This document shows, piece after piece, positions 1 to 64,000 of a stretch of DNA of 64,000 bases. The notes under the pieces were generated by a model that saw nothing but the letters and a program-made list of their open reading frames with translations, ran no database searches and had not been told where the DNA came from. Source of the stretch: Nitrospirota bacterium. Its GTDB lineage: Bacteria; Nitrospirota; UBA9217. The DNA lies in the NCBI GenBank assembly GCA_963840455.1, contig CAWIYV010000011.1, positions 768,001 to 832,000 of the forward strand, written 5' to 3'. Numbering within the stretch: the first letter of the stretch is position 1; the number at the start of each line of letters is the position of its first letter. A program made the position numbers and the translations under genes.

Positions 1-1088
1 AGAAGCGTGCCGGACAGGTTGTTCAGGAGGAGGTCCATCACCTCAACATCAAAGTACGCGCGCCAGAACTCTTTGTTGAAAGGGCCCTCGTCGGAGGAGT
101 CAAGAAGCTCGCGTTTGAAGTATCCCAGGTCCACGGCCACCCGCTCGGCGAAGAACTTGCGCACTTTGATGTCGAAGCTCTGATACGGTGCGGAAACGCC
201 AATGACATCATAGTAGAGAGAGAGGTCCGTGGTCAGCTCGTTCTGGGGCCGGAACTGCCGGAAGTAGCTCGCGGTGGCATCGATGTTCGCGGCCTGCCAG
301 GCGGTCGAGGCCTTGAGTGAAAGGTCGCGCGGCTCGCCGTCCAATAACCGGTACTTCGCCGCCACCCGGGTGTACGGCTCGAACAGCTGCCAGACCTTGA
401 ACGATACCATGCGGTCGTAGATGGTCGCGTCCTCGGGAGTGAACTCCCGCTTGTCTTTCACGGCGAGAAAGTCGACGCTCATGCCCGTCGCCGGGAGCGG
501 CCGGTAATCGAAGCCAGCGCCCTGAAGGGTATCCTCTCCCCAGTGCGCATTGACCTCATAGAAGTGGACCGCCGCGCCGCCGTAGAGCGTTAAGTTCACC
601 TTCTCGCTCCCCAGGTCCATGGCCACGCCGTCGAAGAACACCGGCTCGTCACGGGTTCCTGACTGACGGCCGATGCGAACCCTCGTGAGATGCTGAACCG
701 GTTCGTTCAGCACAACATTCGCCTCGTAGAGATAGGCGATCGTCCGCTTCCCGTAGGTGTCCCCGACATCTTCGAGAGGATTGAATGCGCTCACGTCCTG
801 GTTGCCGTCCAGGTCCGAGCGGACCGAGCCCAGGAAATGGAACTCAAAGCGGTTGTCCTTCGGCCTCGTGATGTCGAGCCGGAGATCACCAAAGAGATCC
901 TGATCGCTTGTTCTCCCCTCGGAATAGGAGGCGGTTCGGTAAACGTATCTGGCCGAAAGGTAACCGTTCACGGACAGGGATGGGTCGGGTGATGATGAGG
1001 GGGAAGAAAGAACAGCGGGAACTTCATCAGCTGCATAGGTCAGCAACGGGAACAGCAGGGCCATAACAATGACGAGCGATGAACGCAT
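1..1088 (-). CDS. Secreted, probable outer-membrane beta-barrel protein (runs off the window edge)
   Basis: Manual translation MRSSLVIVMALLFPLLTYAADE...NGYLSARYVYRT...DLRLDIT...RVRIGRQ...FFDGVAMDL...LTLYGG shows a signal peptide followed by alternating amphipathic strands. It is missing from the ORF track, consistent with its stop lying beyond the window. Confidence 0.7.
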   Translation of the reverse strand, partial: MRSSLVIVMALLFPLLTYAADEVPAVLSSPSSSPDPSLSVNGYLSARYVYRTASYSEGRTSDQDLFGDLRLDITRPKDNRFEFHFLGSVRSDLDGNQDVSAFNPLEDVGDTYGKRTIAYLYEANVVLNEPVQHLTRVRIGRQSGTRDEPVFFDGVAMDLGSEKVNLTLYGGAAVHFYEVNAHWGEDTLQGAGFDYRPLPATGMSVDFLAVKDKREFTPEDATIYDRMVSFKVWQLFEPYTRVAAKYRLLDGEPRDLSLKASTAWQAANIDATASYFRQFRPQNELTTDLSLYYDVIGVSAPYQSFDIKVRKFFAERVAVDLGYFKRELLDSSDEGPFNKEFWRAYFDVEVMDLLLNNLSGTL

Positions 1089-1158
1089 CAACAGGTCACG
1101 GCAGCAAGATCTGCGACAGGTCCGCACCGGCACGATCCCTCCATCCAAGTTGTTCACG

Positions 1159-1187
1159 ATAATAGAGATACCCGGATAAAATGTCAA
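1159..1187 (-). promoter_or_regulatory. sigma70-type promoter for the barrel gene
   Basis: Minus strand TTGACA-17 nt-TATTAT. Confidence 0.65.
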
Positions 1188-1292
1188 TCGAATTCAAAGA
1201 AATACTGGTCATCCGATGTTGATCGCGACAACCTTTCTTCTGCCGCAATACGAGATGTTTTGCAACATTTTTTGCAACTCCAAGTTTTTCCG

Positions 1293-1321
1293 TTGATTTG
1301 AGTGTTGGTTTCCTATACAAT
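1293..1321 (+). promoter_or_regulatory. sigma70-type promoter for the cytochrome gene (near-leaderless)
   Basis: TTGATT-17 nt-TACAAT, 8 nt before ATG 1330, no SD. Confidence 0.55.
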
Positions 1322-1329
1322 TTGACATT

Positions 1330-2061
1330 ATGGGAAGGAAGCTGTTCGCGATAGTTTTTGTCTCCATCATCGTCCTGGCTCCGCTCGTCCTGAGCGCGGC
1401 GGAACCCCAGTGCCTCGACTGCCATCCCGATAAACGAGAAGGGAACGTGGTGCATCCTGCGATTGAAATGGGATGCAGCTCGTGCCATGTCGGGAACCAT
1501 CAAGGTGAAAAGCCTTCTCCGAAGCTCTCGGCTGCCGTTCCGGACCTTTGCTTCACCTGCCACGACAAGGCAGCGTTCGAAAAGAAGTCGGTTCATACGC
1601 CGGTCGCCGGCGGCATGTGCACCTCCTGCCACAATCCCCATTCGAGCAAGAACGCGAAACTCCTGACTGCCCTGCCGCCAGACCTGTGCTTCACCTGCCA
1701 TGACAAGAGCATGTTCACAAAAAAGACGGTCCATCCTCCGGTTAAGGACGGCCAGTGCACCTACTGCCATTCACCCCACGCTTCGGATCATCCCGCCGTG
1801 CTCACCCAGCCCCTTGCGGACCTCTGCGCCACCTGTCATGACCAGCAGACATCGGGTCGACACGTGATGGCGGCCTTCAGCGCATCCGATACCCATCCGG
1901 TGAAAGGCAAGCCTGATCCTTCGCAATCCGGCAGGGAGCTTTCCTGCACGAGCTGCCACAACCCCCATGCGTCTGAACGGAAGAAGCTTTTTGCGAGCGA
2001 AGAAAAAAGCCCGGGAAATCTCTGCCTCCTGTGCCACAAGAAGATCATGGTACGGCCATGA
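1330..2061 (+). CDS. Periplasmic nonaheme cytochrome c (paired CXXCH / cytochrome c3-like)
   Basis: Signal peptide and 9 CXXCH motifs (CLDCH, CSSCH, CFTCH, CTSCH, CFTCH, CTYCH, CATCH, CTSCH, CLLCH), with HxP...CxxCHxPH repeats. Confidence 0.92.
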   Translation: MGRKLFAIVFVSIIVLAPLVLSAAEPQCLDCHPDKREGNVVHPAIEMGCSSCHVGNHQGEKPSPKLSAAVPDLCFTCHDKAAFEKKSVHTPVAGGMCTSCHNPHSSKNAKLLTALPPDLCFTCHDKSMFTKKTVHPPVKDGQCTYCHSPHASDHPAVLTQPLADLCATCHDQQTSGRHVMAAFSASDTHPVKGKPDPSQSGRELSCTSCHNPHASERKKLFASEEKSPGNLCLLCHKKIMVRP

Positions 2062-2534
2062 AACCCATCCTCTTCTCTTTCTATACCCTCACCCTTGCGC
2101 TCTGGACCGGCGGTATGGCCCTGTTCACCTTCATCGTCACACCGGCGATCTTTCGATCCTACGGGAGGGACCAGGCGGGAGAGATCGTGGGAAAACTTTT
2201 CCCTGGTTACTTCCTCTACCTGCTCGTGCTATCGGCCCTGGCGCTGGTGCTGTTCTTCCTGCTCAGCGCGGACCACGCGTCGCGCCCCATCCGCGCCTCC
2301 CTCTTCCTGCTTGTCGTTGCGGTCATCATCAACGTCTATGTCCTGCTCTCGCTCCACCCGAAGGCGGTCCAGATAAAGCAGCAGGTTGTCTCCTTCGAGA
2401 AGGCAGCGCCTGATTCGCCCGCCCGTAGGGAATTCCGGAAGCTCCACGGCATCAGCGCCGTCCTGAACCTCGCCCTCCTGGCGGACGGCATTGCGCTCCT
2501 TGCGCTCAGTAGAAACTTCGTCAATGGCAGGTAA
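2058..2534 (+). CDS. DUF4149/TMEM205-like membrane protein
   Basis: 4 TM segments, motifs 'FIVTPAIFR', 'AGEIVGKLFP' and 'FRKLHGISAVLNL'; ATGA overlap with the cytochrome stop. Confidence 0.8.
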   Translation: MKPILFSFYTLTLALWTGGMALFTFIVTPAIFRSYGRDQAGEIVGKLFPGYFLYLLVLSALALVLFFLLSADHASRPIRASLFLLVVAVIINVYVLLSLHPKAVQIKQQVVSFEKAAPDSPARREFRKLHGISAVLNLALLADGIALLALSRNFVNGR

Positions 2535-2806
2535 CGATAGCCGCCATACCGCTTCGGGCAGTACAGAGCTCATGTCAACTTCCTGTACGCTGCACGACAA
2601 TCATCCGAACACCGTAAGAAGGAGAGACGGGCAGGACCTGTTGAGAATCGGACCTATCTTCGTCCTCGCCTGCCCGTTGCCTACGAACTTCTTCCTAGGA
2701 ACTATTGCCCCTCAGGATAAGAACTAATCCCAATTTCCTTTTCTCCCTCCCCGAGGTATCCTTGAATCAACAAGAACAAGAGACCACCCTTAAGGAGGGA
2801 CAGAAC

Positions 2807-3175
2807 ATGTTGAACAACGGCGGACAGACGGCAAAGGCAGGGACCTACTGGAACCTTTCGAACGGCAGCCGGGTGCAGATGGAACAGGAAGGCGTGCTTC
2901 CGGGCAGCGGAACGACCCGGTACATCAAGGCGCACGTTGCAGTGATGCTGATGGCGGCACCGGTCATCGGCCTGGTCTTTGCGGTGTTCCTTCCCTTCAT
3001 TGGCATCGTGATGACCCTGAACCTGGTCGGCAAAAAGCTCATTGAAAGCGCAGCATCGGTGGCAACGGGCAGCGTATCCTTCGGATGGCGGCCCATCGAG
3101 GCCTACCTGGCCGGGAGAAAGATGATGAAGGCCAAGAGGACGAAGAGGGCTGAGAAGGATGCCGACAAAGAGTAG
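2807..3175 (+). CDS. Hypothetical membrane protein
   Basis: SD AAGGAGG, MLNNGGQTAKAGTYW..., hydrophobic segment, followed by a terminator. Confidence 0.75.
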   Translation: MLNNGGQTAKAGTYWNLSNGSRVQMEQEGVLPGSGTTRYIKAHVAVMLMAAPVIGLVFAVFLPFIGIVMTLNLVGKKLIESAASVATGSVSFGWRPIEAYLAGRKMMKAKRTKRAEKDADKE

Positions 3176-3201
3176 GTCGGTAACCGGCAACCATGATACG
3201 G

Positions 3202-3228
3202 CGGGACAGGTCGCACTGTCCCGTTTTT
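3202..3228 (+). terminator. Intrinsic terminator
   Basis: CGGGACAG/CTGTCCCG stem + TTTTT. Confidence 0.75.
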
Positions 3229-3364
3229 ATTTGCTAGGGAGCTTCGTGCAGGTTATCCTGCAGAATAGCTGCGTCACATACCCCTCTCCAGTCCTCGTGC
3301 ACAAGAAACAACTTAATTCTTCCCTCGGTTTTAGTACCCCGCTTTACGGCCGTTCTTCTTGAAT

Positions 3365-3453
3365 CCAGGAGCGAGCGATTGCGGGGTGGAGATGGATAAA
3401 CATAACTACCCTGAGGATCGAAGCACCCTGTAGCTAGCTGCAGGGTGCTTCAA
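3365..3453 (+). mobile_element. Repeat family A (IS200/IS605-type non-autonomous element), left hairpin collapsed
   Basis: TGAAT|CCAGGAGCGAGCG ... CCCTGTAGCTAGCTGCAGGG TGCTTCAA; matches the copy at 13214. Confidence 0.75.
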
Positions 3454-3620
3454 CCTCTCGCCTTCATCGTCCTGGTTGTCACGATCATTGCCGGGCTCCT
3501 TCGGATATCGGATCGGCCCGACACAGGGCAAAAAGAATAAGGACAGCCATTGACCGCTGTTTCCCCGCGTCACCTTGGCCTTGCTACGGTGCTAAGCCTC
3601 TCGATGTATCCGCATCTCCC

Positions 3621-3649
3621 TTGACCATTCGCCTATCCTCGACTACACT
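3621..3649 (+). promoter_or_regulatory. sigma70 promoter, leaderless
   Basis: TTGACC-17-TACACT, 6 nt before ATG 3656. Confidence 0.65.
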
Positions 3650-3655
3650 TGAGAC

Positions 3656-5746
3656 ATGCTCTCGGCCTTGTTCAATCCGCAGTCCATCGCGGTTATCGGC
3701 GCTTCTGCGGACGCGAAAAAAGTTGGACATGCCGTCCTTCAGAACCTCATCCAGTACCGCTATAAGGGGCGGCTCATCCCGGTGAACCCCAGCTGCCCCG
3801 AGATCCTCGGCCTCAAAACCTACCCCAAGGTATCCACGGCAGAGGAAAGGACCGACCTGGCGATCATCGCCGTGCCGGCCAAGTTCGTTCCTGACACGCT
3901 CATCGACTGTTCCGTTGCCGGCGTCAAGGCCGCTGTCATCCTGAGTGCAGGATTCAAGGAGGCCGGCGCCGAAGGAACGCGCCTTGAGCAGACCGTCAAG
4001 GACATCGCGAAAAAGCGCGGCATCCGCGTCCTGGGCCCCAACTGCCTGGGCCTTATCAACACCGGGAACGACATGAACGCCACCTTTGCCGGCGGCATGC
4101 TGCCGAAAGGGCGGATCGCCTTCTTCTCGCAGTCCGGCGCGCTCGGCATCGCCATCCTGGACTGGGCCCTCGGGAACAGGATCGGCTTCTCCAAGTTCAT
4201 CAGCCTCGGGAACAAGGCGGACCTGAACGAGATCGACTTCATCGAATATTTCATGAACGATCCCGATACGGACATCATTCTGGGCTACATCGAGGACGTG
4301 GTGAGCGGCACACGGTTCCTCAAGGCCGCGTCACTGGCAACACGGGTCAAACCCATCGTTCTGCTCAAATCCGGCGGCACCGAGGCAGGCGCCCGGGCCG
4401 CGTCGTCCCACACCGGCGCGCTGGCCGGATCGGACGTGGCCTTCGACGCAGCTTTCCGCCAATCCGGAGTGATCCGCGCCTCGGGCGTCGAGGAGCTTTT
4501 TGACACGGCCATGACCTTCTCAGGCAGGAAGCTCCCTGCCGGGAACAGGCTGCTCATCGTCACGAACGCCGGCGGGCCCGGCATCCTCGCTGCGGACACG
4601 GCCGAGCGCATCGGCGTCAAGCTCCCGCAAATGACGAAGGATACGCTCGACGCGCTGATCAAGCAGCTGCCGCCCAGCGCTTCGGTCTACAATCCCGTGG
4701 ACCTGATCGGCGATGCCACGTCGGAGCGCTATGCCGTAGCAATGGAGAAGGCCGTGGCAGACCCCAATGTGGACGGCGTGCTCGTGATCCTGACGCCCCA
4801 GGCAATGACGGACGTGGATAACGTGGCAGATCTCACGATCCGGACGTCGAACACAACGGACAAGCCGATCCTCACGTCCTTTATGGGATCGCTTAGCGTA
4901 CAAGGTGCGGTGGAGAAGCTCAAGCAGGGATCCATACCGAACTTTTCCTATCCCGAGACCGCTGTCCGTGCGTTCAAGAAGCTCGCCGATTACCGGCAGT
5001 GGCAGACCGTGAAGGACGAGGAACTCCACGTGGGCTGGTTCAACGAGGACGCCGTGCAGGACCAGATAGACGCCCTCCTGAAGCGCGGTGTGTACCAGGC
5101 AGGAGAAGAGGAAGCCGTGGCCATGCTCGCTCTGTACGGCTTCAAGTTCCCCCAACGGCTCCTGGCGCGCACGGCAAAGGAAGCCGGAGCAGCAGGCGCG
5201 AAGATCGGCTTCCCGGTTGTAATGAAGATATCGTCCCCCGACATCCTGCACAAGACCGATGTGGGCGGCGTAAAGGTCGGTGTGCGGACCGCGAAGGAGG
5301 CCGAGGAGGCATTCCTGGCCATCACGGCGAACGCCCGCCGGTTCATGCCCGAGGCCTTCCTCAAGGGCGTCATGGTCTACGAGATGGTCAAGGGCGGCAA
5401 AGAGGTCATCCTGGGCGTCACCACCGATCGGACCTTCGGCCGCATGATCATGTTCGGGTTGGGCGGCATCTACGTCGAGGTCCTGAAGGACGTGTCCTTC
5501 CGCATCGTGCCGGTCACACGCCGGGACGCCCAGACCATGGTGGGCGAGATCAGGACCGTGGGGCTGCTCAAGGGTGCGCGGGGCGAGAAGTCCGTTGATC
5601 TTGCCGCCATCGCCGACAATATCGTCAGGCTCTCCGCCTTCGTGACGGCCTTCCCGGAGGTCCAGGAGCTGGACATCAATCCGCTGGTCGTGATGGAGCA
5701 GGGCGCCGTCGCGCTTGACGCGCGTATCATCTTTAAGCATATGTAA
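3656..5746 (+). CDS. acdAB: ADP-forming acetate/acyl-CoA ligase, fused alpha-beta
   Basis: CoA-binding N-terminus (IAVIGAS, GPNCLG), SQSGA, SHTGALAG phospho-His, ATP-grasp HKTDVGGV and ELDINP; no GNAT domain. Confidence 0.9.
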   Translation: MLSALFNPQSIAVIGASADAKKVGHAVLQNLIQYRYKGRLIPVNPSCPEILGLKTYPKVSTAEERTDLAIIAVPAKFVPDTLIDCSVAGVKAAVILSAGFKEAGAEGTRLEQTVKDIAKKRGIRVLGPNCLGLINTGNDMNATFAGGMLPKGRIAFFSQSGALGIAILDWALGNRIGFSKFISLGNKADLNEIDFIEYFMNDPDTDIILGYIEDVVSGTRFLKAASLATRVKPIVLLKSGGTEAGARAASSHTGALAGSDVAFDAAFRQSGVIRASGVEELFDTAMTFSGRKLPAGNRLLIVTNAGGPGILAADTAERIGVKLPQMTKDTLDALIKQLPPSASVYNPVDLIGDATSERYAVAMEKAVADPNVDGVLVILTPQAMTDVDNVADLTIRTSNTTDKPILTSFMGSLSVQGAVEKLKQGSIPNFSYPETAVRAFKKLADYRQWQTVKDEELHVGWFNEDAVQDQIDALLKRGVYQAGEEEAVAMLALYGFKFPQRLLARTAKEAGAAGAKIGFPVVMKISSPDILHKTDVGGVKVGVRTAKEAEEAFLAITANARRFMPEAFLKGVMVYEMVKGGKEVILGVTTDRTFGRMIMFGLGGIYVEVLKDVSFRIVPVTRRDAQTMVGEIRTVGLLKGARGEKSVDLAAIADNIVRLSAFVTAFPEVQELDINPLVVMEQGAVALDARIIFKHM

Positions 5747-5765
5747 GTGATTGCAGGAGGTTCTC

Positions 5766-6830
5766 ATGGTTCCCATCTTTCTGGCATCGACAACACCCTA
5801 TTCGGGCAAGACCCTCATCGCGCTCGGTCTGGCGCTCAAGCTTCGGGAGCAGGGGTTCTCTGTGGGGTATATCAAACCGCTGGGAACAACACCGGTGATG
5901 GTCGGCAAGGACCTCTACGACGCCGACGCGGTTTTCATCAAGGAGGCGCTCGAGCTACCCGAGCCACTCAGTACGGTCTCGCCCTTCGTGCTGGACTACG
6001 AGACCCAGACCCGGATCTTCACCGGTCAAGCGCCCGATGCGAAAGCACGCGTCCTCGCAGCTTTCCGATCGTTTAAGGCAAAGGACTTCATTCTCCTGGG
6101 CGGCCCGGCCAGCCTGTTCGAGGGCGGCCTCCTGGGCATCAATGTCCTGTCGCTCATGACCGCGCTCAATGCCAGGGTCCTGATGATCGAGCCCTGGGTG
6201 GGAGAGCTGACCGCCGACACCCTGCTCGGCATGCGCAAGTTTATGGGAAAGCGTTTTCTCGGCGGGGTGATCAACAAGGTCTCTCCCGCGGCCGCGGGCT
6301 ATGTGAGCGAGACGGTCCGACCCTTCCTCGAAAAGGCAGGCGTCAAGGTCTTCGGCGTATTTCCCCGGGACAAGTTCCTGGGCTCCATCAGCGTCCGGCA
6401 GATCACCGACCTTCTGCATGGAAAGGTGCTCTGCTGCGAGAACGGGCTCGACGAGTTTATCGAGAACTTTTCCATCGGCGCTATGGATGTGGACAGCGCA
6501 CTCAGCTATTTCCGCAGGACGCCGAACAAGGCGGTCATCACCGGTGCACATCGCTCGGACATCCAGCTTGCGGCGCTCGAGACCTCGACGCGATGCATCA
6601 TCCTCACCGGCGGCCTGTCCACGAACGATGTGGTCATCGGCAAGGCCCAGATGAAAGGTGTACCCATCATCTCCGTGGCGGACGACACCTTCACGACCAT
6701 CGACAGGATCGAGGCGACCATCGGCAGGACCCGGATCCGCGAGAAGGCCAAGCTCGACCGCGCGAAGGAGCTCATGGGCATCGAGTTCGACCTGCAGCGG
6801 TTCCTGAAGGCCGCGGCGCGCCGCTCGTAA
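5766..6830 (+). CDS. Phosphotransacetylase N-terminal-like protein (BioD-like P-loop + DRTGG)
   Basis: SD AGGAGG; SGKT, GYIKP, ITGAHRSDIQLAAL and ILTGG. Confidence 0.85.
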   Translation: MVPIFLASTTPYSGKTLIALGLALKLREQGFSVGYIKPLGTTPVMVGKDLYDADAVFIKEALELPEPLSTVSPFVLDYETQTRIFTGQAPDAKARVLAAFRSFKAKDFILLGGPASLFEGGLLGINVLSLMTALNARVLMIEPWVGELTADTLLGMRKFMGKRFLGGVINKVSPAAAGYVSETVRPFLEKAGVKVFGVFPRDKFLGSISVRQITDLLHGKVLCCENGLDEFIENFSIGAMDVDSALSYFRRTPNKAVITGAHRSDIQLAALETSTRCIILTGGLSTNDVVIGKAQMKGVPIISVADDTFTTIDRIEATIGRTRIREKAKLDRAKELMGIEFDLQRFLKAAARRS

Positions 6831-6895
6831 TATTGGGGGACCGGGGCAAGGCTCCTTGGTTCCTCATCCGACCCGCTCTGCAGCAAAGGACCTTT

Positions 6896-8269
6896 ATGGA
6901 CAGAACCTCGATTATACAGCTCATCAAGGACCATCGCTCCTACTTCGCGTCCGGCATCACGAAGGATCCGTCCTTCCGCAGGGAGCAGCTCCTGGTCCTT
7001 AAAAAGGCGCTTCTTGCCTGCGAGCACACGCTCTTTCACGCGCTGAAGGAGGACCTGGGCAAGCCGGCCTTCGAAGCCTATGGCGGAGAGACGGCCATTG
7101 TTGTCAATGAGATCGACCATGCACGGAAGCATCTCGTGTGCTGGTCCCGGCCGCGGCGCGTCCGGATGCCGCTGGCGCACTTCCCTGCCCGGGGCTTCGT
7201 GCAGCCTGAACCCTACGGCGTGGCGCTCATCATCGGGCCTTGGAACTTCCCGGTCCAGCTCATGCTGTCGCCCCTCGTCGGCTCCATGGCGGCCGGCAAC
7301 TGTGCGGTGCTCAAGCCGGCCATCAACACACCCCACACCTCGCACATCCTCGCGAAGCTTATCCGGGAAAATTTTGACCCTGCCTATGTGTCCATCGTCG
7401 AAGGCGGGGCCGAGACGGCACAGGAGCTGCTCGCCGAGAGGTTCGATTGTATCTTCTTCACCGGCGGCCCCGCGACCGGGAAGCTCGTCATGGCCGCAGC
7501 GGCGAAGCATCTCACACCGGTGACGCTGGAGCTCGGCGGCAAGAATCCCTGCATCGTGGACGCCGGCACCCACCTGGGCATCACGGCGAGGAGGATCGTG
7601 TGGGGCAAGTTCTTCAATGCGGGCCAGAGCTGCGTGGCCGTGGACTATCTCCTCGTGGACCGGCGCGTCAAGCAGGAGCTGCTGTCACGGATCATCGCCT
7701 GCATCGAGGAATTCTACGGTGAAGACCCCTCCCGGAGCCCGGATTTCGCCCGCATCGTGGACGAAGCGCACTTCGACCGCCTGCTGGCCCTGCTCGGACG
7801 GGGCGATGTCCTCATCGGCGGCGGGTCGGACCGGGCCAGCCGGTACATCGCACCCACGGTGATCGACGGCGTCACCGGCGACGAACCCATCATGGAAGAT
7901 GAGATCTTCGGCCCCCTCCTTCCGGTCATCACCTACGATGATCTGTCCGAGGCGATCGACTTCGTGGCGGCCAGGCCGAAGCCCCTGGCGCTCTATTTCT
8001 TCTCCCGCGACAAGGTCCACCAGGAGAAGGTCCTCCGCGGGACCTCGTCAGGCGGCGGGTGCATCAACGATACGGTCATCCATGAGACCGTCACCAGCCT
8101 GCCCTTCGGCGGCGTGGGCGACAGCGGCATGGGCAAGTACCACGGCAAGGCGAGCTTCGACGCCTTTTCCCACGACCGGAGCATCGTCAGGAACAATTTC
8201 CTCGTCGACATCTTCCTGCGCTACCCGCCCTACCAGGACCACCTCACGTGGCTCAGAAAAATGTTCTGA
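6896..8269 (+). CDS. Aldehyde dehydrogenase (ALDH family 3-like)
   Basis: PWNFP, FFTGG, LELGGKNP, NAGQSC, EIFGP, PFGGVG. Confidence 0.92.
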   Translation: MDRTSIIQLIKDHRSYFASGITKDPSFRREQLLVLKKALLACEHTLFHALKEDLGKPAFEAYGGETAIVVNEIDHARKHLVCWSRPRRVRMPLAHFPARGFVQPEPYGVALIIGPWNFPVQLMLSPLVGSMAAGNCAVLKPAINTPHTSHILAKLIRENFDPAYVSIVEGGAETAQELLAERFDCIFFTGGPATGKLVMAAAAKHLTPVTLELGGKNPCIVDAGTHLGITARRIVWGKFFNAGQSCVAVDYLLVDRRVKQELLSRIIACIEEFYGEDPSRSPDFARIVDEAHFDRLLALLGRGDVLIGGGSDRASRYIAPTVIDGVTGDEPIMEDEIFGPLLPVITYDDLSEAIDFVAARPKPLALYFFSRDKVHQEKVLRGTSSGGGCINDTVIHETVTSLPFGGVGDSGMGKYHGKASFDAFSHDRSIVRNNFLVDIFLRYPPYQDHLTWLRKMF

Positions 8270-8318
8270 TCTGTTGACCGTCCTGCGAAGGGCATGATGT
8301 CTGCTATAATTCTCTCGT

Positions 8319-9113
8319 ATGGAACAGCCGATCATCCAGGTCGATGCGTTCACCAGCAGGCCTTTTTCCGGCAACCCGGCAGCAGTCTGCATCCTCGAGG
8401 AATTGAAGGACGACCCGTGGATGCAGGACATCGCGCGGGAAATGAACCTTTCGGAAACCGCGTTCCTGGTCAAAAGGCCCGAGGGCTTCGACCTCCGCTG
8501 GTTCACGCCCGAGGCCGAAGTGGACCTGTGCGGCCACGCGACGCTTGCGTCGGCCCATATGCTGTGGGAGGACGGCCGCGTTCCTCGCAGCGAAGAGATC
8601 CGGTTCTTCACGAAAAGCGGCAGCCTGACCGCCCGCTGGAAGGACGGCTGGGTCGAGATGGACTTCCCGGCGGAGCCGGAACGGCGTGAAATGCCCCCCC
8701 CTGAGCTTATCACCGCGCTCGGCATCACGCCCCTCTATACCGGTAAGAACCGCTTGAACGACTGGCTCATCGAGATCGAGTCGGAGAAGGTCCTTCGGAG
8801 CCTTACGCCTGATCTCACCCTCTTGACGACCGTTCCCATGCGCGGCGTCATGGTGACCTCGCGATCGATCACGAAGGGTTTTGACTTCCTCTCGCGCTTT
8901 TTCGCCCCCGCCGTCGGCATCAACGAGGACCCCGTCACCGGCTCCGCCCACTGCTGTCTCGGCCCGTACTGGCAGAAACGTCTCAAGCAGTACACCTTCT
9001 ACGCCTATCAGGCCTCACGCCGGGGCGGTGTGGTCCACGTGCGTGTCGCCGCTGACCGTGTTATCCTCTCCGGCCAGGCAGTGACCGTCATGCGGGGCGC
9101 TCTTCTGCTATAA
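8319..9113 (+). CDS. PhzF family protein
   Basis: QVDAFT..PFSGNPAAV, NLSETAF, EVDLCGHATLA, EDPVTGSAH. Confidence 0.92.
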   Translation: MEQPIIQVDAFTSRPFSGNPAAVCILEELKDDPWMQDIAREMNLSETAFLVKRPEGFDLRWFTPEAEVDLCGHATLASAHMLWEDGRVPRSEEIRFFTKSGSLTARWKDGWVEMDFPAEPERREMPPPELITALGITPLYTGKNRLNDWLIEIESEKVLRSLTPDLTLLTTVPMRGVMVTSRSITKGFDFLSRFFAPAVGINEDPVTGSAHCCLGPYWQKRLKQYTFYAYQASRRGGVVHVRVAADRVILSGQAVTVMRGALLL

Positions 9114-9149
9114 TAAGGAACCATTACGAGCTGCCGGCGGCAGAGCGCT

Positions 9150-12100
9150 ATGAAAAAAGACCTCCCTCACAAGACGACAGACGGCAAGAAACCCTCCCCG
9201 AAGCGCACGCACCCCGGGACGGATCCCCAGGCAACTCCTGCAGCGAACCTCTTAGATGCACATTACCGGATCCTGTTCGACACCATGTCGCAGGGCGTCA
9301 TCTTCCGCGATGGGGAAGGCAGGATCCTATCTGCTAACCCTGCTGCTGAGCGGATATTGGGCAGGACGCTGAAGGACATGCTCGGCAAGACCAGCGCTGA
9401 AGTGCACACCGAGGCGCTGACGGATGACGGTGCCCCCCTTCCGGCGGGAGCGTTCCCGGCCGACGTCGCCCTGAGGACCGGCCAGCCCAGCACCGGTTTT
9501 GTCATGGCCACACTGAACCCCCGGGAGAACGAATACCGCTGGATCAGCGTCAGCGCCATGCCCATTTTCCACCCCGGCGAAAGCAAACCCTTCCAGGTGT
9601 ACATCCTCTTCGACGATATCACGGAACGCCGGCGCATCGACCAGGAACTCCGGAATGCCCACGATCACCTGGAGCAGGAGGTGCAGGAACGCACCCGGGA
9701 GCTTGCCGGGACCAATGAAGAGCTCTCCGCCCAGATCGCCGTCCGCAAAAGGGTCGAAGGCGCCCTCCGGGAAAGCGAGGAGAAATTCCGACGGCTCGCT
9801 GAGAACGCCGCGGACCTGATCTACGTCTACCGGCTTTTTCCGGAGCGAAAATTCGAGTACGTAAGCCCTTCGGCGACCGACATCACCGGATACACCCCCC
9901 TGGAGCATTATGCGAACCCTGATCTCGGCTTCCAGCTCATCCATGCCGATGACCGGGGCAAGCTCGCCGATATCGCCGCAGGGAAAATGGACCCCCGTCG
10001 TCCGCTCGTGCTCCGCTGGATCAGGAAGGACGGCAGGGTGATCTGGACCGAGCAGCGGAACATTCCTATCATGGATGAGTCCGGCAGGGTCGTCGCCCTG
10101 CAGGGGATCGCCCGGGACATCACTGACCGCGTGAAGATCGAAGAGAAACTTCGGGAGAGCGAGAAGTTCCTCCAAACCGTCATTGACACCGAGCCTGAGT
10201 GCGTGAAGATGCTGGCGAAGGACGGCACGCTGCTCATGATGAACCGTGCAGGACTGGAGATGCTCCAGGCGGAATCGTTCGGCCAGGTCCAGGGCAAATC
10301 GGTATACGACCTGGTCGTCCCTCATTACCGGCGGCAGTTCGCCGCGCTCACGGAGAGCGCGTTCGCCGGGAAGAGCGGGACGCTCGCCTTCGAAGCGGTC
10401 GGGCTCAAGGGACGACCGATCTGGCTGGAGACCCATGCCGTTCCACTCCGTGACGACAAGGACACGATCATCGCCACCCTCGGCATCACGCGCGACATCA
10501 CCGAGCGAAAACGGGCCGAAGAGTCCCTGCGCAGGTCCGAGGCGCTCTATCATGATCTTGTGGAAACGTCCCAGGACCTTATCTGGCAGTGCGACGCCGA
10601 GGGCCGATATACCTATCTCAATCCCGCATGGGAGGCGGTTCTCGGCTACCCGGTCGAAGAAATGCTCGGCAAACGTTTCGCGGATTTCCAGTCCCCGGAG
10701 CAGATGCAGCGGGACATCATCGAGTTCGCGCGGCTGTTGCAGGGGATCTCCGTAAAGGGATACGAGACCGTCCATATCGGTAAGAATGGTCGGAAGGTCC
10801 ATCTGGTCTTCAACGCAAAGTCCATCCGCGACAGCGAAGGTGCGATCACCGGGACCCGCGGTACGGCCTATGACATCACCGACCGGAAAAAGATCGAGAA
10901 CGCCATCAAAGAGCGTGAGTACTGGTTGCGAGAGTCACAGCGGGTCGCGCACCTCGGCTCCTATGTTCTGGACATCCGGTCCGGCACATGGACAAGCTCG
11001 GATATCCTCGACGATATTTTCGGGATCGGGAAAGAGGATGACCGGTCGGTGAACTCATGGAGAGACCTCGTTCACCCCGAGGACCGCAAGCGGATGATGC
11101 AACACTTCGCGGAAGTGGTTGCCGAAAAAAAACGCTTTGACGCCGACTACCGCATCATACGGAAGCGTGATCGCAGGGAACGGTGGGTCTCCGGCCTTGG
11201 CGAGCTGATACTCGATGAGAAGGGCGTTCCGATCAAGATGCTCGGGACGATCCAGGACGTGACCGATCGAAAGCTTGTCGAGCACTCGCTGCTTGCGAGC
11301 GAGCAACGGTACAAACAGCTCCTTGAGTCGGTCACCAACTATATCTATACGGTAACGGTGGAGAACGGCAAGGCCGTTTCCACCGTACATAGTCCCGGCT
11401 GCGTCGCGGTGACGGGATATACGTCCGGCGAGTATGCAGCGGACCCTTTCCTGTGGTACCGCATGGTCCACAACCAGGACAAACAACTGGTCCTGCAGCA
11501 GGCAGAAGACCTGCTCGCGGGCGGACACCCGGGACCGGTCGAACACCGGGTACAGCATAAGAACGGGACCTTTGTCTGGCTTCGCAGCGCGGTCGTCCCG
11601 CACATTGACGATCAGGGCAGGCTGACGTCCTATGACGGTCTCGTCACGGACATCACGGCGCAGAAACGCGCCGAGGAATTTTCGCGGAACATCCTCGAGA
11701 CCGTTGACGAGGGCTTCCTGGTCATCGACCGTGACTACACGGTCATGTCGGTGAACAGAGCGTACTCCCGGCAGGCGGGTATGGATGTGAAGGACATCAT
11801 CGGGAGGAAGTGCTATGAGGTCTCGCACAGGTTATCGCGCCCGTGCTATGAAAAGGGGGAAGAATGCCCTGTTCGCGGCGCCTTCGAGACCAAGACGCCG
11901 CAGACAGTGATCCATACCCATCATGATGCCGAGGGAAGCAGCCTCTTCGTCGAGACAAAAGCGTTCCCGCTCCGGGACGAAGCCGGACGGGTCGTCGCCG
12001 CCATCGAGATCATCCACAATGTCACGGACAGGAAGCACCTCGAGGACCAGCTGCGCCATTCCCAGAAGATGGAGGCCGTGGGGCTCCTCGCGGGCGGCAT

Positions 12101-13211
12101 CTCCCATGACTTCAACAACATCCTTACGGCCATCATCGGTTACGGCAACCTTCTCAAGATGAAGATCCGCGCAGGCGACCCTCTGCATTCGTACGTCGAG
12201 CAGATCCTGGCCTCATCCGCGCGTGCCGCCAATCTCACCCAGAGCCTGCTCGCGTTCAGCAGGAGACAGGTCATCAACCCCCGATCCATTGACCTCAATG
12301 ATTCTATCCGCCGTTTCGAAAAGCTGCTCCACCGGCTCATCGGCGAGGACGTAGAGCTGCAGACCGACCTCGCGCATGCTGAAATGACCGTCCTCGCCGA
12401 TTCCAGCCAGGTCGAACAGGTATTGATGAACCTCGCAACGAACGCCCGGGACGCCATGCCCCACGGCGGCACCCTTACCATACGGACAGAGATCGCCGTG
12501 ATCGACGATGCGTTCTTAAAAACGCATGGATTCGGCAGACCCGGGAACTACATCCGCGTCTCGGTGCGTGACACGGGGTTCGGTATGGACAAAAAGACGC
12601 TTGCGAGGGTCTTTGAGCCTTTTTTCACGACCAAGGAGCTCGGGAAGGGAACCGGCCTGGGCCTTGCCATTGTGTACGGGATCATGAAGCAGAACAACGG
12701 CTACGTCATCGTGGAGAGCGAACCGGGCGGGGGCAGCTGTTTCTTGCTGTATTTTCCGCTCATCGCCACGTCGGCGGAAGCGACAAAGACCGCTGAGCCG
12801 GCACTCACAGACGAAGGTCACGAGACCATCCTGGTTGCCGAGGACGATGTCACGATCCGCCAACTGACAAAGACCATTCTCGAGGAATTCGGCTATGACG
12901 TCATTGAGGCCGTTGACGGCGAGGATGCGGTGCTGAAGTTCCGCGAGAACAAGGAAGGCATAAAGCTCGTGATCCTGGACGTCGTCATGCCGAAGAAGAA
13001 CGGCAAGGAGGCCCGCGACCTTATCGCAGCGCTCAAACCGGATGTCAAGGTCCTCTATATCAGCGGCTACAATGCCGATGTCCTCCTCAGCAAAGGCATC
13101 GACGATACAGCGAACTTCATCCTGAAGCCCGTTTCGCCCATGGACCTTCTGCGCTCCGTGCGCAGGATCATCGACAGCGACGACGGCTCGCTCAAGGCCA
13201 CGTCCCGCTGA
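9150..13211 (+). CDS. Hybrid sensor histidine kinase with ~7 PAS/PAC domains and a C-terminal receiver
   Basis: Seven PAS units ending D/N-I/V-T; HDFNN H-box, NLATNARDAM, GTGLGL; receiver AEDD...LDVVMP...KP. Confidence 0.93.
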   Translation: MKKDLPHKTTDGKKPSPKRTHPGTDPQATPAANLLDAHYRILFDTMSQGVIFRDGEGRILSANPAAERILGRTLKDMLGKTSAEVHTEALTDDGAPLPAGAFPADVALRTGQPSTGFVMATLNPRENEYRWISVSAMPIFHPGESKPFQVYILFDDITERRRIDQELRNAHDHLEQEVQERTRELAGTNEELSAQIAVRKRVEGALRESEEKFRRLAENAADLIYVYRLFPERKFEYVSPSATDITGYTPLEHYANPDLGFQLIHADDRGKLADIAAGKMDPRRPLVLRWIRKDGRVIWTEQRNIPIMDESGRVVALQGIARDITDRVKIEEKLRESEKFLQTVIDTEPECVKMLAKDGTLLMMNRAGLEMLQAESFGQVQGKSVYDLVVPHYRRQFAALTESAFAGKSGTLAFEAVGLKGRPIWLETHAVPLRDDKDTIIATLGITRDITERKRAEESLRRSEALYHDLVETSQDLIWQCDAEGRYTYLNPAWEAVLGYPVEEMLGKRFADFQSPEQMQRDIIEFARLLQGISVKGYETVHIGKNGRKVHLVFNAKSIRDSEGAITGTRGTAYDITDRKKIENAIKEREYWLRESQRVAHLGSYVLDIRSGTWTSSDILDDIFGIGKEDDRSVNSWRDLVHPEDRKRMMQHFAEVVAEKKRFDADYRIIRKRDRRERWVSGLGELILDEKGVPIKMLGTIQDVTDRKLVEHSLLASEQRYKQLLESVTNYIYTVTVENGKAVSTVHSPGCVAVTGYTSGEYAADPFLWYRMVHNQDKQLVLQQAEDLLAGGHPGPVEHRVQHKNGTFVWLRSAVVPHIDDQGRLTSYDGLVTDITAQKRAEEFSRNILETVDEGFLVIDRDYTVMSVNRAYSRQAGMDVKDIIGRKCYEVSHRLSRPCYEKGEECPVRGAFETKTPQTVIHTHHDAEGSSLFVETKAFPLRDEAGRVVAAIEIIHNVTDRKHLEDQLRHSQKMEAVGLLAGGISHDFNNILTAIIGYGNLLKMKIRAGDPLHSYVEQILASSARAANLTQSLLAFSRRQVINPRSIDLNDSIRRFEKLLHRLIGEDVELQTDLAHAEMTVLADSSQVEQVLMNLATNARDAMPHGGTLTIRTEIAVIDDAFLKTHGFGRPGNYIRVSVRDTGFGMDKKTLARVFEPFFTTKELGKGTGLGLAIVYGIMKQNNGYVIVESEPGGGSCFLLYFPLIATSAEATKTAEPALTDEGHETILVAEDDVTIRQLTKTILEEFGYDVIEAVDGEDAVLKFRENKEGIKLVILDVVMPKKNGKEARDLIAALKPDVKVLYISGYNADVLLSKGIDDTANFILKPVSPMDLLRSVRRIIDSDDGSLKATSR

Positions 13212-13213
13212 AT

Positions 13214-13326
13214 CCAGGAGCGAGCGCATTCCCCGTAGCTTGCTGCGGTGTTAGCGAGCGATTAGAACAACGTATTATTACCCTGAGGATCGAAGATTCC
13301 CTGCAGCTTGCTGCAGGGAGCTTCAA
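13214..13326 (+). mobile_element. Repeat family A, full-length copy
   Basis: TGAAT|CCAGGAGCGAGCGCATT-hairpin ... GAAGATT-CCCTGCAGCTTGCTGCAGGG-AGCTTCAA; the target overlaps the kinase TGA stop. Confidence 0.8.
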
Positions 13327-13398
13327 TGCCCGCTTCCGTCCGACCGGTCCCGCAACCCCTCAATCACCGGATATTAATAAAAACGCCCTCAATATTCA

Positions 13399-13479
13399 GT
13401 CATGGTGAGGAGCAGATCGGCGAAGCAATCTCTCCGTAACAGCAAGATTGCCGCGCGCCCTACGGTCGCCCGCAACGAC
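13399..13479. repeat. Palindromic GTCAT..GAG...GCAATC...GATTGC...CGCAACGAC repeat
   Basis: Degenerate copy of the widespread GTCATTGCGAG...CTCGCAATGAC intergenic palindrome. Confidence 0.6.
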
Positions 13480-13557
13480 CGTATAACAATACGTATTTCG
13501 TTTGCCATGATGATACCGCGGATATGGTCTCATCACCTCCTTTGCAGCTGTTTCGGG

Positions 13558-13586
13558 TTGACACCCTTTTTCGGGCATGATAGTGT
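13558..13586 (+). promoter_or_regulatory. sigma70 promoter, leaderless
   Basis: TTGACA-17-(TGa)TAGTGT, 5 nt before ATG 13592. Confidence 0.65.
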
Positions 13587-13591
13587 TTCCC

Positions 13592-14449
13592 ATGCTCGCC
13601 TACGTAAACGGCCACTTCGTCCCTCGGGACGAGGCGCGGGTATCGGTCTACGACCACGGGTATCTCTATGGCGACGGCATCTACGAGACCATGCGCGCCT
13701 ATGGGGGCAACATCTTCCTCCTCAACAGGCACCTCTCCCGTCTCAAGCTGTCCGCTGATGCCATTTCGCTGAACCTGCCCCTTCCGCTGGAAAAGATCGG
13801 CAGCACGCTTATCGAATCCCTCACCGTCAACAAACTTCGCGAGGCGTATATACGGATCCAGATCAGCCGGGGCCCCGGCGAGATCGGCCTCGATCCGGCG
13901 CTCTGTCCCGCACCCACCATGGTCATCCTGGTCAAACCGTTCAAGGACTATCCCGCTGAACTTTACGAGAACGGCGTGGCCGTGGCCGTCGTCAAGACCC
14001 GGCGGAACCATCCCCTCGCTCAGGACCCCGCCATCAAAAGCACGAATTTCCTGAACAACATCCTGGCCAAGATCGAGTCCCTGAAGGCCGGCGCCTATGA
14101 AGGCATCATGCTCAACTGGAAGGGATATGTGGCCGAGGGGACCATCAGTAACATATTCACGGTGAAGAAGGGCGTGCTGCACACGCCTCATCTCGATACG
14201 GGCATCCTGGAAGGCATCACGCGCGACCTGGTCCTGTTGCTCGCGAAAAGGAACAAGGTCCGGGTGCAGGAGTCTCTGATGCGGACAAGCGATCTTTACC
14301 GGGCCGACGAGTGTTTCATCACGAACACCACCGTCGAGGTCATGCCGGTGACCTCCGTGGACGGAAACAAGGTCGGCTCGGGAATGCCGGGGCCGATCAC
14401 CAACACGCTCATCAACGCCTATCGGAACGAGGTGCAACGTCATGTTTAA
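13592..14449 (+). CDS. Class IV PLP aminotransferase (IlvE/PabC-like)
   Basis: DHGYLYGDGIYET, KSTNF, EGTISNIF, LEGITR, ADECF. Confidence 0.9.
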   Translation: MLAYVNGHFVPRDEARVSVYDHGYLYGDGIYETMRAYGGNIFLLNRHLSRLKLSADAISLNLPLPLEKIGSTLIESLTVNKLREAYIRIQISRGPGEIGLDPALCPAPTMVILVKPFKDYPAELYENGVAVAVVKTRRNHPLAQDPAIKSTNFLNNILAKIESLKAGAYEGIMLNWKGYVAEGTISNIFTVKKGVLHTPHLDTGILEGITRDLVLLLAKRNKVRVQESLMRTSDLYRADECFITNTTVEVMPVTSVDGNKVGSGMPGPITNTLINAYRNEVQRHV

Positions 14450-15116
14450 GGATGCAGGTCAGCTCGCCCAGCTCATCGATCACACGCTCGTCAGGCCCGA
14501 TGCGACGCTGGACGACCTCGCTGCCGCCTGCGCTGACGCGAAGCGTTACCGGTTCGCGGCGCTCATGGTGAACGGCTGGCATGTGGCGCGCGCCAAGGCC
14601 GCCCTTGCCGGAACGGGGGTGAAGGTCGGCGCGGTGGTGGGTTTCCCCCACGGCGCCTGCACGACGACGGTGAAGATCGTGGAAGCCATGGAAGCCATGA
14701 AGAACGGCGCCGAGGAGCTCGACATCGTCGTGAACCTGGGCATGGTGAAGTCGGGCAAGCAGGAGCTCCTTGAGATCGACATCAAGAACGTGGTCGCCAT
14801 GACCAAGGGCGTTGTACACAAGATCATCATCGAGTGCGGCGCCCTGACGCCGGGCGAGATCGCCGACGTGTGCAGGACCGCGGTCCGCGCCGGCACGGAG
14901 TTCATCAAGACCTCGACCGGCTACGGACCCCGAGGCGCCACCGTGGACGACCTTCTCGCCATCCGCGCGGTCGTCGGCTCCACCTGTCGCATAAAGGCTT
15001 CCGGCGGTATCAAGGACCTGGAGACCGTGGAGGCCATGGTCAAGGCGGGCGCTGAGCGCATCGGAACGAGCGCAGGGCCGGCCATCATGGAAGAGTACCT
15101 GAAGAAAAATAGCTAG
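14442..15116 (+). CDS. deoC: Deoxyribose-phosphate aldolase
   Basis: IDHTL, VVGFPHG, KIIIE, FIKTSTG, IKASGGI, RIGTS. Confidence 0.93.
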   Translation: MFKDAGQLAQLIDHTLVRPDATLDDLAAACADAKRYRFAALMVNGWHVARAKAALAGTGVKVGAVVGFPHGACTTTVKIVEAMEAMKNGAEELDIVVNLGMVKSGKQELLEIDIKNVVAMTKGVVHKIIIECGALTPGEIADVCRTAVRAGTEFIKTSTGYGPRGATVDDLLAIRAVVGSTCRIKASGGIKDLETVEAMVKAGAERIGTSAGPAIMEEYLKKNS

Positions 15117-15141
15117 CGCTACTACCCCTCCCTTGCCATAC

Positions 15142-15182
15142 AATAAGCCGGACTGCGAACAGCATGGCCGGTTTATTTTTTT
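15142..15182 (+). terminator. Probable terminator after deoC
   Basis: AATAAGCCGG/CCGGTTTATT stem + T run. Confidence 0.55.
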
Positions 15183-15388
15183 CCTGAGGCTGCGGCTGAC
15201 AGGAGCCGTACGGGCCATCCATTACAAGGCTGGACCGCTCAATTACCGCCGCCGCTCCGCACGGAAGCCGCGCCAAGGCGTGTCCACTGCTCCCGGGACT
15301 TCCCCGTTTTACATTGACACACTGCAAGGGAGTATGATAGATTTTTTGCAAACGCTCGACGCATGCAGCCGGACCCTACGGAGGGAAC

Positions 15389-16096
15389 ATGACCGATAAT
15401 CTCGATGAGCTTTATGAACAGGCCATGGACGCCTTCAATAAGAGCGATTACCTGATCGCCGAGAACCTGTTCCACCGGATCCTGAACATCAATCCCCGGT
15501 TCGCGGACATCCAGAACAAGCTGGGGATCATCTACAACCAGACCAACCGCATGGAGCGCGCGTCCAAGGCCTTCGAGAAGGCGCTCGAGATCAATCCGGG
15601 ATACACCGAGGCCTCCCTTAACCTCGCGATCACCTACAGCGACCTGGGGAAGTATGATCAGGCCCGCGAGGTGTTCGAGCGGGCGGCGAGGATCAGCAAG
15701 GCAGGCAGCAACGAGCTCGACCCTTTCATCAAAGGGAAGCTCGCGAACGAGCACCTGAAGATCGGGTCCATCTACACCGACCTCAAGCTGCTCGATGAGG
15801 CCATTGACGAATACCAGAAGGCCATCCGCCTTGCTCCGAACTTTGCCGACATCATTACCCAGCTCGGGATCGCCTACCGCGAAAAGGGCGAGTACGACGA
15901 GGCCATCAAGCAGTTCAGCCATGCCAAGGAGGTCAATCCCCGCTTCATCCCCGCCCGGGTGCATCTGGGCCTCGCCTATTACTCCCGCGGTTTTTACGGT
16001 CTCGCCGAGGAAGAGTGGCAGGAAGCCCTCAAGATCGACCCCGGCAACGCGGCCGTCAAGACCTATCTCAACTTCGTCAAGCCCCAGCAGTCCTGA
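15389..16096 (+). CDS. Tetratricopeptide repeat protein
   Basis: Repeated A...LG..Y......A...F..AL.I.P pattern; SD GGAGGG. Confidence 0.9.
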   Translation: MTDNLDELYEQAMDAFNKSDYLIAENLFHRILNINPRFADIQNKLGIIYNQTNRMERASKAFEKALEINPGYTEASLNLAITYSDLGKYDQAREVFERAARISKAGSNELDPFIKGKLANEHLKIGSIYTDLKLLDEAIDEYQKAIRLAPNFADIITQLGIAYREKGEYDEAIKQFSHAKEVNPRFIPARVHLGLAYYSRGFYGLAEEEWQEALKIDPGNAAVKTYLNFVKPQQS

Positions 16097-16108
16097 GGAG
16101 CAGCCTCC

Positions 16109-17068
16109 GTGCACCTTCTGGAAATAGCGGGCCTCTCCACCAGTTTCACGACGCGCTCGGGTGTCATCCGGGCAGTAGACAATGTGAGCCTCTCGCTGCG
16201 CGCCGGCCGCGTGCTCGGCCTCGTCGGGGAGTCCGGATGCGGCAAGACCATAACCGCCCTCTCCATCCTCAACCTCGTCCCCCCTCCCGGCAGGATCACC
16301 GCCGGAACAATCCTGTTCGAAGGCCGGGACCTGCTCACGCTCTCCGAGGCGGAGATGCGGAAGGTGCGCGGTGCCCGGATCTCCATGGTCTTCCAGGAAC
16401 CGATGACCGCGCTGAACCCGGTGTTCACCGTCGGAAACCAGATCAGCGAGGTCCTCACCACCCACCAGAACATAACTGACCGGGAGGCCCTCGACCGGTC
16501 CGTCGAGCTTCTTCAGTCCGTGGGCATCCCTTCGCCCGAGAAGCGGGTCCACGAATATCCGCATCAGCTCTCGGGCGGTATGCGCCAGCGCGTGATGATC
16601 GCCATGGCCATCGCCTGCCGGCCGTCGCTGGTCCTTGCCGACGAACCCACCACGGCGCTGGACGTCACCATTCAGGCGCACATCCTCGAGCTGCTCACCC
16701 GGATCCAGGCCGAGATGGGCATGGCCATGGTCCTCGTCACGCACGATCTGGGTCTCATTGCCGAACGCGCCCACGAGGTCGCCGTGATGTATGCAGGCAG
16801 GATCGTGGAAAAAGCGGACACGGTGGCGCTCTTCGCGGAGCCGCTGCATCCCTACACGAGGGGCCTGATGGCCTCGATCCCTCGGCCGGGGGAAGGTAGG
16901 CGCAGCCGGCTCAGGACCATCCCGGGCTCGGTGCCGAGGCTCTCGGACCTGCCGCAGGGGTGCACGTTCTCGCCGCGCTGCGACATCAAGATCGCTCAAT
17001 GCGAAACAGAACCAGACCTTGTTGAAGTTAAGCCTGGACATCTGGTGCGATGCTGGAGGGCGACATAG
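16109..17068 (+). CDS. oppD: Oligo/dipeptide ABC transporter ATPase (OppD/DppD)
   Basis: [33 protein letters not shown]-terminal Cys cluster. Confidence 0.88.
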
Positions 17069-17218
17069 TTTGACTGAGGAGTCCCGAATGCGGAGTGCGA
17101 AAAAAGACCGGGGATCGCGAAGATCTCACCGATACGTCGCCGTCATTCGTGATATCCGTCCTTTCGTGACAGACCTGTTCTTACGGGTTGCCGCTCTTTC
17201 CGGGGTTGGTTCACTTTG

Positions 17219-18181
17219 ATGGATAATCGTATCCTTACGCTCGAAGATCTTTATAAGACCTTTCCCGTGAAGGCCGGCCCGGGAAAGACCGTGCACGCGC
17301 GCGCGGTAGACGGGGTGAGCCTGACGGTGTCACGCGGAGAAGTCGTTGGCCTCGTCGGAGAGAGCGGCTGCGGCAAGTCGACACTCGGACGGCTCGCTCT
17401 GGGGCTCCTGCCGCCCACAGCGGGAAGGGTGCTCTTCCGGGGCTGGGACCTTGGGAACGTGGGGAAGGATGAGCTGCGGGCACTGCGCAAGGAGATGCAG
17501 ATCATCTTCCAGGATCCGTTTGCATCGCTGAACCCCCGTATGCGGGTCCGTGACATTGTGACCGAGCCCCTGGTGATCCACAAGCTCGCCGGGAAACAGG
17601 AACTGGACAGCCGCGGCTCGGCGCTCCTCGAAAAGGTCGGCTTGGGTGCCGACGCATTGATGCGCTATCCCCACGAGTTCTCCGGCGGCCAGCGCCAGCG
17701 GATCGGCATTGCGCGGGCGCTCGCGAGCGACCCGTCCTTCATCGTTGCCGACGAGCCGGTCTCGGCGCTCGACGTTTCGGTCCAGGCCCAGATCATCAAT
17801 CTCCTGGGCGACCTGCAGCAGGACATGGGCCTTTCGTTCCTCTTCATCGCCCATGATCTGAACGTGGTGCGCCATTTCTCCGACCGGGTGGCTGTCATGT
17901 ACCTCGGGAAGGTCGTCGAGACCGCCCCTGCCGATGAGATCTACAGCAACCCCTCCCACCCTTACACCGAGGCACTGCTCGCGGACATCCCGGTACCGGA
18001 CCCGGCCGCAAAAAAGAAGCACATCCTGCTGAAGGGCGACATCCCGAGCCCAACGCAGGTCCCGCCCGGCTGCCGCTTCCACACGCGCTGCATCCACCGG
18101 TTCGAGCCCTGCGACAAGGTCGTACCAAAGACCACGGACCTCGGGAGCGGCCACTTCGTAGATTGTCACCTTAGAGGTTAA
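17219..18181 (+). CDS. oppF: Oligo/dipeptide ABC transporter ATPase (OppF/DppF)
   Basis: GESGCGKS, FQDP, YPHEFSGGQRQR, DEPVSALD, GCRFHTRC. Confidence 0.88.
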   Translation: MDNRILTLEDLYKTFPVKAGPGKTVHARAVDGVSLTVSRGEVVGLVGESGCGKSTLGRLALGLLPPTAGRVLFRGWDLGNVGKDELRALRKEMQIIFQDPFASLNPRMRVRDIVTEPLVIHKLAGKQELDSRGSALLEKVGLGADALMRYPHEFSGGQRQRIGIARALASDPSFIVADEPVSALDVSVQAQIINLLGDLQQDMGLSFLFIAHDLNVVRHFSDRVAVMYLGKVVETAPADEIYSNPSHPYTEALLADIPVPDPAAKKKHILLKGDIPSPTQVPPGCRFHTRCIHRFEPCDKVVPKTTDLGSGHFVDCHLRG

Positions 18182-18327
18182 GCAGCGTTCTCCTGACCCC
18201 GCCCGCAGCACCTTCATACATGCTTTAGAACCCTGTTCTTTTGCATTTCTTCCAAAGATAAGCCTTGATTCTCACTCTTGCAAACCGCTTCCAAAGGGTA
18301 TTATTCAGAATATCAGACACTTACATT

Positions 18328-18344
18328 TTGGCATAAGGTCTGCA
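18328..18344 (+). promoter_or_regulatory. sigma54 (-24/-12) promoter
   Basis: TTGGCATAAGGTCTGCA has GG-N10-GC spacing, with an AT-rich upstream region. Confidence 0.7.
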
Positions 18345-18385
18345 ATATATAGGGCAGAAGCGAACGAAAAAAGGAGGCAACGAAC

Positions 18386-18703
18386 ATGAAGAACTCAATC
18401 GCAAAAAAAGGTGCTTACATTGGAGCAGGAGCAGGACTGGTGCTCTTCGCCATCTTCGGACTTCTCCCGGGCAGCCTTCTGGGCGGCGCCATGGGCATCA
18501 ATATCGCCGGCTGGATGTTCGGACTTCCGCTCGAGCCGGGCCTCATCTCCCGGGCCATCGTGCTGGTGTCCATGCTGGTGGGCGTGCTGGTCTCGGGCAT
18601 CGTGATCGTGACAGCGACCACCACGGTGGGCTGGCTGGCAGGCAGGCTGCTTGAGGGTTCGGCAGCGCGGGAAGACCAGAAGGAAGCGGCGGCGCATAAG
18701 TAA
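18386..18703 (+). CDS. Small glycine-rich membrane protein
   Basis: SD AAGGAGG; hydrophobic GxxxG helices; paralogous to the next gene. Confidence 0.85.
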   Translation: MKNSIAKKGAYIGAGAGLVLFAIFGLLPGSLLGGAMGINIAGWMFGLPLEPGLISRAIVLVSMLVGVLVSGIVIVTATTTVGWLAGRLLEGSAAREDQKEAAAHK

Positions 18704-18783
18704 AAGTCAGGGGTCAGAGGAAAGACAACAGCAAACAAGAAGCGAGAATGATACTATAAAACCTTAGAAAAGGAGATACGGCA

Positions 18784-19098
18784 ATGAAGAACGAAACAGT
18801 AAAGACGGGCATGAAGATCGGAGCGGTGGTTGGCGGCATTCTGTTCCTGGTATTCGGGGTGATGGCGGGCTTCTACTTCGGGAGCTACGGGACCCTGTTC
18901 ATCCTGCAGAAGCTGATGGGCGGGACGGTTGAGCCGACCCTCTTCGTGCGGGCGGCCATCGTGGTCGGCATCGGCGTCGGGATCGCGGCTTCGGCCACGG
19001 TGCACATCATCACGGGCGGCCTGATCGGGACAGCGCTGGGATTCGTGGTATCGGCCCCGAAGGTGATGAAGGAAGCGAAGGCTGCGGCGAAGGCGTAA
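18784..19098 (+). CDS. Small glycine-rich membrane protein (paralog)
   Basis: SD AAGGAG; shared G..G..LF..FG...G...G......EP....RA pattern. Confidence 0.85.
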   Translation: MKNETVKTGMKIGAVVGGILFLVFGVMAGFYFGSYGTLFILQKLMGGTVEPTLFVRAAIVVGIGVGIAASATVHIITGGLIGTALGFVVSAPKVMKEAKAAAKA

Positions 19099-19124
19099 TA
19101 CGATCAGAAGTCAGGAGAAAAGCG

Positions 19125-19162
19125 AAGGCGGCGGGGATCATCCCCGCCGCCTTTTAATTTTT
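19125..19162 (+). terminator. Intrinsic terminator
   Basis: AAGGCGGCGGGGAT/ATCCCCGCCGCCTT stem + T run. Confidence 0.85.
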
Positions 19163-19185
19163 CCTTATGCATCAAACCCGTGAGC

Positions 19186-19294
19186 CCAGAAGCAATCGCT
19201 GACCCCGTAGCTTGCTGAGTGGTTAGGGAGCAATTAGGATGACATTACTGACTCGAAGATCGAGGCGCCCTGCAGCCTTCTGCGGGCACTTTAA
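19186..19294 (+). mobile_element. Repeat family A, degenerate copy
   Basis: CCCCGTAGCTTGCTG..GTTAG.GAGC.ATTAG...GATCGAGGCGCCCTGCAGC..CTGCGGG..CTTTAA. Confidence 0.6.
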
Positions 19295-19343
19295 TTGGTT
19301 CGAGCAAGAAACTCCGTCTACCCGGCAATTGCACGGTCGCGTG

Positions 19344-20222
19344 TCAGCTCCCTGCCGGGCCGGTCTTGGGACCGGGCCGTGTCTCCGAAGCTTTGCCCTG
19401 CCGCTTCTTGCCTGATTTTTTCTTTTTCTCGTGTGAGGCCACGGTCCCCAGCTTCCAGGTATAAACCCTGCCGCAGGAGTTACAGGAGGCCCCGGCCAGC
19501 GACTCGCCGCAGTCCGGGCAGTATATGATGTAATGCTGCGAGAGCAGCTTGTCATGGTCGTCGAGCACCGTGCTTTTGCCGCAGCACTTGAACTCCTTCG
19601 TAAGGTCCCCGCCGCAAATGCAGCGACGGTCGAGGGGCCAGGGGAACATCTCTTCGAGCGTATAGATCGCCCGGGCAAGGAGGTCCATAAGATCATCCTC
19701 CGGGGCGTCGCCGAAGAACGACTCTGTCAGCTTTTCCCTGATATCGATCATCATGGGATCTTCCTTCAGGAACCGCATGAACTTCAGAATGCGCTCCTCG
19801 CCGTTCCCGAGCCGCGAAAGCGAACGCAGGTTCTTGTTCGCCTTGTAATGCTCCTGCAGGTACAGGAGCGTCCAGATCTGCGCCATGTCGTAGAAGTACT
19901 CGAGGAGGGGGTAGTAACCGTACTTCTCCCGGATGCTTGCCTCCACGGCGCCGCGGTCGTCCGGAATGCGGGGAAAGACCGCAACCAGAAAGCCCTCTTC
20001 GAAATCCTCATAGAAAAAGGGCGTGTCGGAGAAATTGCGAAAACCGCAGTTGGGACACTGGACGATATTGAACTCCCAGCGGAGAAGCTGCCGCTTCACC
20101 TGCGGGGTGCGCGAGACGTCGACCCAGGTAACGACCCTCGCCGGGAAATCACGGTTGCAGGCCCCGCAGTGGAATGCCTCCTGGCTGTACGCTTCCGCCT
20201 GGCTGATGCTGATGTTTTGCAT
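19344..20222 (-). CDS. CpXC-domain protein with C-terminal zinc ribbons
   Basis: CGAC...VDV...CPNCG..PFFYED N-terminus; CIC, CC, CPDC and CNSC at the C-terminus; TATAAT 6 nt before ATG. Confidence 0.8.
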   Translation of the reverse strand: MQNISISQAEAYSQEAFHCGACNRDFPARVVTWVDVSRTPQVKRQLLRWEFNIVQCPNCGFRNFSDTPFFYEDFEEGFLVAVFPRIPDDRGAVEASIREKYGYYPLLEYFYDMAQIWTLLYLQEHYKANKNLRSLSRLGNGEERILKFMRFLKEDPMMIDIREKLTESFFGDAPEDDLMDLLARAIYTLEEMFPWPLDRRCICGGDLTKEFKCCGKSTVLDDHDKLLSQHYIIYCPDCGESLAGASCNSCGRVYTWKLGTVASHEKKKKSGKKRQGKASETRPGPKTGPAGS

Positions 20223-20355
20223 GGCTTTATTATACACCACATTCCCAAAAACTCACTTTGAAAAGTAGCCGGTATTTGTGGTAGAATGCCGCGCCAACCG
20301 TGAATGGTATCGCATCTTTTTGCAGAACGATCTTATTTTGACCACGAGGTACCGC

Positions 20356-22629
<2,274 letters not shown>

Positions 22630-22644
22630 GACAACGCCGCCATG

Positions 22645-22890
22645 GACACACAGAGGCACAGAGAACGGCAAAGCTTCTCTCTCGCAATGGCCAAAAGCGG
22701 GCCGCACTGAGCCGAAAAGTGCGCAACGTGATTCAGACGTACTGCTGGTCATTGGACGATGGCGGATGTCTCTCCGCTCCGGTCACGCACGCCGTTCTCC
22801 GCGAGATTTACGTCTGGGCGAAATAGTCTGTTGAAGTAATTTCTCCGTGCTCTCTGCCTGTGGCCTGAGGCCATGCCTCTGTGGCAGAAT
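22645..22890. repeat. Inverted CACAGAG / CTCTGTG-type short repeats flanking a spacer
   Basis: ACACAGAGGCACAGAGAAC ... TCTCCGTGCTCTCTG..CCTCTGTGG; similar units at ~28990, 29070, 30128, 33390 and 42610-42695. Confidence 0.55.
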
Positions 22891-22904
22891 AGCTTCTACC
22901 CTTT

Positions 22905-23324
22905 ATGAGATCCTTCCGCAAAGAGCTCTGGTTGAACGTCCCGACCCGCAGGGCATTCATCAATATCACGCCCCAGGTCAACGACTGCCTCCAGGAGAGC
23001 GGCATCCGGGAGGGTATGGCGCTCGTGAACGCCATGCACATCACGGCGTCGGTCTTCATCAACGACGACGAGCCGGGGCTCCACCGTGATTACGAGGCCT
23101 GGCTCGAGAAGCTTGCGCCCCACGAGCCGGTAGCGCAGTACCAACACAACCGGACCGGCGAGGACAACGGTGACGCGCATCTGAAGCGCCAGGTCATGGG
23201 CCGAGAGGCGGTGGTCGCCATCACGAACGGCAAGCTCGACTTCGGCCCCTGGGAGCAAATCTTCTATGGCGAGTTCGACGGCGGCAGAAGAAAGCGCGTG
23301 CTCATAAAAATTATCGGAGAGTAA
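22905..23324 (+). CDS. yjbQ: YjbQ/UPF0047 family protein
   Basis: [33 protein letters not shown]. Confidence 0.9.
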
Positions 23325-23476
23325 TGACCCGCTCTCGAGCTGCTGGGGGTAATTGACGTCAACCAGCAAAATATCAAGCTTTATCAGTAAGTTATCGGTG
23401 TTCCGTTTTGAGCATATCACCGCTTGCATTCAAGCATGCTTTCTGGTACAATTAAATTGTTTAAAACAAAATATTT

Positions 23477-24652
23477 ATGTCTAACCGTAATCAACATACC
23501 GACCATCAACAGCTATCAAGGAGCGAAAAGGAGGACCTCCTGCTTCGGCTTGCGCTGACGGAGCGGAAGCTTTCGCTGGCCATGCAGAAGCTCGAGGCGC
23601 GGAACCTGGAGCTGTCGACGATACAGCGTCTTGCTGAAACCATCGGCAACGAGCGGCAGATCAACCGTCTCTGCCAGAAAACTGCTGAGGAGATCTCCCG
23701 CAGCCTGGGAGCCGCGGCGGTAACCATCCTGCTCCGCGACGAGGTGACCGGCGATTTGGTCACGATGGCTTCCAGCGACGATCTGACGATCGGCGGCCAA
23801 CACCCCCATGTGAAGGCCGGGGACGGGCTGCTGTGGCAGGTCATGAAGACCGGCAAACCGCTCCAACTCCCCGGCGCGGCCGCAGCGCAGCAATTCGCCG
23901 GCAGGCAGATCGCCCAGTCAGGGATCGCGGTGCCTATCAGGACCAAGCAAAAGACGCTTGGTGTGATCTATGCCTGCGGCCCGATAAAAGGGCGGGAGTT
24001 TTCGGCCAGGGACCAGGCCTCGCTCCTCGGAATCGCCAGCCAGGCGGCCGTCGCCCTCGACAACGCAGCACTCTTTCATGATCTCGAGAACCTCTTCGTC
24101 GGGATCGCCTGGTCCTTCGCGTCGGCACTGGACGCCAAGTCCCCCTGGACCGCCGGCCACTCCAAGCGCGTGACCCAGTTCTCCGTGGCGATCGCTGAAG
24201 AGCTCGGCCAGGACACCGAGTTCCTCAATTTGATCCAGACCTGCGGGCTCCTGCACGACATCGGCAAGATCGGCATCTCGGAAAAGCTCCTCAACAAGAA
24301 GGGCGCCATCACCCGTCAGGAGCGCAGGGCCATCGCGCAGCATGCCGAGCACGGCGCGAAGATCCTCGAACACATCGACGCCTTCCAGCCCCTTCTCCCC
24401 GGTATCCGGCATCATCACGAGCGGTGGGACGGCAGCGGGTTCCCTGACCGGCTGATGGAAGAGGACATACCCCTGATGGCGCGGATGCTCGCGGTCGCCG
24501 ACGCCTATGATGCAATGACATCCGACCGCCCCTACCGCGCGAGGCTGACCCGGGCCGATGCCATCGCGGAGATCGATCGGTGTTCCGGCTCCCAGTTCGA
24601 CCCGCAGATCGTCGAGGCCTTCATCGAGGTCACCAGCCATAGGATGTTCTGA
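23477..24652 (+). CDS. GAF + HD-GYP phosphodiesterase
   Basis: GAF domain; HSKRV, LHDIGK, HHERWDGSGFP, VADAYDAMTSDRPYR. Confidence 0.9.
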   Translation: MSNRNQHTDHQQLSRSEKEDLLLRLALTERKLSLAMQKLEARNLELSTIQRLAETIGNERQINRLCQKTAEEISRSLGAAAVTILLRDEVTGDLVTMASSDDLTIGGQHPHVKAGDGLLWQVMKTGKPLQLPGAAAAQQFAGRQIAQSGIAVPIRTKQKTLGVIYACGPIKGREFSARDQASLLGIASQAAVALDNAALFHDLENLFVGIAWSFASALDAKSPWTAGHSKRVTQFSVAIAEELGQDTEFLNLIQTCGLLHDIGKIGISEKLLNKKGAITRQERRAIAQHAEHGAKILEHIDAFQPLLPGIRHHHERWDGSGFPDRLMEEDIPLMARMLAVADAYDAMTSDRPYRARLTRADAIAEIDRCSGSQFDPQIVEAFIEVTSHRMF

Positions 24653-24702
24653 TCACCTTTCAGCGATTTCGCGATCCCCGCAAGCAGATCCCGGAGCACA
24701 TC

Positions 24703-25518
24703 ATGAGGGAACATACCCACCCGATGCAGCCGCAGGACCTTGACCTCACCGGCGGAAGGGTCCATTTCTGGAAGGGAGGGAACGGACCCGGCCTGCTGTT
24801 GCTGCATGCCGCATGGGGGGATGCAGAGATGTCCTGGAGCCGCGTCTGGGAACCGCTCAGCCACACCTTTACGGTCATTGCACCCGACCTCCCCGGGTTC
24901 GGCCGATCCGCTGGCCTCGCCCGCCCATCGCTGTCGGCCATGGCAACAACGCTCAAGCAACTTCTGGACTCATTGCACATGGACCGCGTCATGGTCGTGG
25001 GAAATTCCTTCGGCGCAGGGGTGGCCATCCAGCTTGCCAGCGAGCATCCGAAAGCGACTGCTCGGGTCGTAATCGTGAACGGCGGATACATGCCGGTCAT
25101 TCCCGATATCATCCGGAAGCTCATTTCCCTGCCGGTCCTGAACGCAGGATTTCGATCGCTCATCCGCAAGCTCACCTATTCAGCGTCTGCACTGAACAGG
25201 TCATTTGTGGACCCTTCCAAACTGCCTCCTCGTTTTTTCGAGAATATACAGCGCCACGCCCTTGCCTATTCCCGGATATCCTTTGACACCATCATGAATA
25301 TGGCGGGGCCGTTGGCGAGGCCGGCTGCTCCGGTACTCCTCCTGTGGGGTGCTCAGGACGGGCTGGCGACCCTGAAACAGGCACAGGCGATCCAAAAGAC
25401 GATGCCGGGCGCGGAGCTTATCGCCATCGAGGGCGCGGGCCATATGCCCCAAATGGAGCGGCCTGATGAATTCATAGCTGTGATCAAGAACGTCCGGAAC
25501 AATCGGCGAGATGGTTGA
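24703..25518 (+). CDS. Alpha/beta hydrolase
   Basis: PDLPGFG, GNSFG nucleophile elbow, WGAQD, GHMPQ. Confidence 0.88.
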   Translation: MREHTHPMQPQDLDLTGGRVHFWKGGNGPGLLLLHAAWGDAEMSWSRVWEPLSHTFTVIAPDLPGFGRSAGLARPSLSAMATTLKQLLDSLHMDRVMVVGNSFGAGVAIQLASEHPKATARVVIVNGGYMPVIPDIIRKLISLPVLNAGFRSLIRKLTYSASALNRSFVDPSKLPPRFFENIQRHALAYSRISFDTIMNMAGPLARPAAPVLLLWGAQDGLATLKQAQAIQKTMPGAELIAIEGAGHMPQMERPDEFIAVIKNVRNNRRDG

Positions 25519-25787
25519 GCAGCTGTTACGTAAGACGAATATGAGCGAGAACGGAGCAAGGAAGGACCTGGCGAAAAAGCACACCGGGTGGTAGCCGCTC
25601 TTCAAAATAATTGCGCTCTGTTTATTGACCGCAGACATTAGCCTGCGAAGACCCGAGCATCGCGATGCCGGGCGGCAGCGTTCCTTCATCCCTGGTCTTC
25701 CCCGTGCGAGGGAGGAGGACCGGGCGGTCATCTCCCTGAATCAGCCGTTATGCGTTATGAAGGACGCTCTTAAAGCCCCGTGACCGC

Positions 25788-25973
25788 TCATGCGGCGCGC
25801 GGGATGCGTTCCTTCCTGCTCCAGGGGAACTTGAGCAACAGGAAATCGTCGTGCGAGCTTTCCTGTTCTATGCGGTCGAACATTTCGCGAAACTCGCGGT
25901 ATGCCAGAAAAAGGCTCAACCGCCTGCTTTCATCGCCGTTGCGATAGTCGTTCAGGATCTGTTCGATGTCCAT
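25788..25973 (-). CDS. Small hypothetical protein (61 aa)
   Basis: SD AAGGAGG, then MDIEQILNDYRNGDESRRLSLFLAYREFR... Confidence 0.75.
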   Translation of the reverse strand: MDIEQILNDYRNGDESRRLSLFLAYREFREMFDRIEQESSHDDFLLLKFPWSRKERIPRAA

Positions 25974-26049
25974 GGCAACCTCCTTGTCGATGGAATAGAG
26001 CATATCAGGGTGTGCAATAACCAACATCATCGGGCCGGCCTTCTGGCGA

Positions 26050-26161
26050 TTGAAGCTCCCTGCATCAAGCTGCAGGGAATCTTCGATCCTCAAGGTAGTA
26101 CTATTTATTCTAATCGCTCGCTAACCCCGCAGCAAGCTACGGGGAATGCGCTCGCTCCTGG
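26050..26161 (-). mobile_element. Repeat family A, full-length copy
   Basis: Reverse complement of the 13214 element; target CGAAT. Confidence 0.8.
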
Positions 26162-26356
26162 ATTCGCGTTTGTCGACCGCCTCATCTGCCGCGTTGTTGT
26201 CTTTGCCGCTGTTTCGCGGTGTTGAAGAAGCGACACAATGAGGTTTTATTGACACAGAGCGCATACGGTCGAGCTGATAAAAAAAACGCACTATTGCTGC
26301 ATTTGACCTCAGTTCTCGCGCAGCATGCAAATATAAATGCATTTATTGTGCCCCGA

Positions 26357-26414
26357 TTGAGGCTCCCCGCAGCAAGCTGCAGGGAGGTATGTTCTCCTCA
26401 TCGCTCGCTCCTGG
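26357..26414 (-). mobile_element. Repeat family A, short copy (single hairpin)
   Basis: TTGAGGCTCCCCGCAGCAAGCTGCAGGGAG...CGCTCGCTCCTGG|ATTCA. Confidence 0.7.
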
Positions 26415-26610
26415 ATTCAGAGCGTGTTCCGTGGGGAAAAAGGGATACTGCTCTCGGTCTGAAGGAATGCAAGGAATGCCTGGTAGAGGCTGGCAACCCG
26501 GAGGCGGGACAAGCGATCCGGAAAATGATCCGGACGCGGAGCATATCACCATCGACAAAACAGGGCATATGCCCTGGTCACAACCAACCTCAGAAGCGGT
26601 CAGCCTCGTC

Positions 26611-27000
26611 CTAGAAATAGAGCATACCGTCGCACTCAAGCGCGTAATGGATAAGATGGATCCCGCCCAATATCTCGGTCCCCTCGAGCAGGTCCTCTTT
26701 CTTCAAGTTCCTGTTGACCGCCACCTGCTGGCAGAGCTGGAACTTGACCCCCACGGCGAGCGCGTCGGCGAGGCGCTGTTCGAACGTAGCGATGCCGGGC
26801 GGGAGCGTTCCTTCTTCCCGGATCTTTCCCTTGATGACCGCGTCTGCCCCGTCCTGGACGCAGTAGACGACCGCATCGCAGCCGGAACACTGGGCAATGG
26901 TGGCGAACATGATCGCCGACTTTACCTTGCCGATGTCCCTGACCCCTGATGAAAGCTGCACGGCGAACTTCTTTCGTTCCTTTTTCACCGATTCGTCCAT
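26611..27000 (-). CDS. DsrE family protein
   Basis: YCVQDG, GVKFQLCQQ and ILGG pattern; SD AGGGGAG. Confidence 0.8.
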   Translation of the reverse strand: MDESVKKERKKFAVQLSSGVRDIGKVKSAIMFATIAQCSGCDAVVYCVQDGADAVIKGKIREEGTLPPGIATFEQRLADALAVGVKFQLCQQVAVNRNLKKEDLLEGTEILGGIHLIHYALECDGMLYF

Positions 27001-27091
27001 GAATATCTCCCCTCGCTTATTTCGTCCGGTTATACATTGAGACGTCCTTGATTTCATCCCGACCGGCGATGACCGCAACCAATCGATCAAC

Positions 27092-27117
27092 AAAAAGCGC
27101 TCTCCTGCTGAGAGCGC
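27092..27117 (-). terminator. Terminator after ftsH
   Basis: Minus strand GCGCTCTC/GAGAGCGC stem + TTTTT. Confidence 0.7.
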
Positions 27118-27151
27118 CTCTCGTGACGTACGATGATCAAGGGCCGGGGAT

Positions 27152-28966
27152 CTACACTTCTTTCTTCTTCTCCGGCAGCCCCAGTACCTTCCGGATCTCC
27201 TCGCCTTCCAGCGTTTCCTTCTCCAGCAGCACCTTCGCCAGCGTCCTGAGCCGTTCCTGGTTCTGCGACAGCATGTCCTTGACCTTCGCGTAGGACCCGT
27301 CGATCAGCTTCCTTACCTCCTGGTCGATCTCGCGCGCTGTGTCCTCGCTGTAGGCTTTGGGGCCGTTGGGAAGGCCGATGTCAAGGAACATGGGCCGCCG
27401 CTCCTTCTCGAAGGTGAGCGGTCCGAACTTCTCGGTCATCCCGTACTCGGTCACCATGCTGCGGGCAATGCCGGCAGCGCGCTGCAGGTCGTTCTGCGCT
27501 CCTGTGGAGACCTCGCCAAAGACGATCTCCTCCGCAACGCGGCCGCCGAGCATGACGCACAGCTTGTCGAGCAGTTCCGTCCGGGTCATGAGATACCGGT
27601 CCTCGGTCGGGAGCTGGAGCGTGTAGCCCAGGGCAGCGATGCCACGTTGGACGATGGACACGCGGTGCACCGGGTCCGTGGTCGGCAGGAGCTCCGCGAC
27701 GATCGTGTGACCGCACTCATGGTAGGCCACAATATCCTTCTCCTTCTGGTTCATGACGCGCCGCTTCTTCTCAAGGCCCGCGATGAGACGGTCGATGGCG
27801 GCCTCGAAGTCCGTCATTTCCACTTCGGTCTTGTTCTTGCGCGCCGCGAGAAGCGCCGCCTCGTTCACCATGTTGGCCAGGTCCGCGCCCACGAACCCCG
27901 GCGTGCGCGCGGCGATCACCTTCAGGTCTACGTCCTTGGAGAGCTTCACGCCCCGCACATGGATCTGGAGAATGTCCTCGCGGTCCTTGATGTTCGGACG
28001 GTCCACGAGGACGTGGCGGTCAAAGCGGCCCGCGCGCAGCAGCGCCGGGTCCAGGATCTCCGGCCGGTTCGTGGCAGCCATGATGATGACGCCCTTCCGC
28101 GGGTCGAAACCGTCCATCTCGGCGAGCAGCTGGTTCAGGGTCTGCTCACGCTCCTCGTGCCCGCCGGCCATGCCGGCGCCCCGGGCGCGGCCCAGCGCGT
28201 CGAGCTCGTCAATGAAGATGATGCACGGCGCTCTCTGGATCGCCTGCTTGAACAGGTCACGCACGCGCGACGCACCCACGCCGACGAACATCTCGACGAA
28301 CTCGGAGCCGCTCATGGAAAAGAACGGGACCTTTGCCTCACCGGCCACAGCCCGCGCCAGCAGTGTCTTGCCGGTCCCGGGAGGGCCCACAAGCATGACG
28401 CCTTTCGGGATGCGGCCGCCGAGCCGGGTGAACTTGTCCGGGCGCTTGAGAAACTCAACGACCTCGATCAACTCCTCCTTCGCCTCCTCCACGCCGGCGA
28501 CGTCGTTGAACGTGACCTTCACATCGCTTTCGCCGTAGATCTTGGCCCTCGACTTTCCGAAGCTCATGATGGTCTCGCCGGGCCCGCCGCCGCCCATCCT
28601 CTTGAACACGAACGTCCAGATCACGACCAGGACAACGAGCGGCAGGATCCAGGCGAGCAGGAAGTCCTTGAACCAGTTCTCGCTGATCCGGCCCTCGTAG
28701 GTGACCCCGCTCGCCTCGAGGTTCTTGATCAGCTCGGGGTCCTCGATCCGCACGACAACAAAGGGCTTGTCCTTATCCCCCTCTTTGACGGTGCCACGGA
28801 CCTGGTCGTTCGTGATGACGATGTCCTTCACCTGTTTCTGGGCGAGCAGCTGCTTGAACCTGCTGTACTTGATCTCCTCGGCAGGCGGTGCCGAGAACAG
28901 GCGGAACACGCTTATAACGACAAGGAACATGAGGAAGTAGAAGAGGAATTGCTGGCCTTTTTTCAT
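27152..28966 (-). CDS. ftsH: ATP-dependent zinc metalloprotease FtsH
   Basis: 2 TM segments, [39 protein letters not shown]. Confidence 0.95.
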
Positions 28967-29103
28967 TATCACACCTCAATGATTATTTTACCGCAGAGGA
29001 CGCAGAGAACACCAAGGCCTTCAGAAGGTCAGAAGAGATATAATGCCTGTTTGCCAGTTCATTCCTTCTGCTTTCCTCTGCCTCCGCGGTTGTAAAGGTC
29101 CTA

Positions 29104-29601
29104 TCAGAATCCATGGTACACGCCAATGCCGAAAGAAAAGCTCGGGCCCGCATAAGGCGACCAGAGGTGCAGCGCCTTCGCCGTAATGACGGGATAGACG
29201 TACTCGATCTCCCCCAGCGGGAGGACCTGCGGCGCCGCAACCTCCCCGACGACCGTGATCAACCGTCCGCGGTGATAGACCGCGCCGTCGAGGAACTGCT
29301 GCGTCACAATGAGGAAGCGGCCGCCGGTATCGTCCGTCCGTTCAGGCCTGCCCTCCCCGTCGAGGGTCATCTGAAGTACTTCGATGCGCGTCCCTTCCTT
29401 CAGGTTATTTGTGTCCACAATAACGCCGCCGATCATCAGCAGCTTCCCGGCATATTTGTCCGGGTCCTTCTGCAGAGCGGTGAACGGAACATTATTCTCA
29501 ACCTTCTCCAGAAGCTCCTTGGGAAAGGGCGGCGAGCATCCAGCAGTGGCACCGATCCCCAGGGCTGCAGCAACCGTAATGAGCGCTAGGTTCCATTTCA
29601 T
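29104..29601 (-). CDS. Slp family outer-membrane lipoprotein
   Basis: Lipobox TAGC; GGVIV, EVLQ..LD...RP, GGRF, FLD, GRLITVVG. Confidence 0.88.
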   Translation of the reverse strand: MKWNLALITVAAALGIGATAGCSPPFPKELLEKVENNVPFTALQKDPDKYAGKLLMIGGVIVDTNNLKEGTRIEVLQMTLDGEGRPERTDDTGGRFLIVTQQFLDGAVYHRGRLITVVGEVAAPQVLPLGEIEYVYPVITAKALHLWSPYAGPSFSFGIGVYHGF

Positions 29602-29744
29602 AGGTTATTCTGTATATTACTATAGCACATGCTTCTATATATAATAACACGCGAAAGGACCGATTGCCACGAAGGACGCGGAGATCGCCTTGGGCAAGGA
29701 GGGAAGGGAAAAGGAGCGGGACAGGCTGGTATATGCGGGCCGGA

Positions 29745-29782
29745 ACCGCGGGGTCATTTACCGGAATGCGCTCGCTCCTAAG
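29745..29782 (-). mobile_element. Repeat family A, left-end remnant
   Basis: GGAATGCGCTCGCTCCTAAG|ATTCAA. Confidence 0.6.
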
Positions 29783-29821
29783 ATTCAAAGGGATGCAGGG
29801 GCTTTTGGATAAAGAAACAGC

Positions 29822-30030
29822 TTGAAGGACCTGCCTTCCCCCAACCCCGGGCAGCCCGGCTGCGACGACTGCGCGTATGCATGCCGGTACCCTAGCCCGA
29901 ACGAGAACAGACAAAAAAAAGCAGCGCGGCCGTAGGGGAAGCGCTGCCGGGAATGACAGACCGGGACAGGAACGAGCACCCACTTACTGCATGCCTAGCA
30001 CAGCGGAGCCACCGGGTTGCCCAAAAAAAC
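29822..30030. repeat. Repeat family C, long imperfect hairpin element
   Basis: GGGCAGCCCGG/CCGGGTTGCCC and GCATGC arms; related sequences at 35869 and 35943. Confidence 0.55.
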
Positions 30031-30194
30031 AAATACCACCTGGTCCGCGAGAAATGTCCTCAAGCTTACCGGACCGACGTACGGTGGAGAAGGTCCTCTA
30101 TTCATATCCCGGACCTTTATTTCCTTCCGCCTTCCTCTGCATCCTCTGCAGTGACAGCGGCTCGGTCGTTTCGTTCCCGGCCCGCGGGGAACGA

Positions 30195-30710
30195 TCAGTA
30201 TCCGTACTTGCCCTGGGGCGAGTTGGGATCATAGAGCGGATCAAGGAACTGGGGCTTTTCCCAGCCCGGCTTCTCAGGCGGCCAGAGCTTGATCTCGCGG
30301 GCGTTGAGGAGCACATAGGCGGCTCCGGACCCGCCGGGGGACGTCTCCTCGGTCCCCGTTACCTCGCCGGCGACCGTGATCTCCCTGCCGGGTGAGAAGA
30401 CCAGTATGTCGAGATGCCGCGGCTGGAACACGATGAAGCGCCCGCCGGTGCGGTCCGTGTGGCGCGGTCTGCCCCAGTAGTCAAGCTCCTTCTGAACGAC
30501 CTCGATAAGGGTCCCGGTCTTGACGTTCTTGGTCTGGGCGATGAGGCCGCCGAAGATCACGGTCTTGCCCTTGCTGGAAGGCGGGTCTGCCTGGAGCTTT
30601 TCGAAGGTGATGGTGCGGTCAGCGGTACGGGTCACGTCGGGTGAGATGGCGTAGGAGCAGCCCTGCAGCAGCAGGACCGTTCCTGCGATCAGCAGGGACA
30701 GGATGTGCAT
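30195..30710 (-). CDS. Slp family outer-membrane lipoprotein
   Basis: Lipobox LQGC; FGGLI, EVVQKELD..GRP, GGRF, GREITVAG. Confidence 0.88.
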   Translation of the reverse strand: MHILSLLIAGTVLLLQGCSYAISPDVTRTADRTITFEKLQADPPSSKGKTVIFGGLIAQTKNVKTGTLIEVVQKELDYWGRPRHTDRTGGRFIVFQPRHLDILVFSPGREITVAGEVTGTEETSPGGSGAAYVLLNAREIKLWPPEKPGWEKPQFLDPLYDPNSPQGKYGY

Positions 30711-30770
30711 CGCGGCCTCCCTCGTGCTGCGCGGGCCCCGGAACGAGCGTGACGGAGGGCCGGTCATTGC

Positions 30771-31049
30771 TCACGCGGACAGCTTCATGGGTTCTGCCGG
30801 CAGGTCCGACTCGTGCAGGATCTTCTTCCGCACCCGGTCGGGAAGGTCCAGGCCGGAGAGGTCGAACCTGCCGAGCTCCCGGGCCAGAAGATTGATCTTC
30901 TCGTTCACGGGGAGATGCTTGTTGATGATGATGCGCCGGGTCTCCATGACCCTGCAGGACCCGCCCTTTGAGGTCTTGAGATCCTCGTAGGTCACTTTAA
31001 CATCAAGCGACCGGGCAGCCTGTTCCAGTTCCGCGATCGTGATCTTCAT
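30771..31049 (-). CDS. Conserved hypothetical protein
   Basis: GGSCRV..RRIIINK.L...EKI..LARELGRFDL; operon position. Confidence 0.7.
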   Translation of the reverse strand: MKITIAELEQAARSLDVKVTYEDLKTSKGGSCRVMETRRIIINKHLPVNEKINLLARELGRFDLSGLDLPDRVRKKILHESDLPAEPMKLSA

Positions 31050-31089
31050 AAACGGGTGAGGGGAGAACGCGGCAGGCGCGTTCCGGGGA

Positions 31090-31215
31090 TCATGCTTCTT
31101 CCTTGTGGATCTCCATGATGCTGACGACGTTGATGTTCGCGTCCTTCAGCGCCTTCTGCACATCCGCGAGCTTCGCGTCCTGGACCTTGAGAATGAAGTT
31201 CGACTTTGTTGCCAT
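31090..31215 (-). CDS. Small protein (41 aa), not in the ORF track
   Basis: SD AGGAGG; MATKSNFILKVQDAKLADVQKALKDANINVVSIMEIHKEEA; GC3-rich codons. Confidence 0.75.
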   Translation of the reverse strand: MATKSNFILKVQDAKLADVQKALKDANINVVSIMEIHKEEA

Positions 31216-31510
31216 GGTTCAGCCTCCTGGATACGAGATACTGAAATGACCGCGCTCCGATGGCACACACCCTATCACAAACATCCCCCAAAAGTCAACG
31301 GGAAAGGTCCCGCCGGACGTGCGTGCGCGCTGCGACGGAACATGCATGCATTGTTTCGCCTTTCGGGAAAATATCCCGGCACGATTGGAAACTTTCTGAA
31401 AATTTTTCTTGCTATTTTCTGGCGCTGTGGCTATACTTTGAAGCAATGAAAGCAAACACACCGCGCATGCGGTGAGTATTTTTATCTCTATCGCTGGAGG
31501 AGGAGGAAGT

Positions 31511-31798
31511 ATGGCAAAGGCCATGACGAAGTCGCAGATTGCAGATTTTATCGCGAAGAAGGCGGACCTGAAGAAGAAGGTCGCGGTCCAGATCCTCGAG
31601 GACCTGGCAGGGCTGGCGTACAAAGAAGCGAAGAACTCCTTCACGCTCCCGGGCCTCGGAAAGCTCGTGCTCGTGAACCGCAAGGCCCGCATGGGTCGGA
31701 ACCCCCAGACCGGCGAAGCCATCAAGATCCCGGCAAAGAAGGTCGTGAAGTTCCGCGTTGCAAAGGCCTGCAAAGAGGCCGTCCTCGGCAAGAAGTAA
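31511..31798 (+). CDS. hup: HU family DNA-binding protein
   Basis: MTKSQ.., PGLGK, ARMGRNPQTGEAIKIPAK. Confidence 0.93.
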   Translation: MAKAMTKSQIADFIAKKADLKKKVAVQILEDLAGLAYKEAKNSFTLPGLGKLVLVNRKARMGRNPQTGEAIKIPAKKVVKFRVAKACKEAVLGKK

Positions 31799-31832
31799 GC
31801 TAACCTCCAGCTTCCGATACTCGTGTATCACA

Positions 31833-31864
31833 GGGCATCCCGGACCCGTCCGGGATGCCTTTTT
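31833..31864 (+). terminator. Intrinsic terminator
   Basis: GGCATCCCGGAC/GTCCGGGATGCC stem + TTTTT. Confidence 0.85.
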
Positions 31865-31875
31865 CGTCCCGAGCC

Positions 31876-32577
31876 ATGGAACTCATCCTCTTCATACTCT
31901 ACCCTCTTGCCCTTGTCCGCGTCCGGCTGATCGTCCCTGCGCTCGCGCTCCACGGCGCGCTCATTGTTTCGTCCGCCGTCACCTACGGAAGGATACCGCT
32001 CATGGGGACCCACGACACGCTCGGGTTCCTCGCATGGTCCATCGGGGTCGTGTATCTTCTCTTCGGATGGGAGCGGAAGCGCGACGCCTTCTCCTACTGG
32101 ACAATACCGCTCGTCCTTCTTCTGCTTGCAGGTTCAGCGGTCTCGCCGGTCATGCGCGGCCCGCTGCCGCCCGTGCTGCGCACGATCTGGTTCGAGCTCC
32201 ACGTCATCCTGTCCTTCATATCCTACGCGCTCTTTGCCGTCGGAGCGGTGTTCGGTGCGCTGTACCTGCGCGACGGGGACCGAGAGAATGAGACAGGCCA
32301 GTACCGGAACCTCCTGCTCGGCTATGCGCTGTTCTCCATCGCCATGATCTTCGGCGGCATCTGGGCGCACCTCGCCTGGGGGACCTACTGGCTCTGGACA
32401 CCCAAGGAGCTCTGGACCACGATCGTGTGGTTCTTCTACAGCCTGTACCTCCACGCCCGCCTGGTCAAAGGCTGGACCGGCAGGCCCGTGGCATGGATGG
32501 GGATCGTCGGGTTCTTCATCGTCATGTTCACCTATGTCGGCGTGGGCCTATTGATGAAGAGTTCCCATGAGTTTTGA
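31876..32577 (+). CDS. ccsA: Cytochrome c biogenesis protein CcsA/ResC
   Basis: WWD domain GGIWAHLAWGTYWLWTPKE; WFELH and YLHAR. Confidence 0.9.
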   Translation: MELILFILYPLALVRVRLIVPALALHGALIVSSAVTYGRIPLMGTHDTLGFLAWSIGVVYLLFGWERKRDAFSYWTIPLVLLLLAGSAVSPVMRGPLPPVLRTIWFELHVILSFISYALFAVGAVFGALYLRDGDRENETGQYRNLLLGYALFSIAMIFGGIWAHLAWGTYWLWTPKELWTTIVWFFYSLYLHARLVKGWTGRPVAWMGIVGFFIVMFTYVGVGLLMKSSHEF

Positions 32578-32623
32578 TGTTCGCTTGCAGGCCAACAAGC
32601 TTGCAGGATTCTACGCTGTTACC

Positions 32624-33340
32624 ATGAAAAACTTCTTCCTCTCGCTCAAGACAACGGTCTGGACCCTGCTGGGGCTCATCTGCGTCTTCTTCCTCGGCTC
32701 GTATCTGATGCCGGCGTACAAGGACGTTCATGGCGGCATGAACGACCGGCTGCTGTTCCAGTGGGTCGAACAAAACGCCCTGGACCATCCCTGGGCAACA
32801 AGCTGGTTCTTCGCGTCCCTCGCCGGTCTCGTCCTGCTGACCATCAACACGGTCGTCTGCAGCGTCCAGGCGATCAAGGGAAAATGGTCCCGCGAGGATT
32901 TCCTGCTCCGCATCGCGCCGCAGGTCGTGCACATCGGGTTCCTCTGCATCCTGCTGGCCCATCTTCTGGGCGCGGGATGGGGCTACCGCATCTCGGGCAT
33001 GCTGCCGGTCGAGGCGTACGCGAAGCTCCCGGACAACCGCAGCCTGTATCTCAATGACCTCCGCCCGTTGGTCGATGACCGCGGCAATCTCAGGGACTGG
33101 TCGGCCGTGATCGCGATCTACGAGAACGACCGGCGCGTCGCGACCGGCATCCTGGGCCCGAACGAGCCGCTCTTCTACAAGGGCATGGGCGTCTACCTGA
33201 AGAGCTTCGACCTCCGGGAACGGCCCGTCGCGTTCCTGATGGTGAACAAGGACCCGGGTGCGCTCTGGGCGCTTGGAGGGTCGGTCCTGTTCATGATCGG
33301 AACGATGATCATTCTTATTCTCAAGTGGAAAAAGGCATGA
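32624..33340 (+). CDS. ResB/CcsB-like cytochrome c biogenesis protein (short)
   Basis: SLK..V..L, INTVVCS, VVHIG, NEPL.YKG, KDPG; adjacent to ccsA. Confidence 0.8.
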   Translation: MKNFFLSLKTTVWTLLGLICVFFLGSYLMPAYKDVHGGMNDRLLFQWVEQNALDHPWATSWFFASLAGLVLLTINTVVCSVQAIKGKWSREDFLLRIAPQVVHIGFLCILLAHLLGAGWGYRISGMLPVEAYAKLPDNRSLYLNDLRPLVDDRGNLRDWSAVIAIYENDRRVATGILGPNEPLFYKGMGVYLKSFDLRERPVAFLMVNKDPGALWALGGSVLFMIGTMIILILKWKKA

Positions 33341-33429
33341 TACTCGCTCGTGAGATGCCGGGCCCGTCACCCTGTGCGCTCTCCCGGTTTTCCTCCGTGT
33401 CCTCAGTGTCTCCGTGGTAGGATGATGTC

Positions 33430-34470
33430 ATGATGAGTCGCATACTTGTCGCCATGAGCGGGGGGGTGGACAGCTCCTTCGCCGCCGCTCTCCTTCTGCA
33501 GCAGGGACATAAGGTCGAAGGCGTCACCATGAAGCTTTCCGCCGGCGTCTGCTGCGACATTGCCTCGGCCCAGGCAGTCTGCGCCCATCTCGGCATCGCT
33601 CACCGCATCATCGAAATGCAGCGGGAATTCGAGCGCAGTGTCGTACACAACTTCATCAGCGAATACCGCGCAGGCCGCACGCCCAACCCCTGCATTCGCT
33701 GCAACGACATCATCAAGTTCCAGGCTCTCCTGTCCCACGCCCGGGATAATGGTTTCGACTTCCTTGCCACAGGCCACTACGCCCGCATCGAACAGAACCC
33801 CGCGACGGGTCGATACCTGCTGAAGAAAGGAGCAGACCCCGGCAAGGACCAGAGCTACTTCCTCTACCGCCTGACCCAGGACCAGCTTGCGGATGTCCTC
33901 TTCCCGCTGGGAGCGATGCACAAGAAGGAGGTACGTGAACAGTCCCGGCTGCAGAGGCTTCCGGCTGCGGAGCGTCCCGAGAGCCAGGAGATCTGCTTCG
34001 TGCCGGACAACAATTACCGTGCGTTCCTCAGGGAGCATGCTCCCGATGTGCTCAGGCGCGGCGAGATCACGATGATCGACGGCACGGTCGTGGGCAAACA
34101 CAATGGCATCGCGTTCTTTACCGTTGGCCAGCGCAGGAAGCTGGGCGTTGCCGCTGGAGAGCGGCTCTATGTGACGCGGATCGAGCCCGAGACCGGTCGT
34201 GTTGTGCTCGGCCAGCGTCGGGACCTCGAAACGAGTTCTCTGCAGGTATCCGACACGATCTTCCTCCCCTTCGACCGCCTGGAGAAGCTTTTGGCGGTCG
34301 AGGTAAAGGTCCGCTCCCGCTCGACGCTCCAGGCTGCGACGATCCAGCCAGCGGACAGCGGCCGTATCGCTGTCGCCTTCGATCATCCCGTCACCGGCGT
34401 CACGCCCGGCCAAGCAGCGGTATTCTATGAAGGCGATATTGTCGTCGGCGGCGGCACGATTGAGCGTTAG
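33430..34470 (+). CDS. mnmA: tRNA 2-thiouridylase MnmA
   Basis: SGGVDS, TPNPCIRCN, ATGHYA, KDQSYFL, ESQEICF, TVGQR, PGQAAVFY. Confidence 0.95.
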   Translation: MMSRILVAMSGGVDSSFAAALLLQQGHKVEGVTMKLSAGVCCDIASAQAVCAHLGIAHRIIEMQREFERSVVHNFISEYRAGRTPNPCIRCNDIIKFQALLSHARDNGFDFLATGHYARIEQNPATGRYLLKKGADPGKDQSYFLYRLTQDQLADVLFPLGAMHKKEVREQSRLQRLPAAERPESQEICFVPDNNYRAFLREHAPDVLRRGEITMIDGTVVGKHNGIAFFTVGQRRKLGVAAGERLYVTRIEPETGRVVLGQRRDLETSSLQVSDTIFLPFDRLEKLLAVEVKVRSRSTLQAATIQPADSGRIAVAFDHPVTGVTPGQAAVFYEGDIVVGGGTIER

Positions 34471-34518
34471 CCCCTGTCTCCTGTCCCCTATCCCCTGTTC
34501 CAACATCGCTCTTTTCCC

Positions 34519-34552
34519 TTGCCCGTCGTTATTCCCTATGATATATTACGCT
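34519..34552 (+). promoter_or_regulatory. Leaderless sigma70 promoter overlapped by a ModE-like operator
   Basis: TTGCCC-17-(TGa)TATATT; GTCGTTATTCC-N6-TATATTACGCT resembles the ModE box ATCGNTATATA-N6-TATATANCGAT. Confidence 0.55.
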
Positions 34553-34554
34553 CA

Positions 34555-34929
34555 ATGCCGAAAGCGCCCCATAGTCATCGCACGAACAAGAACCCCGAGC
34601 CCGGCTTTCGCGGCCGCGTCTGGATCGACGGTCCGGAAGGCACGTTCATCGGCTACGGCCGTGTCGTATTGCTTGAACGTATCATCGAGCATGGTTCCAT
34701 CACGAAGGCAGCGAAGTCGATGGAGATGGCCTACCGCCACGCCTGGGACCTCGTCGATTCCATGAACCGCCAGGCGAAGCGGCCGTTCGTCGAACTTGCC
34801 ACGGGCGGCAGAGGCGGCGGCGGCGCGCAGGTCACTGCGGCCGGCAGGAAAGCGATCAAGATCTTCCGGCAATTTCACAAGGACCTCGAGGCATTTTTAA
34901 AACGGGAAGAGAAAAAGCTCAAATGGTGA
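34555..34929 (+). CDS. modE: ModE-family winged-helix regulator (DNA-binding domain only)
   Basis: GRVVLLERI..HGSITKAAKSMEMAYRHAW, GGRGGGGA.VT. Confidence 0.85.
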   Translation: MPKAPHSHRTNKNPEPGFRGRVWIDGPEGTFIGYGRVVLLERIIEHGSITKAAKSMEMAYRHAWDLVDSMNRQAKRPFVELATGGRGGGGAQVTAAGRKAIKIFRQFHKDLEAFLKREEKKLKW

Positions 34930-34995
34930 ACGTACCCGATGCCGTCCCGGTTGCCGCCGCGAAGCCGGAACGGACCAAGCAATAGGAGGCCTTTC

Positions 34996-35856
34996 ATGGT
35001 GAAGCGTCACGGAATCACAATGTTGTTCTGTCTTGCGATATCGATGCTCATGCCCGCACTGCTCATTGCCGAACCTGTCCCCGCACAGCCGAAGAAGATC
35101 ATGCTCGCCAGCACCATCGGCCCCATCGACGCGGGCATCGTTGGAGCGCTCGAAGATGCGTTCCTGAAGAAGACCGGCATCGTGGTCGAGCACACTGGAG
35201 CTGGAACAGGCAAAGCAATCCAGATGGCCGAAACCGGGAAGTATGACCTCGTCCTCGTCCACGCTAAGGCCCTCGAGGAGAAATTCGTGGCCGACGGGTT
35301 CGGCACGAAGCGTTATGACCTCATGTACAACGATTTCGTGGTTCTCGGACCTGCAGCGGACCCGGCAAAGATTAAGGGCATGAAGGACGCGGCAGCTGCG
35401 CTCAAGGCGATCGCCCAGGCACAGGTGACCTTCGTCACGCGCGGCGACAAGTCAGGCACCCACGTGAAAGAGCTTGAGGTCTGGAAAAAAGCCGGCATCG
35501 AACCCCAGGGCGCATGGTACCAGGTCTTCGCCGAGGGAGCGAAGGGCAACGCTCCGACCCTTGCCTTCACCAATGAGAAGCAAGCATATACGGTCATGGA
35601 CCGCGCAACGTACATCACGATGAAGTCTAAGATCACTTTGCTGATTCTGGTCGAGCGGGACGATATCCTGCTCAACTACATCACGCTCATTCCAGTCAAC
35701 CCTGTGAAGTTCCCGCAGGTTCACTACGCTGAGGCAATGCAGTTCGTAGACTGGCTGCAGGGCAAGGACGCACAGACCATCATCCGCGACTTCGGGAAGG
35801 AAAAATATGGCGAGCCGCTGTTCTTCCCGAACTCGCCGGAAGGGAGGAAACTTTAG
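34996..35856 (+). CDS. tupA: Tungstate ABC substrate-binding protein, divergent paralog
   Basis: GTG.A, LVHA, MYNDFV, RGDKSGTH.KE; STIG replaces the TTTS motif. Confidence 0.8.
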   Translation: MVKRHGITMLFCLAISMLMPALLIAEPVPAQPKKIMLASTIGPIDAGIVGALEDAFLKKTGIVVEHTGAGTGKAIQMAETGKYDLVLVHAKALEEKFVADGFGTKRYDLMYNDFVVLGPAADPAKIKGMKDAAAALKAIAQAQVTFVTRGDKSGTHVKELEVWKKAGIEPQGAWYQVFAEGAKGNAPTLAFTNEKQAYTVMDRATYITMKSKITLLILVERDDILLNYITLIPVNPVKFPQVHYAEAMQFVDWLQGKDAQTIIRDFGKEKYGEPLFFPNSPEGRKL

Positions 35857-35868
35857 AGCGTATAGCAG

Positions 35869-36107
35869 GTTTTTTTTGGGCAGCCCGGGACTGGGGTGAA
35901 GTAGGTTCAAGAGCTTAGATTCTTGCAGTTCTAAGAGCCCCTGCGGTCCGCGAGCACTGACGGTGCATAGGCATGCGTCACGGAAGCTTGGCAGATCACC
36001 GTGTCGTTTCCAGCAAATGCGCCAGCGGAGGTGCTGAGGATAGGATGGAGCAGAACAAGAAACCACTGACAAACTGCATGCCTGCAGCGCAGTGCGAGCC
36101 GGGCCGC
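35869..36107. repeat. Repeat family C: collapsed copy (35869-35916) and long hairpin (35943-36107)
   Basis: GCGGTCCG..GCACTG..TAGGCATGC pairs with GCATGCCTG..CAGTGC..CGGGCCGC. Confidence 0.55.
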
Positions 36108-36182
36108 AGAAAAAACGATTCTTTTTTTAGGCATGGGGTGAAGCAGGGCTTAAGTCTTTACCCCGACCCCGCACGTCCCTGG

Positions 36183-36316
36183 AGCGGCCCTACGAAATTT
36201 CTGGGCACCCGTCTTGGCCTGAGGAAGCGTCCCGCAGGGCGAGCGCGCATGTCCGAGGCCGCAGGCCGAGCTTGCTCGGGCGAGCAGACGTGGCCTTAGA
36301 CGGGTCAGAAATACGT
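36183..36316 (+). repeat. Repeat family B, diverged copy
   Basis: CCCTACGAAATTT ... TGTCCGAGGCCGCAGGCCGAGCTT ... GAAATACGT. Confidence 0.5.
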
Positions 36317-36441
36317 TCAGGCCGCGAAAGGGATGTGCAGCAAAGCTTGTTTGGGCTACCCGGGGTATTCGTAAAAGCTTCAGTCGTGCCTCTGCACCTA
36401 AAATGCCTAGACACTATATTTGTTCGAAGGAGGTTCTTCTT

Positions 36442-37251
36442 ATGAAACGGATCATGATCTTTGCTTTGGCGCTCACTCTGATAGGCACGGCCGCACTTGC
36501 CGAGACGCGGATCCGCATGGCATCAACGACAAGCACCCAGAATTCAGGATTATTCGACTATCTTCTGCCCCTTTTCGAAAAGAAAACAGGTATCAAGATC
36601 GACGTGGTTGCCGTCGGCACCGGCGCATCCATCGAGATCGGCAAGCGAGGCGATGCGGACGTGGTCTTCGTTCACGCGAAGGAGCAGGAGCTGCAAGCCG
36701 TGCAGGAAGGCTTCTTCGTGAACCGCCACGATGTGATGTATAACGATTTCGTGATCATCGGCCCGCCGAGCGATCCGGCGAAGATCAAGTGGCTTAGGAG
36801 CGCAACCGAGGCTTTCAAAGCCATCGCCGCAGCGGAGTCTACTTTCGTTTCCCGCGGAGACAAGTCGGGTACGAACACCAAGGAACTGTCGCTCTGGAAA
36901 AAAATAGGCATCGAACCTGCCGGTCAGAAATGGTACCTTGAGGTCGGCCAGGGCATGGAGAAGACCCAGCGCGTCGCCGATGAAAAGAAGGCTTACACAC
37001 TCACCGACCGTGGCACGTGGCTTGCCACGAAAGATAAAGACAAACTTGACCTGATCATCGTTCTCGAGGGCGACCCGGTCCTTTTCAACCAATATGGCGT
37101 CATGGCCGTCAATCCTGAAAAGCATAAACACGTAAAGTTCAAGGAAGCCATGCAATTCGTGGACTGGATCATTTCGAAGGACGGCCAGGCCGCTGTTGCG
37201 GCCTTCAAGGATAAGAACGGGAACCCATTGTTCATTCCGAACGCCAAGTAG
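36442..37251 (+). CDS. tupA: Tungstate ABC substrate-binding protein
   Basis: ASTTSTQNSG, GTGA, FVHA, MYNDFV, SRGDKSGT, YTLTDRGT, NQY. Confidence 0.9.
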   Translation: MKRIMIFALALTLIGTAALAETRIRMASTTSTQNSGLFDYLLPLFEKKTGIKIDVVAVGTGASIEIGKRGDADVVFVHAKEQELQAVQEGFFVNRHDVMYNDFVIIGPPSDPAKIKWLRSATEAFKAIAAAESTFVSRGDKSGTNTKELSLWKKIGIEPAGQKWYLEVGQGMEKTQRVADEKKAYTLTDRGTWLATKDKDKLDLIIVLEGDPVLFNQYGVMAVNPEKHKHVKFKEAMQFVDWIISKDGQAAVAAFKDKNGNPLFIPNAK

Positions 37252-37334
37252 CATCATAAGGCTGGCACGGTCCGGATCAGACCAAGGCTCGATACCCCCA
37301 GTATCCCTCCATGATCCGTTCCGTGCCTTTTTCT

Positions 37335-38039
37335 ATGGAATCACTTCTGCAGGGATTCATCGAAGCCCTTAAGCTGATCTTCCATCTTGATCAGACGCTT
37401 TTCGGGATCATTGTTCTTTCCCTCAAGGTGTCTGGTTCTGCGCTGGTGATCTCGACCGCCATCGGACTGCCCGCCGGCGCCGTACTCGGCCTGAAACGCT
37501 TTCCCGGCCGCGACCTGGCCATCAGCGGCGTCAACACGCTCATGGGCCTTCCACCGGTCGTCGTCGGGCTCTTCGTCTATCTCCTCCTGTCGCGCAAGGG
37601 GCCGCTGGGATTCATGGGGCTGCTCTACTCGCCGACGGCCATGGTCGTCGCTCAGGCCATCCTTGCCTTGCCCATTGTGACCGCGCTCTGCCACTCGGCG
37701 ATCGTGCATGTCGACCCCATTATCCGGCAGGCCGCGCGGACACTGGGCGCGACACCCGGCCAGGAAACGCTCGCAGTCATCCACGAAGCACGGTACGGCA
37801 TTCTCTCGGCGGTCATCGCCGCCTTCGGCAGGGTCATGGCCGAGGTCGGGGCGATCCTGATCGTCGGCGGCAACATCGCCGGCTATACGCGGGTCATGAC
37901 CACAACGATCGCGCTCGAGACGGACAAGGGCAATTTCGAACTGGCACTCGCGCTCGGCATAATTCTGCTGACAATATCATTCATCATTAATGCTGCACTG
38001 CATGGAGTCCAGAAGAGAGGATCGGTCAAAACCTCGTGA
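37335..38039 (+). CDS. tupB: Tungstate ABC permease
   Basis: LPPVVVGL, SRKGPLG, FGRVMAEVGA..IVGGNI, TRVMTT.IALET. Confidence 0.9.
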   Translation: MESLLQGFIEALKLIFHLDQTLFGIIVLSLKVSGSALVISTAIGLPAGAVLGLKRFPGRDLAISGVNTLMGLPPVVVGLFVYLLLSRKGPLGFMGLLYSPTAMVVAQAILALPIVTALCHSAIVHVDPIIRQAARTLGATPGQETLAVIHEARYGILSAVIAAFGRVMAEVGAILIVGGNIAGYTRVMTTTIALETDKGNFELALALGIILLTISFIINAALHGVQKRGSVKTS

Positions 38040-38689
38040 AGATGCTCATCACCCATATCCGGAAGGACTATGACGGCAGGGCCGTTCTGAAGGACTGCTC
38101 CTATGCCTTTGGCAGCAGCGGCGCCTACGTTCTCATGGGACCCAACGGATGCGGAAAGTCGACGCTCCTTCGGATCTGCTCCCTGCTCGAGCGGCCCGAT
38201 GGCGGAGACCTTCTGTTCCAGGACAATGGCGCGCCGCTGGTCCAGAACATCGCCCTCCGGCGGCGCATGACCCTGGTCCTGCCGCGGACCGGCGTGTTCA
38301 ATACAACGGTATTCAACAATGTGGCCTATGGTCTGACGATACGGAACATGCAGAAACATGCGATCGAAGACAATGTACAAAAGGCCCTTGCTTTCGTTGG
38401 CCTGGAACATAAGAAAAAGCAGAACGCCAGGACGCTTTCGAGCGGCGAGACCCAGCGGCTCGGCCTGGCACGCGCACTTGCCATAGGACCGGAGATCCTG
38501 TTCCTCGACGAGCCGACCGCCTCGGTGGACGAGGAGAACACCGCGATCATCGAGACCATCATCGCAAACCTGAAAAAGGACGGCCGTACCCTGGTCATCA
38601 TGACGACCCACGACCGGGATCAGGCTGAACGCTTGGCTGACCGCGTGCTGATCATCGAGCGCGGTTCCCTTCGCGAGACGGCGCGGTGA
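38036..38689 (+). CDS. tupC: Tungstate ABC ATPase
   Basis: GPNGCGKS, LSSGE, LDEPTA; operon context. Confidence 0.85.
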   Translation: MKMLITHIRKDYDGRAVLKDCSYAFGSSGAYVLMGPNGCGKSTLLRICSLLERPDGGDLLFQDNGAPLVQNIALRRRMTLVLPRTGVFNTTVFNNVAYGLTIRNMQKHAIEDNVQKALAFVGLEHKKKQNARTLSSGETQRLGLARALAIGPEILFLDEPTASVDEENTAIIETIIANLKKDGRTLVIMTTHDRDQAERLADRVLIIERGSLRETAR

Positions 38690-38789
38690 TCTCCGGACCG
38701 GGTTGATCATCAGCATCGCGCCAATGCATTGGCGGGACAACCTGCAAAAAAGCACTCCTCTCCCCACAGTTATCCCACTCGGAAACAAT

Positions 38790-38873
38790 GACCGGAACCA
38801 GGCGGACCGCCTGGCTGACCGCGTGCAGATCATGAAGGAGGGAAGGATTGAGGAGACCGGCGAGGGGATTTAA
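38790..38873 (+). pseudogene. Orphan second 3' end of tupC
   Basis: DRNQADRLADRVQIMKEGRIEETGEGI* versus tupC DRDQAERLADRVLIIERGSLRETAR*. Confidence 0.65.
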
Positions 38874-39124
38874 AACAAGGTAGGTTTTAACAACTCATTT
38901 AACTCAAACCTGACCCGCAACCGCCCAAATATGAAGCAGCTTCGGGAGGGAATGTGGCGGGTGACAAGACCATTTGACGGTCAAAAACATGCAATATCAG
39001 GACGAAAGACCCGGCCGCAGCGCCGGAGGCAGAAGTCCCCGGCAGGGTTGGACACCGGGGACTTGCGTAATTGAAGAGCTCTGCTGTACGTTGAGTCAGG
39101 TTCTCGATCCGATCGCCTCTGATT

Positions 39125-39283
39125 TGCCCTGGGTTTTAAGACGAGAGGTACCATAAGCAGACAGAATGCCTTCATGCGTCATGCCGTGTACAAGCCCTCA
39201 CAGCATCAAAGAGGGTAGCCTGAAGCATCTGCTGGGGCATCGTACTGAGGAACCAACCTCGCATATACTCAAAACTCAAGGCA
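39125..39283 (+). ncRNA. 6S RNA-like rod, copy 1
   Basis: The ends pair (TGCCCTGGGTTTT/AAAACTCAAGGCA). There is a central bubble and an apical GTGTACAAGCCCTC..GAGGGTAGCCTGAA. Upstream is a possible TTGCGT-18-TACGTT promoter. Confidence 0.6.
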
Positions 39284-39402
39284 TAACTTTTCCCATCCTT
39301 TGCTAGTCCGTCACCGCGGTCCCCTTGTGTATTTATTCCGCGATCCGCAATACGAAATCCGCAATGATGTTATCTCTTGTCCCCTTGTCGGTTTTACCGT
39401 CC

Positions 39403-40260
39403 TCATTTCTGTCCCACTACCGCCCTGACTGCCGCTGCCAATGATGTCGTCGTCCTGCCGATGAGTTTGCTTAGTTGATGACCGTCGTCGAACAGCGCGC
39501 CCTTGGAAATGCCCGTGTCGGAATCGGCGAGTAATGCAGCGACCGGTTCCGGCAATCCGGCCTTCACAAGAGCGTTCTTATATTCGGCTTCCGACAGGTT
39601 CACGTATCCGATCTTTTTGCCCGACTGGCGCGAGATCTCAGCCGCCAGTTCTGCCCGTGTATAGGCGGTATCGCCGGCCAGTTCATAGACCCGTCCTGCC
39701 TGGTTTTCCGCGGCCATCACCACAGCCGCTGCTTCCGCGTAGTCGGCGCGTGCGGCCGAGGCAATGCGCCCCTCGCCCGCGCAACCATACACGGCGCCCT
39801 GCGCCAGTGCACCGGCTATGCCGGCCGTATAGTTCTCAGTGTACCAGCTGTTGCGCAACAGCGTAAAAGGAATGCCCGATGCGCGGATCATTGCCTCGGT
39901 CTCTTTATGTTCGGCTGCAAGACCGAGCGGCGAGGTATCGGCACGCAGGACGCTGGTATACGCCAGGAGTTTTACGCCTGCCCGTTTGGCTGCGTCGATG
40001 ACGGCACGATGCTGCTTCGCGCGCTGTCCGACCTCGCTGGAAGAGATCAGCAATACTTTCTCCGCGCCTTTCAAAACGGCGTTCCACGTCAAAGGCTGGT
40101 TGTAATCAGCGTAGCGCACTTGCACGCCCAGGGCCGCAATGTCCTTCGCCTTTTCTACATTTCGCACCGCAGCGACGATGCTTGATGCAGGCACTTTTTT
40201 AAGAAGGCCTGCGATGACCAAACGCCCCAAATGCCCGGTTGCTCCAGTAACAACGATCAT
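39403..40260 (-). CDS. NmrA-like SDR oxidoreductase (YtfG/QorB-like)
   Basis: VTGATGHLG, LLISS, AYTS, LRNSWYTEN, YELAG. Confidence 0.9.
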   Translation of the reverse strand: MIVVTGATGHLGRLVIAGLLKKVPASSIVAAVRNVEKAKDIAALGVQVRYADYNQPLTWNAVLKGAEKVLLISSSEVGQRAKQHRAVIDAAKRAGVKLLAYTSVLRADTSPLGLAAEHKETEAMIRASGIPFTLLRNSWYTENYTAGIAGALAQGAVYGCAGEGRIASAARADYAEAAAVVMAAENQAGRVYELAGDTAYTRAELAAEISRQSGKKIGYVNLSEAEYKNALVKAGLPEPVAALLADSDTGISKGALFDDGHQLSKLIGRTTTSLAAAVRAVVGQK

Positions 40261-40301
40261 AGGAACTCCTTTCGAAAGAGAGAGTAATTATCCTCCCGTG
40301 C

Positions 40302-40490
40302 TTATTTCCCGGTGATAAAGAATCTCACTATTCTTCCTACAATGGTTATCCCCAGGACAATGCCTGTGACGATTGCGAGGATGACGGCAAAGAGAAGGGT
40401 CAGCTTGAAGACCAGAAAAAAGAGAGGCACGAATAGTACGCAGAGCAGTATCGTGAGGCAGCCGGTGGCAAAATCCATTGATTCCAGCAT
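40302..40490 (-). CDS. Small two-helix membrane protein
   Basis: SD AAGGA; hydrophobic 62 aa upstream of the SDR gene. Confidence 0.6.
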   Translation of the reverse strand: MLESMDFATGCLTILLCVLFVPLFFLVFKLTLLFAVILAIVTGIVLGITIVGRIVRFFITGK

Positions 40491-40624
40491 GATGGTGGTC
40501 CTTCCCGTCCCCCTTCCGGGAGTCTGTTATGAAGTATAACGGCAGTATGCTGGGGGAGGATATCTCAGCAAGCCCATCCCGGACAAACGTCCCCTTTATT
40601 GCATTGATGATCAGCAGAAAATAG

Positions 40625-40658
40625 AAAAGCCGGCACGATGTCCTGCCGGACTATTTTT
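40625..40658. terminator. Terminator (bidirectional-looking)
   Basis: CCGGCA/TGCCGG stem with A and T runs on either side. Confidence 0.65.
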
Positions 40659-40765
40659 GTCCAACCCCGAATGGCCGTCAGGGTTGAGAATGTCTCCCCG
40701 GAGCTTCTCCTCGCGAATCAGGATCCGAAGACCTTCGCTGTCGTCCCTGCGCAATTTCAGTCGGG

Positions 40766-40894
40766 CTATCTGCTTTTAATGTCAAACGGGCTCTTCTGCT
40801 GCTTGTCCTTCTGCTGCTGCACGTCATGCACATGCTTTATTTCTTTCTGCTTCTGGCTCTTTTCCTTGCCTTTCCTTCCGCCCTTGTCTCCCAT
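40766..40894 (-). CDS. Small basic protein (42 aa), not in the ORF track
   Basis: SD AAGGAG; MGDKGGRKGKEKSQKQKEIKHVHDVQQQKDKQQKSPFDIKSR; TATAAT upstream. Confidence 0.7.
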   Translation of the reverse strand: MGDKGGRKGKEKSQKQKEIKHVHDVQQQKDKQQKSPFDIKSR

Positions 40895-41065
40895 TGTGCC
40901 TCTCCTTGTTCACCTGGATAGTGTGGATGTAATCATTATACCATGTTATTTTTCCCCGGTCGTTACCCAGGAAAGATTGGGAAGGAATGCTCGTGTGATA
41001 AAAGGGAGGGGTAACTGGGGGATTCTCATTCGCGGTAATTCTGGGTCACTAATCGCTCCGGGACA

Positions 41066-41101
41066 TTGAAGCTCCCTGCACCAAGCTGCAGAGAGCTTCA
41101 A
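41066..41101. mobile_element. Repeat family A, right-end palindrome
   Basis: TTGAAGCTCCCTGCACCAAGCTGCAGAGAGCTTCAA. Confidence 0.65.
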
Positions 41102-41143
41102 AGGAGGCCTGACCCTACTAAGTCCTCTACCAACCTTGGAGTT

Positions 41144-42538
41144 CTACAGCTCGAACTGCTGGCCCAGCTCGGGCACGTGGGTCAAGAACCCGTACCGTTC
41201 CCTTGCCAAGCCCGCAAAGAAGAGCGCTGCCTTTTCTTCGCCATGGGTCACGAAGACCGTCGGGCTGCTCCTGAACGCCGAAAGCCATGCAAGCAGCTCC
41301 TTCTGGTCGGCGTGGGCCGAGAACCCGCCGATGGTCCATACCCGGGCCCGGACCGCGATCTCCTCGCCCCAGATCAAGACCGACCGCGCACCGTCCACGA
41401 TCCGCCGGCCCAGCGTTCCCTGCGCCTGGAACCCGACGAAGATGATGCTGCACTCCGGCCGCCAGAGGTTGTGCTTCAGGTGATGTCCGATGCGCCCCCC
41501 TTCGCACATGCCGCTGCCCGCGACGATGATGGCCCGGGACGTGATCTTGTTGATGGCCATGGATTCCTCGATCGAGTGCGTGAACCGGACCGTGATCGCA
41601 TCGCCGATCCTGCCGCCCCTGAGCAGCCGCACGGCCTCCTCATCGAAGAGCTCGGGGTGGCTGAGGTAGATCCGTGTCGCCTTTTCCGCGAGCGGGCTGT
41701 CGATCGTGACGGTCAGCTTCGGCAGCGTCCCCTCGCGTACCAGCCGGTTGAGAAGATACAGAACATCCTGCGTGCGGCCGATGGCAAAGGCCGGGATGAG
41801 CACGTTCCCGCCCTTTGCGAAGGTGGTCGAGATCGCCTCGGCGAGCTCTGTGGCTGTATCCGCGCTGTTCTTGTGCAGCCGGTCGCCGTAGGTCGATTCC
41901 ATGACAACATAGTCGGCCTCTGTGGCGAGCGTAGGGTCGTTGATGATGGGGGTCCCCTTCTTGCCGATGTCGCCCGAGAAGATGATCTTCTTCTCGTTGT
42001 CCGGTGCGGCGAGCCAGAGCGCCAGGCTGCCGGAGCCGAGGATGTGGCCCGCGTCGAAAAAGCTGTACCGGACGCCCATGCCCGTGTCGAGGATCTGGCC
42101 GTACTTCACACGATCGATGAGCGGCAACACCTTCTCCACGTCTTCAGTCGTGTAAAGCGGCTCAACGGTTTCGCCGCCCTTCCGCAGCGACCGCCGGGAC
42201 ATCCGCTCGGCGTCGTTCTCCTGGATCTTCGCCGAGTCGAGCAGCATGGGGCCGATCAGGTCCGCCGTCGCCGTGGTCGTGATGATCCTGCCCCGGAAGC
42301 CCTCCTTCACCAGGCGGGGGATCAGGCCGGAGTGGTCGAGGTGCGCGTGGGTCAGGAAGAGGAGGTCGACCCCTTTTGGATCAAAGGCGAAGGGCTCGCG
42401 GTTCCGGTCGTGGGAATCGCTCGCGCCCTGCACGATCCCGCAGTCAACGAGGAACTTTCCCTTCGTCAGGGTCAGCAGGTAGCAGGAGCCGGTCACCGCG
42501 CGCGCAGCGCCGAGAAAACGGATGGTACCGATGCTCAT
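41144..42538 (-). CDS. MBL-fold beta-CASP ribonuclease-like protein
   Basis: LGAA..VTGS, DCG, THAHLDHSG, AGHILGS, ESTYG, SGMCEGG, GFSAHAD; SD GGAGG. Confidence 0.92.
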   Translation of the reverse strand: MSIGTIRFLGAARAVTGSCYLLTLTKGKFLVDCGIVQGASDSHDRNREPFAFDPKGVDLLFLTHAHLDHSGLIPRLVKEGFRGRIITTTATADLIGPMLLDSAKIQENDAERMSRRSLRKGGETVEPLYTTEDVEKVLPLIDRVKYGQILDTGMGVRYSFFDAGHILGSGSLALWLAAPDNEKKIIFSGDIGKKGTPIINDPTLATEADYVVMESTYGDRLHKNSADTATELAEAISTTFAKGGNVLIPAFAIGRTQDVLYLLNRLVREGTLPKLTVTIDSPLAEKATRIYLSHPELFDEEAVRLLRGGRIGDAITVRFTHSIEESMAINKITSRAIIVAGSGMCEGGRIGHHLKHNLWRPECSIIFVGFQAQGTLGRRIVDGARSVLIWGEEIAVRARVWTIGGFSAHADQKELLAWLSAFRSSPTVFVTHGEEKAALFFAGLARERYGFLTHVPELGQQFEL

Positions 42539-43039
42539 GATGACCTCCTCGGGCGGACCACTGCAATACAAGAACGCAAGCCAGACCCGGAGCAGTCACA
42601 GCAAATTGCACCGCAAAGGTCGCTGAGACCGCTGAGGTCTGAAGCGTTCATTCAATCAAATTACTGCTCTGCGCGCTTTGCGTTTTCTGCGGCTGCAGTA
42701 AGACACTTTTTCGCTTTGCCTCTGTTATTATTCCTGTTAAGACCTGTCCATCCGTGGCGAAGTTATTTTCTCGCCGCCGCAATGGACATGTCTTTGGTCA
42801 AGATCTTTGCTATTCGAGGCAATCATAACAATCAAGCGTCATATGTTACCCACTTGTTCTGGAGATGACCCATCATAGAAAGGGTACCTCCTACGATGTT
42901 CCCGCTCTTGGCAAATTATACCCCACTTATCGCCGAGGGAGTACAGGGTTTTGATAACTGATCGTTACGTGGCGGGAATCCTGGGTAGTGATATATCCGA
43001 AGAGAATAGACAGCGGGAGCTTCCGAGATCGAAAATCTA

Positions 43040-43048
43040 TGCTATACT
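43040..43048 (+). promoter_or_regulatory. Extended -10 promoter upstream of 6S-like copy 2
   Basis: TGcTATACT, with TTCCGA 16 nt upstream. Confidence 0.5.
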
Positions 43049-43086
43049 ATTATTTAGATGCAGAGCATCATTCGAGTTTAGCCGTT

Positions 43087-43244
43087 TGCCTTGGGTTTTG
43101 AGGGGAGAGGTACCGTAGTATACAGAACGCCTCTATGCATCATGCGGTGTGCAAGCCCTCACAAGCTGTAAAGAGGGAAGCCTAAAGCATCTGCTGAGGC
43201 AAATACTTTGGAACCAGCCTCGCAAATACTCAAAACTCAAGGCA
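43087..43244 (+). ncRNA. 6S RNA-like rod, copy 2
   Basis: TGCCTTGGGTTTTGAG/CTCAAAACTCAAGGCA closing stem, central bubble, GTGTGCAAGCCCTC..GAGGGAAGCCTAAAG apical motif, TTGGAACC, then a T run. Confidence 0.65.
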
Positions 43245-43427
43245 TGCTTTTTCTCTCCTTCATCGGTTCTTTCCTGGTATAAGACCTCATGCCCCATTCC
43301 GCACTCCGTATTTGATCACATCCCTGTCACCGCGTCTCCGTGCCGGTTGTCTTGCGGGAGATGACGTCGGGATCGGGTAGGTTGTCGGAGGCTTCGAGGG
43401 ATTCTTCTGTCAATGAAAAAGCTGATT

Positions 43428-43620
43428 GTCAAACCGCAAGACCTGGCCCTAAAGGTTCCTGACACTCTTACGGCGTCTATGCGGCCCGCTTTCCCTGCAA
43501 CGGCTTAATCCCGTCGATCGTCTTTTGGATGCGGTTGTAAGGCGGGTCCGGCTGTCGGTTTGGATGAGGGAGGAAGGGAACAAGAATCGGCAGACGTCAA
43601 ACATTATAGACCTGGCCCTA
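43428..43620. repeat. Two direct REP-like units GTCAAA..AGACCTGGCCCTA
   Basis: Units at 43428-43451 and 43596-43620. Confidence 0.55.
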
Positions 43621-43646
43621 AGATGATCCTGATGTCAATTTCTCCA

Positions 43647-43913
43647 TTAAATTTTATGCTTTTTCAGTGCAGCGATTAACGCCACGTATGCTATGTTGGT
43701 TGCCGACAGAAGCGGGACCGCAATAAAGGCCCCGATAGGTCCCGTTTTTTCTAACGCCTCGCAAACGGTAAAAGACAGAATGAGAAAAGGTACAGCAAAA
43801 GGAATCATGATCATCCATAGGCGGGGGATGAAAGCATACACGTCTATTGCGGAAAAATCTTGCGATTGATCCTTATGCGATCGATTGATCTCCATTGTTT
43901 CTCTATCATCCAT
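43647..43913 (-). CDS. Small membrane protein
   Basis: MDDRETMEINRS..., 2 hydrophobic segments, AT-rich. Confidence 0.55.
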   Translation of the reverse strand: MDDRETMEINRSHKDQSQDFSAIDVYAFIPRLWMIMIPFAVPFLILSFTVCEALEKTGPIGAFIAVPLLSATNIAYVALIAALKKHKI

Positions 43914-44053
43914 GTCCTGTCTCCTCTCGGCGTATTTTCTGAATGAGCGTGCTGCGGGGGAGGGAGGGAAGGGAGGAGCGCGTTTCGCCTCCCTAGTCAA
44001 TCCTCTGTCGCAGCATGATCGCACCATGACCTTCGAAGCGCTGGGATGGGTAA

Positions 44054-44216
44054 CTACTCTCCGCAGGCCTTCGCAAGATAATCGGCAAGAACCTCGAGCA
44101 CATCATCAGAGATGGCACAGGTGTCCTCGCTGTCTCTTTCTGAGCGCCAGCGCCCAGCCCATGCGGTCGCTTGCCAAGTCCTTGAAGTTCGTCGACTTGT
44201 GGCCTTCGTGCCTCAT
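44054..44216 (-). pseudogene. Degenerate duplicate of the 44920 monoheme cytochrome
   Basis: ..HK..NFKD..SDR.GW...DTCAISD..LEVLADYLA..GE*; CXXCH lost, +1 frameshift. Confidence 0.75.
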
Positions 44217-44264
44217 TAGGTTGATCTGGATCTTTTATTCCATCAGATACTCATCCAGTTCAGC

Positions 44265-44693
44265 TCAGGCCAGCATTTCCCCGCCATCGAGCAGCATTGC
44301 AACGTTGAGCGGCACAAAGGGCTTGACGATGAAGTCGTTCGCCCCTGCCTTCAGGAACGGCCCTCCCATGTCCAGGCTGCTCATCCCGATGATCACGACA
44401 AGGGCCGGCTGGACGGCCCTGAGCCGCCGTACGAGCTCGATGCCGTGCATTCCCGGCATCTTGAAATCGGTGATGATGTAGTCATAGTACCCGTTCATCG
44501 CAGCCTGAAGCGCGTCGTTGCCGTTCTCGCAGAGGGTCACCTCCATATTATAGGAGCTCAAGGCGTAGTTCAGCCCGTCTCGCACATCTTTGTCGTCATC
44601 TACGATCAGCACACTGGGCCTGTCATGCATGCTGATCTCCCAAGGCGATAGATCCATAACTTCCTGTATTTCTTGCATATATTCTCCTTTCAT
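44265..44693 (-). CDS. Single-domain response regulator (start uncertain)
   Basis: LIVDDD, ITDFKMPGMHG, GANDFIVKP. Confidence 0.88.
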   Translation of the reverse strand: MKGEYMQEIQEVMDLSPWEISMHDRPSVLIVDDDKDVRDGLNYALSSYNMEVTLCENGNDALQAAMNGYYDYIITDFKMPGMHGIELVRRLRAVQPALVVIIGMSSLDMGGPFLKAGANDFIVKPFVPLNVAMLLDGGEMLA

Positions 44694-44849
44694 CTACGAG
44701 ATACAAATAAAATCTGTTTATACAATATTAATTAGTTGAAATATACCAAAAAATGCATTCCTTTGCAAGCTAATAATCGTGTTATTTTTAGGGTAGAGCC
44801 GGGTGGGAATCAAGGTCCGGGGACCGGATGAGCCTTTGACAAAAACCTT

Positions 44850-44898
44850 AGGGTCAAATCTTTACTGTCATGAATATCGATAATAAAGATTTGACCCT
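44850..44898. repeat. REP-like inverted pair
   Basis: Perfect 15-bp IR AGGGTCAAATCTTTA/TAAAGATTTGACCCT. Confidence 0.7.
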
Positions 44899-44919
44899 CG
44901 TGTGGTCGGGGACGCGTTT

Positions 44920-45204
44920 CTACTCCCCGTAGTTCTCCGCAAGATAATCGGCAAGGACCTCGAGGTCAGCATCCGAGATGGCACAGGTGTCGCGCTGCAT
45001 CCTGCTCAGCGTGAGTACCCAGCCCTTGCGGTCGCTCGTCTGGTCCTTGAACTTCGGCTTCTTGTGGCATTTCAGGCACTTCTGCTCGAACAGGGACTTA
45101 CCGTCCAGTTGCCTCGCTTTTTCCCCGCCAAAAGCGTTCGGCAGCATCAGCATCGCAGCAGCTGCCAGTATTGCAACTACGATGAAACTGATCGTTCTTT
45201 TCAT
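44920..45204 (-). CDS. Small monoheme cytochrome c
   Basis: Signal peptide, LFEQKCLKCH, W..TL.RM (candidate distal Met), LADYL; SD AGGAGG. Confidence 0.85.
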   Translation of the reverse strand: MKRTISFIVVAILAAAAMLMLPNAFGGEKARQLDGKSLFEQKCLKCHKKPKFKDQTSDRKGWVLTLSRMQRDTCAISDADLEVLADYLAENYGE

Positions 45205-45998
45205 TTCGTGCCTCCTTTGGCTGATCTGGATTATTTAAATCCTCTGATGCTTGTCCCGCTGCCGCCCATTGACCGTCATTATTTACAGATAATATCTGTG
45301 CATGCAATTATTATTTGTTTAACTATAGCAAAGAATGGCCCATTTGGCAAGGTAAGACTCGGATTAGTTTGGGGTAGAGCCGGTTCGGAACCAAGGGACG
45401 ACTGCCAGAGGGGCCTTTAACAGGGATGATCGGGACCATCTGGCGAAGAGGCCTGAGGGGCCCTTTTCCTGTTCATGCTCTTTCAGGGCGTACTCAGGGT
45501 CCTCAGGTTCAGGAATGTGGTCTCACGACGGAGGAGAGGGCAATGTCAACAGTAAAGACCTGATAATATAAGGGGACGCTACCCGAGCATGCCTGAGTAA
45601 TCTCCTTGGAGGTGCAAATCGTCCCACCCTTTTATAGCGTTCTCAGCATCTTAACCGCCCATGTCGCGAGCCACCTTGGGGCTGGTTAACAACCACGAGG
45701 CCTGAACAAACATTTGGACACGGCCTGGAACCGAAGATTTTCCGGTCCGCCATGAGGCGGAAAGGGTCACAGGATCAATGTTTCACCATCGTGACATTAA
45801 TCTCGATGGGTGACTGGTGCAGGAGAGACTGACATCGAAACCGAATGAAACTACAGCAGCGGGAGAGATCCGGAGAACGAAAGGTTGGACGCTCGCCCCT
45901 AGGATAGCTTTTTCTCCTTGGCGGTGCCTTTTAATGGGTGACCCCTTACGCCCTTCTTGCCTTTGGCACATGCTTGTATCCCAAAGGTAAGGCTGTTT

Positions 45999-46874
45999 TC
46001 ATTTACACGGTGAAGTGCTTTGATCAATCGCAAGGACCGCTCCGCTCGTCATCTCTAGCAGACTTGCCGCCACAGTATCCTCGCAACTTTCCCTTCCCGG
46101 GAGTCCCCTCCTATTGCGCTCGGATGTGACCGCAAACAGATGGGTGGCGCCGGTCCTGCTGTAAATTTTCTTCCGGCCTTCTTCCGAAGCCAGCCCGGCC
46201 ATTTTCAACCGGTACTCATCGACAATCCCCTCCAGGAGCGCTCCGTCTACAAATGATACATTATCCTGAAGGGGCATGTTATTGAGCGTATTGTTTTCGA
46301 TGTCCCTTCGGATTTGCCTGCTCCTATCCTCCTGCCAGAGAAAAGACCTCTCGCCCGTATTGTTCCTGACATTCGTGACAACGACAGCCAGATTGATCCG
46401 CTGTTCGCCGATGACCGAAAGTTCATAGATCTTGTGCGCCGAAGGGGGCGACATAAAATATAATTTCGGCTTGATGGTGAACGAGAGCCTTTTGCCATCG
46501 CGCCTTACCAGAAAGCGGACATCTTCATCATTGTTCATGCGCATGAATTTGAGAAATTCCCCGTAGGGAAGTATCTTGTCGTTGACGGCTGTAATCACAT
46601 CTCCCGTCCGCATGCCAGCGGCCATTGCCGGAGAATCTGGATCGATAGCATCAATGAGCAATCGGCCCTCGACCGCTTTCACAACGATGCCCGCGCCGTA
46701 AACCGGCATATCATTGTTCGACGCCGTACGCCGCGGATATTGCTCCCCTGGGCGATGCTCGGCGCAAGCAATAAGACAAAGCAGGCAAACCGCGGCAACA
46801 AGCAGTCTATGGTTATACAAGCGGACCCTCCCTGGAGTGTATTGCTGGGGATTGTAGAGAAAATGCAAGGCCAA
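45999..46874 (-). CDS. PDZ-domain (lipo)protein
   Basis: Candidate lipobox LIAC; GAGI, DSPA..AGM..GDVITAVN. Confidence 0.75.
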   Translation of the reverse strand: MALHFLYNPQQYTPGRVRLYNHRLLVAAVCLLCLIACAEHRPGEQYPRRTASNNDMPVYGAGIVVKAVEGRLLIDAIDPDSPAMAAGMRTGDVITAVNDKILPYGEFLKFMRMNNDEDVRFLVRRDGKRLSFTIKPKLYFMSPPSAHKIYELSVIGEQRINLAVVVTNVRNNTGERSFLWQEDRSRQIRRDIENNTLNNMPLQDNVSFVDGALLEGIVDEYRLKMAGLASEEGRKKIYSRTGATHLFAVTSERNRRGLPGRESCEDTVAASLLEMTSGAVLAIDQSTSPCK

Positions 46875-46935
46875 GTCAACGGGGAATGAGTGGACAGCAA
46901 TGTGATAGGAGCCGGTCTTCTTTCCTCACCCTGGT

Positions 46936-47042
46936 TTCAGTTCCCTACGGATAACTGCATGGAGCTTCAATCCTCAGGGTAGTTTTTATTCTAATCGCTC
47001 ACGAACCCCCGCAACTTCTACGGAAGGTGCGCTCGCTCCTGG
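46936..47042 (-). mobile_element. Repeat family A, degenerate full-length copy
   Basis: ATCCTCAGGGTAGT..ATTCTAATCGCTC..GCGCTCGCTCCTGG|ATTCA. Confidence 0.7.
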
Positions 47043-47168
47043 ATTCACGGGATGCAGGGGCCTCTTTATATCGTCTTCATTCCTGTCGTGATCTTTTAAG
47101 GTTACCATCCGGCTTGACATCGGGGGCGGGCTTCCCTACACTTGAGGAGAACAGGACAGGAGAGAGCC

Positions 47169-47870
47169 ATGGAACAACGGACATTCCTTATCGTGGACAG
47201 CAAGGCAACGTCGATCTTCTACACGGCGTCGCTGCTCAGGAAGCTCCGCTATATCGTCCGGACCGCGCCGTCGGGCGAGGAAGCCCTCGAGCTGATCACC
47301 CGGTCCGCGCCGACCTGCGTCATCACGGAGACCGCCCTCCCGAAGATGAGCGGCCTCGATCTGCTCGAACGGATCAAGGGCAATGCGGGCCTGCGGTTCA
47401 TCCCCGTCATCGTCAGCACTGCCGACGGAAGCGAGACGCTGCGTGATGCCTGCATGAAGGCCGGCTGCGCCGCCTACTTCGTCAAGCCCCTGGATCCGGA
47501 AGCGCTCTACCAGGCCATCCAGGCGGCCTCCGAGGCGACGCCGCGAAAGAACATCCGCATCATTGCGTCCCTCAAGTGCCGGGTCGGGGCCAGGACCGAG
47601 GACGTGACGAGCATTTCCGTCGGAGGGCTCTACATCCGTTGCGTGTCGCCCGAGCCGGTGCATGCCCCGCTCGCGGTCACCCTGCTGCTCGGCGGCCGCG
47701 AGATCGCGGCGAAGGCCGTGGTCCTCTACAGCTCTAACAAGGCGGGCGGGATCCACCCCTTCCCCGGCATGGGCGTCAAATTCACCGAGATCGGTACAGC
47801 GGACGTGCAGAACATTAGCGAGTTCATCAGGGCGGAACTGATGAAGGACCTTGGGGATCGGAAGGCTTAG
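47169..47870 (+). CDS. Receiver-like + PilZ domain protein
   Basis: Receiver fold (LPKMSG, VKP); RKNIR and SISVGG PilZ motifs, GMGVKF. Confidence 0.82.
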   Translation: MEQRTFLIVDSKATSIFYTASLLRKLRYIVRTAPSGEEALELITRSAPTCVITETALPKMSGLDLLERIKGNAGLRFIPVIVSTADGSETLRDACMKAGCAAYFVKPLDPEALYQAIQAASEATPRKNIRIIASLKCRVGARTEDVTSISVGGLYIRCVSPEPVHAPLAVTLLLGGREIAAKAVVLYSSNKAGGIHPFPGMGVKFTEIGTADVQNISEFIRAELMKDLGDRKA

Positions 47871-47982
47871 CTTGCTGCACGGAAGCGGTCACCGCAGGCA
47901 GCAAACCCGGGAAGTTCTCCTCCACAGACCGCATTCCGAATTCCGCATAGCTGTTTCCTAGAGGAGTTTGAAGCGGCAGGCC

Positions 47983-48079
47983 CATACGAAAATTTAGGTG
48001 GGTGACCGAGGACGAGGGTTAAACATTTCGGATGTCCGAAGCCCGAAGGGCAAGTTTCCGAAATACGCCGAGAACGACC
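47983..48079 (+). repeat. Repeat family B
   Basis: 78/82 nt identical to the reverse complement of 58116-58197. Confidence 0.8.
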
Positions 48080-48225
48080 CCGCTCGCCTCTTCTTTCCGC
48101 GGGACGTTTTGTGTGAGTCCGCGCAGGGTACTCTCGGTGAAGAGAACAGGCCATAATGGCCGGACCGCAACAGGTTGAGTTCAGTTCGACAATCGGCGCT
48201 GAGAGCAATCGCGACAGGTTTGGCA

Positions 48226-48594
48226 ATGATCATCTATAGGATACTGGAGGAAGAGGGCATCGTCATCATTGAACCTTCAGGTCCGATCACGCGATCGGAC
48301 CTTGAAGCGCTCACGAGGGACGTAGACAACTATGTCAGGCAAAAGGGAATGATCAGGGGCATGATCATACATACACGATCATTCCCGCGGTGGCATGATC
48401 CCGGCGCCTTTCTCAAAGACATGAAGTTCGTCTTTGCTCATCAGCGCAAGATACAACGGGTTGCATCAGTTACGGACTCAAAACTGTTATTCATCGTTCA
48501 CAGCATAGCACGCCATGTGTTCTCGCCTCAAATAAGACATTTCTCGTATGGAGAAATGGAAGCAGCACTAACGTGGATACGGGAAAAGCGGTGA
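48226..48594 (+). CDS. SpoIIAA-like (STAS/SEC14) domain protein
   Basis: GPIT..D, F..W, H..KI.RVASVTD, IRHF...E...A..WI. Confidence 0.82.
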   Translation: MIIYRILEEEGIVIIEPSGPITRSDLEALTRDVDNYVRQKGMIRGMIIHTRSFPRWHDPGAFLKDMKFVFAHQRKIQRVASVTDSKLLFIVHSIARHVFSPQIRHFSYGEMEAALTWIREKR

Positions 48595-48777
48595 CGAGAA
48601 GGTCAGGTAAGGGACATTGGAGTATCTTAGGGACGTTGTTTATAAGCTTGCTTTCTCATCCGCCGTTGCTTAGTTCCTGATAAAGTACAGAGAGAAACAA
48701 CATCCCTAAAAGCTCCCAGCACCGGATCTGCCCTATGAAATACTTGTCATCGGAGGTTGCAACGATTCGAAATAATT

Positions 48778-50229
48778 TCAGGGTTGACGCACCGCACCGC
48801 TGTAAAAGACCTCGCATTTGCCGCCTTGAAGAAAGCGTTTTGTCTTCCTGAAAAGGTGAGAGATCTGGCCGCCAAGGGACACGAATGCGCTCACCCCGCT
48901 GATCCGGGGACTGTCGAAGGGACCGCTGACGCTTTGTTTGAATGTTGCGCATCCCTTGTCATCGAGAATCGCCACGGTTACATTATCATATCGTTCACTG
49001 ACAAGATCGAGCTTGCCTTTCAGAGCGACACGATGATGGTGCGTCGCAAGGGCGCAGTCCGTGGCGTCTGCAACACCGTCCTTGATTTTCCAGTGGGAGA
49101 TGAACTGCGTGATGGCACCCGACCCTTCCTGGGCCAGGTGATACACGTCCCAATAACGGTACCCCTTGAGCGAAGCGGTACTGAGCGTCAGCGCAGCGGT
49201 ACCGAGGGGGCCGGCGACGAAGAAAGCGCCGAGGTCGACGAGATCGAACTGCTGGCTCGTCTCATACGATGAGAGGACCTTGTCGAGGTCCATCATAAAC
49301 ATGACAAGATTATCACCCCGGAGAGAGAACGTCCCGTCTACGCTGCTCATCAGGGTGCGGCTTCTTTTCTCTTTCATCGTCAGGGAAGCATACAGCTCGC
49401 CTTTGCCGCCGATCACCTTATGGGTGCCGAGGGACTCCTCAAGTTTTTCGAAGTCCAGATTCGATGCCTTCAAATTGATCTTATACACAGCATCGGCTCC
49501 CGACTCATCTGCCGTGGCATCTCCCTCGCCCTTCGCGCCGAAGATATCCATGGTAAGGGGTTTGAGATAGATTACCCCCTTCGCTGCTTGCATAGGACTC
49601 TTGACATTGTCGATCTTAAGGTCCTTTATCCGCACCTCCTTGCAGTCCATGTTTCCCGTGAATGAGGCGTTCTTTATACCGTCCCCTGCGGTGTTCTCGA
49701 GCGAGAGGTCATTGATTGCCAGATGGAGACCCCTCAACTCGGTCTTTTCTCCCGTCTTCTGGTCAAGATAGACCAGCGCCCCCTGCGACAGCCTGATTAC
49801 TTTCAAACGGGAAACTGCTCCCATCGCCGCTTCGGTCGATTTCTTTTCAGCATATTCAAAATTATATTTCCCCTTATCGTCCTTCACGATGGTGACCGTC
49901 GGCTTGACAAGCTCGCATCGGGTAACCTTGATCTGCTTCTTCAGCAGGGGGATCACCTCCACGCCCAGCTTGAGTTTATTGAGGGAAAGGATCTCGCCTC
50001 TCTTGCCGGCGACATGGATATCATGAGCTGATACGCCAAAGGGGAATAACGAGAGCCTTATCTTCCCATTGATCCTGACCTCCAGGCCGGTCGCCTCTGA
50101 TGCCGCGGTTTCGATGCGGGACTTGTACGAATTGATATCGAATAGGAGGACAACGACAATTGCGGCGATCACGATCAGAGCGGCGGCGATGCCCGCGATC
50201 AACAGAACTTTTTTCCTTTGCGCTTTCAT
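48778..50229 (-). CDS. AsmA family protein
   Basis: N-terminal TM, FDIN.YK..IE..ASEATG....I.G.I.LSLFP, GKYNF. Confidence 0.82.
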   Translation of the reverse strand: MKAQRKKVLLIAGIAAALIVIAAIVVVLLFDINSYKSRIETAASEATGLEVRINGKIRLSLFPFGVSAHDIHVAGKRGEILSLNKLKLGVEVIPLLKKQIKVTRCELVKPTVTIVKDDKGKYNFEYAEKKSTEAAMGAVSRLKVIRLSQGALVYLDQKTGEKTELRGLHLAINDLSLENTAGDGIKNASFTGNMDCKEVRIKDLKIDNVKSPMQAAKGVIYLKPLTMDIFGAKGEGDATADESGADAVYKINLKASNLDFEKLEESLGTHKVIGGKGELYASLTMKEKRSRTLMSSVDGTFSLRGDNLVMFMMDLDKVLSSYETSQQFDLVDLGAFFVAGPLGTAALTLSTASLKGYRYWDVYHLAQEGSGAITQFISHWKIKDGVADATDCALATHHHRVALKGKLDLVSERYDNVTVAILDDKGCATFKQSVSGPFDSPRISGVSAFVSLGGQISHLFRKTKRFLQGGKCEVFYSGAVRQP

Positions 50230-50444
50230 GGCCCTCACTCCGTGCAAAACATCTCATTTTCTTGATTATATACAGACTTGCTCGTCCTGTATAGTCCCGT
50301 GCAAGGTATGAGCTTCAGGCGGTGTGACGCGGCAATAGATCAGGAGGAAGGCTGTATCAGGCGTGATTCCGCAGGATAGCCATCCCCGCCCTGTCGGCAG
50401 AACACCATGAATACGTTTTCATCATTTTTGGGGTTGTCCAAAAT

Positions 50445-51281
50445 TTAGTGCATCGTCTTATGGGTTCCCGGCTTCATATCAGTGAGTTCGAACACGAAGG
50501 ACCCGACCTTGAGCTTGCTCTTCATAAGCACCGGGATCTTCCGGTCGTCGTCGGTGAGCCAGAGAAAGACCTCGCCCTTGCCCGTGAAGACCCCCTTGTA
50601 CTTTGGATGGGTCTTGATCTTGATCGTATCGAACTTCCCGGCAGCAGTGGTAACCTTCTCCCTGGCCAGAACAGAGACCTCGATGGCCCAGTTCTTGCCG
50701 CTGTCCACGACATCGATTTCCATGTGCCTGCCGATCGCAAGGTCTTCCTTTGTCCGGAGAAAGTAGAGCATCGACAGGCCGTCCTGGACCGGGTCAGGTA
50801 TGGTCAAGGTCTCGGTCGGGTCCTCGTTCAGCCTGCAGACCGCTGTTCTTTTTGCGTGGTCGAATTCCGTTACGCGGAGCCTCTTTTTCTTGCCATAGCT
50901 CTCCCTGAGGCTGTAGGAGAGGCTTTGCATGAGCAGCGGGTCGAAGACGCTCTGGACCGCATCATAAACCGGAAAGACCTTGTCCACCAGACCCTGAGAC
51001 CGGCCCCATACCACGAACCTGAGAACCTCCCTCTCATCCGGCAGTTTTTCCGTTTCGACCGTCATGGTCACTGTCCCTGCCGAGAACATGCTCGACCAGC
51101 TGACATCGTACGTCAGGGTCTCCCCCGGATGGAACGCCTGGATCCCTACCGGCGGGGGGGCAATCGTCTGTTCTGCTGCGCCGGACGCAGAGGCGGCAAG
51201 CAAAAGTCCGGGGACGAGAAAGCAGAACACCACGGACGTCCGCAAAACCCGGCTGGATCCTATTTTCACAGGGCGTATCAT
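50445..51281 (-). CDS. DUF3108 family exported protein
   Basis: F.PGE.LTY.V.W, D.LS.LY.LR, G.FDTIK, WLTDD..KIPV. Confidence 0.8.
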   Translation of the reverse strand: MIRPVKIGSSRVLRTSVVFCFLVPGLLLAASASGAAEQTIAPPPVGIQAFHPGETLTYDVSWSSMFSAGTVTMTVETEKLPDEREVLRFVVWGRSQGLVDKVFPVYDAVQSVFDPLLMQSLSYSLRESYGKKKRLRVTEFDHAKRTAVCRLNEDPTETLTIPDPVQDGLSMLYFLRTKEDLAIGRHMEIDVVDSGKNWAIEVSVLAREKVTTAAGKFDTIKIKTHPKYKGVFTGKGEVFLWLTDDDRKIPVLMKSKLKVGSFVFELTDMKPGTHKTMH

Positions 51282-51475
51282 ATGACTCGAGAGCGTATTA
51301 TCTTCAGGCCTGCAGGCGGCAAGGACCAAACCCGAAGACCATCGAAGACCATCGTTCTTACGTATATTATAGAGTATTTTTCCATCAAAGGTGATTTTCA
51401 GGCGGAAGGGTTTGAGCGGATGGGCGCCGCCGCAGCTGAAACGGGAGGAGTCGTCGGAAGAGAGGAAGCGTCTTT

Positions 51476-52324
51476 TCAGGCCTGACCCCGGACAGCGCCC
51501 TCCTCGACTGAAGGCACGACAAGAACGATGTCAGCCAGGTCTTTGCATTCATCGTCAAACCCGGGCGTGTCCCTGCTGACCGAGGAGATGGTCAGGACCG
51601 CGATGCCTGGATCATACCGTTTCAGATACCAGTAGATCCCGCCGCGGTTCTTCGAATGATAATCGCCATTATAGTGGACGAACAGGTCCTTCGGTCCGCG
51701 GTTCTTCAGGATAAAGTACGCCATGGTCGCGTCCTTGACCGCCTGCGCGGCAACAAAGTTCTGCGCGTCCCTATGCGCTCCATGGGCCATGCCGATCTCC
51801 ATGACCTGCCCGTATCCCGGCGTTGAAAGGTCAAGGGTGATGGGAAGCGGGGCAATGCACCGTTTCGCTTCATCGGACAGGCGTTCGAGCGCCGCCATTC
51901 CCTGCCGGGCGACAAGGTTGGCATAGCGCCTTGGGATATTGGTCGCGATGAAGCGCAGCCCGTGCTCCCTGGCGACATCAACGAGCGGGCGGTAATCGGT
52001 GCCGTAATTCTCCCAGACCTTGGCCTCATTCACCACGTGCTCGTGCTCGATGAGACCGGCCAGATATTCGTCCACGATCAGCTGGTTGTCAGCTTCCAGC
52101 ATTTCCGCGCCGAGCATCAGGTCGCCCTTCTTTATCTCAACGAGGTCCCGCGCCAGTTCCAGCTCTAACCGATGAACAACAGGATGTTCATGGATCTCGC
52201 CGAAGAGAACAACATCGGCCCGGACGCAGCGGTCCAGCATTTCCCGGTACCCGATCTCTCTCCCTTTCCCCTCATAGAGACCGTATACCGGCTTGTCGCG
52301 GGGAACACGTCCACGATCTTCCAT
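51476..52324 (-). CDS. ChaN/PhuW family heme-uptake protein
   Basis: DVVLFGE.H, LGAEM, DYRPL, ATNIPR, AQAVKDATMA, NGDYHS. Confidence 0.85.
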   Translation of the reverse strand: MEDRGRVPRDKPVYGLYEGKGREIGYREMLDRCVRADVVLFGEIHEHPVVHRLELELARDLVEIKKGDLMLGAEMLEADNQLIVDEYLAGLIEHEHVVNEAKVWENYGTDYRPLVDVAREHGLRFIATNIPRRYANLVARQGMAALERLSDEAKRCIAPLPITLDLSTPGYGQVMEIGMAHGAHRDAQNFVAAQAVKDATMAYFILKNRGPKDLFVHYNGDYHSKNRGGIYWYLKRYDPGIAVLTISSVSRDTPGFDDECKDLADIVLVVPSVEEGAVRGQA

Positions 52325-52434
52325 GACCACTCCTTTCTCTCCCTTCCCTTCGCTGCCGATCCCAGCCTGCAAAATATGATCTGTCCCGGCAATCGCAGGT
52401 TTGTCCAGTATTCAGAATCGCCTTTGTGTCTCCT

Positions 52435-52767
52435 TTAGCGGACGCGCACCTCGATTGCGACGATCAGGTCGACACGCATGATGGCATCGTAGAATTCCTT
52501 CTGGCTGAGCTTTTCAAGATGCAGAAGGTTGTTCTGCACCTCCTTCACGACACCCGTCACGATCTGTCCCGATGTGAGGGAGACCGCCACTGTCCTTCCT
52601 TTCATGGCAATGAGGTTATCGGCCATTGGTATGGCCGCATTCAACTGGACATACTCTTTTGGACCTGCCGCGGCTTCAGCGGTCTGGAGTGCGGCCATAA
52701 GGTTCAGCAGGAGAACCGCTGTCAGTGCGAAACAGATCGCAGGACCTTTTTCATTTACTGTTCTCAT
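52435..52767 (-). CDS. Exported hypothetical protein (Sm-like pattern)
   Basis: Signal peptide; KGRTV.V.L.SG..VTGVVKEV; SD AAGGAG. Confidence 0.75.
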   Translation of the reverse strand: MRTVNEKGPAICFALTAVLLLNLMAALQTAEAAAGPKEYVQLNAAIPMADNLIAMKGRTVAVSLTSGQIVTGVVKEVQNNLLHLEKLSQKEFYDAIMRVDLIVAIEVRVR

Positions 52768-52823
52768 CGTTCATCTCCTTTCGGATCTATCGAGTTTACT
52801 CCGCCCCCCTGGGCTTTCATTCA

Positions 52824-53123
52824 TCAATCAAGTGTATCATTGAAATACCTTCGGTGCGCGTCGCATCGGCATTTCTTGTCCCACGGCCGGGAGCACTGCC
52901 TGATGAGTGCGACCCGTTCATCGCCCTCCTGCTTTGCGGCAGGGCCTGACAGGCACTTTGATTCGACCCCGGTGAAGTTGTCCCACCAGCTCGCGACCGT
53001 GTACCGTCCGCACACCGGGCAGAGGAAATAGGAGTCGGTATGCTCATCGCCCATGATGCTGCCGGAGATCGAGGCGACCCGCTCTTCCTTCAGGAATGTT
53101 CTCTTGCACTGCATGCATTCCAT
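52824..53123 (-). CDS. Cys-rich putative metal-binding protein
   Basis: CMQC, CPVC, C......CRC..H. Confidence 0.75.
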   Translation of the reverse strand: MECMQCKRTFLKEERVASISGSIMGDEHTDSYFLCPVCGRYTVASWWDNFTGVESKCLSGPAAKQEGDERVALIRQCSRPWDKKCRCDAHRRYFNDTLD

Positions 53124-53127
53124 CGGC

Positions 53128-53514
53128 TCACCGTAGACTTTTAAGAATATCATCCTTGGCCAGGAAATAGATAATGCAGATCCCTATGACCATCATGCCC
53201 CAGAAGCCGTAGACCACTGCCTGCTCGTGCGCCTGGAACCATTTTGTGAGAGCGAACTCGCCATTGCCGATCTTCACCTGCATGACGATGAAGAACCGCA
53301 CGGCGAGCGGGACGATCGCAAAGGCCATCGCGCAGAACAAGGCGAGATATGCTACTGTTACAGCAGCGGTTCCCCGGGGCCCGAGCTTTTCCTGGCTTAA
53401 CGTTCCGTTGGATTCGAGAATATTGCCGACGATGGCGCCGACGATCATCAGTGCAAATGACGAACCGAAGATGCTCAGGTACATTTTTGTATTCACCGGT
53501 CCCCCTCGAACCAT
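53128..53514 (-). CDS. Three-TM hypothetical membrane protein
   Basis: Hydrophobic segments; stop codon 5 nt before the next start. Confidence 0.7.
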   Translation of the reverse strand: MVRGGPVNTKMYLSIFGSSFALMIVGAIVGNILESNGTLSQEKLGPRGTAAVTVAYLALFCAMAFAIVPLAVRFFIVMQVKIGNGEFALTKWFQAHEQAVVYGFWGMMVIGICIIYFLAKDDILKSLR

Positions 53515-53652
53515 TTGCCATGAGCAATTGACTTCGACTGAAGAATTCCTTATGGTTTCACTAACGGCCTGCTATGCATTAAAGAATATCACAAAATAGA
53601 TGAACTATTATCAGCAGAAGGCCCCCCAACGGGGACACCTCGGGATGATCGT

Positions 53653-54378
53653 ATGAATATATTGTTCAAGATATACCGCCGCCTTGCCTCATCGGCGATC
53701 CTCAGCGCAGGGATATTCCTCCTCATCTGCTCAGCCGTTGCAATCGCTCATGCAGGCCAGGACCTTTCCCCGCCGGACCCTGAGCACGACGTGACACCGG
53801 TGACCATTGAATACAGCGCTCTGGATAAGGCAACGAACTACACTGCTTCCAGCGGAGACTGCTCCATCACCTGGATCGCCTACAACGGCGGTCCGAATCA
53901 AGGCGTCATCAAGCACTCGCCTCGATGCGCTGCGCCAATGGCGCTGCAGGTTTCGCTCCTGACAAAGATCTGCACGGCGTTATTCAGCCATGAAAAGGAG
54001 GCCGGGGCATTTCGGACATTGTTCTGGGGCGGGCTTGAAGCTGAAAGAAAGCCGGCCTCGCAGGAACTGCCGCTCCGGCTCGCTCTGGCCGCATATCGAT
54101 CGCCCGGGTGGGACGTCAGGAAGGGGAAGCCGAAAAACCGGGATATCAACGGGTTTATCAAGGAGCTTGCCAATGGAGTGCCGATCTATCCGGAGCTGCA
54201 GGAGCTGTTCCGCCCATTCAACAGACAGATCACGCTCGCCACGGTGGAGAAGGTCAGGGTCCTTGAGGCGGAAAAACTTCCCTTTTACAGCCGGCTCGAA
54301 CAGCAGGGGGTCAAGGCGACAGACAGGCTGCCTTTTGACTGCATGGCATGGTTCTCCCTCTCTCCCCTTTCACCATGA
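53653..54378 (+). CDS. Exported hypothetical protein
   Basis: Signal peptide ending AHA; 241-aa ORF. Confidence 0.7.
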   Translation: MNILFKIYRRLASSAILSAGIFLLICSAVAIAHAGQDLSPPDPEHDVTPVTIEYSALDKATNYTASSGDCSITWIAYNGGPNQGVIKHSPRCAAPMALQVSLLTKICTALFSHEKEAGAFRTLFWGGLEAERKPASQELPLRLALAAYRSPGWDVRKGKPKNRDINGFIKELANGVPIYPELQELFRPFNRQITLATVEKVRVLEAEKLPFYSRLEQQGVKATDRLPFDCMAWFSLSPLSP

Positions 54379-54477
54379 TCAGGGGCCTCATGCTGACGGT
54401 ACGCCGGCAGCATGATCGGATACTGATAAACCTTCATAGCCTAACAGGTTAGCATGCCGGGAAGGAACGACGCGATC

Positions 54478-55134
54478 TTACAGGTCGATCTCGCGGCTCT
54501 TCCGAAAGAGTTCGGGCCAGAGCTTCGTCATATCGCGACGGAAGATCAGAGCTGCATCTGCAGGAAGAAGATACCAGTCCCCGCGCCCGATCTCCCGCTC
54601 GAGCTGTCTCGCGGCCCATCCTGCGTATCCCGCATAGACGCGGACCTCTTCAGCTGTTCGCGCTGTCATCAGGGCGTCCATCATCGCCATGCGGCTGTTC
54701 GTGACGAATACGCGGTCAACGACAGCGCCCCAGTCATCAGGCGCCCGGTCCGTCCGGCGCAGCATCAGCAGATCATGCCCGCCCACGGGCCCGCCATAGA
54801 AGAGAGGGTTGCCGCCCCGGCTCATGCTGCCGATGCCGCCGAAGAGGGAAGAGACCATTGTTGCCGTTGGCTTGTTGATGATCAGCCCCATGGCCCCGCC
54901 GGGACCGGCGCTCAGCAGCAGGATGACGGACTCCCTGAACCCGGGGGCCCGGACCTGGGTGCCGGCGACGAGCAGCACGCCCGGGGCCGGCTGCAATCCG
55001 TCCTTGGCCGGTGATCCGGCAGGAAGAAGCGCCTGCAGGAGCAGGAAAAGGACGAGCGCCGTTGTCCGGCCGGTGAATGCAAAGGGTCGCGGACGGGGGC
55101 GCAGGAGCGCCATTGGCAGGCTTCTGCAAGGCAT
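54478..55134 (-). CDS. YqgE/AlgH family protein with N-terminal hydrophobic leader
   Basis: GVLLVA, F.ESVILL, GLIINKP, GGPV, YAGYAGW...QLERE..RG.W. Confidence 0.85.
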   Translation of the reverse strand: MPCRSLPMALLRPRPRPFAFTGRTTALVLFLLLQALLPAGSPAKDGLQPAPGVLLVAGTQVRAPGFRESVILLLSAGPGGAMGLIINKPTATMVSSLFGGIGSMSRGGNPLFYGGPVGGHDLLMLRRTDRAPDDWGAVVDRVFVTNSRMAMMDALMTARTAEEVRVYAGYAGWAARQLEREIGRGDWYLLPADAALIFRRDMTKLWPELFRKSREIDL

Positions 55135-55336
55135 ACGAAGAGATTACTACAGGCAACGGAAAAAAACAAGGCGGAGAAGGAGCGGGGCAGAGAGGGACGT
55201 TGTGTCATTTCGAATACAGCGGTAGAGGAAGGCTTGGCATGAAGGACGTCTGTACCTCTCGGTACTGGAGCCCCCGAGGGTCAGGGATACGTACCTATCA
55301 TCCGAAAAGGCACGGAAGTTATGGTGACAAAGAAGT

Positions 55337-56617
55337 TCAGATCCCCGTAGCGAGGGTCTTGAAATAGGTGACGACATCAATGGCAAACGGTTTGATGCAG
55401 TTGTCGTGCGTTGTTGTCAATGTTCCGGCATTGCAATTAACCACCGTCACCATGGTCGATCCGTTGCTGTCCATGGCGGCCTTGGCGGTCGTCGTGTTGG
55501 CATAGGGGACGACGTCGTCGTTTTGACCCTGGAACAGGCGCGTGGTGACGGCAGGCGCCCAGTTATAGATGTCGTTTTCGGCAATATGCGCCTTGAGCGC
55601 GGTCTCGCCCGTCCCCAGGTAGCTCGCAAGGAACACGGGGTTGAACAGTGCGCCCGTCATGACATTCGACCCCCCGAGATCAGCAGTGATCTGGCTTCTG
55701 CTGTAGTTCCCTCCGAAATGGGTAGCTACGACAGGCGCGTAAGTGAGGGAGAAGTAATACGCAAGCTGGCTCGACGGGTTGTAAAGGGAGTCGTAGGCTG
55801 CGAAAAAGAATCCGGCAAACGCGGGCTGCGGCTGCGACGCAAGCCCCAGGATGGTTTTGGTCGTGCTCGACAGGTCATAGGGGCCTGCGCCGGGCTCCGA
55901 AGCGGTGATGGGAAACTCGGCGCTCAGGCTTTGCTCCATCGATCGCTGCGTGGCAAGCGTTGCGTACCCTCCCTCGGAATAGCCCGCGAGAAACAGCTGG
56001 CCGTTCGTCACCGCGTTGATGCCCGGTTCCTTGAAAAATACGCGCGCGGCACGGTTCATGTCAATGCTTGCGGACGCGAGCATGGCGGCATGAACATAGG
56101 GGTGCAGCAGGGCTGACGAATCGCCGTAACCGATATAGTCGGGCATCACCGCGATGTATCCGATCGCCGCGAAGACCGCGCCCACCAGGCTCTCGGCGCT
56201 TGTGGGAAAACTGGAGGGCGCATCGGAATCCTGCAAAATCGTTCCGTGCTGGTAGCTCAACACCGGGCTACCTCCGCTCCGGGCGGCGGGCAGGCAGACG
56301 AGCCCTGAAGCATTGATGAGTGCGGCCGAGGCGTCCGGTGTTTTATAGGTAAGCTTGTAACAGGACACATCGGACAACGCGGTAAACCCGATCATCCCCG
56401 CGGACGCGATCAACGCATCCAGGGAAGCCGCATTGAGCGTTCCGGCCTTTGACCACGAAACGAGATCTCCCGCCGCAGCAGGCCCAGCAGGCGTCGAGCT
56501 GCCGGAGTTGCTGCCGCAGGAAAAAAATAGTCCAGTTGCAAGCAGGAGGGCAAGAAGTCGAAGGAACAGAGTGCGCATTGTCAGTTTATGTTCATGGTGT
56601 TGCATCAGGTCATTCAT
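55337..56617 (-). CDS. Lipoprotein alpha/beta hydrolase (secretory lipase-like)
   Basis: Lipobox FFSC; YQHGT, PDYIGYG, GYSEGG, GPYDL, DDVVP. Confidence 0.85.
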   Translation of the reverse strand: MNDLMQHHEHKLTMRTLFLRLLALLLATGLFFSCGSNSGSSTPAGPAAAGDLVSWSKAGTLNAASLDALIASAGMIGFTALSDVSCYKLTYKTPDASAALINASGLVCLPAARSGGSPVLSYQHGTILQDSDAPSSFPTSAESLVGAVFAAIGYIAVMPDYIGYGDSSALLHPYVHAAMLASASIDMNRAARVFFKEPGINAVTNGQLFLAGYSEGGYATLATQRSMEQSLSAEFPITASEPGAGPYDLSSTTKTILGLASQPQPAFAGFFFAAYDSLYNPSSQLAYYFSLTYAPVVATHFGGNYSRSQITADLGGSNVMTGALFNPVFLASYLGTGETALKAHIAENDIYNWAPAVTTRLFQGQNDDVVPYANTTTAKAAMDSNGSTMVTVVNCNAGTLTTTHDNCIKPFAIDVVTYFKTLATGI

Positions 56618-56841
56618 GGTTCCATCTCCCAGGATCATGATCATCAGGCAGCCGTTTTTTCCTCGTTTCGCCTCTCTATCAAAGGGTAGCCCTGTCGGAT
56701 GCAGGTGTCAACAGCTGCTCAGCTGTTCTTTTTCAGCCCTGTATCAAGTATAGCAGGGCCGGGAGCACAGAGGTTTGTGTGTTTGTTGTTCGTGCGCTGC
56801 GCCGAAGCATGGGTTTGTGTCATCCGTGCTGCAATACAAGC

Positions 56842-57266
56842 ATGAACAGACCGACCTTGGTAAGCCTCCTCATGATCGCCGGGCTCTCTGTTCTGGCGCA
56901 GGATGCCCATGCTCATCAACCAAGGATCGTGACCGGAGAACACGTCACGCTTGTCGAAGCGCCCGAGATCTCGAAAGCGTATTACGGCGAACTGACCGGC
57001 AAGCCGGACCTGTTCGTGGTGGAGCGTGACAAGCAATGGGACCTCTTTGTCGAGATCCTGGTCCCGGACCTGCCGGGAGTGCAGGAAGACAAGTCCTCTC
57101 CATAGAGCTTGAGGAACAGGTGAAGAAACGCGTCATCGCTCAAGGGCTAAGCAGGAACATGACAGGACTGTTCCTGCTCGGGCTGATGCTGGTAATTCTG
57201 GCGATGATACTTGGTATCGTGTATGGAGGGAGAAGCATTAAGCAGAGGTTCAGGAAAGCTCAATAG
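56842..57266 (+). pseudogene. Split exported/membrane hypothetical protein
   Basis: Signal peptide + AHQPR..PEISKAYYGEL stops at 57105; a TM-bearing C-terminus continues in another frame to 57266. Confidence 0.55.
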
Positions 57267-57423
57267 GTAGGTAATGCCAACCGAAAAGTCCTGATAATCA
57301 TATAAAGGGCACCTCCCTTGTTCTTCCTACGTTGAGCGAACCGGCCAAATGACACTAAAGTATTAACGCGTCTGTCGGTTCTCGTTTCCTTCCCTCGCTT
57401 CAAGATCATCGGTTGACAAAATG

Positions 57424-57432
57424 TGGTATACT
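57424..57432 (+). promoter_or_regulatory. Extended -10 promoter of the ncRNA
   Basis: TGgTATACT predicts +1 near 57439. An overlapping TATAAT and an upstream TTGACA occur at non-canonical spacing. Confidence 0.6.
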
Positions 57433-57438
57433 ATAATC

Positions 57439-57739
57439 AGGCGTTGCGGACTGGCACTGAGAAGTGTCAACCGTATCATCAACTGCCGTTGAGGGCACTA
57501 TAAGCGCCAACCGGGCGTGATTCGGGATCGGCATACAGCAGTCCGTGAGGGCTGTTAAACCGCCGGTTCGTAGATCACCAATGGCTGGAAAGCAGGTAGC
57601 CCCTGAGGTCAAAGGAGAATTCAGTAAAGGGAACGAACCGCTTCAGGATTTGCAGGAGCTAAGCACGGAAGTGATCGTTGATCTTACTGAATATCCCGAG
57701 GTTCAACGGAATGATCAGGATACGGTCAAAGCAACGCCT
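57439..57739 (+). ncRNA. Unassigned ~300-nt structured RNA
   Basis: Nested helices: AGGCGTTGC/GCAACGCCT, CCGTATC/GATACGG, CCGTTGA/TCAACGG, TCGGGAT/ATCCCGA and ATTCAGTAA/TTACTGAAT; GAGA and GTGA tetraloop hairpins. Confidence 0.72.
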
Positions 57740-57753
57740 TATTTGTCAAAAAC

Positions 57754-57790
57754 AAAAGCCGGCAGGGTTGATACCCCTGCCGGCTTTTTT
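57754..57790 (+). terminator. Strong intrinsic terminator
   Basis: AAAAGCCGGCAGGG/CCCTGCCGGCTTTTTT. Confidence 0.9.
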
Positions 57791-57931
57791 CGTTCCCTCA
57801 TCAGAGCACGCTTCTCGACCGCATGCAGGATCATGAACCTTTGGCGGGAGAAGTTCTGGAATAGGAATCGCAACTGCGCAACGGCTGCAGCCGCCTCCCC
57901 CTCACGTGCGTTTCAAGAATCGGCAAGGTGA

Positions 57932-57976
57932 TTGAAAACCCCTGCAGCAAGCTGCAGGGAATGCGCTCGCTCCTGG
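57932..57976 (-). mobile_element. Repeat family A, minimal 45-bp copy
   Basis: TTGAAAACCCCTGCAGCAAGCTGCAGGGAATGCGCTCGCTCCTGG|ATTCA. Confidence 0.75.
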
Positions 57977-58028
57977 ATTCAGGACACGAAGGGGAGGTGC
58001 AAAAAAGAGCTCTCGATACACGCTCTTT

Positions 58029-58197
58029 GTCACCTTTCTTGCATGCCCAAGAAAGTGACCCAAAGAAAGGCACCCGACGAAAATTCTTCACGGCATGTTC
58101 GGTCGTCCTCAGTACATTTCGGAAACTTGCCCTTCGGGCTTCGGACATCCGAAATGTTTAACCCTCGTCCTCTGTCGCCTGCCTAAATTTTCGTATG
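58029..58197 (-). repeat. Repeat family B, longer copy
   Basis: Core shared with 47983, plus a tail GGTGCCTTTCTTTGGGTCACTTTCTTGGGCATGCAAGAAAGGTGAC. Confidence 0.8.
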
Positions 58198-58369
58198 AGA
58201 CTGCTCTAGATCCTAGGTTTTCTCAAAGGTGAAGGGCTGATCGATCCCGGGGAAATGCTACAATATCAGAAAAGGCACCGTATCCTGGCAAAGGATATTG
58301 CAGACCAAAGCAAAGGAGACCCTGACCGACTCATCCCAGATGTTTCTCAGGAAGAACGTCAGGGGAACG

Positions 58370-59545
58370 ATGGAACAAAACGCCTCCGGGACCCTGGTCC
58401 GGAATGTCATGCTTGAATTTGCCGATCTCACCGGACTCGTATCTCCGCGGGAAGCGCCGCGGCGCTACTTATGGACGGACGCTTTTGCCGTCTGCAACTT
58501 CCTGGAACTCTATCGTCAAACGCATGATGAACACTTCAAGCAGCTCGCCCTGCACCTCGTCGATCAGGTCCATCACGTTCTCGGACGGCACCGTGACGAT
58601 GACCCGCGGACCGGCTGGCTCAGCGGTCTCGATGAACAGGGGGGCGCACTACACCCCACACGAGGCGGGCTACGGATCGGCAAGGAAATGAACGAACGCA
58701 GACCCGATGAATTTTATGACGAACAGGGGGAATGGGACCGGGACGGACAGTACTATCATTACCTCACGAAATGGATGCACGCGCTCGATCGGGCAAGCCG
58801 GGTCACCGGAGATCCGACGTACTGGAGATGGGCGATCGAGCTTGCGAAAACGGCTCATGCACGGTTTACCTACGCGACCTCACCAGGCCGCGCGAAACGC
58901 ATGTACTGGAAAATGAGCATCGACCTCTCCTATCCGCTCGTAGCATCGATGGGGCATCACGATCCTCTCGATGGATTCATCACCTATCTCCAGCTTCAGG
59001 CGACTGCGGCAAAAACTTCCGGGAACTCCGCAGGGCTCGACCTCAGCGCCGAGATTGCAGACATGGCTGTTCTGTGTGAAGGGAAAAGCTGGGAAACCGA
59101 TGACCCCCTTGGCGTCGGCGAGCTTCTGAGCAACGCATACAAACTGGCTCACTTGATCCTGATCGAAGGCCTTGAGCAGTCCGATCTTCTGGACGATCTC
59201 CTGGGTTCTTCCCTGGTCAGTCTGCAATCCGACGCGAGCAGGGACTTCCTGAAGTTTCCTGCTCAATACCGGCTTGCATTTCGGGAGCTGGGATTGTCCA
59301 TTGGATTACATGCACTGGAGAAGTTGGCGGGACTGATGCAACAAACTCCGCGCGATTTCAGTATGAAACGTCGTCTGCGTTCGCGAACCGAACGCCTGAT
59401 GCAGTATATACCTCTCCGGGAGAGCATCGAGACCTATTGGCTTGCCCCCGCAAACAGACAAGCGGACGAATGGATGGCGCATCGTGACATCAACATGGTC
59501 ATGCTGGCAACCAGCCTGGCCCCCGAGGGGTATCTCTCCCCGTGA
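58370..59545 (+). CDS. Conserved hypothetical protein, six-hairpin glycosidase-like
   Basis: RRYLWTDAFAV, DGQYYHYLTKW, WKMSIDL, HDPLDG, RLAFRELG, HRDIN.VM; the fold is inferred. Confidence 0.75.
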   Translation: MEQNASGTLVRNVMLEFADLTGLVSPREAPRRYLWTDAFAVCNFLELYRQTHDEHFKQLALHLVDQVHHVLGRHRDDDPRTGWLSGLDEQGGALHPTRGGLRIGKEMNERRPDEFYDEQGEWDRDGQYYHYLTKWMHALDRASRVTGDPTYWRWAIELAKTAHARFTYATSPGRAKRMYWKMSIDLSYPLVASMGHHDPLDGFITYLQLQATAAKTSGNSAGLDLSAEIADMAVLCEGKSWETDDPLGVGELLSNAYKLAHLILIEGLEQSDLLDDLLGSSLVSLQSDASRDFLKFPAQYRLAFRELGLSIGLHALEKLAGLMQQTPRDFSMKRRLRSRTERLMQYIPLRESIETYWLAPANRQADEWMAHRDINMVMLATSLAPEGYLSP

Positions 59546-59696
59546 AGCGTCACCGGAGAGCTGCGTTCGCACGTGACGGCCTTTTTCATAGGTGACCCCG
59601 GACAGCCCCTAAAACACTGCCCCGCCGCGTCAAAGCGGCGGGGCAGTGTCACGCCTTCCAGAACTTGTCTTAACTTCGCGCGGCATCCGCGGCCTC

Positions 59697-60290
59697 TTAG
59701 TGCATGTGCTCGTGCATCGGCATGTCCTTCTTTTCTGCATCGCTGCACCTCATGCCGCAGCCAGCGCCGCCACCCGCTGCCATCATCTCCTTTAACCGTT
59801 TCCTCTGATCGGGCGTCAGTATGGACTTCATCTCTTCACGTGCCTTGAGGTGAGCAAGGAACATCCCCGTTTTGAGGGACTCCTTCTTTTTCACCGCAGC
59901 CTCCACTGCCTTCATGTCCACAGGGTCCTTGTCGAGGAGGTCTTTAAGCTCGATATCGGCGATCTGTTTATCCGCCCTCTTTCTGACCATGTCCTTCACG
60001 GTCTTGCTGCGAAGTGTCTGGAGCGCCTCTTTCTGCTTATCGTCGAGACCGAGACCCATAAGGTGTTTCCACAGGGGGTGGTCGTTATCCATCATCATTC
60101 CGCCGTCCTGCATGCCGCCCATTCCGTGCATCATGCCCATGCAATGATGTCCCATTCCGCCCATCATGGCGCCTTCATGCATGCCCCCGCCTTTTTCGCC
60201 CATGCAGCCGCACATCTGTGCCTGCGCGGTCGAGACCAACGTCGCTGCAAAAATCAATCCGAACAATATACTTGCCAAGCTTCTTCGCAT
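59697..60290 (-). CDS. Spy/CpxP family periplasmic protein with Met/His-rich tails
   Basis: Signal peptide, LGLDDKQ and ILTPDQ (LTXXQ); SD AGGAGG. Confidence 0.85.
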   Translation of the reverse strand: MRRSLASILFGLIFAATLVSTAQAQMCGCMGEKGGGMHEGAMMGGMGHHCMGMMHGMGGMQDGGMMMDNDHPLWKHLMGLGLDDKQKEALQTLRSKTVKDMVRKRADKQIADIELKDLLDKDPVDMKAVEAAVKKKESLKTGMFLAHLKAREEMKSILTPDQRKRLKEMMAAGGGAGCGMRCSDAEKKDMPMHEHMH

Positions 60291-60478
60291 ACTGACACCT
60301 CCTGTCGATTTAGTCGTACATGAAATCAATGATAGCAGAGAGAGGAGGCAAATACAACCCGCCTCGGTGACGGCACAAACGAGAGTTCAACGCAACCGTG
60401 CCAAGCGGTGCTGTCGGGATCTTGAGGCTGCCGGAGCCTTCAAGCCGCGATCTTCCCTTCGCGCCCGTATCCCGGCCG

Positions 60479-61795
60479 CTACAGGTCGGCAGCCTCCGGG
60501 TTCTCCCGCCCCATCGCCCGCTTCAGCGGCCCGCGGAAGGAAAAGAACGCCACCCCCGCGCCAAAGGAAAGACCGGACATGAGGAGGAAGAAGTGCTCCT
60601 TCGGCATCCTCTCCCAGAACGTCCCCAGATACCCCGACAGGTAATTGCCGAAGAAGCTCGACAGGAACCAGACGCCCATCATCAGGGAAACGATCCGTGC
60701 CGGCGCGATCTTGGTCACCAGCGAGAGGCCGACAGGAGAAAGATAGATCTCGCCCAGCGTGAGCACGAACGTGCAGGCCGCAAGCCACCAGATACTTGCC
60801 CGGGGACTGACCGCCAGCTCCCGGGCCGGAGGGATAAGGATCAGGAAGGCCGAGGCCAGCAGGAGGCAGCCGATCCCCATCTTGGCGATGCTCGTCGGTT
60901 CCCTGCTGCCCAGGCCCTGGCGTCGCCAGAACAGGTTCACGAGCGGAACGAGCAGGAAGATCATGAGCGGGTTGAACGACTGGAACCACGACGCGGGCAT
61001 CTCCCAGCCGAAGATCATCCGGTCCGTGTTGGCGTCGGCCCAGAGCGCCATGGTGTTCCCCTGCTGCTCGTACACGCTCCAGAACACGATGGAAAGCGCC
61101 ATCATCGCGAAGATCGCGCCGATCTTGAGCCAGTCACCTGGCGACAGCGGCTCTGTTGACCGCCGCTCCCTTCCCCCTGCCTGCATGATGAGGTCCGGAG
61201 CGAGGTGCTTCTGCCCCCGGAGGTACACGAGGAGTCCGATCACCATGCCCACACCCGCAGCGGCAAATCCCCAGTGGAAGCCGATCTTCTCGCCCAGGGT
61301 CCCGCAGATGAGCGGGGAAAAGAAGGCGCCGAGGTTGATCCCCATGTAGAACAGGCTGAAGGCCCGGTCGCGGCGGCGGTCGCCGGGAGGATAGAGAGCG
61401 CCGACCTGCGTCGAGATGTTCGGCTTGAAGGCGCCGTTCCCGAGGATGAGGAAGAGGAGCGCCGGGAAGAACAGGCTTTCGACGGCCATCAGGAAGTGGC
61501 CGGCGGCCATCAGCACGCCTCCCAGGACAACGGTCCTCCGCTGTCCAAGCACCCGGTCGGCCAGCAGGCCGCCGAAGAGCGGCGTAAAGTAGACGAACCC
61601 GGTGTAGAGGCCGTAGATCTCCGACGACCGCACCTGCGTGAACTGCAGGTGCTTGATCATGTAGTAGACGAGCAGCGACCGCATCCCGTAGTAGGAGAAT
61701 CGTTCCCACATCTCGGTGAAGAAGAGGACGTACAGCCCGGGAGGATGCTTCCGGTGCCTGTCTCCGTTCAGGGCCGAGGCAATGGCGTCTCGCAT
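60479..61795 (-). CDS. POT/PTR family proton-peptide symporter
   Basis: EMWERFSYYG, FKPN, FYMGINLG, FQSFNP, GEI..SPVG. Confidence 0.93.
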   Translation of the reverse strand: MRDAIASALNGDRHRKHPPGLYVLFFTEMWERFSYYGMRSLLVYYMIKHLQFTQVRSSEIYGLYTGFVYFTPLFGGLLADRVLGQRRTVVLGGVLMAAGHFLMAVESLFFPALLFLILGNGAFKPNISTQVGALYPPGDRRRDRAFSLFYMGINLGAFFSPLICGTLGEKIGFHWGFAAAGVGMVIGLLVYLRGQKHLAPDLIMQAGGRERRSTEPLSPGDWLKIGAIFAMMALSIVFWSVYEQQGNTMALWADANTDRMIFGWEMPASWFQSFNPLMIFLLVPLVNLFWRRQGLGSREPTSIAKMGIGCLLLASAFLILIPPARELAVSPRASIWWLAACTFVLTLGEIYLSPVGLSLVTKIAPARIVSLMMGVWFLSSFFGNYLSGYLGTFWERMPKEHFFLLMSGLSFGAGVAFFSFRGPLKRAMGRENPEAADL

Positions 61796-62382
61796 GGAAG
61801 GCTCCCGATGTCAGCGGGTCTGAACCGCGCAATGAGCTGGGGAAAGAAGCAGAGGAAATGGTCCTGGAGGAGGACAGCGTTGCGCTCAAGCTCCTCGACC
61901 GCCGTATTGAGGGTGTTCTCCCGCCGCAGCCTCCCGGAGATCCTTCTGAATGTCCGGTCGATCCCTTCCACGGTCCCATAGCGCCGCAGCCAGTCTTCCC
62001 GGACCATCTTCTCGATAACCATCGGCACCGGGTGCGGGACCGATACCCGATGACATCCCAGGTTTTCATAGACCCTTTCGACGAAAGCATCCAGCCCGAT
62101 GGAGCAGTACCGGTCCCAGCTGATCGTCAGAAAGTGGTCATACAGGACATCAATGATGACGCCCGCATAGCGTCGTCTCGAACTGCTGATGAGCCGCCTG
62201 CTCGCGCCGAAGACCGCGTGCGAGTCCGTGAAACAATCGACTTTCCGGTGATGGCGGATCCCCTCGACGACCTCGCGGGGAAACCGGCCCTCCGCATTGC
62301 CCTTGACGAAATCGGCGATGAAATTCCCCAGCATCGATGCAGGGGAGTCGTTGGAACAGACCATATGGGCGAGATAATTCAT
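61768..62382 (-). CDS. acpH: ACP phosphodiesterase family protein
   Basis: MNYLAH, GNFIADFVKG, GIRHHR.VD.FTD.H, D..YDHFL. Confidence 0.88.
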   Translation of the reverse strand: MNYLAHMVCSNDSPASMLGNFIADFVKGNAEGRFPREVVEGIRHHRKVDCFTDSHAVFGASRRLISSSRRRYAGVIIDVLYDHFLTISWDRYCSIGLDAFVERVYENLGCHRVSVPHPVPMVIEKMVREDWLRRYGTVEGIDRTFRRISGRLRRENTLNTAVEELERNAVLLQDHFLCFFPQLIARFRPADIGSLPCETPLPRP

Positions 62383-62445
62383 GAAGAGCGTGAGAAAGAG
62401 TGCATCGTATTGTGGTGCAGGGCTCCAGGAGCATCTGGGCGGGTG

Positions 62446-62541
62446 TTACGCGGCATGCGGCGAACCCTTCTGCTTCTGGTTCCCCCGGGTGATGACGCGG
62501 TAGAAGGCGCCGTCGTATTCTATCCGGGGCTTTCGTGCCAT
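62446..62541 (-). pseudogene. Truncated REP-associated tyrosine transposase (RAYT)
   Basis: MARKPRIEYDGAFYRVITRGNQKQ matches the RAYT N-terminus; stop after 31 aa. Confidence 0.8.
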
Positions 62542-62547
62542 GACGGG

Positions 62548-62576
62548 AGAGTAGCAGATATCAAAGAAGGGGTCAA
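62548..62576 (-). promoter_or_regulatory. Leaderless promoter of the RAYT remnant
   Basis: TTGACC-17-(TGc)TACTCT, 6 nt before ATG; the -35 lies within a REP-like TTGACCCC. Confidence 0.6.
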
Positions 62577-62835
62577 TACTCAATCGATACGTCTTGCCCC
62601 ATCCGCTCCCTTTCCTCTTTTCAGGCCTGATCCCTGACTGCCCCAGGATGATTCTGCTCGCTCCGGGGCGATCCGGGTCGGTATGCATAATGAGTGCCGA
62701 ATGGGTCCTGATATTGTCCTTGACTTCCCTGGCGAGGGAGCTATAGTGCAGAACAAACAGGATTTGGAAGGTCCTATTATTTAGGACCAGGAAGGAGGGG
62801 CGCGGCAGTACAATGTTGCACCAAGGAGGCATATC

Positions 62836-63162
62836 ATGGGAACCGCAATGGAAATGAAAGAGAAGACGTACTTTGAGGACGTGGACAGGGAGTTGGAAGG
62901 CATCAAGAGGAGGATCTACCTGCTGCGCGAAGAGCTTGCCAGGACCTACGGCGAGGACAACCCGATGCTGATCGCTCAGGACCGGCACCTGGTCGAGCTG
63001 GCGGAGTATGTTGACTGGAAGCTCCAGGTCCTTGAAAAGGGGACATCCTTCGACTGGAAGACCTCGAGAGGGAGCGGAAACGATATCCAGAGCGACGTTT
63101 CTGTTCGGGTGACCGAGAGCAGTACGGGGCCGGACTTTTCCGGAGGGTATCTCGGCGGATAG
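62836..63162 (+). CDS. Hypothetical protein
   Basis: SD AAGGAGG; 108-aa helical ORF ending FSGGYLGG. Confidence 0.75.
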   Translation: MGTAMEMKEKTYFEDVDRELEGIKRRIYLLREELARTYGEDNPMLIAQDRHLVELAEYVDWKLQVLEKGTSFDWKTSRGSGNDIQSDVSVRVTESSTGPDFSGGYLGG

Positions 63163-63316
63163 GGAAAGAGCAGCTGACTCGCGCACTGGACCGGCGAAGA
63201 CGTATTCGCCGGTTTTTGTATTTGGACGGCATCCGCGCCAGGGGGCAGCATTGCAGACCGGTTACCGCGAACGGCCATCAGGCGCAACCGGGGCCCAGTC
63301 TTGTTCTGTGCATAGA

Positions 63317-63838
63317 TTATCTGCTGCATGTTGAAAGACCTGCCTGCCAGCCCGCCTTCCGGGCGGCCATCACGATCCGCGCGCAGGCCTCGGCGTCCGA
63401 ATCAGCCTGATGATGCTTAAGCGGGATCTTGAGATGCCTGCACACATCCGGCAGTTTCGTGGGATAGACGCTCCAGACAGCGCGTGCCAATCTCACCGTA
63501 CAGACGAAAGGGTGGGCGGGCTGGGGCAGGCGGTGCGTTTCACAGCAGGAGTACAGCACCCGCCGGTCGAACGGCGCGTTGTGAGCAGCGAGGAAATCGA
63601 CACCTGCTATCAGCTCCCGCAGGGTCGGCCACAGCTCAGCGAAGGTGGGCGCGTCGCGAACATCATTCCACGTTATGCCATGGATATGCGTGAAAGTAAA
63701 CTGCCCGTCGGTTGGCCGGATCAGATAGTGCTTCCGCCGGACGATGCTATGCCCCTGCACGACCACGAGTCCGATTGCGCAAGCGCTGTCCGGGCTGTAG
63801 TTCGCGGTCTCAAAATCAATGGCGGCAAATGTCGTCAT
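63317..63838 (-). CDS. DEDDh 3'-5' exonuclease (DnaQ-like)
   Basis: AIDFET, IHGI, AHNAPFD, HHQADSDA. Confidence 0.9.
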   Translation of the reverse strand: MTTFAAIDFETANYSPDSACAIGLVVVQGHSIVRRKHYLIRPTDGQFTFTHIHGITWNDVRDAPTFAELWPTLRELIAGVDFLAAHNAPFDRRVLYSCCETHRLPQPAHPFVCTVRLARAVWSVYPTKLPDVCRHLKIPLKHHQADSDAEACARIVMAARKAGWQAGLSTCSR

Positions 63839-64000
63839 GACAGGGGAAATGGGAAGGATCCGTCCTTGAGCTGTATGATAACTCTTCGGGCAGGCACTTT
63901 GTCAAGACGCAAGATCTGAACCTATTGGTTGACAAGACCGGACGACTAACATTTCATCTTTTCACTCCCGACCCCTTGATTTCCTGCTGCCATCTGTTCT

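What the first reader, a model, noticed from the sequence alone, without database searches (positions are those of the whole stretch)
57424..57790. Stand-alone ~300-nt highly structured RNA gene of no recognisable family
Seen: an extended -10 (TGgTATACT) predicts +1 at about A57439, which is the first base of a 9-bp helix closing with 57731-57739, and a strong terminator follows 15 nt later. Inside are four more nested perfect helices: 57471-77/57719-25, 57486-92/57703-09, 57522-28/57693-99 and 57619-27/57684-92. There are also GNRA-capped hairpins (GAGA, GTGA) and a multi-way junction. Knowledge: it lacks the RNase P GAGGAAAGTCC, tmRNA tRNA-like ends, the large-SRP Alu motif and group II D5. 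One arm (GAACCGCTTCAGG..GGAGCTAAG) only weakly echoes SRP helix 8. Inference: an independently transcribed, possibly undescribed large ncRNA, not a cis-leader because no gene follows before the terminator.
Basis: partly seen in the sequence, partly recalled or inferred. Interest (0 to 1): 0.85.

Follow-up and report, generated by a model that had tools for sequence, protein, structure and literature searches.

The report
New class-wide structured RNA gene
This is a stand-alone gene for an intricately folded RNA of about 300 bases that matches no catalogued RNA family, and relatives of it occur in nearly every genome of one uncultivated Nitrospirota lineage, so it probably does something basic that has not been studied.

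Summary
Window 57439-57739 (+) is a strongly folding element (z -6.9) between an extended -10 promoter and a strong terminator, with no Rfam match.

It is a real RNA gene. A 99-pair, 16-helix model is 91% paired across 78 distinct homologues. In 88 of 99 pairs both bases change while pairing is kept, against 34-44 when partners are slid. Metatranscriptome contigs from 4 studies cover only the RNA body. The overlapping ORF is not conserved.

A covariance model finds the family in 62 of 64 genomes of the window's class, including all 32 high-quality ones. It finds it in 0 of 123 genomes of 21 other Nitrospirota families.

Each genome has a diverged copy next to trpE ("type B"; G000:C11:290824-291129). 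The window copy is an accessory paralogue ("type A") found in 14 of 64 genomes. It sits in unrelated gene contexts and is unusually similar between genera.

G000 has separate RNase P, SRP, 6S and tmRNA genes. Function is unknown. My best guess is a trans-acting, protein-bound RNA.

The parts
57334..57412 (+). Upstream block conserved only among close ('type A') homologues; probably a promoter or regulatory region
   Evidence: BLAST between oriented loci extends 44-169 nt upstream of the block start in many inter-genus pairs. It does not in the more distant homologues.
57413..57418 (+). TTGACA motif, only 8 nt upstream of the -10 hexamer (not canonical -35 spacing)
   Evidence: Read. Conserved in most type A copies, and the same arrangement is seen in some type B promoters.
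57422..57432 (+). Extended -10 promoter TGTGGTATACT (hexamer 57427-57432); predicted start near 57438-57440
   Evidence: Read. GTGGTATAnT is conserved in 6 of 9 first homologues, including the distant G029 and G010. The start site is inferred, not mapped.
57439..57739 (+). Structured RNA body (about 300 nt)
   Evidence: CM R1 scores 304.3 bits and R2 183.8 bits over 57437-57742. 99-pair model. RNA-library contigs cover 57451-57734.
57440..57447 (+). P1 5' strand GGCGUUGC (pairs with 57731-57738; A57439-U57739 extends it in this copy)
   Evidence: 99.5% of cells paired; 5 of 8 pairs never vary, 3 vary on one side only and none shows a change on both sides, in 78 distinct sequences.
57449..57452 (+). 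P1b 5' strand (pairs with 57724-57727)
   Evidence: All four pairs of P1b (helices 2 and 3) show changes on both sides; 86% and 95.5% of cells paired.
57453..57468 (+). P2 hairpin with GAGA loop (57459-62); shortened in some homologues
   Evidence: 6 of 6 pairs show compensatory change. Truncated in G031, G069 and G072.
57472..57477 (+). P3 5' strand (pairs with 57719-57723/24)
   Evidence: 6 of 6 pairs show compensatory change; 93.5% paired.
57486..57492 (+). P4 5' strand CCGUUGA (pairs with UCAACGG, 57703-57709); part of the most conserved core
   Evidence: 93.6% paired. The GUUGAGGG and UCAACGG blocks are conserved (uppercase >=95%, lowercase >=80% in the consensus).
57493..57602 (+). 5' long arm (P5-P9), an irregular hairpin capped by GUGA (57545-48); contains the conserved GGAAAGC (57587-93)
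   Evidence: Helices 7-14 are 82-98% paired, and 33 of their 34 pairs show compensatory change. The distal part is missing in natural short variants (L039:1314-1549).
57608..57702 (+). 3' long arm (P10-P16), an irregular hairpin; tip loop at 57654-57 (AGGA here, GAGA in most type A copies)
   Evidence: Helices 15-24 are 78-97% paired, and 33 of their 34 pairs show compensatory change.
57703..57739 (+). 3' strands of P4, P3, P1b and P1, closing the molecule
57754..57790 (+). Intrinsic terminator (stem 57758-67/57775-84, loop 57768-74, T6 57785-90)
   Evidence: Read. Hairpin reported. Pairing is kept through changes on both sides in homologues (columns 450-483).
57791..57840 (+). Downstream block (CGTTCCCTCATC...) conserved only among type A copies; meaning unknown

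Best explanation
Shown: window 57439-57739 (+) is a gene for a discrete, highly structured non-coding RNA of about 300 nt. An extended -10 promoter lies just upstream and an intrinsic terminator just downstream.

Architecture: an invariant 8-bp closing stem (P1, GGCGUUGC/GCAACGCC) leads through a three-way junction (P1b/P2/P3) to P4. From P4 spring two long irregular arms of about 110 nt and 95 nt.

It belongs to a previously uncatalogued RNA family that is near-universal in, and so far restricted to, one class-level Nitrospirota lineage. Every genome has a diverged copy beside trpE ('type B'). The window's copy is an accessory paralogue ('type A') present in a minority of genomes.

Inferred: the RNA acts in trans as a stable, protein-bound RNA, either a scaffold or a protein-sequestering regulator. 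On this reading the sequence-invariant P1 and the P4/P5/P10 junction form the recognition platform, and the co-varying arms serve as architecture. Type A would be a differently regulated, horizontally spreading version that engages the same partner.
For: RNA gene:
- No Rfam match.
- Fold z = -6.87.
- The 99-pair model is 91.6% paired in 18 MAFFT-aligned sequences, against 33-40% for slid partners. 24 pairs show change on both sides, against 10.5 +/- 2.6 in shuffles.
- In 78 distinct CM-aligned sequences, 91.3% of cells are paired and 88 of 99 pairs show change on both sides. Shuffles give 51.8 +/- 3.6 and slid controls 34-44. Compensatory cells number 588, against 86-126 when slid.
- Sense hits score 292-352 bits; reverse-strand hits score 22.7 bits or less.

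Expression:
- In 4 of 4 RNA libraries from 4 studies, contigs of 61-259 nt cover only 57451-57734. Several have 0-1 mismatches. There is no cover over 57200-57442 or 57740-58000.

Not coding.

Not a leader:
- A terminator follows the RNA.
- Flanking genes differ between loci.

Distribution:
- R2 finds it in 62 of 64 class genomes and 32 of 32 high-quality ones. The two misses are 71% and 68% complete.
- 0 of 123 genomes in 21 other families of the phylum.
- Type B lies next to a divergent trpE in 18 of 21 loci.

For a sequence-specific partner:
- P1 shows no compensatory change in 78 distinct sequences, while nearly all other helices do.
- The conserved blocks cluster at P1 and the P4/P5 junction.
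- Paralogues each have their own promoter.
Against: - No protein partner is identified. No protein gene is consistently adjacent to the RNA other than trpE, which is a metabolic enzyme.
- The orphan 415-aa neighbour occurs in only 8 of 27 family genomes and is usually far from the RNA.
- Transcript ends and strand are not mapped, because contigs cannot show them.
- Flanks diverge faster than the RNA, so absent flank cover could partly reflect relatives with different flanks.
- The large alignments were fitted to the model.
- The deep type A / type B split inflates naive covariation. A crude column scan gave 92 'compensatory' column pairs, of which only 14 are in the model. The slid controls, not the shuffles, are therefore the fair comparison.
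- An invariant P1 is equally compatible with RNA-RNA or catalytic roles.
Confidence: 0.55

Rival explanations
1. An RNA that works without protein. It could be a ribozyme, or a self-assembling 'ornate' RNA-only particle in the manner reported for ROOL, GOLLD and OLE.
For: It is long and highly structured, with long arms capped by GNRA-type loops in type A (GAGA, GUGA/GUAA) and many internal loops. The core is invariant. No partner protein gene was found. Homo-oligomeric RNA-only complexes exist for other orphan large RNAs (PMC12286853; I saw the search listing and the start of the abstract only).
Against: The GNRA loops are not kept in type B. No conserved loop-loop or pseudoknot covariation stood out (a crude test). 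At about 300 nt it is much smaller than ROOL, GOLLD or OLE (sizes recalled, not from a call). No reaction substrate is evident.
Confidence: 0.15
2. A 6S-like or Ms1-like global regulator that binds RNA polymerase. Type A and type B would then be differently expressed paralogues, as with 6S-1 and 6S-2 in Bacillus.
For: It is lineage-wide and appears abundant in RNA libraries. The 5' and 3' ends pair in a closing stem. Paralogues have their own strong promoters.
Against: G000 already has a canonical 6S RNA (86.5 bits). The architecture is a branched Y with two arms. It is not a single rod with a central open bubble.
Confidence: 0.1
3. A mobile or selfish element, with the invariant GGCGTTGC...GCAACGCC acting as terminal inverted repeats, or a retron-like msr/msd RNA. 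On this reading it is not a cellular RNA gene.
For: - Type A is patchy: 19 copies above 180 bits in 14 of 64 genomes.
- It sits in unrelated contexts.
- It is sometimes tandem or multi-copy.
- It is 82-84% identical between genera where type B is 55-69% identical.
- One of 10 flanking ORFs examined is an IS110-family transposase.
- Dispersed repeats lie just downstream.
- The terminal inverted repeat never covaries.
Against: - Type B is syntenic beside trpE in 18 of 21 loci across genera and is present in essentially every genome.
- Conservation shows no sharp shared element borders and no target-site duplications were seen.
- The genes flanking the window's locus showed no reverse-transcriptase or transposase domain, and 9 of the 10 flanking ORFs examined at other type A loci showed none.
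- Internal helices covary with many G-U pairs, as expected for an RNA made from the + strand.
- The viral-contig scan gave 1 chance match that the model did not confirm.
Confidence: 0.07
4. A cis-regulatory element, meaning a giant riboswitch or leader whose closing stem plus U-tract controls read-through into downstream genes.
For: In type B the 3' strand of P1 is directly followed by a run of 4 or more T in 24 of 32 listed copies, which looks like a terminator closed by a long-range stem. In genus g1 and one other genus a glgC-like gene follows type B (7 of 21 loci).
Against: The downstream gene is not conserved in 14 of 21 type B loci, or at type A loci. The window copy has a separate strong terminator and about 500 nt of repeats before the next ORF. 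RNA contigs stop within the RNA.
Confidence: 0.04
5. A small protein-coding gene (the ORF starting at 57581, or another short ORF).
For: An ORF runs from 57545/57581 to 57931 in this copy.
Against: Its ATG is present in 6 of 47 close homologues and the frame is open to the RNA end in 13 of 47. Diversity by codon position is flat in all three frames (0.187-0.204). ORFs of 80 aa or more over the RNA exist on each strand in only 12 of 53 loci. The ORF runs through the terminator.
Confidence: 0.02

Closest known systems
Orphan large structured bacterial ncRNAs (OLE, ROOL, GOLLD, raiA motif)
   Same: A long, intricately base-paired, independently transcribed RNA whose structure is supported by covariation. 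Its function is unknown and no obvious partner gene lies nearby.
   Different: None of these Rfam families match. It is restricted to one Nitrospirota class. It is near-universal there, with one syntenic core copy plus accessory paralogues. Size comparisons with these families are recalled, not computed.
6S RNA (and Ms1 of actinobacteria)
   Same: A lineage-wide RNA that appears abundant, with paired 5' and 3' ends, its own promoter and occasional paralogues.
   Different: A canonical 6S gene is present elsewhere in G000. The fold is branched with two arms. It is not a rod with a central bubble.
Bacterial Y RNAs (Rsr/Ro60-bound)
   Same: The closing stem formed by the two ends is conserved in sequence while the rest varies, and tandem paralogues occur.
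   Different: No TROVE/Ro60 gene was found in the 100%-complete G000. There is no Rfam Y RNA match. The RNA is much larger (Y RNA size recalled).
Csr/Rsm-type protein-sequestering RNAs (CsrB/C, RsmX/Y/Z)
   Same: Multiple paralogous copies, sometimes in tandem, each with its own promoter and terminator.
   Different: It is built of long continuous helices, not many short GGA-loop hairpins. I counted GGA by eye only (about 10 in 300 nt) and did not test for enrichment. The CsrC matches at E<=10 cover only the terminator.
RNase P RNA, SRP RNA and tmRNA (universal housekeeping RNAs)
   Same: Size range, paired ends and universality within the lineage.
   Different: All three are present as normal genes elsewhere in G000, and none of their Rfam models matches this element.
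Retron msr-msd RNA
   Same: The ends pair through inverted repeats that enclose hairpins.
   Different: No reverse-transcriptase domain was found in the neighbouring ORFs. It is universal and syntenic in a whole class, which retrons are not (recalled).

Membership tests
Any Rfam 15 family | Covariance-model score at or above the family's gathering threshold | tested here: not met
   0 matches over the whole window. At E<=10 there are only sub-threshold hits centred on the terminator. Nothing lies over the RNA in the type B locus or in 10 other homologue loci.
RNase P RNA (bacterial type A) | Match to RF00010; normally one gene per genome | tested here: not met
   G000's RNase P RNA is at C11:742801-743169 (279.9 bits). 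The element itself gives no RF00010 hit.
6S RNA | Match to RF00013; rod-like hairpin with a central bubble | tested here: not met
   A canonical 6S gene lies at C7:28855-29031. The element is a branched two-arm fold with no RF00013 hit.
SRP RNA | Match to RF00169 or RF01854 (conserved helix 8) | tested here: not met
   A small SRP RNA lies at C10:448447-448545 (74.3 bits). No SRP model hits the element.
tmRNA | Match to RF00023; tRNA-like ends and a tag reading frame | tested here: not met
   tmRNA lies at C11:703275-703624 (200 bits). The element gives no hit.
Y RNA | Co-occurrence with an Rsr/Ro60 (TROVE) protein | tested here: not met
   PF05731 finds nothing in G000, while the control genomes Deinococcus radiodurans and Bacteroides thetaiotaomicron both ring.
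Retron ncRNA | An adjacent reverse-transcriptase gene | tested here: not met
   Pfam scans of the window's flanking ORFs and of 10 ORFs flanking other copies show no RT domain.
Independent sRNA/ncRNA gene (generic) | Own promoter and own terminator conserved with the RNA; transcript confined to the element | tested here: met
   The extended -10 and the terminator are conserved, and the terminator keeps pairing through compensatory changes. RNA-library contigs are confined to 57451-57734. The ends themselves are not mapped.
Structured RNA (generic) | Base pairs maintained by compensatory substitutions beyond relatedness-preserving controls | tested here: met
   88 of 99 pairs against 34-44 in slid controls, and 91.3% paired against 33-42%.
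OLE / ROOL / GOLLD / raiA | Match to the respective Rfam models | tested here: not met
   No hit. Whether it works like them, for example by oligomerising, cannot be tested with these tools.

The most novel reading that the evidence does not exclude
The family is a lineage-defining housekeeping RNA of a whole Nitrospirota class. It would be the RNA subunit of an undescribed ribonucleoprotein or a new ribozyme, effectively a fifth 'universal' stable RNA in these cells beside RNase P, SRP, tmRNA and 6S. The window's type A copy would be a horizontally spreading variant of that core RNA, moving between genera as a promoter-RNA-terminator cassette that competes with, supplements or reprograms the resident machinery.
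Probability: 0.3. Interest if true: 0.88.

Novelty: categorically new. Interest (0 to 1): 0.74.

Why it matters
Large, well-structured bacterial RNAs with no known function are rare. Past examples (RNase P, 6S, OLE, ROOL/GOLLD) have repeatedly led to new biochemistry.

This one has an unusually clean signature:
- It is found in 62 of 64 genomes of a class-level lineage and in none of 123 genomes from neighbouring families.
- Its core is invariant and its arms covary strongly.
- There is expression evidence from four independent metatranscriptome studies.
- It has a split into a syntenic core copy and a more mobile accessory copy.

These results provide a covariance model, a structure and defined boundaries for direct tests: pull-downs, probing, cryo-EM and activity assays. 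They also give a marker RNA for an uncultivated, environmentally widespread group from wetlands, sediments, soil and groundwater (habitats as labelled by the tool).

'Categorically new' here means new as an RNA family. No known family or mechanism could be assigned, and the function is still a guess.

Tried and rejected
- Divergent housekeeping RNA: rejected, because RNase P, SRP, 6S and tmRNA all lie elsewhere in G000.
- Y RNA: rejected, because G000 has no TROVE gene.
- Conserved partner gene: neighbour clustering around 53 type A-like loci found only ORFs overlapping the RNA itself, synteny among close relatives, and the 415-aa ORF in 7 of 53 loci.
- The 415-aa protein has no Pfam, NCBIfam or PDB-sequence match. 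It occurs in 8 of 27 family genomes, mostly far from the RNA, so I rejected it as an obligate partner.
- The PAS-GGDEF-EAL neighbour in three genomes was judged incidental.
- Phage association: the viral-contig pattern scan gave 1 match, which model R2 did not confirm.
- Pseudoknot and tertiary covariation: my two column-pair scans were dominated by the type A / type B split and gave nothing usable.
- RNAalifold on MAFFT alignments that included distant copies was unstable. I used a hand-curated structure plus CM realignment instead.
- 'Empty site' search in sister genomes: this was inconclusive, because the flanks are not conserved within the genus and the query hit dispersed repeats instead.
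- The canonical sigma-70 scan did not report the promoter.
- Literature: four searches found nothing on this RNA (Nitrospir* with structured noncoding RNA and covariation; large noncoding RNA, novel RNA, metagenome and Nitrospir*; Nitrospirota with ncRNA; ROOL, GOLLD and OLE new classes). I saw only listings and abstract starts. Supplementary motif lists of RNA-discovery papers were closed and could contain it.
- Parts of the stretch without RNA-contig cover are not evidence of absence on their own.
Full report
**What is in the window.**
Between a minus-strand S9-peptidase-like gene (55337-56644) and a plus-strand orphan ORF (58298-59545) lies about 1.65 kb without a credible gene. Within it I read:
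- TGTGGTATACT at 57422-57432, an extended -10;
- AGGCGTTGC (57439-47), exactly complementary to GCAACGCCT (57731-39);
- a strong hairpin, GCCGGCAGGG/CCCTGCCGGC at 57758-84, followed by T6.

The stretch 57436-57790 folds to -144.5 kcal/mol, against -108.0 +/- 5.3 for shuffles (z = -6.87; 0 of 100 shuffles as good). Rfam 15 gives no match at gathering thresholds anywhere in the window. At E<=10 it gives only sub-threshold hits driven by the terminator hairpin.

**Homologues.**
- BLAST found copies in 10 of 61 relatives, all in the window's own family, and in 17 of 64 genomes of that family.
- A three-block pattern (GGCGYTGC...GTTGAGGG...GCAACGCC) gave 38 stretches in genome contigs. nhmmer confirmed 16 of them. 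Fifteen of those 16 carry record titles reading Nitrospirota/Nitrospirae bacterium and one reads Betaproteobacteria bacterium. The 22 stretches from other phyla were chance matches.
- The same kind of pattern gave 94 metagenome stretches. Of the first 80, 33 were confirmed, and 4 more were confirmed among the remaining 14.
- Together this made 55 unique sequences.

**Structure.**
RNAalifold on 47 close sequences, refined by hand, gave 99 pairs in 16 helices:
- P1: 57440-47/57731-38.
- P1b: 57449-52/57724-27.
- P2: hairpin 57453-68.
- P3: 57472-77/57719-23.
- P4: 57486-92/57703-09.
- A 5' arm, P5-P9 (57493-57602, GUGA tip).
- A 3' arm, P10-P16 (57608-57702).

The architecture is therefore two three-way junctions and two long irregular arms.

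Support for the model:
- On an 18-sequence MAFFT alignment, 91.6% of cells pair, against 33-40% when the 3' partners are slid by 1-3 columns. Twenty-four pairs show changes on both sides, against 10.5 +/- 2.6 in shuffles and 8-15 in slid controls.
- With a covariance model (R1) realigning 78 distinct sequences, 91.3% of cells pair and 88 of 99 pairs show changes on both sides. Shuffles give 51.8 +/- 3.6 and slid controls 34-44. Compensatory cells number 588, against 86-126 in slid controls.

Two caveats apply. These alignments are fitted to the model. The family also splits into two deep types, which inflates naive covariation: my crude scan found 92 'compensatory' column pairs, of which only 14 are in the model. 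The slid controls keep relatedness and are the fair yardstick, and the model exceeds them about two-fold in pairs and about five-fold in cells.

Other structural points:
- Frequent G-U pairs, and reverse-strand scores of 22.7 bits or less against 292-352 bits for the sense strand, fix the strand as +.
- P1 is the exception to covariation. 5 of its 8 pairs never vary, and none shows a change on both sides, in the 78 sequences.
- The other most conserved blocks are GUUGAGGG, UCAACGG, GCCCC and GGAAAGC, which lie around the P4/P5 junction and in the 5' arm.
It is 63.5% paired, and 95 of 500 shuffles are as good.

**Not coding, not a leader.**
- The ATG at 57581 is present in 6 of 47 close homologues.
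- Its frame stays open to the end of the RNA in 13 of 47.
- Diversity by codon position is flat, 0.187-0.204 in all three frames.
- Frames of 80 aa or more over the RNA are open in 12 of 53 loci on either strand.
- Flanking genes differ from locus to locus. They include prismane, an NmrA-like protein, a PD-(D/E)XK nuclease, a PAS kinase, OmpA, DUF72 and PAS-GGDEF-EAL, and one IS110 transposase among 10 flanks examined.

**Expression.**
Six of the 20 runs listed as holding part of the stretch are RNA libraries. I laid four RNA runs from four studies on 57200-58000. All 12 contigs (61-259 nt) lie within 57451-57734. Several have 0-1 mismatches over 139-218 nt. The 57200-57442 and 57740-58000 bins have zero depth in all four runs. 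One contig ends at 57734 directly in sequencing-adapter sequence, a weak hint that molecules end near the 3' end of P1. Contigs cannot show ends, strand or level, so this is supportive and not decisive.

**The family is class-wide.**
- Model R1 found matches in 55 of 64 family genomes and 19 of 19 genera. This included a second, diverged copy in G000 itself at C11:290824-291129, which has no Rfam match.
- I fetched 21 such diverged copies. In 18 of 21, a divergently oriented anthranilate synthase component I gene (trpE) starts about 110 nt upstream, preceded by an SMC/AAA-like gene. I call this syntenic form type B and the window-like form type A.
- A second model built from both types (R2, 57 pairs) finds the family in 62 of 64 genomes of the class. 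In this collection the class is the same 64 genomes as the family. It finds it in 32 of 32 genomes that are at least 90% complete and at most 5% contaminated. The two misses are 71% complete (that genome holds a 5'-truncated copy) and 68% complete.
- In a sample of the phylum it finds 27 of 27 in this family and 0 of 123 in 21 other families (R1 also gave 0 of 123).
- These searches used Infernal's stricter filters, so 'not found in those searched' is the correct wording.

**Type A against type B.**
- Type A, meaning R1 above 180 bits, comprises 19 copies in 14 of 64 genomes from 8 genera.
- Some genomes have two copies, and arrays occur. Three copies lie in tandem in L011, and tandem pairs lie in L098 and L100. 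Pairs 1-3 kb apart occur in three genomes.
- Between genera, type A copies are 82-84% identical, while the type B copies of the same genome pairs are 55-69% identical. Within the genus both are 87-88%.
- Close type A copies also share about 45-170 nt upstream and about 45 nt downstream of the RNA, without sharp common borders.
- Type B has its extended -10 about 55-65 nt upstream of P1 (a TGNTANANT motif in 26 of 32 listed copies), a conserved TCTTTGAAA leader motif, and a run of 4 or more T directly after P1 in 24 of 32.
- Taken together, type A looks like an accessory, probably horizontally exchanged, promoter-RNA-terminator cassette derived from the core gene. Stronger constraint on type A is the alternative reading.

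**What it is not.**
- G000 has normal RNase P RNA, small SRP RNA, 6S RNA and tmRNA elsewhere.
- G000 has no TROVE/Ro60 gene.
- No RT gene lies beside the RNA.
- The single viral-contig pattern match was not confirmed by R2.
- Four literature searches returned nothing on such an RNA. I saw listings and abstract starts only, and supplements were closed.

**Mechanism.**
What is shown: an independent, expressed, structurally constrained RNA gene family, universal in one lineage, with a sequence-invariant closing stem and junction core and freely co-varying arms.

What is inferred: it acts in trans as a protein-bound RNA, as a scaffold or a sequestering regulator. I favour this over the other readings (about 0.4-0.5 for that step) for two reasons. 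Strict sequence conservation on both strands of a helix, beside helices that tolerate any compensatory change, is what a sequence-specific partner produces. Paralogues with separate promoters are also typical of such RNAs.

The rivals I could not exclude are an RNA-only ribozyme or assembly, an RNA-polymerase-binding 6S-like role, and, for type A only, selfish mobility.

**Verdict.**
The finding is real, and it is larger than reported. It is a new RNA family in the sense that no known family or mechanism could be assigned. Its function is open.

Noticed in passing
window 57937-57981 and 58024-58204: Two dispersed repeat units lie directly downstream of the RNA's terminator, one of about 45 nt containing a palindrome and one of about 180 nt. 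A 301-nt query gave 55 matches across G000's contigs, and dozens more in each of five genomes of the genus.
   Followed up: partly
outside the window: G000:C11:290824-291129 (+) = L175:4001-4306: A second, diverged copy of the same RNA family (type B) in the same genome. It lies between a divergent trpE and a glgC-like gene, and it is 58% identical to the window copy.
   Followed up: yes
L011:1499-2694 (-); L098:1588-2318 (-); L100:4350-5032 (+): Tandem arrays of two or three diverged copies of the RNA, head to tail and 75-170 nt apart.
   Followed up: partly
L039:1314-1549 (+), and matches of 236-256 nt (G003, G074, G026, G029, G010): Natural short variants of about 240 nt that lack the distal part of the 5' arm. 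They suggest that this arm is dispensable for at least some function.
   Followed up: no
L037:1251-1663 (G034): A 5'-truncated copy. Sequence that lies about 120 nt upstream of the RNA in a related genome is joined directly to the RNA's 3' half, so this copy is probably dead.
   Followed up: partly
L036:1499-2660 (G006): In this copy about 790 nt are inserted between the end of the RNA and the sequence matching the terminator. The content of the insert was not identified.
   Followed up: no
window 57413-57432; L175 about 3929-3948: TTGACA sits only 8 nt upstream of the -10 hexamer in both type A and some type B promoters. This spacing does not fit a canonical -35, so it may be an operator or an unusual promoter architecture.
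   Followed up: no
window 58298-59545 (+): A 415-aa ORF with no Pfam, NCBIfam or PDB-sequence match. It was found in 8 of 27 genomes of this family and 0 of 123 of the other families, so it is a lineage-restricted orphan protein.
   Followed up: partly
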